DNA of 64,000 bases from Auanema rhodensis (lineage: Eukaryota > Animalia > Nematoda), in NCBI GenBank assembly GCA_964057225.1, contig OZ059900.1, positions 19,344,001-19,408,000 on the forward strand, written 5' to 3'. The notes below the pieces were generated by a model. That model did not search any database, was not told the origin of the DNA, and saw only the letters and a list, made by a program, of their open reading frames with translations. Below are positions 1 to 64,000 of the stretch, one piece after another; the stretch's first letter is position 1, and every line of letters starts with the position of its first letter. A program made the position numbers and the translations under genes.

Positions 1-342
1 AAGGTTTTGACTTACGATTTCATGTGTTCAAACTCATGCAATGTCAATGAAACCTAGCTCAAAATTGTTCCTACAACGTCTAGTTCCACTTTCACGACAA
101 CAAAACAGGGGTTAGAAAATTAAGGAAATTAGCATATTCTGAGGGCACGCCCCTTATGGCTAATATTGATTAAATCGATTTTTGTTCATATGAGTCGTCA
201 AATGCAACGAATTTCAGCGTGTTACATACTAAAATGAAGCATTTCACATGCTGAACACTAGAAAAATACAAAAACACAGTATTTCCCATGAGAAATATTT
301 TATTATGCTGGAAAACCAGTTTTTGGAAATTTCGCTGTAAAC
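1..342 (+). repeat. Representative 342-bp monomer (118 G+C of 342, multiple A/T tracts, one GC-rich core GAGGGCACGCCCC)
   Basis: Read directly from the sequence. The monomer phase is arbitrary. Confidence 0.97.
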
Positions 343-3300
343 AAGGTTTTGACTTACGATTTCATGTGTTCAAACTCATGCAATGTCAATGAAACCTAGC
401 TCAAAATTGTTCCTACAACGTCTAGTTCCACTTTCACGACAAAAAAACAGGGGTTAGAAAATTAAGGAAATTAGCATATTCTGAGGGCACACCCCTTATG
501 GCTAATATTGATTAAATCGATTTTTGTTCATATGAGTCGTCAAATGCAACGAATTTCAGCGTGTTACATACTAAAATGAAACATTTTACATGCTGAACAC
601 TAGAAAAAAACAAAAACACAGTATTTCCCATGAGAAATATTTTATTATGCTGGAAAACCAGTTTTTGGAAATTTCGCTGTAAACAAGGTTTTGACTTACG
701 ATTTCATGTGTTCAAACTCATGCAATGTCAATGAAACCTAGCTCAAAATTGTTCCTACAACGTCTAGTTCCACTTTCACGACAACAAAACAGGGGTTAGA
801 AAATTAAGGAAATTAGCATATTCTGAGGGCACGCCTCTTATGGCTAATATTGATTAAATCGATTTTTGTTCATATGAGTCGTCAAATGCAACGAATTTCA
901 GCGTGTTACATACTAAAATGAAGCATTTCACATGCTGAACACTAGAAAAATACAAAAACACAGTATTTCCCATGAGAAATATTTTATTATGCTGGAAAAC
1001 CAGTTTTTGGAAAGTTCGCTGTAAACAAGGTTTTGACTTACGATTTCATGTGTTCAAACTCATGCAATGTCAATGAAACCTAGCTCAAAATTGTTCGTAC
1101 AACGTCTAGTTCCACTTTCACGACAAAAAAACAGGGGTTAGAAAATTAAGGAAATTAGCATATTCTGAGGGCACGCCCCTTATGGCTAATATTGATTAAA
1201 TCGATTTTTGTTCATATGAGTCGTCAAATGCAATTAATTTCAGCGTGTTACATACTAAAATGAAGCATTTTACATGCTGAACACTAAAAAAATACAAAAA
1301 CACAGTATTTCCCATGAGAAATATTTTATTATGCTGGAAAACGAGTTTTTGGAAATTTCGCTGTAAACAAGGTTTTGACTTACGATTTCATGTGTTCAAA
1401 CTCATGCAATGTCAATGAAACCTAGCTCAAAATTGTTCCTACAACGTCTAGTTCCACTTTCACGACAAAAAACAGGGGTTAGAAAATTAAGGAAATTAGC
1501 ATATTCTGAGGGCACGCCCCTTATGGCTAATATTGATTAAATCGATTTTTGTTCATATGAGTCGTCAAATGCAACGAATTTCAGCGTGTTACATACTAAA
1601 ATGAAGCATTTTACATGCTGAACACTAGAAAAATACAAAAACACAGTATTTCCCATGAGAAATATTTTATTATGCTGGAAAACCAGTTTTTGGAAATTTC
1701 GCTGTAAACAAGGTTTTGACTTACGATTTCATGTGTTCAAACTCATGCAATGTCAATGAAACCTAGCTCAAAATTGTTCCTACAACGTCTAGTTCCACTT
1801 TCACGACAACAAAACAGGGGTTAGAAAATTAAGGAAATTAGCATATTCTGAGGGCACGCCCCTTATGGCTAATATTGATTAAATCGATTTTTGTTCATAT
1901 GAGTCGTCAAATGCAACGAATTTCAGCGTGTTACATACTAAAATGAAGCATTTCACATGCTGAACACTAGAAAAATACAAAAACACAGTATTTCCCATGA
2001 GAAATATTTTATTATGCTGGAAAACCAGTTTTTGGAAATTTCGCTGTAAACAAGGTTTTGACTTACGATTTCATGTGTTCAAACTCATGCAATGTCAATG
2101 AAACCTAGCTCAAAATTGTTCCTACAACGTCTAGTTCCACTTTCACGACAAAAAAACAGGGGTTAGAAAATTAAGGAAATTAGCATATTCTGAGGGCACG
2201 CCTCTTATGGCTAATATTGATTAAATCGATTTTTGTTCATATGAGTCGTCAAATGCAACGAATTTCAGCGTGTTACATACTAAAATGAAGCATTTTACAT
2301 GCTGAACACTATAAAAATACAAAAACACAGTATTTCCCATGAGAAATATTTTATTATGCTGGAAAACCAGTTTTTGGAAATTTCGCTGTAAACAAGGTTT
2401 TGACTTACGATTTCATGTGTTCAAACTCATGCAATGTCAATGAAACCTAGCTCAAAATTGTTCCTACAACGTCTAGTTCCACTTTCACGACAACAAAACA
2501 GGGGTTAGAAAATTAAGGAAATTAGCATATTCTGAGGGCACGCCTCTTATGGCTAATATTGATTAAATCGATTTTTGTTCATATGAGTCGTCAAATGCAA
2601 CGAATTTCAGCGTGTTACATACTAAAATGAAGCATTTTACATGCTGAACACTATAAAAATACAAAAACACAGTATTTCCCATGAGAAATATTTTATTATG
2701 CTGGAAAACCAGTTTTTGGAAATTTCGCTGTAAACAAGGTTTTGACTTACGATTTCATGTGTTCAAACTCATGCAATGTCAATGAAACCTAGCTCAAAAT
2801 TGTTCCTACAACGTCTAGTTCCACTTTCACGACAACAAAACAGGGGTTAGAAAATTAAGGAAATTAGCATATTCTGAGGGCACGCCCCTTATGGCTAATA
2901 TTGATTAAATCGATTTTTGTTCATATGAGTCGTCAAATGCAACGAATTTCAGCGTGTTACATACTAAAATGAAGCATTTCACATGCTGAACACTAGAAAA
3001 ATACAAAAACACAGTATTTCCCATGAGAAATATTTTATTATGCTGGAAAACCAGTTTTTGGAAATTTCGCTGTAAACAAGGTTTTGACTTACGATTTCAT
3101 GTGTTCAAACTCATGCAATGTCAATGAAACCTAGCTCAAAATTGTTCCTACAACGTCTAGTTCCACTTTCACGACAACAAAACAGGGGTTAGAAAATTAA
3201 GGAAATTAGCATATTCTGAGGGCACGCCCCTTATGGCTAATATTGATTAAATCGATTTTTGTTCATATGAGTCGTCAAATGCAACGAATTTCAGCGTGTT

Positions 3301-5442
3301 ACATACTAAAATGAAGCATTTCACATGCTGAACACTAGAAAAATACAAAAACACAGTATTTCCCATGAGAAATATTTTATTATGCTGGAAAACCAGTTTT
3401 TGGAAATTTCGCTGTAAACAAGGTTTTGACTTACGATTTCATGTGTTCAAACTCATGCAATGTCAATGAAACCTAGCTCAAAATTGTTCCTACAACGTCT
3501 AGTTCCACTTTCACGACAACAAAACAGGGGTTAGAAAATTAAGGAAATTAGCATATTCTGAGGGCACGCCCCTTATGGCTAATATTGATTAAAACGATTT
3601 TTGTTCATATGAGTCGTCAAATGCAACGAATTTCAGCGTGTTACATACTAAAATGAAGCATTTCACATGCTGAACACTAGAAAAATACAAAAACACAGTA
3701 TTTCCCATGAGAAATATTTTATTATGCTGGAAAACCAGTTTTTGGAAATTTCGCTGTAAACAAGGTTTTGACTTACGATTTCATGTGTTCAAACTCCTGC
3801 AATGTCAATGAAACCTAGCTCAAAATTGTTCGTACAACGTCTAGTTCCACTTTCACGACAAAAAAACAGGGGTTAGAAAATTAAGGAAATTAGCATATTC
3901 TGAGGGCACGCCCCTTATGGCTAATATTGATAAATCGATTTTTGTTCATATGAGTCGTCAAATGCAATTAATTTCAGCGTGTTACATACTAAAATGAAGC
4001 ATTTTACATGCTGAACACTAAAAAAATACAAAAACACAGTATTTCCCATGAGAAATATTTTATTATGCTGGAAAACGAGTTTTTGGAAATTTCGCTGTAA
4101 ACAAGGTTTTGACTTACGATTTCATGTGTTCAAACTCATGCAATGTCAATGAAACCTAGCTCAAAATTGTTCCTACAACGTCTAGTTCCACTTTCACGAC
4201 AAAAAAAGAGGGGTTAGAAAATTAAGGAAATTAGCATATTCTGAGGGCACGCCCTTTATGGCTAATATTGATTAAATCGATTTTTGTTCATATGAGTCGT
4301 CAAATGCAACGAATTTCAGCGTGTTACATACTAAAATGAAACATTTTACATGCTGAACACTAAAAAAATACAAAAACACAGTATTTCCCATGAGAAATAT
4401 TTTATTATGCTGGAAAACGAGTTTTTGGAAATTTCGCTGTAAACAAGGTTTTGACTTACGATTTCATGTGTTCAAACTCATGCAATGTCAATGAAACCTA
4501 GCTCAAAATTGTTCCTACAACGTCTAGTTCCACTTTCACGACAAAAAAACAGGGGTTAGAAAATTAAGGAAATTAGCATATTCTGAGGGCACGCCCCTTA
4601 TGGCTAATATTGATTAAATCGATTTTTGTTCATATGAGTCGTCAAATGCAACGAATTTCAGCGTGTTACATACTAAAATGAAGCATTTTACATGCTGAAC
4701 ACTAGAAAAATACAAAAACACAGTATTTCTCATGAGAAATATTTTATTATGCTGGAAAACCAGTTTTTGGAAATTTCGCTGTAAACAAGGTTTTGACTTA
4801 CGATTTCATGTGTTCAAACTCATGCAATGTCAATAAAACCTAGCTCAAAATTGTTCGTACAACGTCTAGTTCCACTTTCACGACAAAAAAACAGGGGTTA
4901 GAAAATTAAGGAAATTAGCATATTCTGAAGGCACGCCCCTTATGGCTAATATTGATTAAATCGATTTTTGTTCATATGAGTCGTCAAATGCAACGAATTT
5001 CAGCGTGTTACATACTAAAATGAAGCATTTTACATGCTGAACACTATAAAAATACAAAAACACAGTATTTCCCATGAGAAATATTTTATTATGCTGGAAA
5101 ACCAGTTTTTGGAAATTTCGCTGTAAACAAGGTTTTGACTTACGATTTCATGTGTTCAAACTCATGCAATGTCAATGAAACCTAGCTTAAAATTGTTCCT
5201 ACAACGTCTAGTTCCACTTTCACGACAACAAAACAGGGGTTAGAAAATTAAGGAAATTAGCATATTCTGAGGGCACGCCCCTTATGGCTAATATTGATTA
5301 AATCGATTTTTGTTCATATGAGTCGTCAAATGCAACGAATTTCAGCGTGTTACATACTAAAATGAAGCATTTCACATGCTGAACACTAGAAAAATACAAA
5401 AACACAGTATTTCCCATGAGAAATATTTTATTATGCTGGAAA
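1..5442 (+). repeat. 342-bp satellite DNA array, orientation A (~16 monomers, runs off the left edge)
   Basis: AAGGTTTTGACTTACGATTTC recurs at 1, 343, 685, 1027 and onward (period 342, occasionally 341). Copies differ by only a few substitutions. The forward match ends at ...TTATGCTGGAAA (5442). Confidence 0.99.
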
Positions 5443-5446
5443 TTTC
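5367..5446. other. Inversion junction: 77-bp unpaired spacer (5367-5443) between long inverted satellite arms
   Basis: The left arm ends ...CATACTAAAATGAA (5366) and the right arm begins TTCATTTTAGTATG (5444). The junction reads GCTGGAAATTTCATTTT. Confidence 0.95.
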
Positions 5447-5748
5447 ATTTTAGTATGTAACACGCTGAAATTCGTTGCATTTGACGACTCATAGGAACAA
5501 AAATCGATTTAATCAATATTAGCCATAAGGGGCGTGCCCTCAGAATATGCTAATTTCCTTAATTTTCTAACCCCTGTTTTTTGTCGTGAAAGTGGAACTA
5601 GACGTTGTAGGAACAATTTTGAGCTAGGTTTCATTGACATTGCATGAGTTTGAACACATGAAATCGTAAGTCAAAACCTTGTTTACAGCGAAATTTCCAA
5701 AAACTGGTTTTCCAGCATAATAAAATATTTCTCATGGGAAATACTGTG

Positions 5749-5766
5749 TTTTATTTTTTTTTATTT
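5749..5766. repeat. 13-bp T-rich insertion variant (355-bp monomer), copy 1
   Basis: The consensus GTG-TTTTT-GTAT is replaced by GTG-TTTTATTTTTTTTTATTT-GTAT, and the local period is 355. Confidence 0.9.
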
Positions 5767-6787
5767 GTATTTTTATAGTGTTCAGCATGTAAAATGCTTC
5801 ATTTTAGTATGTAACACGCTGAAATTCGTTGCATTTGACGACTCATATGAACAAAAATCGATTTAATCAATATTAGCCATAAGGGGCGTGCCCTCAGAAT
5901 ATGCTAATTTCCTTAATTTTCTAACCCCTGTTTTTTTGTCGTGAAAGTGGAACTAGACGTTGTACGAACAATTTTGAGCTAGGTTTTATTGACATTGCAT
6001 GAGTTTGAACACATGAAATCGTAAGTCAAAACCTTGTTTACAGCGAAATTTCCAAAAACTGGTTTTCCAGCATAATAAAATATTTCTCATGAGAAATACT
6101 GTGTTTTTGTATTTTTCTAGTGTTCAGCATGTAAAATGCTTCATTTTAGTATGTAACACGCTGAAATTCGTTGCATTTGACGATTCATATGAACAAAAAT
6201 CGATTTAATCAATATTAGCCATAAGGGGCGTGCCCTCAGAATATGCTAATTTCCTTAATTTTCTAACCCCTGTTTTTTTGTCGTGAAAGTGGAACTAGAC
6301 GTTGTACGAACAATTTTGAGCTAGGTTTCATTGACATTGCATGAGTTTGAACACATGAAATCGTAAGTCAAAACCTTGTTTACAGCGAAATTTCCAAAAA
6401 CTGGTTTTCCAGCATAATAAAATATTTCTCATGGGAAATACTGTGTTTTTGTATTTTTATAGTGTTCAGCATGTAAAATGTTTCATTTTAGTATGTAACA
6501 CGCTGAAATTCGTTGCATTTGACGACTCATATGAACAAAAATCGATTTAATCAATATTAGCCATAAAGGGCGTGCCCTCAGAATATGCTAATTTCCTTAA
6601 TTTTCTAACCCCTCTTTTTTTGTCGTGAAAGTGGAACTAGACGTTGTAGGAACAATTTTGAGCTAGGTTTCATTGACATTGCATGAGTTTGAACACATGA
6701 AATCGTAAGTCAAAACCTTGTTTACAGCGAAATTTCCAAAAACTGGTTTTCCAGCATAATAAAATATTTCTCATGGGAAATACTGTG

Positions 6788-6805
6788 TTTTATTTTTTTT
6801 TATTT
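6788..6805. repeat. 13-bp T-rich insertion variant, copy 2
   Basis: Identical insertion 1039 bp (3x342+13) downstream of copy 1. Confidence 0.9.
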
Positions 6806-9800
6806 GTATTTTTATAGTGTTCAGCATGTAAAATGCTTCATTTTAGTATGTAACACGCTGAAATTCGTTGCATTTGACGACTCATATGAACAAAAATCGA
6901 TTTAATCAATATTAGCCATAAGGGGCGTGCCCTCAGAATATGCTAATTTCCTTAATTTTCTAACCCCTGTTTTTTTGTCGTGAAAGTGGAACTAGACGTT
7001 GTACGAACAATTTTGAGCTAGGTTTTATTGACATTGCATGAGTTTGAACACATGAAATCGTAAGTCAAAACCTTGTTTACAGCGAAATTTCCAAAAACTG
7101 GTTTTCCAGCATAATAAAATATTTCTCATGAGAAATACTGTGTTTTTGTATTTTTCTAGTGTTCAGCATGTAAAATGCTTCATTTTAGTATGTAACACGC
7201 TGAAATTCGTTGCATTTGACGATTCATATGAACAAAAATCGATTTAATCAATATTAGCCATAAGGGGCGTGCCCTCAGAATATGCTAATTTCCTTAATTT
7301 TCTAACCCCTGTTTTTTTGTCGTGAAAGTGGAACTAGACGTTGTACGAACAATTTTGAGCTAGGTTTCATTGACATTGCATGAGTTTGAACACATGAAAT
7401 CGTAAGTCAAAACCTTGTTTACAGCGAAATTTCCAAAAACTGGTTTTCCAGCATAATAAAATATTTCTCATGGGAAATACTGTGTTTTTGTATTTTTATA
7501 GTGTTCAGCATGTAAAATGTTTCATTTTAGTATGTAACACGCTGAAATTCGTTGCATTTGACGACTCATATGAACAAAAATCGATTTAATCAATATTAGC
7601 CATAAAGGGCGTGCCCTCAGAATATGCTAATTTCCTTAATTTTCTAACCCCTCTTTTTTTGTCGTGAAAGTGGAACTAGACGTTGTAGGAACAATTTTGA
7701 GCTAGGTTTCATTGACATTGCATGAGTTTGAACACATGAAATCGTAAGTCAAAACCTTGTTTACAGCGAAATTTCCAAAAACTGGTTTTCCAGCATAATA
7801 AAATATTTCTCATGGGAAATACTGTGTTTTTGTATTTTTATAGTGTTCAGCATGTAAAATGCTTCATTTTAGTATGTAACACGCTGAAATTCGTTGCATT
7901 TGACGACTCATATGAACAAAAATCGATTTAATCAATATTAGCCATAAAGGGCGTGCCCTCAGAATATGCTAATTTCCTTAATTTTCTAACCACTGTTTTT
8001 TTGTCGTGAAAGTGGAACTAGACGTTGTAGGAACAATTTTGAGCTAGGTTTCATTGACATTGCATGAGTTTGAACACATGAAATCGTAAGTCAAAACCTT
8101 GTTTACAGCGAAATTTCCAAAAACTCGTTTTCCAGCATAATAAAATATTTCTCATGGGAAATACTGTGTTTTTGTATTTTTTTAGTGTTCAGCATGTAAA
8201 ATGCTTCATTTTAGTATGTAACACGCTGAAATTAATTGCATTTGACGACTCATATGAACAAAAATCGATTTAATCAATATTAGCCATAAGGGGCGTGCCC
8301 TCAGAATATGCTAATTTCCTTAATTTTCTAACCCCTGTTTTTTTGTCGTGAAAGTGGAACTAGACGTTGTACGAACAATTTTGAGCTAGGTTTCATTGAC
8401 ATTGCATGAGTTTGAACACATGAAATCGTAAGTCAAAACCTTGTTTACAGCGAAATTTCCAAAAACTGGTTTTCCAGCATAATAAAATATTTCTCATGGG
8501 AAATACTGTGTTTTTGTATTTTTATAGTGTTCAGCATGTAAAATGTTTCATTTTAGTATGTAACACGCTGAAATTCGTTGCATTTGACGACTCATATGAA
8601 CAAAAATCGATTTAATCAATATTAGCCATAAAGGGCGTGCCCTCAGAATATGCTAATTTCCTTAATTTTCTAACCCCTCTTTTTTTGTCGTGAAAGTGGA
8701 ACTAGACGTTGTAGGAACAATTTTGAGCTAGGTTTCATTGACATTGCATGAGTTTGAACACATGAAATCGTAAGTCAAAACCTTGTTTACAGCGAAATTT
8801 CCAAAAACTGGTTTTCCAGCATAATAAAATATTTCTCATGGGAAATACTGTGTTTTTGTATTTTTATAGTGTTCAGCATGTAAAATGCTTCATTTTAGTA
8901 TGTAACACGCTGAAATTCGTTGCATTTGACGACTCATATGAACAAAAATCGATTTAATCAATATTAGCCATAAAGGGCGTGCCCTCAGAATATGCTAATT
9001 TCCTTAATTTTCTAACCACTGTTTTTTTGTCGTGAAAGTGGAACTAGACGTTGTAGGAACAATTTTGAGCTAGGTTTCATTGACATTGCATGAGTTTGAA
9101 CACATGAAATCGTAAGTCAAAACCTTGTTTACAGCGAAATTTCCAAAAACTCGTTTTCCAGCATAATAAAATATTTCTCATGGGAAATACTGTGTTTTTG
9201 TATTTTTTTAGTGTTCAGCATGTAAAATGCTTCATTTTAGTATGTAACACGCTGAAATTAATTGCATTTGACGACTCATATGAACAAAAATCGATTTAAT
9301 CAATATTAGCCATAAGGGGCGTGCCCTCAGAATATGCTAATTTCCTTAATTTTCTAACCCCTGTTTTTTTGTCGTGAAAGTGGAACTAGACGTTGTACGA
9401 ACAATTTTGAGCTAGGTTTCATTGACATTGCATGAGTTTGAACACATGAAATCGTAAGTCAAAACCTTGTTTACAGCGAAATTTCCAAAAACTGGTTTTC
9501 CAGCATAATAAAATATTTCTCATGGGAAATACTGTGTTTTTGTATTTTTCTAGTGTTCAGCATGTGAAATGCTTCATTTTAGTATGTAACACGCTGAAAT
9601 TCGTTGCATTTGACGACTCATATGAACCAAAATCGATTTAATCAATATTAGCCATAAGGGGTGTGCCCTCAGAATATGCTAATTTCCTTAATTTTCTAAC
9701 CCCTGTTTTGTTGTCGTGAAAGTGGAACTAGACGTTGTAGGAACAATTTTGAGCTAGGTTTCATTGACATTGCATGAGTTTGAACACATGAAATCGTAAG

Positions 9801-10166
9801 TCAAAACCTTGTTTACAGCGAAATTTCCAAAAACTGGTTTTCCAGCATAATAAAATATTTCTCATGGGAAATACTGTGTTTTTGTATTTTTATAGTGTTC
9901 AGCATGTAAAATGCTTCATTTTAGTATGTAACACGCTGAAATTCGTTGCATTTGACGACTCATATGAACAAAAATCGATTTAATCAATATTAGCCATAAG
10001 AGGCGTGCCCTCAGAATATGCTAATTTCCTTAATTTTCTAACCCCTGTTTTTTTGTCGTGAAAGTGGAACTAGACGTTGTAATAACAATTTTGAGCTAGG
10101 TTTCATTGACATTGCATGAGTTTGAACACATGAAATCGTAAGTCAAAACCTTGTTTACAGCGAAAT

Positions 10167-10314
10167 TTCAAAAACTGGTTTTCCAGCATAATAAAATATT
10201 TCTCATGGGAAATACTGTGTTTTTGTATTTTTCTAGTGTTCAAAAACTGGTTTTCCAGCATAATAAAATATTTCTCATGGGAAATACTGTGTTTTTGTAT
10301 TTTTCTAGTGTTCA
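10167..10314. repeat. 72-bp internal tandem duplication (413-bp variant monomer), copy 1
   Basis: TTCAAAAACTGG...CTAGTG occurs at 10167-10238 and 10239-10310, followed by TTCA. It matches the 24-aa repeat in the ORF track. Confidence 0.95.
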
Positions 10315-13300
10315 GCATGTAAAATGCTTCATTTTAGTATGTAACACGCTGAAATTCGTTTCATTTGACGACTCATATGAACAAAAATCGATTTAATCAA
10401 TATTAGCCATAAGGGGCGTGCCCTCAGAATATGCTAATTTCCTTACTTTTCTAACCCCTGTTTTTTTGTCGTGAAAGTGGAACTAGACGTTGTAGGAACA
10501 ATTTTGAGCTAGGTTTCATTGACATTGCATGAGTTTGAACACATGAAATCGTAAGTCAAAACCTTGTTTACAGCGAAATTTCCAAAAACTGGTTTTCCAG
10601 CATAATAAAATATTTCTCATGGGAAATACTGTGTTTTTGTATTTTTATAGTGTTCAGCATGTAAAATGTTTCATTTTAGTATGTAACACGCTGAAATTCG
10701 TTGCATTTGACGACTCATATGAACAAAAATCGATTTAATCAATATTAGCCATAAAGGGCGTGCCCTCAGAATATGCTAATTTCCTTAATTTTCTAACCCC
10801 TGTTTTGTTGTCGTGAAAGTGGAACTAGACGTTGTAGGAACAATTTTGAGCTAGGTTTCATTGACATTGCATGAGTTTGAACACATGAAATCGTAAGTCA
10901 AAACCTTGTTTACAGCGAACTTTCCAAAAACTGGTTTTCCAGCATAATAAAATATTTCTTATGGGAAATACTGTGTTTTTGTATTTTTCTAGTGTTCAGC
11001 ATGTGAAATGCTTCATTTTAGTATGTAACACGCTGAAATTCGTTGCATTTGACGACTCATATGAACAAAAATCGATTTAATCAATATTAGCCATAAGGGG
11101 CGTGCCCTCAGAATATGCTAATTTCCTTAATTTTCTAACCCCTGTTTTGTTGTCGTGAAAGTGGAACTAGACGTTGTAGGAACAATTTTGAGCTAGGTTT
11201 CATTGACATTGCATGAGTTTGAACACATGAAATCGTAAGTCAAAACCTTGTTTACAGCGAAATTTCCAAAAACTGGTTTTCCAGCATAATAAAATATTTC
11301 TCATGGGAAATACTGTGTTTTTGTATTTTTCTAGTGTTCAGCATGTAAAATGCTTCATTTTAGTATGTAACACGCTGAAATTCGTTGCATTTGACGACTC
11401 ATATGAACAAAAATCGATTTAATCAATATTAGCCATAAGGGGCGTGCCCTCAGAATATGCTAATTTCCTTAATTTTCTAACCCCTGTTTTTTGTCGTGAA
11501 AGTGGAACTAGACGTTGTAGGAACAATTTTGAGCTAGGTTTCATTGACATTGCATGAGTTTGAACACATGAAATCGTAAGTCAAAACCTTGTTTACAGCG
11601 AAATTTCCAAAAACTGGTTTTCCAGCATAATAAAATATTTCTCATGGGAAATACTGTGTTTTTGTATTTTTATAGTGTTCAGCATGTAAAATGCTTCATT
11701 TTAGTATGTAACACGCTGAAATTCGTTGCATTTGACGACTCATATGAACAAAAATCGATTTAATCAATATTAGCCATAAGGGGCGTGCCCTCAGAATATG
11801 CTAATTTCCTTAATTTTCTAACCCCTGTTTTTTTGTCGTGAAAGTGGAATTAGACGTTGTAGGAACAATTTTGAGCTAGGTTTCATTGACATTGCATGAG
11901 TTTGAACACATGAAATCGTAAGTCAAAACCTTGTTTACAGCGAAACTTCCAAAAACTGGTTTTCCAGCATAATAAAATATTTCTCATGGGAAATACTGTG
12001 TTTTTGTATTTTTATGGTGTTCAGCATGTAAAATGCTTCATTTTAGTATGTAACACGCTGAAATTCGTTGCATTTGACGACTCATATGAACAAAAATCGA
12101 TTTAATCAATATTAGCCATAAGGGTCGTGCCCTCAGAATATGCTAATTTCCTTAATTTTCTAACCCCTGTTTTTTTGTCGTGAAAGTGGAACTAGACGTT
12201 GTAGGAACAGTTTTGAGCTAGGTTTCATTGACATTGCATGAGTTTGAACACATGAAATCGTAAGTCAAAACCTTGTTTACAGCGAAATTTCCAAAAAGTG
12301 GTTTTCCAGCATAATAAAATATTTCTCATGGGAAATACTGTGTTTTTGTATTTTTCTAGTGTTCAGCATGTAAAATGCTTCATTTAAGTATGTGACACGC
12401 TGAAATTCGTTGCATTTGACGACTCATATGAACAAAAATCGATTTAATCAATATTAGCCATAAGGGGCGTGCCCTCAGATTATGCTAATTTCCTTAATTT
12501 TCTAACCCCTGTTTTTTGTCGTGAAAGTGGAACTAGACGTTGTAGGAACAATTTTGAGCTAGGTTTCATTGACATTGCATGAGTTTGAACACATGAAATC
12601 GTAAGTCAAAACCTTGTTTACAGCGAAATTTCCAAAAACTGGTTTTCCAGCATAATAAAATATTTCTCATGGGAAATACTGTGTTTTTGTATTTTTCTAG
12701 TGTTCAGCATGCAAAATACTTCATTTTAGTATGTAACACGCTGAAATTCGTTGCATTTGACGACTCATATGAACAAAAATCGATTTAATCAATATTAGCC
12801 ATAAGGGGCGTGCCCTCAGAATATGCTAATTTCCTAAATTTTCTAACCCCTGTTTTTTTGTCGTGAAAGTGGAACTAGACGTTGTACGAACAATTTTGAG
12901 CTAGGTTTCATTGACATTGCATGAGTTTGAACACATGAAATCGTAAGTCAAAACCTTGTTTACAGCGAAATTTCCAAAAACTCGTTTTCCAGCATAATAA
13001 AATATTTCTCATGGGAAAAACTGTGTTTTTGTATTTTTCTAGTGTTCAGCATGTAAAATGCTTCATTTTAGTATGTAACACGCTGAAATTCGTTGCATTT
13101 GACGACTCATATGAACAAAAATCGATTTAATCAATATTAGCCATAAGGGGCGTGCCCTCAGAATATGCTAATTTCCTTAATTTTCTAACCCCTGTTTTTT
13201 TGTCGTGAAAGTGGAACTAGACGTTGTACGAACAATTTTGAGCTAGGTTTCATTGACATTGCATGAGTTTGAACACATGAAATCGTAAGTCAAAACCTTG

Positions 13301-13997
13301 TTTACAGCGAAATTTCCAAAAACTGGTTTTCCAGCATAATAAAATATTTCTCATGGGAAATACTGTGTTTTTGTATTTTTCTAGTGTTCAGCATGTGAAA
13401 TGCTTCATTTTAGTATGTAACACGCTGAAATTCGTTGCATTTGACGACTCATATGAACCAAAATCGATTTAATCAATATTAGCCATAAGGGGTGTGCCCT
13501 CAGAATATGCTAATTTCCTTAATTTTCTAACCCCTGTTTTGTTGTCGTGAAAGTGGAACTAGACGTTGTAGGAACAATTTTGAGCTAGGTTTCATTGACA
13601 TTGCATGAGTTTGAACACATGAAATCGTAAGTCAAAACCTTGTTTACAGCGAAATTTCCAAAAACTGGTTTTCCAGCATAATAAAATATTTCTCATGGGA
13701 AATACTGTGTTTTTGTATTTTTATAGTGTTCAGCATGTAAAATGCTTCATTTTAGTATGTAACACGCTGAAATTCGTTGCATTTGACGACTCATATGAAC
13801 AAAAATCGATTTAATCAATATTAGCCATAAGAGGCGTGCCCTCAGAATATGCTAATTTCCTTAATTTTCTAACCCCTGTTTTTTTGTCGTGAAAGTGGAA
13901 CTAGACGTTGTAATAACAATTTTGAGCTAGGTTTCATTGACATTGCATGAGTTTGAACACATGAAATCGTAAGTCAAAACCTTGTTTACAGCGAAAT

Positions 13998-14145
13998 TTC
14001 AAAAACTGGTTTTCCAGCATAATAAAATATTTCTCATGGGAAATACTGTGTTTTTGTATTTTTCTAGTGTTCAAAAACTGGTTTTCCAGCATAATAAAAT
14101 ATTTCTCATGGGAAATACTGTGTTTTTGTATTTTTCTAGTGTTCA
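13998..14145. repeat. 72-bp internal tandem duplication, copy 2
   Basis: Same structure as copy 1, offset 3831 bp. Confidence 0.95.
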
Positions 14146-16461
14146 GCATGTAAAATGCTTCATTTTAGTATGTAACACGCTGAAATTCGTTTCATTTGAC
14201 GACTCATATGAACAAAAATCGATTTAATCAATATTAGCCATAAGGGGCGTGCCCTCAGAATATGCTAATTTCCTTAATTTTCTAACCCCTGTTTTTTTGT
14301 CGTGAAAGTGGAACTAGACGTTGTAGGAACAATTTTGAGCTAGATTTCATTGACATTGCATGAGTTTGAACACATGAAATCGTAAGTCAAAACCTTGTTT
14401 ACAGCGAAATTTCCAAAAACTGGTTTTCCAGCATAATAAAATATTTCTCATGGGAAATACTGTGTTTTTGTATTTTTCTAGTGTTCAGCATGTAAAATGC
14501 TTCATTTTAGTATGTAACACGCTGAAATTCGTTTCATTTGACGACTCATATGAACAAAAATCGATTTAATCAATATTAGCCATAAGGGGCGTGCCCTCAG
14601 AATATGCTAATTTCCTTAATTTTCTAACCCCTGTTTTTTTGTCGTGAAAGTGGAACTAGACGTTGTAGGAACAATTTTGAGCTAGATTTCATTGACATTG
14701 CATGAGTTTGAACACATGAAATCGTAAGTCAAAACCTTGTTTACAGCGAAATTTCCAAAAACTGGTTTTCCAGCATAATAAAATATTTCTCATGGGAAAT
14801 ACTGTGTTTTTGTATTTTTATAGTGTTCAGCATGTAAAATGTTTCATTTTAGTATGTAACACGCTGAAATTCGTTGCATTTGACGACTCATATGAACAAA
14901 AATCGATTTAATCAATATTAGCCATAAAGGGCGTGCCCTCAGAATATGCTAATTTCCTTAATTTTCTAACCCCTGTTTTGTTGTCGTGAAAGTGGAACTA
15001 GACGTTGTAGGAACAATTTTGAGCTAGGTTTCATTGACATTGCATGAGTTTGAACACATGAAATCGTAAGTCAAAACCTTGTTTACAGCGAACTTTCCAA
15101 AAACTGGTTTTCCAGCATAATAAAATATTTCTCATGGGAAATACTGTGTTTTTGTATTTTTCTAGTGTTCAGCATGTAAAATGCTTCATTTTAGTATGTA
15201 ACACGCTGAAATTCGTTGCATTTGACGACTCATATGAACAAAAATCGATTTAATCAATATTAGCCATAAGGGTCGTGCCCTCAGAATATGCTAATTTCCT
15301 TAATTTTCTAACCCCTGTTTTTTTGTCGTGAAAGTGGAACTAGACGTTGTAGGAACAGTTTTGAGCTAGGTTTCATTGACATTGCATGAGTTTGAACACA
15401 TGAAATCGTAAGTCAAAACCTTGTTTACAGCGAAATTTCCAAAAACTGGTTTTCCAGCATAATAAAATATTTCTCATGGGAAATACTGTGTTTTTGTATT
15501 TTTCTAGTGTTCAGCATGTAAAATGCTTCATTTTAGTATGTAACACGCTGAAATTCGTTGCATTTGACGACTCATATGAACAAAAATCGATTTAATCAAT
15601 ATTAGCCATAAGGGGCGTGCCCTCAGAATATGCTAATTTCCTTAATTTTCTAACCCCTGTTTTTTGTCGTGAAAGTGGAACTAGACGTTGTAGGAACAAT
15701 TTTGAGCTAGGTTTCATTGACATTGCATGAGTTTGAACACATGAAATCGTAAGTCAAAACCTTGTTTACAGCGAAATTTCCAAAAACTGGTTTTCCAGCA
15801 TAATAAAATATTTCTCATGGGAAATACTGTGTTTTTGTATTTTTATAGTGTTCAGCATGTAAAATGCTTCATTTTAGTATGTAACACGCTGAAATTCGTT
15901 GCATTTGACGACTCATATGAACAAAAATCGATTTAATCAATATTAGCCATAAGGGGCGTGCCCTCAGAATATGCTAATTTCCTTAATTTTCTAACCCCTG
16001 TTTTTTTGTCGTGAAAGTGGAATTAGACGTTGTAGGAACAATTTTGAGCTAGGTTTCATTGACATTGCATGAGTTTGAACACATGAAATCGTAAGTCAAA
16101 ACCTTGTTTACAGCGAAACTTCCAAAAACTGGTTTTCCAGCATAATAAAATATTTCTCATGGGAAATACTGTGTTTTTGTATTTTTATAGTGTTCAGCAT
16201 GTAAAATGCTTCATTTTAGTATGTAACACGCTGAAATTCGTTGCATTTGACGACTCATATGAACAAAAATCGATTTAATCAATATTAGCCATAAGAGGCG
16301 TGCCCTCAGAATATGCTAATTTCCTTAATTTTCTAACCCCTGTTTTTTTGTCGTGAAAGTGGAACTAGACGTTGTAATAACAATTTTGAGCTAGGTTTCA
16401 TTGACATTGCATGAGTTTGAACACATGAAATCGTAAGTCAAAACCTTGTTTACAGCGAAAT

Positions 16462-16609
16462 TTCAAAAACTGGTTTTCCAGCATAATAAAATATTTCTCA
16501 TGGGAAATACTGTGTTTTTGTATTTTTCTAGTGTTCAAAAACTGGTTTTCCAGCATAATAAAATATTTCTCATGGGAAATACTGTGTTTTTGTATTTTTC
16601 TAGTGTTCA
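16462..16609. repeat. 72-bp internal tandem duplication, copy 3
   Basis: Same structure, 2464 bp after copy 2. Confidence 0.95.
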
Positions 16610-19608
16610 GCATGTAAAATGCTTCATTTTAGTATGTAACACGCTGAAATTCGTTTCATTTGACGACTCATATGAACAAAAATCGATTTAATCAATATTA
16701 GCCATAAGGGGCGTGCCCTCAGAATATGCTAATTTCCTTAATTTTCTAACCCCTGTTTTTTTGTCGTGAAAGTGGAACTAGACGTTGTAGGAACAATTTT
16801 GAGCTAGATTTCATTGACATTGCATGAGTTTGAACACATGAAATCGTAAGTCAAAACCTTGTTTACAGCGAAATTTCCAAAAACTGGTTTTCCAGCATAA
16901 TAAAATATTTCTCATGGGAAATACTGTGTTTTTGTATTTTTCTAGTGTTCAGCATGTAAAATGCTTCATTTTAGTATGTAACACGCTGAAATTCGTTGCA
17001 TTTGACGACTCATATGAACAAAAATCGATTTAATCAATATTAGCCATAAGGGTCGTGCCCTCAGAATATGCTAATTTCCTTAATTTTCTAACCCCTGTTT
17101 TTTTGTCGTGAAAGTGGAACTAGACGTTGTAGGAACAGTTTTGAGCTAGGTTTCATTGACATTGCATGAGTTTGAACACATGAAATCGTAAGTCAAAACC
17201 TTGTTTACAGCGAAATTTCCAAAAACTGGTTTTCCAGCATAATAAAATATTTCTCATGGGAAATACTGTGTTTTTGTATTTTTCTAGTGTTCAGCATGTA
17301 AAATGCTTCATTTAAGTATGTGACACGCTGAAATTCGTTGCATTTGACGACTCATATGAACAAAAATCGATTTAATCAATATTAGCCATAAGGGGCGTGC
17401 CCTCAGAATATGCTAATTTCCTTAATTTTCTAACCCCTGTTTTTTTGTCGTGAAAGTGGAATTAGACGTTGTAGGAACAATTTTGAGCTAGGTTTCATTG
17501 ACATTGCATGAGTTTGAACACATGAAATCGTAAGTCAAAACCTTGTTTACAGCGAAACTTCCAAAAACTGGTTTTCCAGCATAATAAAATATTTCTCATG
17601 GGAAATACTGTGTTTTTGTATTTTTATGGTGTTCAGCATGTAAAATGCTTCATTTTAGTATGTAACACGCTGAAATTCGTTGCATTTGACGACTCATATG
17701 AACAAAAATCGATTTAATCAATATTAGCCATAAGGGTCGTGCCCTCAGAATATGCTAATTTCCTTAATTTTCTAACCCCTGTTTTTTTGTCGTGAAAGTG
17801 GAACTAGACGTTGTAGGAACAGTTTTGAGCTAGGTTTCATTGACATTGCATGAGTTTGAACACATGAAATCGTAAGTCAAAACCTTGTTTACAGCGAAAT
17901 TTCCAAAAAGTGGTTTTCCAGCATAATAAAATATTTCTCATGGGAAATACTGTGTTTTTGTATTTTTCTAGTGTTCAGCATGTAAAATGCTTCATTTAAG
18001 TATGTGACACGCTGAAATTCGTTGCATTTGACGACTCATATGAACAAAAATCGATTTAATCAATATTAGCCATAAGGGGCGTGCCCTCAGATTATGCTAA
18101 TTTCCTTAATTTTCTAACCCCTGTTTTTTGTCGTGAAAGTGGAACTAGACGTTGTAGGAACAATTTTGAGCTAGGTTTCATTGACATTGCATGAGTTTGA
18201 ACACATGAAATCGTAAGTCAAAACCTTGTTTACAGCGAAATTTCCAAAAACTGGTTTTCCAGCATAATAAAATATTTCTCATGGGAAATACTGTGTTTTT
18301 GTATTTTTCTAGTGTTCAGCATGCAAAATACTTCATTTTAGTATGTAACACGCTGAAATTCGTTGCATTTGACGACTCATATGAACAAAAATCGATTTAA
18401 TCAATATTAGCCATAAGGGGCGTGCCCTCAGAATATGCTAATTTCCTTAATTTTCTAACCCCTGTTTTGTTGTCGTGAAAGTGGAACTAGACGTTGTAGG
18501 AACAATTTTGAGCTAGGTTTCATTGACATTGCATGAGTTTGAACACATGAAATCGTAAGTCAAAACCTTGTTTACAGCGAAATTTCCAAAAACTGGTTTT
18601 CCAGCATAATAAAATATTTCTCATGGGAAATACTGTGTTTTTGTATTTTTCTAGTGTTCAGCATGTAAAATGCTTCATTTTAGTATGTAACACGCTGAAA
18701 TTAATTGCATTTGACGACTCATATGAACAAAAATCGATTTAATCAATATTAGCCATAAGGGGCGTGCCCTCAGAATATGCTAATTTCCTTAATTTTCTAA
18801 CCCCTGTTTTTTGTCGTGAAAGTGGAACTAGACGTTGTAGGAACAATTTTGAGCTAGGTTTCATTGACATTGCATGAGTTTGAACACATGAAATCGTAAG
18901 TCAAAACCTTGTTTACAGCGAAAATTCCAAAAACTGGTTTTCCAGCATAATAAAATATTTCTCATGGGAAATACTGTGTTTTTGTATTTTTCTAGTGTTC
19001 AGCATGTAAAATGCTTCATTTAAGTATGTGACACGCTGAAATTCGTTGCATTTGACGACTCATATGAACAAAAATCGATTTAATCAATATTAGCCATAAG
19101 GGGCGTGCCCTCAGAATATGCTAATTTCCTTAATTTTCTAACCCCTGTTTTGTTGTCGTGAAAGTGGAACTAGACGTTGTAGGAACAATTTTGAGCTAGG
19201 TTTCATTGACATTGCATGAGTTTGAACACATGAAATCGTAAGTCAAAACCTTGTTTACAGCGAAATTTCCAAAAACTGGTTTTCCAGCATAATAAAATAT
19301 TTCTCATGGGAAATACTGTGTTTTTGTATTTTTATAGTGTTCAGCATGTGAAATGCTTCATTTTAGTATGTAACACGCTGAAATTCGTTGCATTTGACGA
19401 CTCATATGAACAAAAATCGATTTAATCAATATTAGCCATAAGAGGCGTGCCCTCAGAATATGCTAATTTCCTTAATTTTCTAACCCCTGTTTTTTTGTCG
19501 TGAAAGTGGAACTAGACGTTGTAATAACAATTTTGAGCTAGGTTTCATTGACATTGCATGAGTTTGAACACATGAAATCGTAAGTCAAAACCTTGTTTAC
19601 AGCGAAAT

Positions 19609-19756
19609 TTCAAAAACTGGTTTTCCAGCATAATAAAATATTTCTCATGGGAAATACTGTGTTTTTGTATTTTTCTAGTGTTCAAAAACTGGTTTTCCAG
19701 CATAATAAAATATTTCTCATGGGAAATACTGTGTTTTTGTATTTTTCTAGTGTTCA
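19609..19756. repeat. 72-bp internal tandem duplication, copy 4
   Basis: Same structure, 3147 bp after copy 3. Confidence 0.95.
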
Positions 19757-21569
19757 GCATGTAAAATGCTTCATTTTAGTATGTAACACGCTGAAATTCG
19801 TTTCATTTGACGACTCATATGAACAAAAATCGATTTAATCAATATTAGCCATAAGGGGCGTGCCCTCAGAATATGCTAATTTCCTTAATTTTCTAACCCC
19901 TGTTTTTTTGTCGTGAAAGTGGAACTAGACGTTGTAGGAACAATTTTGAGCTAGGTTTCATTGACATTGCATGAGTTTGAACACATGAAATCGTAAGTCA
20001 AAACCTTGTTTACAGCGAAATTTCCAAAAACTGGTTTTCCAGCATAATAAAATATTTCTCATGGGAAATACTGTGTTTTTGTATTTTTATAGTGTTCAGC
20101 ATGTAAAATGTTTCATTTTAGTATGTAACACGCTGAAATTCGTTGCATTTGACGACTCATATGAACAAAAATCGATTTAATCAATATTAGCCATAAAGGG
20201 CGTGCCCTCAGAATATGCTAATTTCCTTAATTTTCTAACCCCTGTTTTGTTGTCGTGAAAGTGGAACTAGACGTTGTAGGAACAATTTTGAGCTAGGTTT
20301 CATTGACATTGCATGAGTTTGAACACATGAAATCGTAAGTCAAAACCTTGTTTACAGCGAACTTTCCAAAAACTGGTTTTCCAGCATAATAAAATATTTC
20401 TTATGGGAAATACTGTGTTTTTGTATTTTTCTAGTGTTCAGCATGTGAAATGCTTCATTTTAGTATGTAACACGCTGAAATTCGTTGCATTTGACGACTC
20501 ATATGAACAAAAATCGATTTAATCAATATTAGCCATAAGGGGCGTGCCCTCAGAATATGCTAATTTCCTTAATTTTCTAACCCCTGTTTTGTTGTCGTGA
20601 AAGTGGAACTAGACGTTGTAGGAACAATTTTGAGCTAGGTTTCATTGACATTGCATGAGTTTGAACACATGAAATCGTAAGTCAAAACCTTGTTTACAGC
20701 GAAATTTCCAAAAACTGGTTTTCCAGCATAATAAAATATTTCTCATGGGAAATACTGTGTTTTTGTATTTTTCTAGTGTTCAGCATGTAAAATGCTTCAT
20801 TTTAGTATGTAACACGCTGAAATTCGTTGCATTTGACGACTCATATGAACAAAAATCGATTTAATCAATATTAGCCATAAGGGGCGTGCCCTCAGAATAT
20901 GCTAATTTCCTTAATTTTCTAACCCCTGTTTTTTGTCGTGAAAGTGGAACTAGACGTTGTAGGAACAATTTTGAGCTAGGTTTCATTGACATTGCATGAG
21001 TTTGAACACATGAAATCGTAAGTCAAAACCTTGTTTACAGCGAAACTTCCAAAAACTGGTTTTCCAGCATAATAAAATATTTCTCATGGGAAATACTGTG
21101 TTTTTGTATTTTTATAGTGTTCAGCATGTAAAATGCTTCATTTTAGTATGTAACACGCTGAAATTCGTTGCATTTGACGACTCATATGAACAAAAATCGA
21201 TTTAATCAATATTAGCCATAAGGGGCGTGCCCTCAGAATATGCTAATTTCCTTAATTTTCTAACCCCTGTTTTTTTGTCGTGAAAGTGGAATTAGACGTT
21301 GTAGGAACAATTTTGAGCTAGGTTTCATTGACATTGCATGAGTTTGAACACATGAAATCGTAAGTCAAAACCTTGTTTACAGCGAAACTTCCAAAAACTG
21401 GTTTTCCAGCATAATAAAATATTTCTCATGGGAAATACTGTGTTTTTGTATTTTTATGGTGTTCAGCATGTAAAATGCTTCATTTTAGTATGTAACACGC
21501 TGAAATTCGTTGCATTTGACGACTCATATGAACAAAAATCGATTTAATCAATATTAGCCATAAGGGTCG

Positions 21570-24500
21570 TGCCCTCAGAATATGCTAATTTCCTTAATTT
21601 TCTAACCCCTGTTTTTTTGTCGTGAAAGTGGAACTAGACGTTGTAGGAACAGTTTTGAGCTAGGTTTCATTGACATTGCATGAGTTTGAACACATGAAAT
21701 CGTAAGTCAAAACCTTGTTTACAGCGAAATTTCCAAAAAGTGGTTTTCCAGCATAATAAAATATTTCTCATGGGAAATACTGTGTTTTTGTATTTTTCTA
21801 GTGTTCAGCATGTAAAATGCTTCATTTAAGTATGTGACACGCTGAAATTCGTTGCATTTGACGACTCATATGAACAAAAATCGATTTAATCAATATTAGC
21901 CATAAGGGGCGTGCCCTCAGATTATGCTAATTTCCTTAATTTTCTAACCCCTGTTTTTTGTCGTGAAAGTGGAACTAGACGTTGTAGGAACAATTTTGAG
22001 CTAGGTTTCATTGACATTGCATGAGTTTGAACACATGAAATCGTAAGTCAAAACCTTGTTTACAGCGAAATTTCCAAAAACTGGTTTTCCAGCATAATAA
22101 AATATTTCTCATGGGAAATACTGTGTTTTTGTATTTTTCTAGTGTTCAGCATGCAAAATACTTCATTTTAGTATGTAACACGCTGAAATTCGTTGCATTT
22201 GACGACTCATATGAACAAAAATCGATTTAATCAATATTAGCCATAAGGGGCGTGCCCTCAGAATATGCTAATTTCCTAAATTTTCTAACCCCTGTTTTTT
22301 TGTCGTGAAAGTGGAACTAGACGTTGTACGAACAATTTTGAGCTAGGTTTCATTGACATTGCATGAGTTTGAACACATGAAATCGTAAGTCAAAACCTTG
22401 TTTACAGCGAAATTTCCAAAAACTGGTTTTCCAGCATAATAAAATATTTCTCATGGGAAAAACTGTGTTTTTGTATTTTTCTAGTGTTCAGCATGTAAAA
22501 TGCTTCATTTTAGTATGTAACACGCTGAAATTCGTTGCATTTGACGACTCATATGAACAAAAATCGATTTAATCAATATTAGCCATAAGAGGCGTGCCCT
22601 CAGAATATGCTAATTTCCTTAATTTTCTAACCCCTGTTTTTTTGTCGTGAAAGTGGAACTAGACGTTGTAGGAACAATTTTGAGCTAGATTTCTTTGACA
22701 TTGCATGAGTTTGAACACATGAAATCGTAAGTCAAAACCTTGTTTACAGCGAAAATTCCAAAAACTGGTTTTCCAGCATAATAAAATATTTCTCATGGGA
22801 AATACTGTGTTTTTGTATTTTTCTAGTGTTCAGCATGTAAAATGCTTCATTTAAGTATGTGACACGCTGAAATTCGTTGCATTTGACGACTCATATGAAC
22901 AAAAATCGATTTAATCAATATTAGCCATAAGGGGCGTGCCCTCAGATTATGCTAATTTCCTTAATTTTCTAACCCCTGTTTTTTGTCGTGAAAGTGGAAC
23001 TAGACGTTGTAGGAACAATTTTGAGCTAGGTTTCATTGACATTGCATGAGTTTGAACACATGAAATCGTAAGTCAAAACCTTGTTTACAGCGAAATTTCC
23101 AAAAACTGGTTTTCCAGCATAATAAAATATTTCTCATGGGAAATACTGTGTTTTTGTATTTTTCTAGTGTTCAGCATGCAAAATACTTCATTTTAGTATG
23201 TAACACGCTGAAATTCGTTGCATTTGACGACTCATATGAACAAAAATCGATTTAATCAATATTAGCCATAAGGGGCGTGCCCTCAGAATATGCTAATTTC
23301 CTAAATTTTCTAACCCCTGTTTTTTTGTCGTGAAAGTGGAACTAGACGTTGTACGAACAATTTTGAGCTAGGTTTCATTGACATTGCATGAGTTTGAACA
23401 CATGAAATCGTAAGTCAAAACCTTGTTTACAGCGAAATTTCCAAAAACTGGTTTTCCAGCATAATAAAATATTTCTCATGGGAAAAACTGTGTTTTTGTA
23501 TTTTTCTAGTGTTCAGCATGTAAAATGCTTCATTTTAGTATGTAACACGCTGAAATTCGTTGCATTTGACGACTCATATGAACAAAAATCGATTTAATCA
23601 ATATTAGCCATAAGAGGCGTGCCCTCAGAATATGCTAATTTCCTTAATTTTCTAACCCCTGTTTTTTTGTCGTGAAAGTGGAACTAGACGTTGTACGAAC
23701 AATTTTGAGCTAGGTTTCATTGACATTGCATGAGTTTGAACACATGAAATCGTAAGTCAAAACCTTGTTTACAGCGAAATTTCCAAAAACTGGTTTTCCA
23801 GCATAATAAAATATTTCTCATGGGAAATACTGTGTTTTTGTATTTTTATAGTGTTCAGCATGTAAAATGTTTCATTTTAGTATGTAACACGCTGAAATTC
23901 GTTGCATTTGACGACTCATATGAACAAAAATCGATTTAATCAATATAAGCCATAAAGGGCGTGCCCTCAGAATATGCTAATTTCCTTAATTTTCTAACCA
24001 CTGTTTTTTTGTCGTGAAAGTGGAACTAGACGTTGTAGGAACAATTTTGAGCTAGGTTTCATTGACATTGCATGAGTTTGAACACATGAAATCGTAAGTC
24101 AAAACCTTGTTTACAGCGAAATTTCCAAAAACTCGTTTTCCAGCATAATAAAATATTTCTCATGGGAAATACTGTGTTTTTGTATTTTTTTAGTGTTCAG
24201 CATGTAAAATGCTTCATTTTAGTATGTAACACGCTGAAATTAATTGCATTTGACGACTCATATGAACAAAAATCGATTTAATCAATATTAGCCATAAGGG
24301 GCGTGCCCTCAGAATATGCTAATTTCCTTAATTTTCTAACCCCTGTTTTTTTGTCGTGAAAGTGGAACTAGACGTTGTACGAACAATTTTGAGCTAGGTT
24401 TCATTGACATTGCATGAGTTTGAACACATGAAATCGTAAGTCAAAACCTTGTTTACAGCGAAATTTCCAAAAACTGGTTTTCCAGCATAATAAAATATTT

Positions 24501-27500
24501 CTCATGGGAAATACTGTGTTTTTGTATTTTTCTAGTGTTCAGCATGTGAAATGCTTCATTTTAGTATGTAACACGCTGAAATTCGTTGCATTTGACGACT
24601 CATATGAACCAAAATCGATTTAATCAATATTAGCCATAAGGGGCGTGCCCTCAGAATATGCTAATTTCCTTAATTTTCTAACCCCTGTTTTGTTGTCGTG
24701 AAAGTGGAACTAGACGTTGTAGGAACAATTTTGAGCTAGGTTTCATTGACATTGCATGAGTTTGAACACATGAAATCGTAAGTCAAAACCTTGTTTACAG
24801 CGAAATTTCCAAAAACTGGTTTTCCAGCATAATAAAATATTTCTCATGGGAAATACTGTGTTTTTGTATTTTTATAGTGTTCAGCATGTAAGATGCTTCA
24901 TTTTAGTATGTAACACGCTGAAATTCGTTGCATTTGACGACTCATATGAACAAAAATCGATTTAATCAATATTAGCCATAAGAGGCGTGCCCTCAGAATA
25001 TGCTAATTTCCTTAATTTTCTAACCCCTGTTTTTTTGTCGTGAAAGTGGAACTAGACGTTGTAATAACAATTTTGAGCTAGGTTTCATTGACATTGCATG
25101 AGTTTGAACACATGAAATCGTAAGTCAAAACCTTGTTTACAGCGAAATTTCCAAAAACTGGTTTTCCAGCATAATAAAATATTTCTCATGGGAAATACTG
25201 TGTTTTTGTATTTTTCTAGTGTTCAGCATGTGAAATGCTTCATTTTAGTATGTAACACGCTGAAATTCGTTGCATTTGACGACTCATATGAACAAAAATC
25301 GATTTAATCAATATTAGCCATAAGGGGCGTGCCCTCAGAATATGCTAATTTCCTTAATTTTCTAACCCCTGTTTTGTTGTCGTGAAAGTGGAACTAGACG
25401 TTGTAGGAACAATTTTGAGCTAGGTTTCATTGACATTGCATGAGTTTGAACACATGAAATCGTAAGTCAAAACCTTGTTTACAGCGAAATTTCCAAAAAC
25501 TGGTTTTCCAGCATAATAAAATATTTCTCATGGGAAATACTGTGTTTTTGTATTTTTCTAGTGTTCAGCATGTAAAATGCTTCATTTTAGTATGTAACAC
25601 GCTGAAATTCGTTGCATTTGACGACTCATATGAACAAAAATCGATTTAATCAATATTAGCCATAAGAGGCGTGCCCTCAGAATATGCTAATTTCCTTAAT
25701 TTTCTAACCCCTGTTTTTTTGTCGTGAAAGTGGAACTAGACGTTGTAGGAACAGTTTTGAGCTAGGTTTCATTGACATTGCATGAGTTTGAACACATGAA
25801 ATCGTAAGTCAAAACCTTGTTTACAGCGAAATTTCCAAAAAGTGGTTTTCCAGCATAATAAAATATTTCTCATGGGAAATACTGTGTTTTTGTATTTTTC
25901 TAGTGTTCAGCATGTAAAATGCTTCATTTAAGTATGTGACACGCTGAAATTCGTTGCATTTGACGACTCATATGAACAAAAATCGATTTAATCAATATTA
26001 GCCATAAGGGGCGTGCCCTCAGATTATGCTAATTTCCTTAATTTTCTAACCCCTGTTTTTTGTCGTGAAAGTGGAACTAGACGTTGTAGGAACAATTTTG
26101 AGCTAGGTTTCATTGACATTGCATGAGTTTGAACACATGAAATCGTAAGTCAAAACCTTGTTTACAGCGAAATTTCCAAAAACTGGTTTTCCAGCATAAT
26201 AAAATATTTCTCATGGGAAATACTGTGTTTTTGTATTTTTCTAGTGTTCAGCATGCAAAATACTTCATTTTAGTATGTAACACGCTGAAATTCGTTGCAT
26301 TTGACGACTCATATGAACAAAAATCGATTTAATCAATATTAGCCATAAGGGGCGTGCCCTCAGAATATGCTAATTTCCTAAATTTTCTAACCCCTGTTTT
26401 TTTGTCGTGAAAGTGGAACTAGACGTTGTACGAACAATTTTGAGCTAGGTTTCATTGACATTGCATGAGTTTGAACACATGAAATCGTAAGTCAAAACCT
26501 TGTTTACAGCGAAATTTCCAAAAACTGGTTTTCCAGCATAATAAAATATTTCTCATGGGAAAAACTGTGTTTTTGTATTTTTCTAGTGTTCAGCATGTAA
26601 AATGCTTCATTTTAGTATGTAACACGCTGAAATTCGTTGCATTTGACGACTCATATGAACAAAAATCGATTTAATCAATATTAGCCATAAGAGGCGTGCC
26701 CTCAGAATATGCTAATTTCCTTAATTTTCTAACCCCTGTTTTTTTGTCGTGAAAGTGGAACTAGACGTTGTAGGAACAATTTTGAGCTAGATTTCTTTGA
26801 CATTGCATGAGTTTGAACACATGAAATCGTAAGTCAAAACCTTGTTTACAGCGAAAATTCCAAAAACTGGTTTTCCAGCATAATAAAATATTTCTCATGG
26901 GAAATACTGTGTTTTTGTATTTTTCTAGTGTTCAGCATGTAAAATGCTTCATTTAAGTATGTGACACGCTGAAATTCGTTGCATTTGACGACTCATATGA
27001 ACAAAAATCGATTTAATCAATATTAGCCATAAGGGGCGTGCCCTCAGATTATGCTAATTTCCTTAATTTTCTAACCCCTGTTTTTTGTCGTGAAAGTGGA
27101 ACTAGACGTTGTAGGAACAATTTTGAGCTAGGTTTCATTGACATTGCATGAGTTTGAACACATGAAATCGTAAGTCAAAACCTTGTTTACAGCGAAATTT
27201 CCAAAAACTGGTTTTCCAGCATAATAAAATATTTCTCATGGGAAATACTGTGTTTTTGTATTTTTCTAGTGTTCAGCATGCAAAATACTTCATTTTAGTA
27301 TGTAACACGCTGAAATTCGTTGCATTTGACGACTCATATGAACAAAAATCGATTTAATCAATATTAGCCATAAGGGGCGTGCCCTCAGAATATGCTAATT
27401 TCCTAAATTTTCTAACCCCTGTTTTTTTGTCGTGAAAGTGGAACTAGACGTTGTACGAACAATTTTGAGCTAGGTTTCATTGACATTGCATGAGTTTGAA

Positions 27501-29849
27501 CACATGAAATCGTAAGTCAAAACCTTGTTTACAGCGAAATTTCCAAAAACTGGTTTTCCAGCATAATAAAATATTTCTCATGGGAAAAACTGTGTTTTTG
27601 TATTTTTCTAGTGTTCAGCATGTAAAATGCTTCATTTTAGTATGTAACACGCTGAAATTCGTTGCATTTGACGACTCATATGAACAAAAATCGATTTAAT
27701 CAATATTAGCCATAAGAGGCGTGCCCTCAGAATATGCTAATTTCCTTAATTTTCTAACCCCTGTTTTTTTGTCGTGAAAGTGGAACTAGACGTTGTACGA
27801 ACAATTTTGAGCTAGGTTTCATTGACATTGCATGAGTTTGAACACATGAAATCGTAAGTCAAAACCTTGTTTACAGCGAAATTTCCAAAAACTGGTTTTC
27901 CAGCATAATAAAATATTTCTCATGGGAAATACTGTGTTTTTGTATTTTTATAGTGTTCAGCATGTAAAATGTTTCATTTTAGTATGTAACACGCTGAAAT
28001 TCGTTGCATTTGACGACTCATATGAACAAAAATCGATTTAATCAATATAAGCCATAAAGGGCGTGCCCTCAGAATATGCTAATTTCCTTAATTTTCTAAC
28101 CACTGTTTTTTTGTCGTGAAAGTGGAACTAGACGTTGTAGGAACAATTTTGAGCTAGGTTTCATTGACATTGCATGAGTTTGAACACATGAAATCGTAAG
28201 TCAAAACCTTGTTTACAGCGAAATTTCCAAAAACTCGTTTTCCAGCATAATAAAATATTTCTCATGGGAAATACTGTGTTTTTGTATTTTTTTAGTGTTC
28301 AGCATGTAAAATGCTTCATTTTAGTATGTAACACGCTGAAATTAATTGCATTTGACGACTCATATGAACAAAAATCGATTTAATCAATATTAGCCATAAG
28401 GGGCGTGCCCTCAGAATATGCTAATTTCCTTAATTTTCTAACCCCTGTTTTTTTGTCGTGAAAGTGGAACTAGACGTTGTACGAACAATTTTGAGCTAGG
28501 TTTCATTGACATTGCATGAGTTTGAACACATGAAATCGTAAGTCAAAACCTTGTTTACAGCGAAATTTCCAAAAACTGGTTTTCCAGCATAATAAAATAT
28601 TTCTCATGGGAAATACTGTGTTTTTGTATTTTTCTAGTGTTCAGCATGTGAAATGCTTCATTTTAGTATGTAACACGCTGAAATTCGTTGCATTTGACGA
28701 CTCATATGAACCAAAATCGATTTAATCAATATTAGCCATAAGGGGCGTGCCCTCAGAATATGCTAATTTCCTTAATTTTCTAACCCCTGTTTTGTTGTCG
28801 TGAAAGTGGAACTAGACGTTGTAGGAACAATTTTGAGCTAGGTTTCATTGACATTGCATGAGTTTGAACACATGAAATCGTAAGTCAAAACCTTGTTTAC
28901 AGCGAAATTTCCAAAAACTGGTTTTCCAGCATAATAAAATATTTCTCATGGGAAATACTGTGTTTTTGTATTTTTATAGTGTTCAGCATGTAAGATGCTT
29001 CATTTTAGTATGTAACACGCTGAAATTCGTTGCATTTGACGACTCATATGAACAAAAATCGATTTAATCAATATTAGCCATAAGAGGCGTGCCCTCAGAA
29101 TATGCTAATTTCCTTAATTTTCTAACCCCTGTTTTTTTGTCGTGAAAGTGGAACTAGACGTTGTAATAACAATTTTGAGCTAGGTTTCATTGACATTGCA
29201 TGAGTTTGAACACATGAAATCGTAAGTCAAAACCTTGTTTACAGCGAAATTTCCAAAAACTGGTTTTCCAGCATAATAAAATATTTCTCATGGGAAATAC
29301 TGTGTTTTTGTATTTTTCTAGTGTTCAGCATGTGAAATGCTTCATTTTAGTATGTAACACGCTGAAATTCGTTGCATTTGACGACTCATATGAACAAAAA
29401 TCGATTTAATCAATATTAGCCATAAGGGGCGTGCCCTCAGAATATGCTAATTTCCTTAATTTTCTAACCCCTGTTTTGTTGTCGTGAAAGTGGAACTAGA
29501 CGTTGTAGGAACAATTTTGAGCTAGGTTTCATTGACATTGCATGAGTTTGAACACATGAAATCGTAAGTCAAAACCTTGTTTACAGCGAAATTTCCAAAA
29601 ACTGGTTTTCCAGCATAATAAAATATTTCTCATGGGAAATACTGTGTTTTTGTATTTTTCTAGTGTTCAGCATGTAAAATGCTTCATTTTAGTATGTAAC
29701 ACGCTGAAATTCGTTGCATTTGACGACTCATATGAACAAAAATCGATTTAATCAATATTAGCCATAAGAGGCGTGCCCTCAGAATATGCTAATTTCCTTA
29801 ATTTTCTAACCCCTGTTTTTTTGTCGTGAAAGTGGAACTAGACGTTGTA
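21570..29849 (-). repeat. 12-monomer (4102-bp) higher-order tandem duplication
   Basis: Private variants recur at exactly 4102 bp: TTCTTTGAC 22691/26793, CAATATAAGC 23941/28043, AGATGC 24891/28993. Boundaries are approximate. Confidence 0.9.
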
Positions 29850-32800
29850 ATAACAATTTTGAGCTAGGTTTCATTGACATTGCATGAGTTTGAACACATG
29901 AAATCGTAAGTCAAAACCTTGTTTACAGCGAAATTTCCAAAAACTGGTTTTCCAGCATAATAAAATATTTCTCATGGGAAATACTGTGTTTTTGTATTTT
30001 TCTAGTGTTCAGCATGTGAAATGCTTCATTTTAGTATGTAACACGCTGAAATTCGTTGCATTTGACGACTCATATGAACAAAAATCGATTTAATCAATAT
30101 TAGCCATAAGGGGCGTGCCCTCAGAATATGCTAATTTCCTTAACTTTCTAACCCCTGTTTTGTTGTCGTGAAAGTGGAACTAGACGTTGTAGGAACAATT
30201 TTGAGCTAGGTTTCATTGACATTGCATGAGTTTGAACACATGAAATCGTAAGTCAAAACCTTGTTTACAGCGAAATTTCCAAAAACTGGTTTTCCAGCAT
30301 AATAAAATATTTCTCATGGGAAATACTGTGTTTTTGTATTTTTCTAGTGTTCAGCATGTAAAATGCTTCATTTTAGTATGTAACACGCTGAAATTCGTTT
30401 CATTTGACGACTCATATGAACAAAAATCGATTTAATCAATATTAGCCATAAGGGGCGTGCCCTCAGAATATGCTAATTTCCTTAATTTTCTAACCCCTGT
30501 TTTTTTGTCGTGAAAGTGGAACTAGACGTTGTAGGAACAATTTTGAGCTAGGTTTCATTGACATTGCATGAGTTTGAACACATGAAATCGTAAGTCAAAA
30601 CCTTGTTTACAGCGAAATTTCCAAAAACTGGTTTTCCAGCATAATAAAATATTTCTCATGGGAAATACTGTGTTTTTGTATTTTTATAGTGTTCAGCATG
30701 TAAAATGTTTCATTTTAGTATGTAACACGCTGAAATTCGTTGCATTTGACGACTCATATGAACAAAAATCGATTTAATCAATATTAGCCATAAAGGGCGT
30801 GCCCTCAGAATATGCTAATTTCCTTAATTTTCTAACCCCTGTTTTGTTGTCGTGAAAGTGGAACTAGACGTTGTAGGAACAATTTTGAGCTAGGTTTCAT
30901 TGACATTGCATGAGTTTGAACACATGAAATCGTAAGTCAAAACCTTGTTTACAGCGAACTTTCCAAAAACTGGTTTTCCAGCATAATAAAATATTTCTTA
31001 TGGGAAATACTGTGTTTTTGTATTTTTCTAGTGTTCAGCATGTGAAATGCTTCATTTTAGTATGTAACACGCTGAAATTCGTTGCATTTGACGACTCATA
31101 TGAACAAAAATCGATTTAATCAATATTAGCCATAAGGGGCGTGCCCTCAGAATATGCTAATTTCCTTAATTTTCTAACCCCTGTTTTTTGTCGTGAAAGT
31201 GGAACTAGACGTTGTAGGAACAATTTTGAGCTAGGTTTCATTGACATTGCATGAGTTTGAACACATGAAATCGTAAGTCAAAACCTTGTTTACAGCGAAA
31301 TTTCCAAAAACTGGTTTTCCAGCATAATAAAATATTTCTCATGGGAAATACTGTGTTTTTGTATTTTTATAGTGTTCAGCATGTAAAATGCTTCATTTTA
31401 GTATGTAACACGCTGAAATTCGTTGCATTTGACGACTCATATGAACAAAAATCGATTTAATCAATATTAGCCATAAGAGGCGTGCCCTCAGAATATGCTA
31501 ATTTCCTTAATTTTCTAACCCCTGTTTTTTTGTCGTGAAAGTGGAACTAGACGTTGTAATAACAATTTTGAGCTAGGTTTCATTGACATTGCATGAGTTT
31601 GAACACATGAAATCGTAAGTCAAAACCTTGTTTACAGCGAAATTTCCAAAAACTGGTTTTCCAGCATAATAAAATATTTCTCATGGGAAATACTGTGTTT
31701 TTGTATTTTTCTAGTGTTCAGCATGTGAAATGCTTCATTTTAGTATGTAACACGCTGAAATTCGTTGCATTTGACGACTCATATGAACAAAAATCGATTT
31801 AATCAATATTAGCCATAAGGGGCGTGCCCTCAGAATATGCTAATTTCCTTAATTTTCTAACCCCTGTTTTGTTGTCGTGAAAGTGGAACTAGACGTTGTA
31901 GGAACAATTTTGAGCTAGGTTTCATTGACATTGCATGAGTTTGAACACATGAAATCGTAAGTCAAAACCTTGTTTACAGCGAAATTTCCAAAAACTGGTT
32001 TTCCAGCATAATAAAATATTTCTCATGGGAAATACTGTGTTTTTGTATTTTTCTAGTGTTCAGCATGTAAAATGCTTCATTTTAGTATGTAACACGCTGA
32101 AATTCGTTTCATTTGACGACTCATATGAACAAAAATCGATTTAATCAATATTAGCCATAAGGGGCGTGCCCTCAGAATATGCTAATTTCCTTAATTTTCT
32201 AACCCCTGTTTTTTTGTCGTGAAAGTGGAACTAGACGTTGTAGGAACAATTTTGAGCTAGGTTTCATTGACATTGCATGAGTTTGAACACATGAAATCGT
32301 AAGTCAAAACCTTGTTTACAGCGAAATTTCCAAAAACTGGTTTTCCAGCATAATAAAATATTTCTCATGGGAAATACTGTGTTTTTGTATTTTTATAGTG
32401 TTCAGCATGTAAAATGTTTCATTTTAGTATGTAACACGCTGAAATTCGTTGCATTTGACGACTCATATGAACAAAAATCGATTTAATCAATATTAGCCAT
32501 AAAGGGCGTGCCCTCAGAATATGCTAATTTCCTTAATTTTCTAACCCCTGTTTTGTTGTCGTGAAAGTGGAACTAGACGTTGTAGGAACAATTTTGAGCT
32601 AGGTTTCATTGACATTGCATGAGTTTGAACACATGAAATCGTAAGTCAAAACCTTGTTTACAGCGAACTTTCCAAAAACTGGTTTTCCAGCATAATAAAA
32701 TATTTCTTATGGGAAATACTGTGTTTTTGTATTTTTCTAGTGTTCAGCATGTGAAATGCTTCATTTTAGTATGTAACACGCTGAAATTCGTTGCATTTGA

Positions 32801-35800
32801 CGACTCATATGAACAAAAATCGATTTAATCAATATTAGCCATAAGGGGCGTGCCCTCAGAATATGCTAATTTCCTTAATTTTCTAACCCCTGTTTTGTTG
32901 TCGTGAAAGTGGAACTAGACGTTGTAGGAACAATTTTGAGCTAGGTTTCATTGACATTGCATGAGTTTGAACACATGAAATCGTAAGTCAAAACCTTGTT
33001 TACAGCGAAATTTCCAAAAACTGGTTTTCCAGCATAATAAAATATTTCTCATGGGAAATACTGTGTTTTTGTATTTTTCTAGTGTTCAGCATGTAAAATG
33101 CTTCATTTTAGTATGTAACACGCTGAAATTCGTTGCATTTGACGACTCATATGAACAAAAATCGATTTAATCAATATTAGCCATAAGGGGCGTGCCCTCA
33201 GAATATGCTAATTTCCTTAATTTTCTAACCCCTGTTTTTTGTCGTGAAAGTGGAACTAGACGTTGTAGGAACAATTTTGAGCTAGGTTTCATTGACATTG
33301 CATGAGTTTGAACACATGAAATCGTAAGTCAAAACCTTGTTTACAGCGAAATTTCCAAAAACTGGTTTTCCAGCATAATAAAATATTTCTCATGGGAAAT
33401 ACTGTGTTTTTGTATTTTTATAGTGTTCAGCATGTAAAATGCTTCATTTTAGTATGTAACACGCTGAAATTCGTTGCATTTGACGACTCATATGAACAAA
33501 AATCGATTTAATCAATATTAGCCATAAGGGGCGTGCCCTCAGAATATGCTAATTTCCTTAATTTTCTAACCCCTGTTTTTTTGTCGTGAAAGTGGAATTA
33601 GACGTTGTAGGAACAATTTTGAGCTAGGTTTCATTGACATTGCATGAGTTTGAACACATGAAATCGTAAGTCAAAACCTTGTTTACAGCGAAACTTCCAA
33701 AAACTGGTTTTCCAGCATAATAAAATATTTCTCATGGGAAATACTGTGTTTTTGTATTTTTATGGTGTTCAGCATGTAAAATGCTTCATTTTAGTATGTA
33801 GCACGCTGAAATTCGTTGCATTTGACGACTCATATGAACAAAAATCGATTTAATCAATATTAGCCATAAGGGTCGTGCCCTCAGAATATGCTAATTTCCT
33901 TAATTTTCTAACCCCTGTTTTTTTGTCGTGAAAGTGGAACTAGACGTTGTAGGAACAGTTTTGAGCTAGGTTTCATTGACATTGCATGAGTTTGAACACA
34001 TGAAATCGTAAGTCAAAACCTTGTTTACAGCGAAATTTCCAAAAAGTGGTTTTCCAGCATAATAAAATATTTCTCATGGGAAATACTGTGTTTTTGTATT
34101 TTTCTAGTGTTCAGCATGTAAAATGCTTCATTTAAGTATGTGACACGCTGAAATTCGTTGCATTTGACGACTCATATGAACAAAAATCGATTTAATCAAT
34201 ATTAGCCATAAGGGGCGTGCCCTCAGATTATGCTAATTTCCTTAATTTTCTAACCCCTGTTTTTTGTCGTGAAAGTGGAACTAGACGTTGTAGGAACAAT
34301 TTTGAGCTAGGTTTCATTGACATTGCATGAGTTTGAACACATGAAATCGTAAGTCAAAACCTTGTTTACAGCGAAATTTCCAAAAACTGGTTTTCCAGCA
34401 TAATAAAATATTTCTCATGGGAAATACTGTGTTTTTGTATTTTTCTAGTGTTCAGCATGCAAAATACTTCATTTTAGTATGTAACACGCTGAAATTCGTT
34501 GCATTTGACGACTCATATGAACAAAAATCGATTTAATCAATATTAGCCATAAGGGGCGTGCCCTCAGAATATGCTAATTTCCTAAATTTTCTAACCCCTG
34601 TTTTTTTGTCGTGAAAGTGGAACTAGACGTTGTACGAACAATTTTGAGCTAGGTTTCATTGACATTGCATGAGTTTGAACACATGAAATCGTAAGTCAAA
34701 ACCTTGTTTACAGCGAAATTTCCAAAAACTGGTTTTCCAGCATAATAAAATATTTCTCATGGGAAAAACTGTGTTTTTGTATTTTTCTAGTGTTCAGCAT
34801 GTAAAATGCTTCATTTTAGTATGTAACACGCTGAAATTCGTTGCATTTGACGACTCATATGAACAAAAATCGATTTAATCAATATTAGCCATAAGAGGCG
34901 TGCCCTCAGAATATGCTAATTTCCTTAATTTTCTAACCCCTGTTTTTTTGTCGTGAAAGTGGAACTATACGTTGTACGAACAATTTTGAGCTAGGTTTCA
35001 TTGACATTGCATGAGTTTGAACACATGAAATCGTAAGTCAAAACCTTGTTTACAGCGAAAATTCCAAAAACTGGTTTCCAGTATAATAAAATATTTCTCA
35101 TGGGAAATACTGTGTTTTTGTATTTTTCTAGTGTTCAGCATGTAAAATGCTTCATTTAAGTATGTAACACGCTGAAATTCGTTGCATTTGACTACTCATA
35201 TGAACAAAAATCGATTTAATCAATATTAGCCATAAGGGGCGTGCCCTCAGAATATGCTAATTTCCTTAATTTTCTAACCCCTGTTTTTTTGTCGTGAAAG
35301 TGGAACTAGACGTTGTACAAACAATTTTGAGCTAGGTTTCATTGACATTGCATGAGTTTGAACACATGAAATCGTAAGTCAAAACCTTGTTTACAGCGAA
35401 ATTTCCAAAAACTGGTTTTCCAGCATAATAAAATATTTCTCATGGGAAATACTGTGTTTTTGTATTTTTCTAGTGTTCAGCATGTAAAATGCTTCATTTT
35501 AGTATGTAACACGCTGAAATTCGTTGCATTTGACGACTCATATGAACAAAAATCGATTTAATCAATATTAGCCATAAGGGGCGTGCCCTCAGAATATGCT
35601 AATTTCCTTAATTTTCTAACCCCTGTTTTTTTGTCGTGAAAGTGGAACTAGACGTTGTACGAACAATTTTGAGCTAGGTTTCATTGACATTGCATGAGTT
35701 TGAACACATGAAATTGTAAGTCAAAACCTTGTTTACAGCGAAAATTCCAAAAACTGGTTTCCAGTATAATAAAATATTTCTCATGGGAAATACTGTGTTT

Positions 35801-38800
35801 TTGTATTTTTCTAGTGTTCAGCATGTAAAATGCTTCATTTAAGTATGTAACACGCTGAAATTCGTTGCATTTGACTACTCATATGAACAAAAATCGATTT
35901 AATCAATATTAGCCATAAGGGGCGTGCCCTCAGAATATGCTAATTTCCTTAATTTTCTAACCCCTGTTTTTTTGTCGTGAAAGTGGAACTAGACGTTGTA
36001 CAAACAATTTTGAGCTAGGTTTCATTGACATTGCATGAGTTTGAACACATGAAATCGTAAGTCAAAACCTTGTTTACAGCGAAATTTCCAAAAACTGGTT
36101 TTCCAGCATAATAAAATATTTCTCATGGGAAATACTGTGTTTTTGTATTTTTCTAGTGTTCAGCATGTAAAATACTTCATTTTAGTATGTAACACGCTAA
36201 AATATGTTGCATTTGACGACTCATATGAACAAACATCGATTTAATCAATATTAGCCATAAGGGGCGTGCCCTCAGAATATGCTAATTTCCTTAATTTTCT
36301 AACCCCTGTTTTTTTGTCGTGAAAGTGTAACTAGACGTTGTACGAACAATTTTGAGCTCGGTTTCATTGACATTGCATGAGTTTGAACACATGAAATCGT
36401 AAGTCAAAACCTTGTTTACAGCGAAATTTCCAAAAACTGGTTTTCCAGCATAATAAAATATTTCTTATGGGAAATACTGTGTTTTTGTATTTTTCTAGTG
36501 TTCAGCATGTAAAATACTTCATTTTAGTATGTAACACGCTGAAATTCGTTGCATTTGACGACTCATATGAACAAAAATCGATTTAATCAATATTAGCCAT
36601 AAGGGGCGTGCCCTCAGAATATGCTAATTTCCTAAATTTTCTAACCCCTGTTTTTTTGTCGTGAAAGTGGAACTAGACGTTGTACGAACAGTTTTGAGCT
36701 AGGTTTCATTGACATTGCATGAGTTTGAACACATGAAATCGTAAGTCAAAACCTTGTTTACAGCGAAATTTCCAAAAACTGGTTTTCCAGCATAATAAAA
36801 TATTTCTCATGGGAAAAACTGTGTTTTTGTATTTTTCTAGTGTTCAGCATGTAAAATGCTTCATTTTAGTATGTAACACGCTGAAATTCGTTGCATTTGA
36901 CGACTCATATGAACAAAAATCGATTTAATCAATATTAGCCATAAGGGGCGTGCCCTCAGAATATGCTAATTTCCTAAATTTTCTAACCCCTGTTTTTTTG
37001 TCGTGAAAGTGGAACTAGACGTTGTACGAACAGTTTTGAGCTAGGTTTCATTGACATTGCATGAGTTTGAACACATGAAATCGTAAGTCAAAACCTTGTT
37101 TACAGCGAAAATTCCAAAAACTGGTTTCCAGTATAATAAAATATTTCTCATGGGAAATACTGTGTTTTTGTATTTTTCTAGTGTTCAGCATGTAAAATGC
37201 TTCATTTAAGTATGTAACACGCTGAAATTCGTTGCATTTGACGACTCATATGAACAAAAATCGATTTAATCAATATTAGCCATAAGGGGCGTGCCCTCAG
37301 AATATGCTAATTTCCTTAATTTTCTAACCCCTGTTTTTTTGTCGTGAAAGTGGAACTAGACGTTGTACGAACAATTTTGAGCTAGGTTTCATTGACATTG
37401 CATGAGTTTGAACACATGAAATCGTAAGTCAAAACCTTGTTTACAGCGAACTTTCCAAAAACTGGTTTTCCAGCATAATAAAATATTTCTCATGGGAAAT
37501 ACTGTGTTTTTGTATTTTTCTAGTGTTCAGCATGTGAAATGCTTCATTTTAGTATGTAACAGGCTGAAATTCGTTGCATTTGACGACTCATATGAACAAA
37601 AATCGATTTAATCAATATTAGCCATAAGGGGCGTGCCCTCAGAATATGCTAATTTCCTTAATTTTCTAACCCCTGTTTTGTTGTCGTGAAAGTGGAACTA
37701 GACGTTGTAGGAACAATTTTGAGCTAGGTTTCATTGACATTGCATGAGTTTGAACACATGAAATCGTAAGTCAAAACCTTGTTTACAGCGAAATTTCCAA
37801 AAACTGGTTTTCCAGCATAATAAAATATTTCTCATGGGAAATACTGTGTTTTTGTATTTTTCTAGTGTTCAGCATGTAAAATGCTTCATTTTAGTATGTA
37901 ACACGCTGAAATTCGTTGCATTTGACGACTCATATGAACAAAAATCGATTTAATCAATATTAGCCATAAGGGGCGTGCCCTCAGAATATGCTAATTTCCT
38001 TAATTTTCTAACCCCTGTTTTTTGTCGTGAAAGTGGAACTAGACGTTGTAGGAACAATTTTGAGCTAGGTTTCATTGACATTGCATGAGTTTGAACACAT
38101 GAAATCGTAAGTCAAAACCTTGTTTACAGCGAAATTTCCAAAAACTGGTTTTCCAGCATAATAAAATATTTCTCATGGGAAATACTGTGTTTTTGTATTT
38201 TTATAGTGTTCAGCATGTAAAATGCTTCATTTTAGTATGTAACACGCTGAAATTCGTTGCATTTGACGACTCATATGAACAAAAATCGATTTAATCAATA
38301 TTAGCCATAAGGGGCGTGCCCTCAGAATATGCTAATTTCCTTAATTTTCTAACCCCTGTTTTTTTGTCGTGAAAGTGGAATTAGACGTTGTAGGAACAAT
38401 TTTGAGCTAGGTTTCATTGACATTGCATGAGTTTGAACACATGAAATCGTAAGTCAAAACCTTGTTTACAGCGAAACTTCCAAAAACTGGTTTTCCAGCA
38501 TAATAAAATATTTCTCATGGGAAATACTGTGTTTTTGTATTTTTCTAGTGTTCAGCATGTAAAATGATTCATTTTAGTATGTAACACGCTGAAATTCGTT
38601 GCATTTGACGACTCATATGAACAAAAATCGATTTAATCAATATTAGCCATAAGGGGCGTGCCCTCAGAATATGCTAATTTCCTTAATTTTCTAACCCCTG
38701 TTTTTTTGTCGTGAAAGTGGAACTAGACGTTGTACGAACAATTTTGAGCTAGGTTTCATTGACATTGCATGAGTTTGAACACATGAAATTGTAAGTCAAA

Positions 38801-41800
38801 ACCTTGTTTACAGCGAAAATTCCAAAAACTGGTTTCCAGTATAATAAAATATTTCTCATGGGAAATACTGTGTTTTTGTATTTTTCTAGTGTTCAGCATG
38901 TAAAATGCTTCATTTAAGTATGTAACACGCTGAAATTCGTTGCATTTGACTACTCATATGAACAAAAATCGATTTAATCAATATTAGCCATAAGGGGCGT
39001 GCCCTCAGAATATGCTAATTTCCTTAATTTTCTAACCCCTGTTTTTTTGTCGTGAAAGTGGAACTAGACGTTGTACAAACAATTTTGAGCTAGGTTTCAT
39101 TGACATTGCATGAGTTTGAACACATGAAATCGTAAGTCAAAACCTTGTTTACAGCGAAATTTCCAAAAACTGGTTTTCCAGCATAATAAAATCTTTCTCA
39201 TGGGAAATACTGTGTTTTTGTATTTTTCTAGTGTTCAGCATGTAAAATACTTCATTTTAGTATGTAACACGCTGAAATATGTTGCATTTGACGACTCATA
39301 TGAACAAACATCGATTTAATCAATATTAGCCATAAGGGGCGTGCCCTCAGAATATGCTAATTTCCTTAATTTTCTAACCCCTGTTTTTTTGTCGGGAAAG
39401 TGTAACTAGACGTTGTACGAACAATTTTGAGCTAGGTTTCATTGACATTGCATGAGTTTGAACACATGAAATCGTAAGTCAAAACCTTGTTTACAGCGAA
39501 ATTTCCAAAAACTGGTTTTCCAGCATAATAAAATATTTCTTATGGGAAATACTGTGTTTTTGTATTTTTCTAGTGTTCAGCATGTAAAATACTTCATTTT
39601 AGTATGTAACACGCTGAAATTCGTTGCATTTGACGACTCATATGAACAAAAATCGATTTAATCAATATTAGCCATAAGGGGCGTGCCCTCAGAATATGCT
39701 AATTTCCTAAATTTTCTAACCCCTGTTTTTTTGTCGTGAAAGTGGAACTAGACGTTGTACGAACAGTTTTGAGCTAGGTTTCATTGACATTGCATGAGTT
39801 TGAACACATGAAATCGTAAGTCAAAACCTTGTTTACAGCGAAATTTCCAAAAACTGGTTTTCCAGCATAATAAAATATTTCTCATGGGAAAAACTGTGTT
39901 TTTGTATTTTTCTAGTGTTCAGCATGTAAAATGCTTCATTTTAGTATGTAACACGCTGAAATTCGTTGCATTTGACGACTCATATGAACAAAAATCGATT
40001 TAATCAATATTAGCCATAAGGGGCGTGCCCTCAGAATATGCTAATTTCCTAAATTTTCTAACCCCTGTTTTTTTGTCGTGAAAGTGGAACTAGACGTTGT
40101 ACGAACAGTTTTGAGCTAGGTTTCATTGACATTGCATGAGTTTGAACACATGAAATCGTAAGTCAAAACCTTGTTTACAGCGAAAATTCCAAAAACTGGT
40201 TTCCAGTATAATAAAATATTTCTCATGGGAAATACTGTGTTTTTGTATTTTTCTAGTGTTCAGCATGTAAAATGCTTCATTTAAGTATGTAACACGCTGA
40301 AATTCGTTGCATTTGACGACTCATATGAACAAAAATCGATTTAATCAATATTAGCCATAAGGGGCGTGCCCTCAGAATATGCTAATTTCCTTAATTTTCT
40401 AACCCCTGTTTTTTTTGTCGTGAAAGTGGAACTAGACGTTGTAGGAACAATTTTGAGCTAGGTTTTATTGACATTGCATGAGTTTGAACACATGAAATCG
40501 TAAGTCAAAACCTTGTTTACAGCGAAATTTCCAAAAACTCGTTTTCCAGCATAATAAAATATTTCTCATGGGAAATACTGTGTTTTTGTATTTTTTTAGT
40601 GTTCAGCATGTAAAATGCTTCATTTTAGTATGTAACACGCTGAAATTAATTGCATTTGACGACTCATATGAACAAAAATCGATTTAATCAATATTAGCCA
40701 TAAGGGGCGTGCCCTCAGAATATGCTAATTTCCTTAATTTTCTAACCCCTGTTTTTTTGTCGTGAAAGTGGAACTAGACGTTGTACGAACAATTTTGAGC
40801 TAGGTTTCATTGACATTGCATGAGTTTGAACACATGAAATCGTAAGTCAAAACCTTGTTTACAGCGAACTTTCCAAAAACTGGTTTTCCAGCATAATAAA
40901 ATATTTCTCATGGGAAATACTGTGTTTTTGTATTTTTCTAGTGTTCAGCATGTGAAATGCTTCATTTTAGTATGTAACAGGCTGAAATTCGTTGCATTTG
41001 ACGACTCATATGAACAAAAATCGATTTAATCAATATTAGCCATAAGGGGCGTGCCCTCAGAATATGCTAATTTCCTTAATTTTCTAACCCCTGTTTTGTT
41101 GTCGTGAAAGTGGAACTAGACGTTGTAGGAACAATTTTGAGCTAGGTTTCATTGACATTGCATGAGTTTGAACACATGAAATCGTAAGTCAAAACCTTGT
41201 TTACAGCGAAATTTCCAAAAACTGGTTTTCCAGCATAATAAAATATTTCTCATGGGAAATACTGTGTTTTTGTATTTTTCTAGTGTTCAGCATGTAAAAT
41301 GCTTCATTTTAGTATGTAACACGCTGAAATTCGTTGCATTTGACGACTCATATGAACAAAAATCGATTTAATCAATATTAGCCATAAGGGGCGTGCCCTC
41401 AGAATATGCTAATTTCCTTAATTTTCTAACCCCTGTTTTTTGTCGTGAAAGTGGAACTAGACGTTGTAGGAACAATTTTGAGCTAGGTTTCATTGACATT
41501 GCATGAGTTTGAACACATGAAATCGTAAGTCAAAACCTTGTTTACAGCGAAATTTCCAAAAACTGGTTTTCCAGCATAATAAAATATTTCTCATGGGAAA
41601 TACTGTGTTTTTGTATTTTTATAGTGTTCAGCATGTAAAATGCTTCATTTTAGTATGTAACACGCTGAAATTCGTTGCATTTGACGACTCATATGAACAA
41701 AAATCGATTTAATCAATATTAGCCATAAGGGGCGTGCCCTCAGAATATGCTAATTTCCTAAATTTTCTAACCCCTGTTTTTTTGTCGTGAAAGTGGAACT

Positions 41801-44800
41801 AGACGTTGTACAAACAATTTTGAGCTAGGTTTCATTGACATTGCATGAGTTTGAACACATGAAATCGTAAGTCAAAACCTTGTTTACAGCGAAATTTCCA
41901 AAAACTGGTTTTCCAGCATAATAAAATATTTCTCATGGGAAATACTGTGTTTTTGTATTTTTCTAGTGTTTAGCATGTAAAATACTTCATTTTAGTATGT
42001 AACACGCTGAAATTCGTTGCATTTGACGACTCATATGCACAAAAATCGATTTAATCAATATTAGCCATAAGGGGCGTGCCCTCAGAATATGCTAATTTCC
42101 TTAATTTTCTAACCCCTGTTTTTTTGTCGTGAAAGTGTAACTAGACGTTGTACGAACAATTTTGAGCTAGGTTTCATTGACATTGCATGAGTTTGAACAC
42201 ATGAAATCGTAAGTCAAAACCTTGTTTACAGCGAAATTTCCAAAAACTGGTTTTCCAGCATAATAAAATATTTCTTATGGGAAATACTGTGTTTTTGTAT
42301 TTTTCTAGTGTTCAGCATGTAAAATACTTCATTTTAGTATGTAACACGCTGAAATTCGTTGCATTTGACGACTCATATGAACAAAAATCGATTTAATCAA
42401 TATTAGCCATAAGGGGCGTGCCCTCAGAATATGCTAATTTCCTAAATTTTCTAACCCCTGTTTTTTTGTCGTGAAAGTGGAACTAGACGTTGTACGAACA
42501 GTTTTGAGCTAGGTTTCATTGACATTGCATGAGTTTGAACACATGAAATCGTAAGTCAAAACCTTGTTTACAGCGAAATTTCCAAAAACTGGTTTTCCAG
42601 CATAATAAAATATTTCTCATGGGAAAAACTGTGTTTTTGTATTTTTCTAGTGTTCAGCATGTAAAATGCTTCATTTCAGTATGTAACACGCTGAAATTCG
42701 TTGCATTTGACGACTCATATGAACAAAAATCGATTTAATCAATATTAGCCATAAGGGGCGTGCCCTCAGAATATGCTAATTTCCTTAATTTTCTAACCCC
42801 TGTTTTTTTGTCGTGAAAGTGGAACTAGACGTTGTACGAACAATTTTGAGCTAGGTTTCATTGACATTGCATGAGTTTGAACACATGAAATCGTAAGTCA
42901 AAACCTTGTTTACAGCGAAATTTCCAAAAACTGGTTTTCCAGCATAATAAACAATTTCTTATGGGAAATACTGTGTTTTTGTATTTTTCTAGTGTTCAGC
43001 ATGTAAAATACTTCATTTTAGTATGTAACACGCTGAAATTCGTTGCATTTGACGACTCATATGAACAAAAATTGATTTAATCAATATTAGCCATAAGGGG
43101 CGTGCCCTCAGAATATGCTAATTTCCTAAATTTTCTAACCCCTGTTTTTTTGTCGTGAAAGTGGAACTAGACGTTGTACAAACAGTTTTGAGCTAGGTTT
43201 CATTGACATTGCATGAGTTTGAACACATGAAATCGTAAGTCAAAACCTTGTTTACAGCGAAAATTCCAAAAACTGGTTTCCAGTATAATAAAATATTTCT
43301 CATGGGAAATACTGTGTTTTTGTATTTTTCTAGTGTTCAGCATGTAAAATGCTTCATTTAAGTATGTAACACGCTGAAATTCGTTGCATTTGACGACTCA
43401 TATGAACAAAAATCGATTTAATCAATATTAGCCATAAGGGGCGTGCCCTCAGAATATGCTAATTTCCTTAATTTTCTAACCCCTGTTTTTTTGTCGTGAA
43501 AGTGGAACTAGACGTTGTAGGAACAATTTTGAGCTAGGTTTCATTGACATTGCATGAGTTTGAACACATGAAATCGTAAGTCAAAACCTTGTTTACAGCG
43601 AAATTTCCAAAAACTCGTTTTCCAGCATAATAAAATATTTCTCATGGGAAATACTGTGTTTTTGTATTTTTTTAGTGTTCAGCATGTAAAATGCTTCATT
43701 TTAGTATGTAACACGCTGAAATTAATTGCATTTGACGACTCATATGAACAAAAATCGATTTAATCAATATTAGCCATAAGGGGCGTGCCCTCAGAATATG
43801 CTAATTTCCTTAATTTTCTAACCCCTGTTTTTTTGTCGTGAAAGTGGAACTAGACGTTGTACGAACAATTTTGAGCTAGGTTTCATTGACATTGCATGAG
43901 TTTGAACACATGAAATCGTAAGTCAAAACCTTGTTTACAGCGAACTTTCCAAAAACTGGTTTTCCAGCATAATAAAATATTTCTCATGGGAAATACTGTG
44001 TTTTTGTATTTTTCTAGTGTTCAGCATGTGAAATGCTTCATTTTAGTATGTAACAGGCTGAAATTCGTTGCATTTGACGACTCATATGAACAAAAATCGA
44101 TTTAATCAATATTAGCCATAAGGGGCGTGCCCTCAGAATATGCTAATTTCCTTAATTTTCTAACCCCTGTTTTGTTGTCGTGAAAGTGGAACTAGACGTT
44201 GTAGGAACAATTTTGAGCTAGGTTTCATTGACATTGCATGAGTTTGAACACATGAAATCGTAAGTCAAAACCTTGTTTACAGCGAACTTTCCAAAAACTG
44301 GTTTTCCAGCATAATAAAATATTTCTTATGGGAAATACTGTGTTTTTGTATTTTTCTAGTGTTCAGCATGTGAAATGCTTCATTTTAGTATGTAACACGC
44401 TGAAATTCGTTGCATTTGACGACTCATATGAACAAAAATCGATTTAATCAATATTAGCCATAAGGGGCGTGCCCTCAGAATATGCTAATTTCCTTAATTT
44501 TCTAACCCCTGTTTTGTTGTCGTGAAAGTGGAACTAGACGTTGTAGGAACAATTTTGAGCTAGGTTTCATTGACATTGCATGAGTTTGAACACATGAAAT
44601 CGTAAGTCAAAACCTTGTTTACAGCGAACTTTCCAAAAACTGGTTTTCCAGCATAATAAAATATTTCTCATGGGAAATACTGTGTTTTTGTATTTTTCTA
44701 GTGTTCAGCATGTGAAATGCTTCATTTTAGTATGTAACAGGCTGAAATTCGTTGCATTTGACGACTCATATGAACAAAAATCGATTTAATCAATATTAGC

Positions 44801-47373
44801 CATAAGGGGCGTGCCCTCAGAATATGCTAATTTCCTTAATTTTCTAACCCCTGTTTTGTTGTCGTGAAAGTGGAACTAGACGTTGTAGGAACAATTTTGA
44901 GCTAGGTTTCATTGACATTGCATGAGTTTGAACACATGAAATCGTAAGTCAAAACCTTGTTTACAGCGAAATTTCCAAAAACTGGTTTTCCAGCATAATA
45001 AAATATTTCTCATGGGAAATACTGTGTTTTTGTATTTTTATAGTGTTCAGCATGTAAAATGCTTCATTTTAGTATGTAACACGCTGAAATTCGTTGCATT
45101 TGACGACTCATATGAACAAAAATCGATTTAATCAATATTAGCCATAAGGGGCGTGCCCTCAGAATATGCTAATTTCCTTAATTTTCTAACCCCTGTTTTT
45201 TTGTCGTGAAAGTGGAATTAGACGTTGTAGGAACAATTTTGAGCTAGGTTTCATTGACATTGCATGAGTTTGAACACATGAAATCGTAAGTCAAAACCTT
45301 GTTTACAGCGAAACTTCCAAAAACTGGTTTTCCAGCATAATAAAATATTTCTCATGGGAAATACTGTGTTTTTGTATTTTTATGGTGTTCAGCATGTAAA
45401 ATGCTTCATTTTAGTATGTAACACGCTGAAATTCGTTGCATTTGACGACTCATATGAACAAAAATCGATTTAATCAATATTAGCCATAAGGGTCGTGCCC
45501 TCAGAATATGCTAATTTCCTTAATTTTCTAACCCCTGTTTTTTGTCGTGAAAGTGGAACTAGACGTTGTAGGAACAATTTTGAGCTAGGTTTCATTGACA
45601 TTGCATGAGTTTGAACACATGAAATCGTAAGTCAAAACCTTGTTTACAGCGAAATTTCCAAAAACTGGTTTTCCAGCATAATAAAATATTTCTCATGGGA
45701 AATACTGTGTTTTTGTATTTTTATAGTGTTCAGCATGTAAAATGCTCCATTTTAGTATGTAACACGCTGAAATTCGTTGCATTTGACGACTCATATGAAC
45801 AAAAATCGATTTAATCAATATTAGCCATAAGGGGCGTGCCCTCAGAATATGCTAATTTCCTAAATTTTCTAACCCCTGTTTTTTTGTCGTGAAAGTGGAA
45901 CTAGACGTTGTACAAACAATTTTGAGCTAGGTTTCATTGACATTGCATGAGTTTGAACACATGAAATCGTAAGTCAAAACCTTGTTTACAGCGAAATTTC
46001 CAAAAACTGGTTTTCCAGCATAATAAAATATTTCTCATGGGAAATACTGTGTTTTTGTATTTTTCTAGTGTTTAGCATGTAAAATACTTCATTTTAGTAT
46101 GTAACACGCTGAAATTCGTTGCATTTGACGACTCATATGCACAAAAATCGATTTAATCAATATTAGCCATAAGGGGCGTGCCCTCAGAATATGCTAATTT
46201 CCTTAATTTTCTAACCCCTGTTTTTTTGTCGTGAAAGTGTAACTAGACGTTGTACGAACAATTTTGAGCTAGGTTTCATTGACATTGCATGAGTTTGAAC
46301 ACATGAAATCGTAAGTCAAAACCTTGTTTACAGCGAAATTTCCAAAAACTGGTTTTCCAGCATAATAAAATATTTCTTATGGGAAATACTGTGTTTTTGT
46401 ATTTTTCTAGTGTTCAGCATGTAAAATACTTCTTTTTAGTATGTAACACGCTGAAATTCGTTGCATTTGACGACTCATATGAACAAAAATCGATTTAATC
46501 AATATTAGCCATAAGGGGCGTGCCCTCAGAATATGCTAATTTCCTAAATTTTCTAACCCCTGTTTTTTTGTCGTGAAAGTGGAACTAGACGTTGTACGAA
46601 CAGTTTTGAGCTAGGTTTCATTGACATTGCATGAGTTTGAACACATGAAATCGTAAGTCAAAACCTTGTTTACAGCGAAATTTCCAAAAACTGGTTTTCC
46701 AGCATAATAAAATATTTCTCATGGGAAAAACTGTGTTTTTGTATTTTTCTAGTGTTCAGCATGTAAAATGCTTCATTTCAGTATGTAACACGCTGAAATT
46801 CGTTGCATTTGACGACTCATATGAACAAAAATCGATTTAATCAATATTAGCCATAAGGGGCGTGCCCTCAGAATATGCTAATTTCCTTAATTTTCTAACC
46901 CCTGTTTTTTTGTCGTGAAAGTGGAACTAGACGTTGTACGAACAATTTTGAGCTAGGTTTCATTGACATTGCATGAGTTTGAACACATGAAATCGTAAGT
47001 CAAAACCTTGTTTACAGCGAAATTTCCAAAAACTGGTTTTCCAGCATAATAAAATATTTCTCATGGGAAATACTGTGTTTTTGTATTTTTATAGTGTTCA
47101 GCATGTAAAATGCTTCATTTTAGTATGTAACACGCTGAAATTCGTTGCATTTGACGACTCATATGAACAAAAATCGATTTAATCAATATTAGCCATAAGG
47201 GTCGTGCCCTCAGAATATGCTAATTTCCTTAATTTTCTAACCCCTGTTTTTTTGTCGTGAAAGTGGAACTAGACGTTGTAGGAACAGTTTTGAGCTAGGT
47301 TTCATTGACATTGCATGAGTTTGAACACATGAAATCGTAAGTCAAAACCTTGTTTACAGCGAAATTTCCAAAA

Positions 47374-50300
47374 AGTGGGTTTCCAGCATAATAAAATATT
47401 TCTCATGGGAAATACTGTGTTTTTGTATTTTTCTAGTGTTCAGCATGTAAAATGCTTCATTTTAGTATGTAACACGCTGAAATTCGTTGCATTTGACGAC
47501 TCATATGAACAAAAATCGATTTAATCAATATTAGCCATAAGGGGCGTGCCCTCAGAATATGCTAATTTCCTAAATTTTCTAACCCCTGTTTTTTTGTCGT
47601 GAAAGTGGAACTAGACGTTGTAGGAACAATTTTGAGCTAGGTTTCATTGACATTGCATGAGTTTGAACACATGAAATCGTAAGTCAAAACCTTGTTTACA
47701 GCGAAATTTCCAAAAACTGGTTTTCCAGCATAATAAAATATTTCTCATGGGAAATACTGTGTTTTTGTACTTTTCTAGTGTTCAGCATGTAAAATACTTC
47801 ATTTTAGTATGTAACACGCTGAAATTCGTTGCATTTGACGACTCATATGAACAAAAATCGATTTAATCAATATTAGCCATAAGGGGCGTGCCCTCAGAAT
47901 ATGCTAATTTCCTAAATTTTCTAACCCCTGTTTTTTTGTCGTGAAAGTGGAACTAGACGTTGTACGAACAATTTTGAGCTAGGTTTCATTGACATTGCAT
48001 GAGTTTGAACACATGAAATCGTAAGTCATAACCTTGTTTACAGCGAAATTTCCAAAAACTGGTTTTCCAGCATAATAAAATATTTCTTATGGGAAATACT
48101 GTGTTTTTGTATTTTTCTAGTGTTCAGCATGTAAAATACTTCATTTTAGTATGTAACACGCTGAAATTCGTTGCATTTGACGACTCATATGAACAAAAAT
48201 CGATTTAATCAATATTAGCCATAAGGGGCGTGCCCTCAGAATATGCTAATTTCCTTAATTTTCTAACCCCTGTTTTTTTGTCGTGAAAGTGTAACTAGAC
48301 GTTGTACGAACAATTTTGAGCTAGGTTTCATTGACATTGCATGAGTTTGAACACATGAAATCGTAAGTCAAAACCTTGTTTACAGCGAAATTTCCAAAAA
48401 CTGGTTTTCCAGCATAATAAAATATTTCTTATGGGAAATACTGTGTTTTTGTATTTTTCTAGTGTTCAGCATGTAAAATACTTCATTTTAGTATGTAACA
48501 CGCTGAAATTCGTTGCATTTGACGACTCATATGAACAAAAATCGATTTAATCAATATTAGCCATAAGGGGCGTGCCCTCAGAATATGCTAATTTCCTAAA
48601 TTTTCTAACCCCTGTTTTTTTGTCGTGAAAGTGGAACTAGACGTTGTACGAACAGTTTTGAGCTAGGTTTCATTGACATTGCATGAGTTTGAACACATGA
48701 AATCGTAAGTCAAAACCTTGTTTACAGCGAAATTTCCAAAAACTGGTTTTCCAGCATAATAAAATATTTCTCATGGGAAAAACTGTGTTTTTGTATTTTT
48801 CTAGTGTTCAGCATGTAAAATGCTTCATTTCAGTATGTAACACGCTGAAATTCGTTGCATTTGACGACTCATATGAACAAAAATCGATTTAATCAATATT
48901 AGCCATAAGGGGCGTGCCCTCAGAATATGCTAATTTCCTTAATTTTCTAACCCCTGTTTTTTTGTCGTGAAAGTGGAACTAGACGTTGTACGAACAATTT
49001 TGAGCTAGGTTTCATTGACATTGCATGAGTTTGAACACATGAAATCGTAAGTCAAAACCTTGTTTACATCGAAATTTCCAAAAACTGGTTTTCCAGCATA
49101 ATAAACAATTTCTTATGGGAAATACTGTGTTTTTGTATTTTTCTAGTGTTCAGCATGTAAAATACTTCATTTTAGTATGTAACACGCTGAAATTCGTTGC
49201 ATTTGACGACTCATATGAACAAAAATCGATTTAATCAATATTAGCCATAAGGGGCGTGCCCTCAGAATATGCTAATTTCCTAAATTTTCTAACCCCTGTT
49301 TTTTTGTCGTGAAAGTGGAACTAGACGTTGTACGAACAGTTTTGAGCTAGGTTTCATTGACATTGCATGAGTTTGAACACATGAAATCGTAAGTCAAAAC
49401 CTTGTTTACAGCGAAATTTCCAAAAACTGGTTTTCCAGCATAATAAAATATTTCTCATGGGAAATACTGTGTTTTTGTATTTTTATAGTGTTCAGCATGT
49501 AAAATGCTTCACTTTAGTATGTAACACGCTGAAATTCGTTGCATTTGACGACTCATATGAACAAAAATCGATTTAATCAATATTAGCCATAAGGGTCGTG
49601 CCCTCAGAATATGCTTATTTCCTTAATTTTCTAACCCCTGTTTTTTTGTCGTGAAAGTGGAACTAGACGTTGTAGGAACAGTTTTGAGCTAGGTTTCATT
49701 GACATTGCATGAGTTTGAACACATGAAATCGTAAGTCAAAACCTTGTTTACAGCGAAATTTCCAAAAAGTGGGTTTCCAGCATAATAAAATATTTCTCAT
49801 GGGAAATACTGTGTTTTTGTATTTTTCTAGTGTTCAGCATGTAAAATGCTTCATTTTAGTATGTAACACGCTGAAATTCGTTGCATTTGACGACTCATAT
49901 GAACAAAAATCGATTTAATCAATATTAGCCATAAGGGGCGTGCCCTCAGAATATGCTAATTTCCTAAATTTTCTAACCCCTGTTTTTTTGTCGTGAAAGT
50001 GGAACTAGACGTTGTAGGAACAATTTTGAGCTAGGTTTCATTGACATTGCATGAGTTTGAACACATGAAATCGTAAGTCAAAACCTTGTTTACAGCGAAA
50101 TTTCCAAAAACTGGTTTTCCAGCATAATAAAATATTTCTCATGGGAAATACTGTGTTTTTGTACTTTTCTAGTGTTCAGCATGTAAAATACTTCATTTTA
50201 GTATGTAACACGCTGAAATTCGTTGCATTTGACGACTCATATGAACAAAAATCGATTTAATCAATATTAGCCATAAGGGGCGTGCCCTCAGAATATGCTA

Positions 50301-53300
50301 ATTTCCTAAATTTTCTAACCCCTGTTTTTTTGTCGTGAAAGTGGAACTAGACGTTGTACGAACAATTTTGAGCTAGGTTTCATTGACATTGCATGAGTTT
50401 GAACACATGAAATCGTAAGTCAAAACCTTGTTTACAGCGAAATTTCCAAAAACTCGTTTTCCAGCATAATAAAATATTTCTCATGGGAAAAACTGTGTTT
50501 TTGTATTTTTCTAGTGTTCAGCATGTAAAATGCTTCATTTTAGTATGTAACACGCTGAAATTCGTTGCATTTGACGACTCATATGAACAAAAATCGATTT
50601 AATCAATATTAGCCATAAGGGGCGTGCCCTCAGAATATGCTAATTTCCTTAATTTTCTAACCCCTGTTTTTTTGTCGTGAAAGTGGAACTAGACGTTGTA
50701 CGAACAATTTTGAGCTAGGTTTCATTGACATTGCATGAGTTTGAACACATGAAATCGTAAGTCAAAACCTTGTTTACAGCGAAATTTCCAAAAACTGGTT
50801 TTCCAGCATAATAAAATATTTCTCATGGGAAATACTGTGTTTTTGTATTTTTATAGTGTTCAGCATGTAAAATGCTTCATTTTAGTATGTAACACGCTGA
50901 AATTCGTTGCATTTGACGACTCATATGAACAAAAATCGATTTAATCAATATTAGCCATAAGGGTCGTGCCCTCAGAATATGCTAATTTCCTTAATTTTCT
51001 AACCCCTGTTTTTTTGTCGTGAAAGTGGAACTAGACGTTGTAGGAACAGTTTTGAGCTAGGTTTCATTGACATTGCATGAGTTTGAACACATGAAATCGT
51101 AAGTCAAAACCTTGTTTACAGCGAAATTTCCAAAAAGTGGGTTTCCAGCATAATAAAATATTTCTCATGGGAAATACTGTGTTTTTGTATTTTTCTAGTG
51201 TTCAGCATGTAAAATGCTTCATTTTAGTATGTAACACGCTGAAATTCGTTGCATTTGACGACTCATATGAACAAAAATCGATTTAATCAATATTAGCCAT
51301 AAGGGGCGTGCCCTCAGAATATGCTAATTTCCTAAATTTTCTAACCCCTGTTTTTTTGTCGTGAAAGTGGAACTAGACGTTGTAGGAACAATTTTGAGCT
51401 AGGTTTCATTGACATTGCATGAGTTTGAACACATGAAATCGTAAGTCAAAACCTTGTTTACAGCGAAATTTCCAAAAACTGGTTTTCCAGCATAATAAAA
51501 TATTTCTCATGGGAAATACTGTGTTTTTGTACTTTTCTAGTGTTCAGCATGTAAAATACTTCATTTTAGTATGTAACACGCTGAAATTCGTTGCATTTGA
51601 CGACTCATATGAACAAAAATCGATTTAATCAATATTAGCCATAAGGGGCGTGCCCTCAGAATATGCTAATTTCCTAAATTTTCTAACCCCTGTTTTTTTG
51701 TCGTGAAAGTGGAACTAGACGTTGTACGAACAATTTTGAGCTAGGTTTCATTGACATTGCATGAGTTTGAACACATGAAATCGTAAGTCATAACCTTGTT
51801 TACAGCGAAATTTCCAAAAACTGGTTTTCCAGCATAATAAAATATTTCTTATGGGAAATACTGTGTTTTTGTATTTTTCTAGTGTTCAGCATGTAAAATA
51901 CTTCATTTTAGTATGTAACACGCTGAAATTCGTTGCATTTGACGACTCATATGAACAAAAATCGATTTAATCAATATTAGCCATAAGGGGCGTGCCCTCA
52001 GAATATGCTAATTTCCTTAATTTTCTAACCCCTGTTTTTTTGTCGTGAAAGTGTAACTAGACGTTGTACGAACAATTTTGAGCTAGGTTTCATTGACATT
52101 GCATGAGTTTGAACACATGAAATCGTAAGTCAAAACCTTGTTTACAGCGAAATTTCCAAAAACTGGTTTTCCAGCATAATAAAATATTTCTTATGGGAAA
52201 TACTGTGTTTTTGTATTTTTCTAGTGTTCAGCATGTAAAATACTTCATTTTAGTATGTAACACGCTGAAATTCGTTGCATTTGACGACTCATATGAACAA
52301 AAATCGATTTAATCAATATTAGCCATAAGGGGCGTGCCCTCAGAATATGCTAATTTCCTAAATTTTCTAACCCCTGTTTTTTTGTCGTGAAAGTGGAACT
52401 AGACGTTGTACGAACAGTTTTGAGCTAGGTTTCATTGACATTGCATGAGTTTGAACACATGAAATCGTAAGTCAAAACCTTGTTTACAGCGAAATTTCCA
52501 AAAACTGGTTTTCCAGCATAATAAAATATTTCTCATGGGAAAAACTGTGTTTTTGTATTTTTCTAGTGTTCAGCATGTAAAATGCTTCATTTCAGTATGT
52601 AACACGCTGAAATTCGTTGCATTTGACGACTCATATGAACAAAAATCGATTTAATCAATATTAGCCATAAGGGGCGTGCCCTCAGAATATGCTAATTTCC
52701 TTAATTTTCTAACCCCTGTTTTTTTGTCGTGAAAGTGGAACTAGACGTTGTACGAACAATTTTGAGCTAGGTTTCATTGACATTGCATGAGTTTGAACAC
52801 ATGAAATCGTAAGTCAAAACCTTGTTTACATCGAAATTTCCAAAAACTGGTTTTCCAGCATAATAAACAATTTCTTATGGGAAATACTGTGTTTTTGTAT
52901 TTTTCTAGTGTTCAGCATGTAAAATACTTCATTTTAGTATGTAACACGCTGAAATTCGTTGCATTTGACGACTCATATGAACAAAAATCGATTTAATCAA
53001 TATTAGCCATAAGGGGCGTGCCCTCAGAATATGCTAATTTCCTAAATTTTCTAACCCCTGTTTTTTTGTCGTGAAAGTGGAACTAGACGTTGTACGAACA
53101 GTTTTGAGCTAGGTTTCATTGACATTGCATGAGTTTGAACACATGAAATCGTAAGTCAAAACCTTGTTTACAGCGAAATTTCCAAAAACTGGTTTTCCAG
53201 CATAATAAAATATTTCTCATGGGAAATACTGTGTTTTTGTATTTTTATAGTGTTCAGCATGTAAAATGCTTCACTTTAGTATGTAACACGCTGAAATTCG

Positions 53301-55923
53301 TTGCATTTGACGACTCATATGAACAAAAATCGATTTAATCAATATTAGCCATAAGGGTCGTGCCCTCAGAATATGCTTATTTCCTTAATTTTCTAACCCC
53401 TGTTTTTTTGTCGTGAAAGTGGAACTAGACGTTGTAGGAACAGTTTTGAGCTAGGTTTCATTGACATTGCATGAGTTTGAACACATGAAATCGTAAGTCA
53501 AAACCTTGTTTACAGCGAAATTTCCAAAAAGTGGGTTTCCAGCATAATAAAATATTTCTCATGGGAAATACTGTGTTTTTGTATTTTTCTAGTGTTCAGC
53601 ATGTAAAATGCTTCATTTTAGTATGTAACACGCTGAAATTCGTTGCATTTGACGACTCATATGAACAAAAATCGATTTAATCAATATTAGCCATAAGGGG
53701 CGTGCCCTCAGAATATGCTAATTTCCTAAATTTTCTAACCCCTGTTTTTTTGTCGTGAAAGTGGAACTAGACGTTGTAGGAACAATTTTGAGCTAGGTTT
53801 CATTGACATTGCATGAGTTTGAACACATGAAATCGTAAGTCAAAACCTTGTTTACAGCGAAATTTCCAAAAACTGGTTTTCCAGCATAATAAAATATTTC
53901 TCATGGGAAATACTGTGTTTTTGTACTTTTCTAGTGTTCAGCATGTAAAATACTTCATTTTAGTATGTAACACGCTGAAATTCGTTGCATTTGACGACTC
54001 ATATGAACAAAAATCGATTTAATCAATATTAGCCATAAGGGGCGTGCCCTCAGAATATGCTAATTTCCTAAATTTTCTAACCCCTGTTTTTTTGTCGTGA
54101 AAGTGGAACTAGACGTTGTACGAACAATTTTGAGCTAGGTTTCATTGACATTGCATGAGTTTGAACACATGAAATCGTAAGTCATAACCTTGTTTACAGC
54201 GAAATTTCCAAAAACTGGTTTTCCAGCATAATAAAATATTTCTTATGGGAAATACTGTGTTTTTGTATTTTTCTAGTGTTCAGCATGTAAAATACTTCAT
54301 TTTAGTATGTAACACGCTGAAATTCGTTGCATTTGACGACTCATATGAACAAAAATCGATTTAATCAATATTAGCCATAAGGGGCGTGCCCTCAGAATAT
54401 GCTAATTTCCTTAATTTTCTAACCCCTGTTTTTTTGTCGTGAAAGTGTAACTAGACGTTGTACGAACAATTTTGAGCTAGGTTTCATTGACATTGCATGA
54501 GTTTGAACACATGAAATCGTAAGTCAAAACCTTGTTTACAGCGAAATTTCCAAAAACTGGTTTTCCAGCATAATAAAATATTTCTTATGGGAAATACTGT
54601 GTTTTTGTATTTTTCTAGTGTTCAGCATGTAAAATACTTCATTTTAGTATGTAACACGCTGAAATTCGTTGCATTTGACGACTCATATGAACAAAAATCG
54701 ATTTAATCAATATTAGCCATAAGGGGCGTGCCCTCAGAATATGCTAATTTCCTAAATTTTCTAACCCCTGTTTTTTTGTCGTGAAAGTGGAACTAGACGT
54801 TGTACGAACAGTTTTGAGCTAGGTTTCATTGACATTGCATGAGTTTGAACACATGAAATCGTAAGTCAAAACCTTGTTTACAGCGAAATTTCCAAAAACT
54901 GGTTTTCCAGCATAATAAAATATTTCTCATGGGAAAAACTGTGTTTTTGTATTTTTCTAGTGTTCAGCATGTAAAATGCTTCATTTCAGTATGTAACACG
55001 CTGAAATTCGTTGCATTTGACGACTCATATGAACAAAAATCGATTTAATCAATATTAGCCATAAGGGGCGTGCCCTCAGAATATGCTAATTTCCTTAATT
55101 TTCTAACCCCTGTTTTTTTGTCGTGAAAGTGGAACTAGACGTTGTACGAACAATTTTGAGCTAGGTTTCATTGACATTGCATGAGTTTGAACACATGAAA
55201 TCGTAAGTCAAAACCTTGTTTACATCGAAATTTCCAAAAACTGGTTTTCCAGCATAATAAACAATTTCTTATGGGAAATACTGTGTTTTTGTATTTTTCT
55301 AGTGTTCAGCATGTAAAATACTTCATTTTAGTATGTAACACGCTGAAATTCGTTGCATTTGACGACTCATATGAACAAAAATCGATTTAATCAATATTAG
55401 CCATAAGGGGCGTGCCCTCAGAATATGCTAATTTCCTAAATTTTCTAACCCCTGTTTTTTTGTCGTGAAAGTGGAACTAGACGTTGTACGAACAGTTTTG
55501 AGCTAGGTTTCATTGACATTGCATGAGTTTGAACACATGAAATCGTAAGTCAAAACCTTGTTTACAGCGAAATTTCCAAAAACTGGTTTTCCAGCATAAT
55601 AAAATATTTCTCATGGGAAATACTGTGTTTTTGTATTTTTATAGTGTTCAGCATGTAAAATGCTTCACTTTAGTATGTAACACGCTGAAATTCGTTGCAT
55701 TTGACGACTCATATGAACAAAAATCGATTTAATCAATATTAGCCATAAGGGTCGTGCCCTCAGAATATGCTTATTTCCTTAATTTTCTAACCCCTGTTTT
55801 TTTGTCGTGAAAGTGGAACTAGACGTTGTAGGAACAGTTTTGAGCTAGGTTTCATTGACATTGCATGAGTTTGAACACATGAAATCGTAAGTCAAAACCT
55901 TGTTTACAGCGAAATTTCCAAAA
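47374..55923 (-). repeat. 7-monomer (2394-bp) higher-order repeat, three copies interrupted by a 4-monomer block
   Basis: The marker AGTGGGTTT occurs at about 47374, 49768, 51136, 53530 and 55924 (spacings 2394, 1368, 2394, 2394). GTCATAACC occurs at 48025, 51787 and 54181. Confidence 0.85.
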
Positions 55924-58900
55924 AGTGGGTTTCCAGCATAATAAAATATTTCTCATGGGAAATACTGTGTTTTTGTATTTTTCTAGTGTTCAGCATGTAA
56001 AATGCTTCATTTTAGTATGTAACACGCTGAAATTCGTTGCATTTGACGACTCATATGAACAAAAATCGATTTAATCAATATTAGCCATAAGGGGCGTGCC
56101 CTCAGAATATGCTAATTTCCTTAATTTTCTAACCCCTGTTTTTTGTCGTGAAAGTGGAACTAGACGTTGTAGGAACAATTTTGAGCTAGGTTTCATTGAC
56201 ATTGCATGAGTTTGAACACATGAAATCGTAAGTCAAAACCTTGTTTACAGCGAAATTTCCAAAAACTGGTTTTCCAGCATAATAAAATATTTCTCATGGG
56301 AAATACTGTGTTTTTGTACTTTTCTAGTGTTCAGCATCTAAAATACTTCATTTTAGTATGTAACACGCTGAAATTCGTTGCATTTGACGACTCATATGAA
56401 CAAAAATCGATTTAATCAATATTAGCCATAAGGGGCGTGCCCTCAGAATATGCTAATTTCCTAAATTTTCTAACCCCTGTTTTTTTGTCGTGAAAGTGGA
56501 ACTAGACGTTGTACGAACAATTTTGAGCTAGGTTTCATTGACATTGCATGAGTTTGAACACATGAAATCGTAAGTCATAACCTTGTTTACAGCGAAATTT
56601 CCAAAAACTGGTTTTCCAGCATAATAAAATATTTCTCATGGGAAATACTGTGTTTTTGTATTTTTCTAGTGTTCAGCATGTAAAATACTTCATTTTAGTT
56701 TGTAACACGCTGAAATTCGTTGCATTTGACGACTTATATGAACAAAAATCGATTTAATCAATATTAGCCATAAGGGGCGTGCCCTCAGAATATGCTAATT
56801 TCCTAAATTTTCTAACCCCTGTTTTTTTGTCGTGAAAGTGGAACTAGACGTTGTACGAACAATTTTGAGCTAGGTTTTATTGACATTGCATGAGTTTGAA
56901 CACATGAAATCGTAAGTCAAAACCTTGTTTACAGCGAAAATTCCAAAAACTGGTTTCCAGCATAATAAAATATTTCTCATGGGAAATACTGTGTTTTTGT
57001 ATTTTTCTAGTGTTCAGCATGTAAAATGCTTCATTTAAGTATGTAACACGCTGAAATTCGTTGCATTTGACTACTCATATGAACAAAAATCGATTTAATC
57101 AATATTAGCCATAAGGGGCGTGCCCTCAGAATATGCTAATTTCCTTAATTTTCTAACCCCTGTTTTTTTGTCGTGAAAGTGGAACTAGACGTTGTACGAA
57201 CAATTTTGAGCTAGGTTTCATTGACATTGCATGAGTTTGAACACATGAAATCGTAAGTCAAAATCTTGTTTACAGCGAAATTTCCAAAAACTGGTTTTCC
57301 AGCATAATAAAATATTTCTTATGGGAAATACTGTGTTTTTGTATTTCTCTAGTGTTCAGCATGTAAAATACTTCATTTTAGTATGTAACACGCTGAAATT
57401 CGTTGCATTTGACGACTCATATGAACAAAAATCGATTTAATCAATATTAGCCATAAGGGGCGTGCCCTCAGAATATGCTAATTTCCTTAATTTTCTAACC
57501 CCTGTTTTTTTGTCGTGAAAGTGGAACTAGACGTTGTACAAACAGTTTTGAGCTAGGTTTCATTGACATTGCATGAGTTTGAACACATGAAATCGTAAGT
57601 CAAAACCTTGTTTACAGCGAAATTTCCAAAAACTGGTTTTCCAGCATAATAAAATATTTCTCATGGGAAAAACTGTGTTTTTGTATTTTTCTAGTGTTCA
57701 GCATGTAAAATGCTTCATTTTAGTATGTAACACGCTGAAATTCGTTGCATTTGACGACTCATATGAACAAAAATCGATTTAATCAATATTAGCCATAAGG
57801 GGCGTGCCCTCAGAATATGCTAATTTCCTTAATTTTCTAACCCCTGTTTTTTGTCGTGAAAGTGGAACTAGACGTTGTACGAACAATTTTGAGCTAGGTT
57901 TCATTGACATTGCATGAGTTTGAACTCATGAAATCGTAAGTCAAAACCTTGTTTACAGCGAAATTTCCAAAAACTGGTTTTCCAGCATAATAAAATATTT
58001 CTCATGGGAAATACTGTGTTTTTGTACTTTTCTAGTGTTCAGCATGTAAAATACTTCATTTTAGTATGTAACACGCTGAAATTCGTTGCATTTGACGACT
58101 CATATGAACAAAAATCGATTTAATCAATATTAGCCATAAGGGGCGTGCCCTCAGAATATGCTAATTTCCTAAATTTTCTAACCCCTGTTTTTTTGTCGTG
58201 AAAGTGGAACTAGACGTTGTACGAACAATTTTGAGCTAGGTTTCATTGACATTGCATGAGTTTGAACACATGAAATCGTAAGTCATAACCTTGTTTACAG
58301 CGAAATTTCCAAAAACTGGTTTTCCAGCATAATAAAATATTTCTCATGGGAAATACTGTGTTTTTGTATTTTTCTAGTGTTCAGCATGTAAAATACTTCA
58401 TTTTAGTTTGTAACACGCTGAAATTCGTTGCATTTGACGACTTATATGAACAAAAATCGATTTAATCAATATTAGCCATAAGGGGCGTGCCCTCAGAATA
58501 TGCTAATTTCCTAAATTTTCTAACCCCTGTTTTTTTGTCGTGAAAGTGGAACTAGACGTTGTACGAACAATTTTGAGCTAGGTTTTATTGACATTGCATG
58601 AGTTTGAACACATGAAATCGTAAGTCAAAACCTTGTTTACAGCGAAAATTCCAAAAACTGGTTTCCAGCATAATAAAATATTTCTCATGGGAAATACTGT
58701 GTTTTTGTATTTTTCTAGTGTTCAGCATGTAAAATGCTTCATTTAAGTATGTAACACGCTGAAATTCGTTGCATTTGACTACTCATATGAACAAAAATCG
58801 ATTTAATCAATATTAGCCATAAGGGGCGTGCCCTCAGAATATGCTAATTTCCTTAATTTTCTAACCCCTGTTTTTTTGTCGTGAAAGTGGAACTAGACGT

Positions 58901-61900
58901 TGTACGAACAATTTTGAGCTAGGTTTCATTGACATTGCATGAGTTTGAACACATGAAATCGTAAGTCAAAATCTTGTTTACAGCGAAATTTCCAAAAACT
59001 GGTTTTCCAGCATAATAAAATACTTCTTATGGGAAATACTGTGTTTTTGTATTTCTCTAGTGTTCAGCATGTAAAATGCTTCATTTTAGTATGTAACACG
59101 CTGAAATTCGTTGCATTTGACGACTCATATGAACAAAAATCGATTTAATCAATATTAGCCATAAGGGGCGTGCCCTCAGAATATGCTAATTTCCTTAATT
59201 TTCTAACCCCTGTTTTTTGTCGTGAAAGTGGAACTAGACGTTGTACGAACAATTTTGAGCTAGGTTTCATTGACATTGCATGAGTTTGAACTCATGAAAT
59301 CGTAAGTCAAAACCTTGTTTACAGCGAAATTTCCAAAAACTGGTTTTCCAGCATAATAAAATATTTCTCATGGGAAAAACTGTGTTTTTGTATTTTTCTA
59401 GTGTTCAGCATGTAAAATGCTTCATTTTAGTATGTAACACGCTGAAATTTGTTGCATTTGACGACTCATATGAACAAAAATCGATTTAATCAATATTAGC
59501 CATAAGGGGCGTGCCCTCAGAATATGCTAATTTCCTTAATTTTCTAACCCCTGTTTTTTTGTCGTGAAAGTGGAACTAGACGTTGTAGGAACAATTTTGA
59601 GCAAGGTTTCATTGACATTGCATGAGTTTGAACACATGAAATCGTAAGTCAAAACCTCGTTTACAGCGAAATTTCCAAAAACTGGTTTTCCAGCATAATA
59701 AAATATTTCTCATGGGAAATACTGTGTTTTTGTATTTTTCTAGTGTTCAGCATGTAAAATGCTTCATTTTAGTATGTAACACGCTAAAATTCGTTGCATT
59801 TGACGACTCATATGAACAAAAATCGATTTAATCAATATTAGCCATAAGGGGCGTGCCCTCAGAATATGCTAATTTCCTTAATTTTCTAACCCCTGTTTTT
59901 TTGTCGTGAAAGTGGAACTAGACGTTGTACGAACAATTTTGAGCTAGGTTTCATTGACATTGCATGAGTTTGAACACATGAAATCGTAAGTCAAAACCTT
60001 GTTTACAGCGAAATTTCCAAAAACTGGTTTTCCAGCATAATAAAATATTTCTCATGGGAAATACTGTGTTTTTGTATTTTTATAGTGTTCAGCATGTAAA
60101 ATGCTTCATTTTAGTATGTAACACGCTGAAATTCGTTGCATTTGACGACTCATATGAACAAAAATCGATTTAATCAATATTAGCCATAAGGGGCGTGCCC
60201 TCAGAATATGCTAATTTCCTTAATTTTCTAACCCCTGTTTTTTTGTCGTGAAAGTGGAATTAGACGTTGTAGGAACAATTTTGAGCTAGGTTTCATTGAC
60301 ATTGCATGAGTTTGAACACATGAAATCGTAAGTCAAAACCTTGTTTACAGCGAAATTTCCAAAAACTGGTTTTCCAGCATAATAAAATATTTCTCATGGG
60401 AAATACTGTGTTTTTGTATTTTTCTAGTGTTCAGCATGTAAAATGCTTCATTTTAGTATGTAACACGCTGAAATTCGTTGCATTTGACGACTCATATGAA
60501 CAAAAATCGATTTAATCAATATTAGCCATAAGGGGCGTGCCCTCAGAATATGCTAATTTCCTTAATTTTCTAACCCCTGTTTTTTGTCGTGAAAGTGGAA
60601 CTAGACGTTGTAGGAACAATTTTGAGCTAGGTTTCATTGACATTGCATGAGTTTGAACACATGAAATCGTAAGTCAAAACCTTGTTTACAGCGAACTTTC
60701 CAAAAACTGGTTTTCCAGCATAATAAAATATTTCTCATGGGAAATACTGTGTTTTTGTATTTTTCTAGTGTTCAGCGTGTAAAATGGTTCATTTTAGTAT
60801 GTAACACGCTGAAATTCGTTGCATTTGACGACTCATATGAACAAAAATCGATTTAATCAATATTAGCCATAAGGGGCGTGCCCTCAGAATATGCTAATTT
60901 CCTTAATTTTCTAACCCCTGTTTTTTTGACGTGAAAGTGGAATTAGACGTTGTAGGAACAATTTTGAGCTAGGTTTCATTGACATTGCATGAGTTTGAAC
61001 ACATGAAATCGTAAGTCAAAACCTTGTTTACAGCGAAATTTCCAAAAACTGGTTTTCCAGCATAATAAAATATTTCTCATGGGAAATACTGTGTTTTTGT
61101 ATTTTTATAGTGTTCAGCATGTAAAATGCTTCATTTTAGTATGTAACACGCTGAAATTCGTTGCATTTGACGACTCATATGAACAAAAATCGATTTAATC
61201 AATATTAGCCATAAGGGGCGTGCCCTCAGAATATGCTAATTTCCTTAATTTTCTAACCCCTGTTTTTTTGTCGTGAAAGTGGAATTAGACGTTGTAGGAA
61301 CAATTTTGAGCTAGGTTTCATTGACATTGCATGAGTTTGAACACATGAAATCGTAAGTCAAAACCTTGTTTACAGCGAAATTTCCAAAAACTGGTTTTCC
61401 AGCATAATAAAATATTTCTCATGGGAAATACTGTGTTTTTGTATTTTTCTAGTGTTCAGCATGTAAAATACTTCATTTTAGTATGTAACACGCTGAAATT
61501 CGTTGCATTTGACGACTCATATGAACAAAAATCGATTTAATCAATATTAGCCATAAGGGGCGTGCCCTCAGAATGTGCTAATTTCCTTAATTTTCTAACC
61601 CCTGTTTTTTTGTCGTGAAAGTGGAATTAGACGTTGTAGGAACAATTTTGAGCTAGGTTTCATTGACATTGCATGAGTTTGAACACATGAAATCGTAAGT
61701 CAAAACCTTGTTTACAGCGAACTTTCCAAAAACTGGTTTTCCAGCAAAATAAAATATTTCTCATGGGAAATACTGTGTTTTTGTATTTTTATAGTGTTCA
61801 GCATGTAAAATGCTTCATTTTAGTATGTAACACCCTGAAATTCGTTTCATTTGACGACTCATATGAACAAAAATCGATTTAATCAATATTAGCCATAAGG

Positions 61901-64000
61901 GGCGTGCCCTCAGAATATGCTAATTTCCTAAATTTTCTAACCCCTGTTTTTTTGTCGTGAAAGTGGAACTAGACGTTGTACGAACAATTTTGAGCTAGGT
62001 TTCATTGACATTGCATGAGTTTGAACACATGAAATCGTAAGTCAAAACCTTGTTTACAGCGAAATTTCCAAAAACTGGTTTTCCAGCATAATAAAATATT
62101 TCTCATGGGTAAAACTGTGTTTTTGTATTTTTCTAGTGTTCAGCATGTAAAATGCTTCATTTTAGTATGTAACACGCTGAAATTCGTTGCATTTGACGAC
62201 TCATATGAACCAAAATCGATTTAATCAATATTAGCCATAAGGGGCGTGCCCTCAGAATATGCTAATTTCCTAAATTTTCTAACCCCTGTTTTTTTGTCGT
62301 GAAAGTGGAACTAGACGTTGTAGGAACAATTTTGAGCTAGGTTTCATTGACATTGCATGAGTTTGAACACATGAAATCGTAAGTCAAAACCTTGTTTACA
62401 GCGAAATTTCCAAAAACTGGTTTTCCAGCATAATAAAATATTTCTCATGGGAAATACTGTGTTTTTGTATTTTTCTAGTGTTCAGCATGTGAAATACTTC
62501 ATTTTAGTATGTAACACGCTGAAATTCGTTGCATTTGACGACTCATATGAACAAAAATCGATTTAATCAATATTAGCCATAAGGGGCGTGCCCTCAGAAT
62601 ATGCTAATTTCCTTAATTTTCTAACCCCTGTTTTTTTGTCGTGAAAGTGGAATTAGACGTTGCAGGAACAATTTTGAGCTAGGTTTCATTGACATTGCAT
62701 GAGTTTGAACACATGAAATCGTAAGTCAAAACCTTGTTTACAGCGAAATTTCCAAAAACTGGTTTTCCAGCATAATAAAATATTTCTCATGGGAAATACT
62801 GTGTTTTTGTATTTTTATAGTGTTCAGCATGTAAAATGCTTCATTTTAGTATGTAACACGCTGAAATTCGTTGCATTTGACGACTCATATGAACAAAAAT
62901 CGATTTAATCAATATTAGCCATAAGGGGCGTGCCCTCAGAATATGCTAATTTCCTTAATTTTCTAACCCCTGTTTTTTTGTCGTTAAAGTGGAATTAGAC
63001 GTTGTAGGAACAATTTTGAGCTAGGTTTCATTGACATTGCATGAGTTTGAACACATGAAATCGTAAGTCAAAACCTTGTTTACAGCGAAATTTCCAAAAA
63101 CTGGTTTTCCAGCAAAATAAAATATTTCTCATGGGAAATACTGTGTTTTTGTATTTTTATAGTGTTCAGCATGTAAAATGCTTCATTTTAGTATGTAACA
63201 CCCTGAAATTCGTTTCATTTGACGACTCATATGAACAAAAATCGATTTAATCAATATTAGCCATAAGGGGCGTGCCCTCAGAATATGCTAATTTCCTAAA
63301 TTTTCTAACCCCTGTTTTTTTGTCGTGAAAGTGGAACTAGACGTTGTACGAACAATTTTGAGCTAGGTTTCATTGACATTGCATGAGTTTGAACACATGA
63401 AATCGTAAGTCAAAACCTTGTTTACAGCGAAATTTCCAAAAACTGGTTTTCCAGCATAATAAAATATTTCTCATGGGTAAAACTGTGTTTTTGTATTTTT
63501 CTAGTGTTCAGCATGTAAAATGCTTCATTTTAGTATGTAACACGCTGAAATTCGTTGCATTTGACGACTCATATGAACCAAAATCGATTTAATCAATATT
63601 AGCCATAAGGGGCGTGCCCTCAGAATATGCTAATTTCCTAAATTTTCTAACCCCTGTTTTTTTGTCGTGAAAGTGGAACTAGACGTTGTACGAACAATTT
63701 TGAGCTAGGTTTCATTGACATTGCATGAGTTTGAACACATGAAATCGTAAGTCAAAACCTTGTTTACAGCGAAATTTCCAAAAACTGGTTTTCCAGCATG
63801 ATAAAATATTTCTCATGGGAAATACTGTGTTTTTGTATTTTTCTAGTGTTCAGCATGTGAAATACTTCATTTTAGTATGTAACACGCTGAAATTCGTTGC
63901 ATTTGACGACTCATATGAACAAAAATCGATTTAATCAATATTAGCCATAAGGGGCGTGCCCTCAGAATATGCTAATTTCCTTAATTTTCTAACCCCTGTT

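Follow-up and report, generated by a model that had tools for sequence, protein, structure and literature searches.

Strand switch in a 342-bp satellite array

How does a tandem array come to change strand: by copying across the junction, by the joining of array parts that already existed, or only in the reads and the assembly? The question is raised by a 342-bp AT-rich satellite (~34% G + C), which according to TRF fills the whole window, i.e., the complete 64-kb stretch of DNA analysed here. Left of the switch, TRF recognized 15.9 monomers (1–5442, period 342, 98% matches), and right of it 170.4 monomers of the reverse-complement unit (5444–64000). One 342-bp unit thus forms two multi-kb inverted subarrays on opposite strands, and the TRF array boundaries place the sole strand switch of the 64 kb at 5443/5444. 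Neither a further junction nor a return switch was found by TRF right of 5444 up to 64000, and both arms run off the window. Junction words of 31 and 60 nt had one occurrence each when counted in the window. For 5300–5510 as single-stranded DNA, the predicted fold was a single long hairpin at −80.5 kcal/mol (z = −20.5).

With respect to the identity of the monomer, an array of RNA genes was considered and rejected: Rfam gave only matches to miRNA-precursor models, all scoring under the gathering threshold and due to the hairpin itself. Searches of the literature brought up no published 342-bp satellite.

The initial annotation had proposed that the right arm was copied from the immediately adjacent left arm. 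To follow this up, the arrays were cut into 15 left (L) and 169 right (R) monomers, which were aligned and their substitutions counted; L0 and R0 are the innermost 190 bp. The features recognized were:

1–5366, + strand: left arm of the array, made of 15.9 monomers of 342 bp and running off the window start (TRF 1–5442, monomer cutting).
4150–5366, + strand: left mirror arm, partial L0 plus L1–L3 (mirror alignment, variant frequencies, register test, L0/R0 test).
5367–5443, + strand: unduplicated spacer of 77 nt (direct sequence reading; the mirror alignment starts at 5366/5444).
5443–5444, no strand: strand-switch junction (TRF boundaries, word counts).
5444–6672, − strand: right mirror arm, R0 plus R1–R3 (reverse complement of 4150–5366 apart from 7 substitutions and 2 indels, namely a deletion of 1 bp and an insertion of 13 bp).
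5751–5763, − strand: A/T insertion of 13 bp, found in the right arm alone (second copy at 6790–6802 in the tandem copy; exact 67-nt contig, 5726–5792, in run X1).
6616–7830, − strand: exact tandem copy of 5577–6791, period 1039 (exact run of 1215 bp; R4–R6 equal R1–R3, with identical variant lists).
6673–64000, − strand: rest of the right arm, ~166 monomers, inverted and outside the mirror register, a patchwork of local multi-monomer block duplications.

Mirror pairing of variants and divergence of the arms

Six pairs of variants had been reported to lie in mirror register across the junction. All six were exact reverse complements over 15-mers, and the positions of each summed to 10822. The register arithmetic was also reproduced: the axis (5366 + 5444 = 10810), minus 1 bp for the deletion at 5229 and plus 13 bp for the insertion at 5751–5763, gives 10822. 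The description of these variants as rare and diagnostic held for five of them, present in 3 to 13 of the 184 monomers (4730 in 3, 4208 in 4, 4835 in 6, 4341 in 12 and 4255 in 13). It did not hold for 4857, carried by 74 of 184 (~40%). Counted by type, 174A was found in 3/184 monomers, 367C in 4/184 and 425T in 6/184.

The mirror alignment contained the one-sided differences given in the initial annotation (4929, 5188, 5494, 6184 and the 13-bp insertion) and three more that it had overlooked (4515/6307, 4419/6403 and 4363/6459). From the junction to 4150/6672, the arms are separated by 7 substitutions (these three plus 5316/5494, 5188/5621, 4929/5893 and 4638/6184) and 2 indels in 1217 bp, a divergence of ~0.7%. 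At 99.3% similarity, the arms are less alike than many directly repeated blocks of the array, which are identical (100%). The differences are evenly spread, at ~50, 137, 178, 307, 437, 728, 851, 947 and 1003 bp from the junction, and this even spacing fits the uniform divergence of one copy. Three of them (6307, 4419 and 4363) fall on sites polymorphic in the array, so that later conversion must be invoked.

Mirror register against chance

The monomer pairs L1/R1, L2/R2 and L3/R3 differed by 1, 2 and 2 substitutions, respectively. For the block L1–L3 against R1–R3 this makes 5 substitutions per 1026 bp, compared with a mean of 19.3 (sd 3.5) over 167 registers and a next best value of 12. Register +3 (R4–R6) tied with the mirror register, because 5577–6791 recurs exactly at 6616–7830 (the block 5577–6615 as 6616–7654) and R4–R6 are therefore equal to R1–R3. 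When 327 pseudo-mirror axes were set within the right arm, where the monomers are in direct orientation, none reached a sum of ≤5 (minimum 8), and only 5 of the 2169 other left-by-right triplet pairs did so (0.23%). The empirical P of the mirror register is ~0.002–0.012.

When the monomers were taken singly, the best match fell on the anti-diagonal for L1 and L3, as the proposal had predicted, but not for L2 (rank 8) nor for L4–L15 (ranks 11–123). Within the window, 174A was confined to L2, R2 and R5, and the ordered L1–L3 combination was matched only beside the junction (R1–R3 and R4–R6). The variant haplotype is thus not common throughout the array in the window; had it been so, mirror register would have been expected by chance. 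The mirror relation between the flanks is real and beyond chance; had unrelated parts of the array been joined, a match this good would arise in roughly 0.2–1% of cases.

Other left blocks also have equally close relatives outside the mirror register, e.g., L9–L11 and R75–R77 with a sum of 3. Identical monomer types are shared by the two arms at other registers as well.

Extent of the mirror tract

The mirror tract covers ~1.2 kb or ~3.6 monomers, with 4150–5366 facing 5444–6672. Its outer end lies between 4207 and 4078 on the left, corresponding to 6615–6744 on the right. Outward of 4077/6745 the arms differ every 50–80 bp, as unrelated monomers do, and the remaining 11–12 left monomers resemble their mirror partners no more than they resemble random monomers. 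The inverted orientation itself continues for at least 58.5 kb past the junction, far beyond the mirror tract.

Register 0 is supported for L1–L3 only, L0 being merely compatible with it. Informative shared variants were found only at 4208–4857, followed by a common and therefore weak one at 5047, while 5048–5366 is compatible at most. The positive evidence for mirroring (4208–4857, weakly to 5047) thus lies 320–1160 bp from the junction. Mirroring of the innermost 190 bp was not detected in the L0/R0 comparison: four alignment columns differ (three events by parsimony), against a random mean of 4.08 (rank 53 of 170), and the left segment nearest to R0 is a different monomer, not L0. These 190 bp are compatible with a copy diverged by 0.7%, two of the differences being private singletons and the spacing being even, but give it no positive support. 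The mirror identity expected of a fold-back, reaching from the junction along the whole duplicated arm, was therefore not detected over the inner 190 bp and is absent outward of 4077/6745. Its loss at these parts of the arms could be secondary, through array turnover.

Two continuations of the register were tried and rejected. Removing the 1039-bp tandem copy did not let the register resume, with d(L4,R7) = 7. A shift by one monomer gave an identical pair (L4 and R8, d = 0), but the neighbours failed (d(L5,R9) = 8); the L4 type is also frequent, occurring six times in the right arm.

Turnover of the array

Exact second copies were found for 52 of the 167 right-arm triplets. The lag from a triplet to its best match in the right arm had a median of 11 monomers, and 71% of the lags were within 12 monomers. 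Blocks of 3, 7 and 12 monomers are locally repeated, and three-monomer units adjoin the junction (R1–R3, R4–R6 and R7–R9). Exact block duplicates being this common, block duplication outruns point mutation in the array, and during a divergence of 0.7% much of the array would therefore be restructured. The tandem copy 6616–7830 starts exactly where the mirror relation ends; this copy, with a period of 1039 bp, postdates the mirror copy. Under general models of unequal exchange, an array would be least homogenised at its edge.

A patch in L3 (143C, 212T) is typical of the neighbouring L4 type.

Spacer and junction

The 77-nt spacer (5367–5443) follows the left-arm monomer as far as 5442, and T5443 fits the expected base of neither arm. 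It opens with a small GCAT...ATGC dyad (5367–5379), carrying a private T>C at 5373. Two marks of a fold-back are found here, namely an inverted copy adjoining its template in mirror register, and a single-copy spacer continuous with the template arm. This continuity points to the left arm as the template and to copying from left to right, the direction first suggested for this locus.

Strict inverted microhomology at the junction, counted as in PMC3907307, was 0. If 5367–5368 are skipped, GAAAT (5439–5443) is the reverse complement of ATTTC (5369–5373), a 5-nt inverted match at an offset that was picked post hoc. A match of ≥5 nt with an offset of ≤2 nt occurred in 0.7% of simulated spacers of the satellite (P = 0.007). 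The offset having been chosen post hoc and 5373C being a private variant, the match is suggestive only.

Origin of the strand switch

We regard it as probable, by a modest degree, that the mirror tract represents an inverted duplication, formed locally at the strand switch by fold-back (snap-back) or template-switch copying over the 77-nt spacer, and that its outer parts were lost to turnover. In the left-oriented array, a stalled nascent strand or a DNA end near 5442/5443 would have folded back on itself, and synthesis would have restarted 77 nt upstream, with the same strand or its sister as template. The left arm would then have been copied backwards, giving the right arm as its reverse complement. 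Priming may have taken place at the short GAAAT/ATTTC inverted match, with a slip of 2 nt. After the mirror copying, the block R1–R3 was exactly re-duplicated. Array turnover would plausibly have erased the mirror relation farther out than ~1.2 kb, so that a relic survived only beside the junction, at the array edge. The mirror relation, the spacer and the later re-duplication of the right block are shown by the sequence, whereas the snap-back, the initial length of the copy, the way in which it ended and the loss of the outer symmetry by turnover are the parts of this scheme that we infer. A rearrangement of this sort belongs to an already-known kind; it is a new instance and not a new type of element.

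The claim that the right arm was copied from the adjacent left arm is therefore retained in part. Inverted copying in mirror register is borne out (a sum of 5 versus 19.3, 0/327 axes and 5/2169 triplet pairs), but only over ~1.2 kb. Breakage-fusion-bridge or break-induced replication had been named as possible routes. Neither mechanism was demonstrated, and the mirror copy of ~3.6 monomers stands against an inverted array of at least 58.5 kb, so that the arm-long palindrome of a breakage-fusion-bridge event is absent now. Several observations count against a fold-back: the inverted array of at least 58.5 kb that is not mirrored needs explaining, the register does not resume once the tandem copy is removed, the inner 190 bp are unlike, strict microhomology is 0, some differences fall on polymorphic sites, other left blocks have equally close relatives outside the mirror register, and none of the listed pieces bridges the junction.

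A rather unlikely alternative, though one to be taken seriously, is an older strand switch, by inversion or any other head-to-head join, followed by gene conversion of a block of ~0.65–1.2 kb from arm to arm; the mirror register would be favoured as the nearest in-register partner across the hairpin axis. This would account for the position of the mirroring evidence, confined to 4208–4857 and weakly to 5047, 320–1160 bp off the junction, and for innermost 190 bp that look unrelated. The L4-type patch in L3 indicates that short conversion tracts happen here, and identical monomer types occur in both arms at other registers. However, the differences run evenly from the junction outward and the inner ones are mostly private singletons, which fits a copy begun at the junction. 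Moreover, inverted arrays could convert in any monomer register, so that the exact register 0 would be an extra assumption.

We consider it improbable that a two-break inversion, or another join of segments, placed both breakpoints by chance and in phase in copies of one three-monomer higher-order unit. The array is made of local multi-monomer blocks, with three-monomer units at the junction, and equally good cross-arm block matches exist elsewhere. Nevertheless, the chance of a match in mirror register would be ~2 in 167, or 0.23% per block pair, and was 0/327 for the control axes; L2, R2 and R5 are the only carriers of 174A, and the L1–L3 combination has no match away from the junction. The inverted segment would also have to be at least 58 kb, yet 71% of the closest block relatives are within 12 monomers. 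The reciprocal second junction expected of such an inversion was not found within the 64-kb window. With an empirical P of ~0.002–0.012 for a mirror register by chance, the preference for a fold-back over a two-break inversion, expressed in the initial annotation, is upheld. An artefact, whether a fold-back chimera among the reads or the false joining of arrays of opposite orientation, has a similarly small probability. Satellite arrays are prone to misassembly, and public short-read data (19 runs, as Logan contigs) offered only contigs of ~60 nt over 5100–5800, i.e., SNP-bubble unitigs. Among the matches listed, no piece bridged 5443/5444, and with contigs of only ~60 nt the junction is without independent read confirmation. 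Depth dipped in the bin 5436–5459 in 4/4 runs; the dip arises because a unitig ends at the neighbouring polymorphic site, and is neither support nor refutation. A chimeric read would be expected to be symmetric over its full length, with error-type differences and no spacer, whereas here the symmetry ends at 1.2 kb and an asymmetric spacer of 77 nt is present. Some of the substitutions between the arms fall on polymorphic sites. The 13-bp insertion occurs in two assembled copies as well as in the exact 67-nt short-read contig. These features make a chimera unlikely, as had been argued earlier from the one-sided differences. Related blocks in mirror register are also not expected from a random false join. 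Runs from other studies contained 12 of 16 sampled words of 5330–5560, a weak and unspecific indication, with ~46% of the words of this stretch private within the window.

Comparison with known systems

Large palindromes, such as those of sex chromosomes and the inverted repeats of organelles, have short-spaced inverted arms that are kept alike by copying across the axis. The arms studied here are likewise inverted with a short spacer, and probably alike through cross-axis copying. They differ in being tandem arrays, in which any register could pair, and in being alike over ~1.2 kb only.

In human fold-back inverted duplications, a single-copy spacer is a hallmark, and spacers measure 766–70,466 bp (Hermetz et al. 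2014, PMC3907307). Breaks capped by a hairpin or snap-back start breakage-fusion-bridge cycles in the end-capping model (PMC3834830). The locus resembles such duplications (PMC3907307, PMC3834830) in having an inverted copy beside its template and a single-copy spacer continuous with the template arm, and possibly in the short inverted match at the end of the spacer. Unlike in the human cases, the spacer is 77 nt long rather than 766–70,466 bp (PMC3907307), the recognizable copy is only ~1.2 kb and strict microhomology is 0. Nor is a telomere, translocation or terminal deletion visible here as a cap; the sequence continues with at least 58 kb of this satellite, inverted.

In the macro-dyad symmetries of Tribolium satellites, the sequences at inversion sites are degenerate units, highly conserved and present in thousands of copies, and symmetry of the arrays is the tendency (PMC13081366). 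Common to these and the present array are a change of orientation inside the array, multi-kb inverted subarrays and the potential for a hairpin or cruciform at the inversion site (PMC13081366). In contrast to Tribolium, the junction word occurs here once in the 64 kb of the window, the visible arms are very unequal (at least 5.4 kb versus at least 58.5 kb) and mirroring is seen at the level of variants. A preprint on programmed DNA elimination in Caenorhabditis does not mention fold-back junctions in satellites (PMC13370393).

Significance of the mirror tract

Taken alone, the locus is one more inverted duplication and of modest interest; it would weigh more if fold-back proved to be the general route to the strand switches of this genome. 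It is a doubtful generalization that these switches may arise systematically by fold-back (snap-back) repair of breaks within arrays, with a short mirror relic at each junction. If this were true, and if the organism were holocentric or had programmed chromosome breakage, palindromic products could survive without dicentric breakage, and the satellites would then form an archive in which fold-back events can be read. The locus offers a footprint, at the level of variants, of the gain of a strand switch, indicating copying across the axis rather than cut-and-flip. It also illustrates how fast such a footprint is erased: exact block duplicates are common in the array, whereas the mirror copy has diverged by 0.7% and is recognizable over 1.2 kb.

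Organization of the arms

The right arm (5444-64000, minus strand) was a patchwork of exact duplications of multi-monomer blocks. Close to the junction there were 3-monomer units; further out, a 12-monomer block was duplicated (R49-60 and R61-72), and a 7-monomer block was present three times, around R122-146. Of 167 right-arm triplets (three consecutive monomers), 52 had an exact second copy, and the lag from a triplet to its best match had a median of 11 monomers.

Four monomers of 413 bp, identical to one another, carried an internal tandem duplication of 71/72 bp (TRF: period 72, 100% matches):

10167-10314, minus-strand arm, internal tandem duplication
13998-14145, minus-strand arm, internal tandem duplication
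16462-16609, minus-strand arm, internal tandem duplication
19609-19756, minus-strand arm, internal tandem duplication

Because these identical monomers are unevenly spaced, at successive distances of 3831, 2464 and 3147 bp, the variant moved within larger block duplications, spreading as their passenger.

Identical monomer types also recurred across the oppositely oriented arms (1-5442 and 5444-64000), outside mirror positions:

L4 = L12 = R8 = R11 = R54 = R66 = R102 = R111, identical monomer type
L6 = L7 = L10 = L15 = R57 = R69 = R76, identical monomer type

The left arm was the more homogeneous, with 98% TRF matches versus 94% in the right arm.

Inside the mirror arm, L3 (4150-4491) combined variants of two monomer types. 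It had 143C and 212T, as in the type of the adjacent monomer L4 (3809-4149) and R8, together with three R3-type variants (234T, 320A and 367C). Judged by these variants, L3 looks like the site of a short conversion or recombination patch.

Junction hairpin and satellite words

Several Rfam miRNA-precursor models (MIR2646, MIR828, MIR1878 and mir-559) matched 5279-5531, only because the junction forms a long hairpin. All scored below gathering; MIR2646, for example, reached 102 bits where its gathering score is 245. miRNA genes at the junction were therefore rejected.

Words from the satellite stretch were found in public sequencing runs (X1-X17) that span eight studies and bear eight different organism codes. 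In whole or in part, the satellite thus extends beyond one sample or label.
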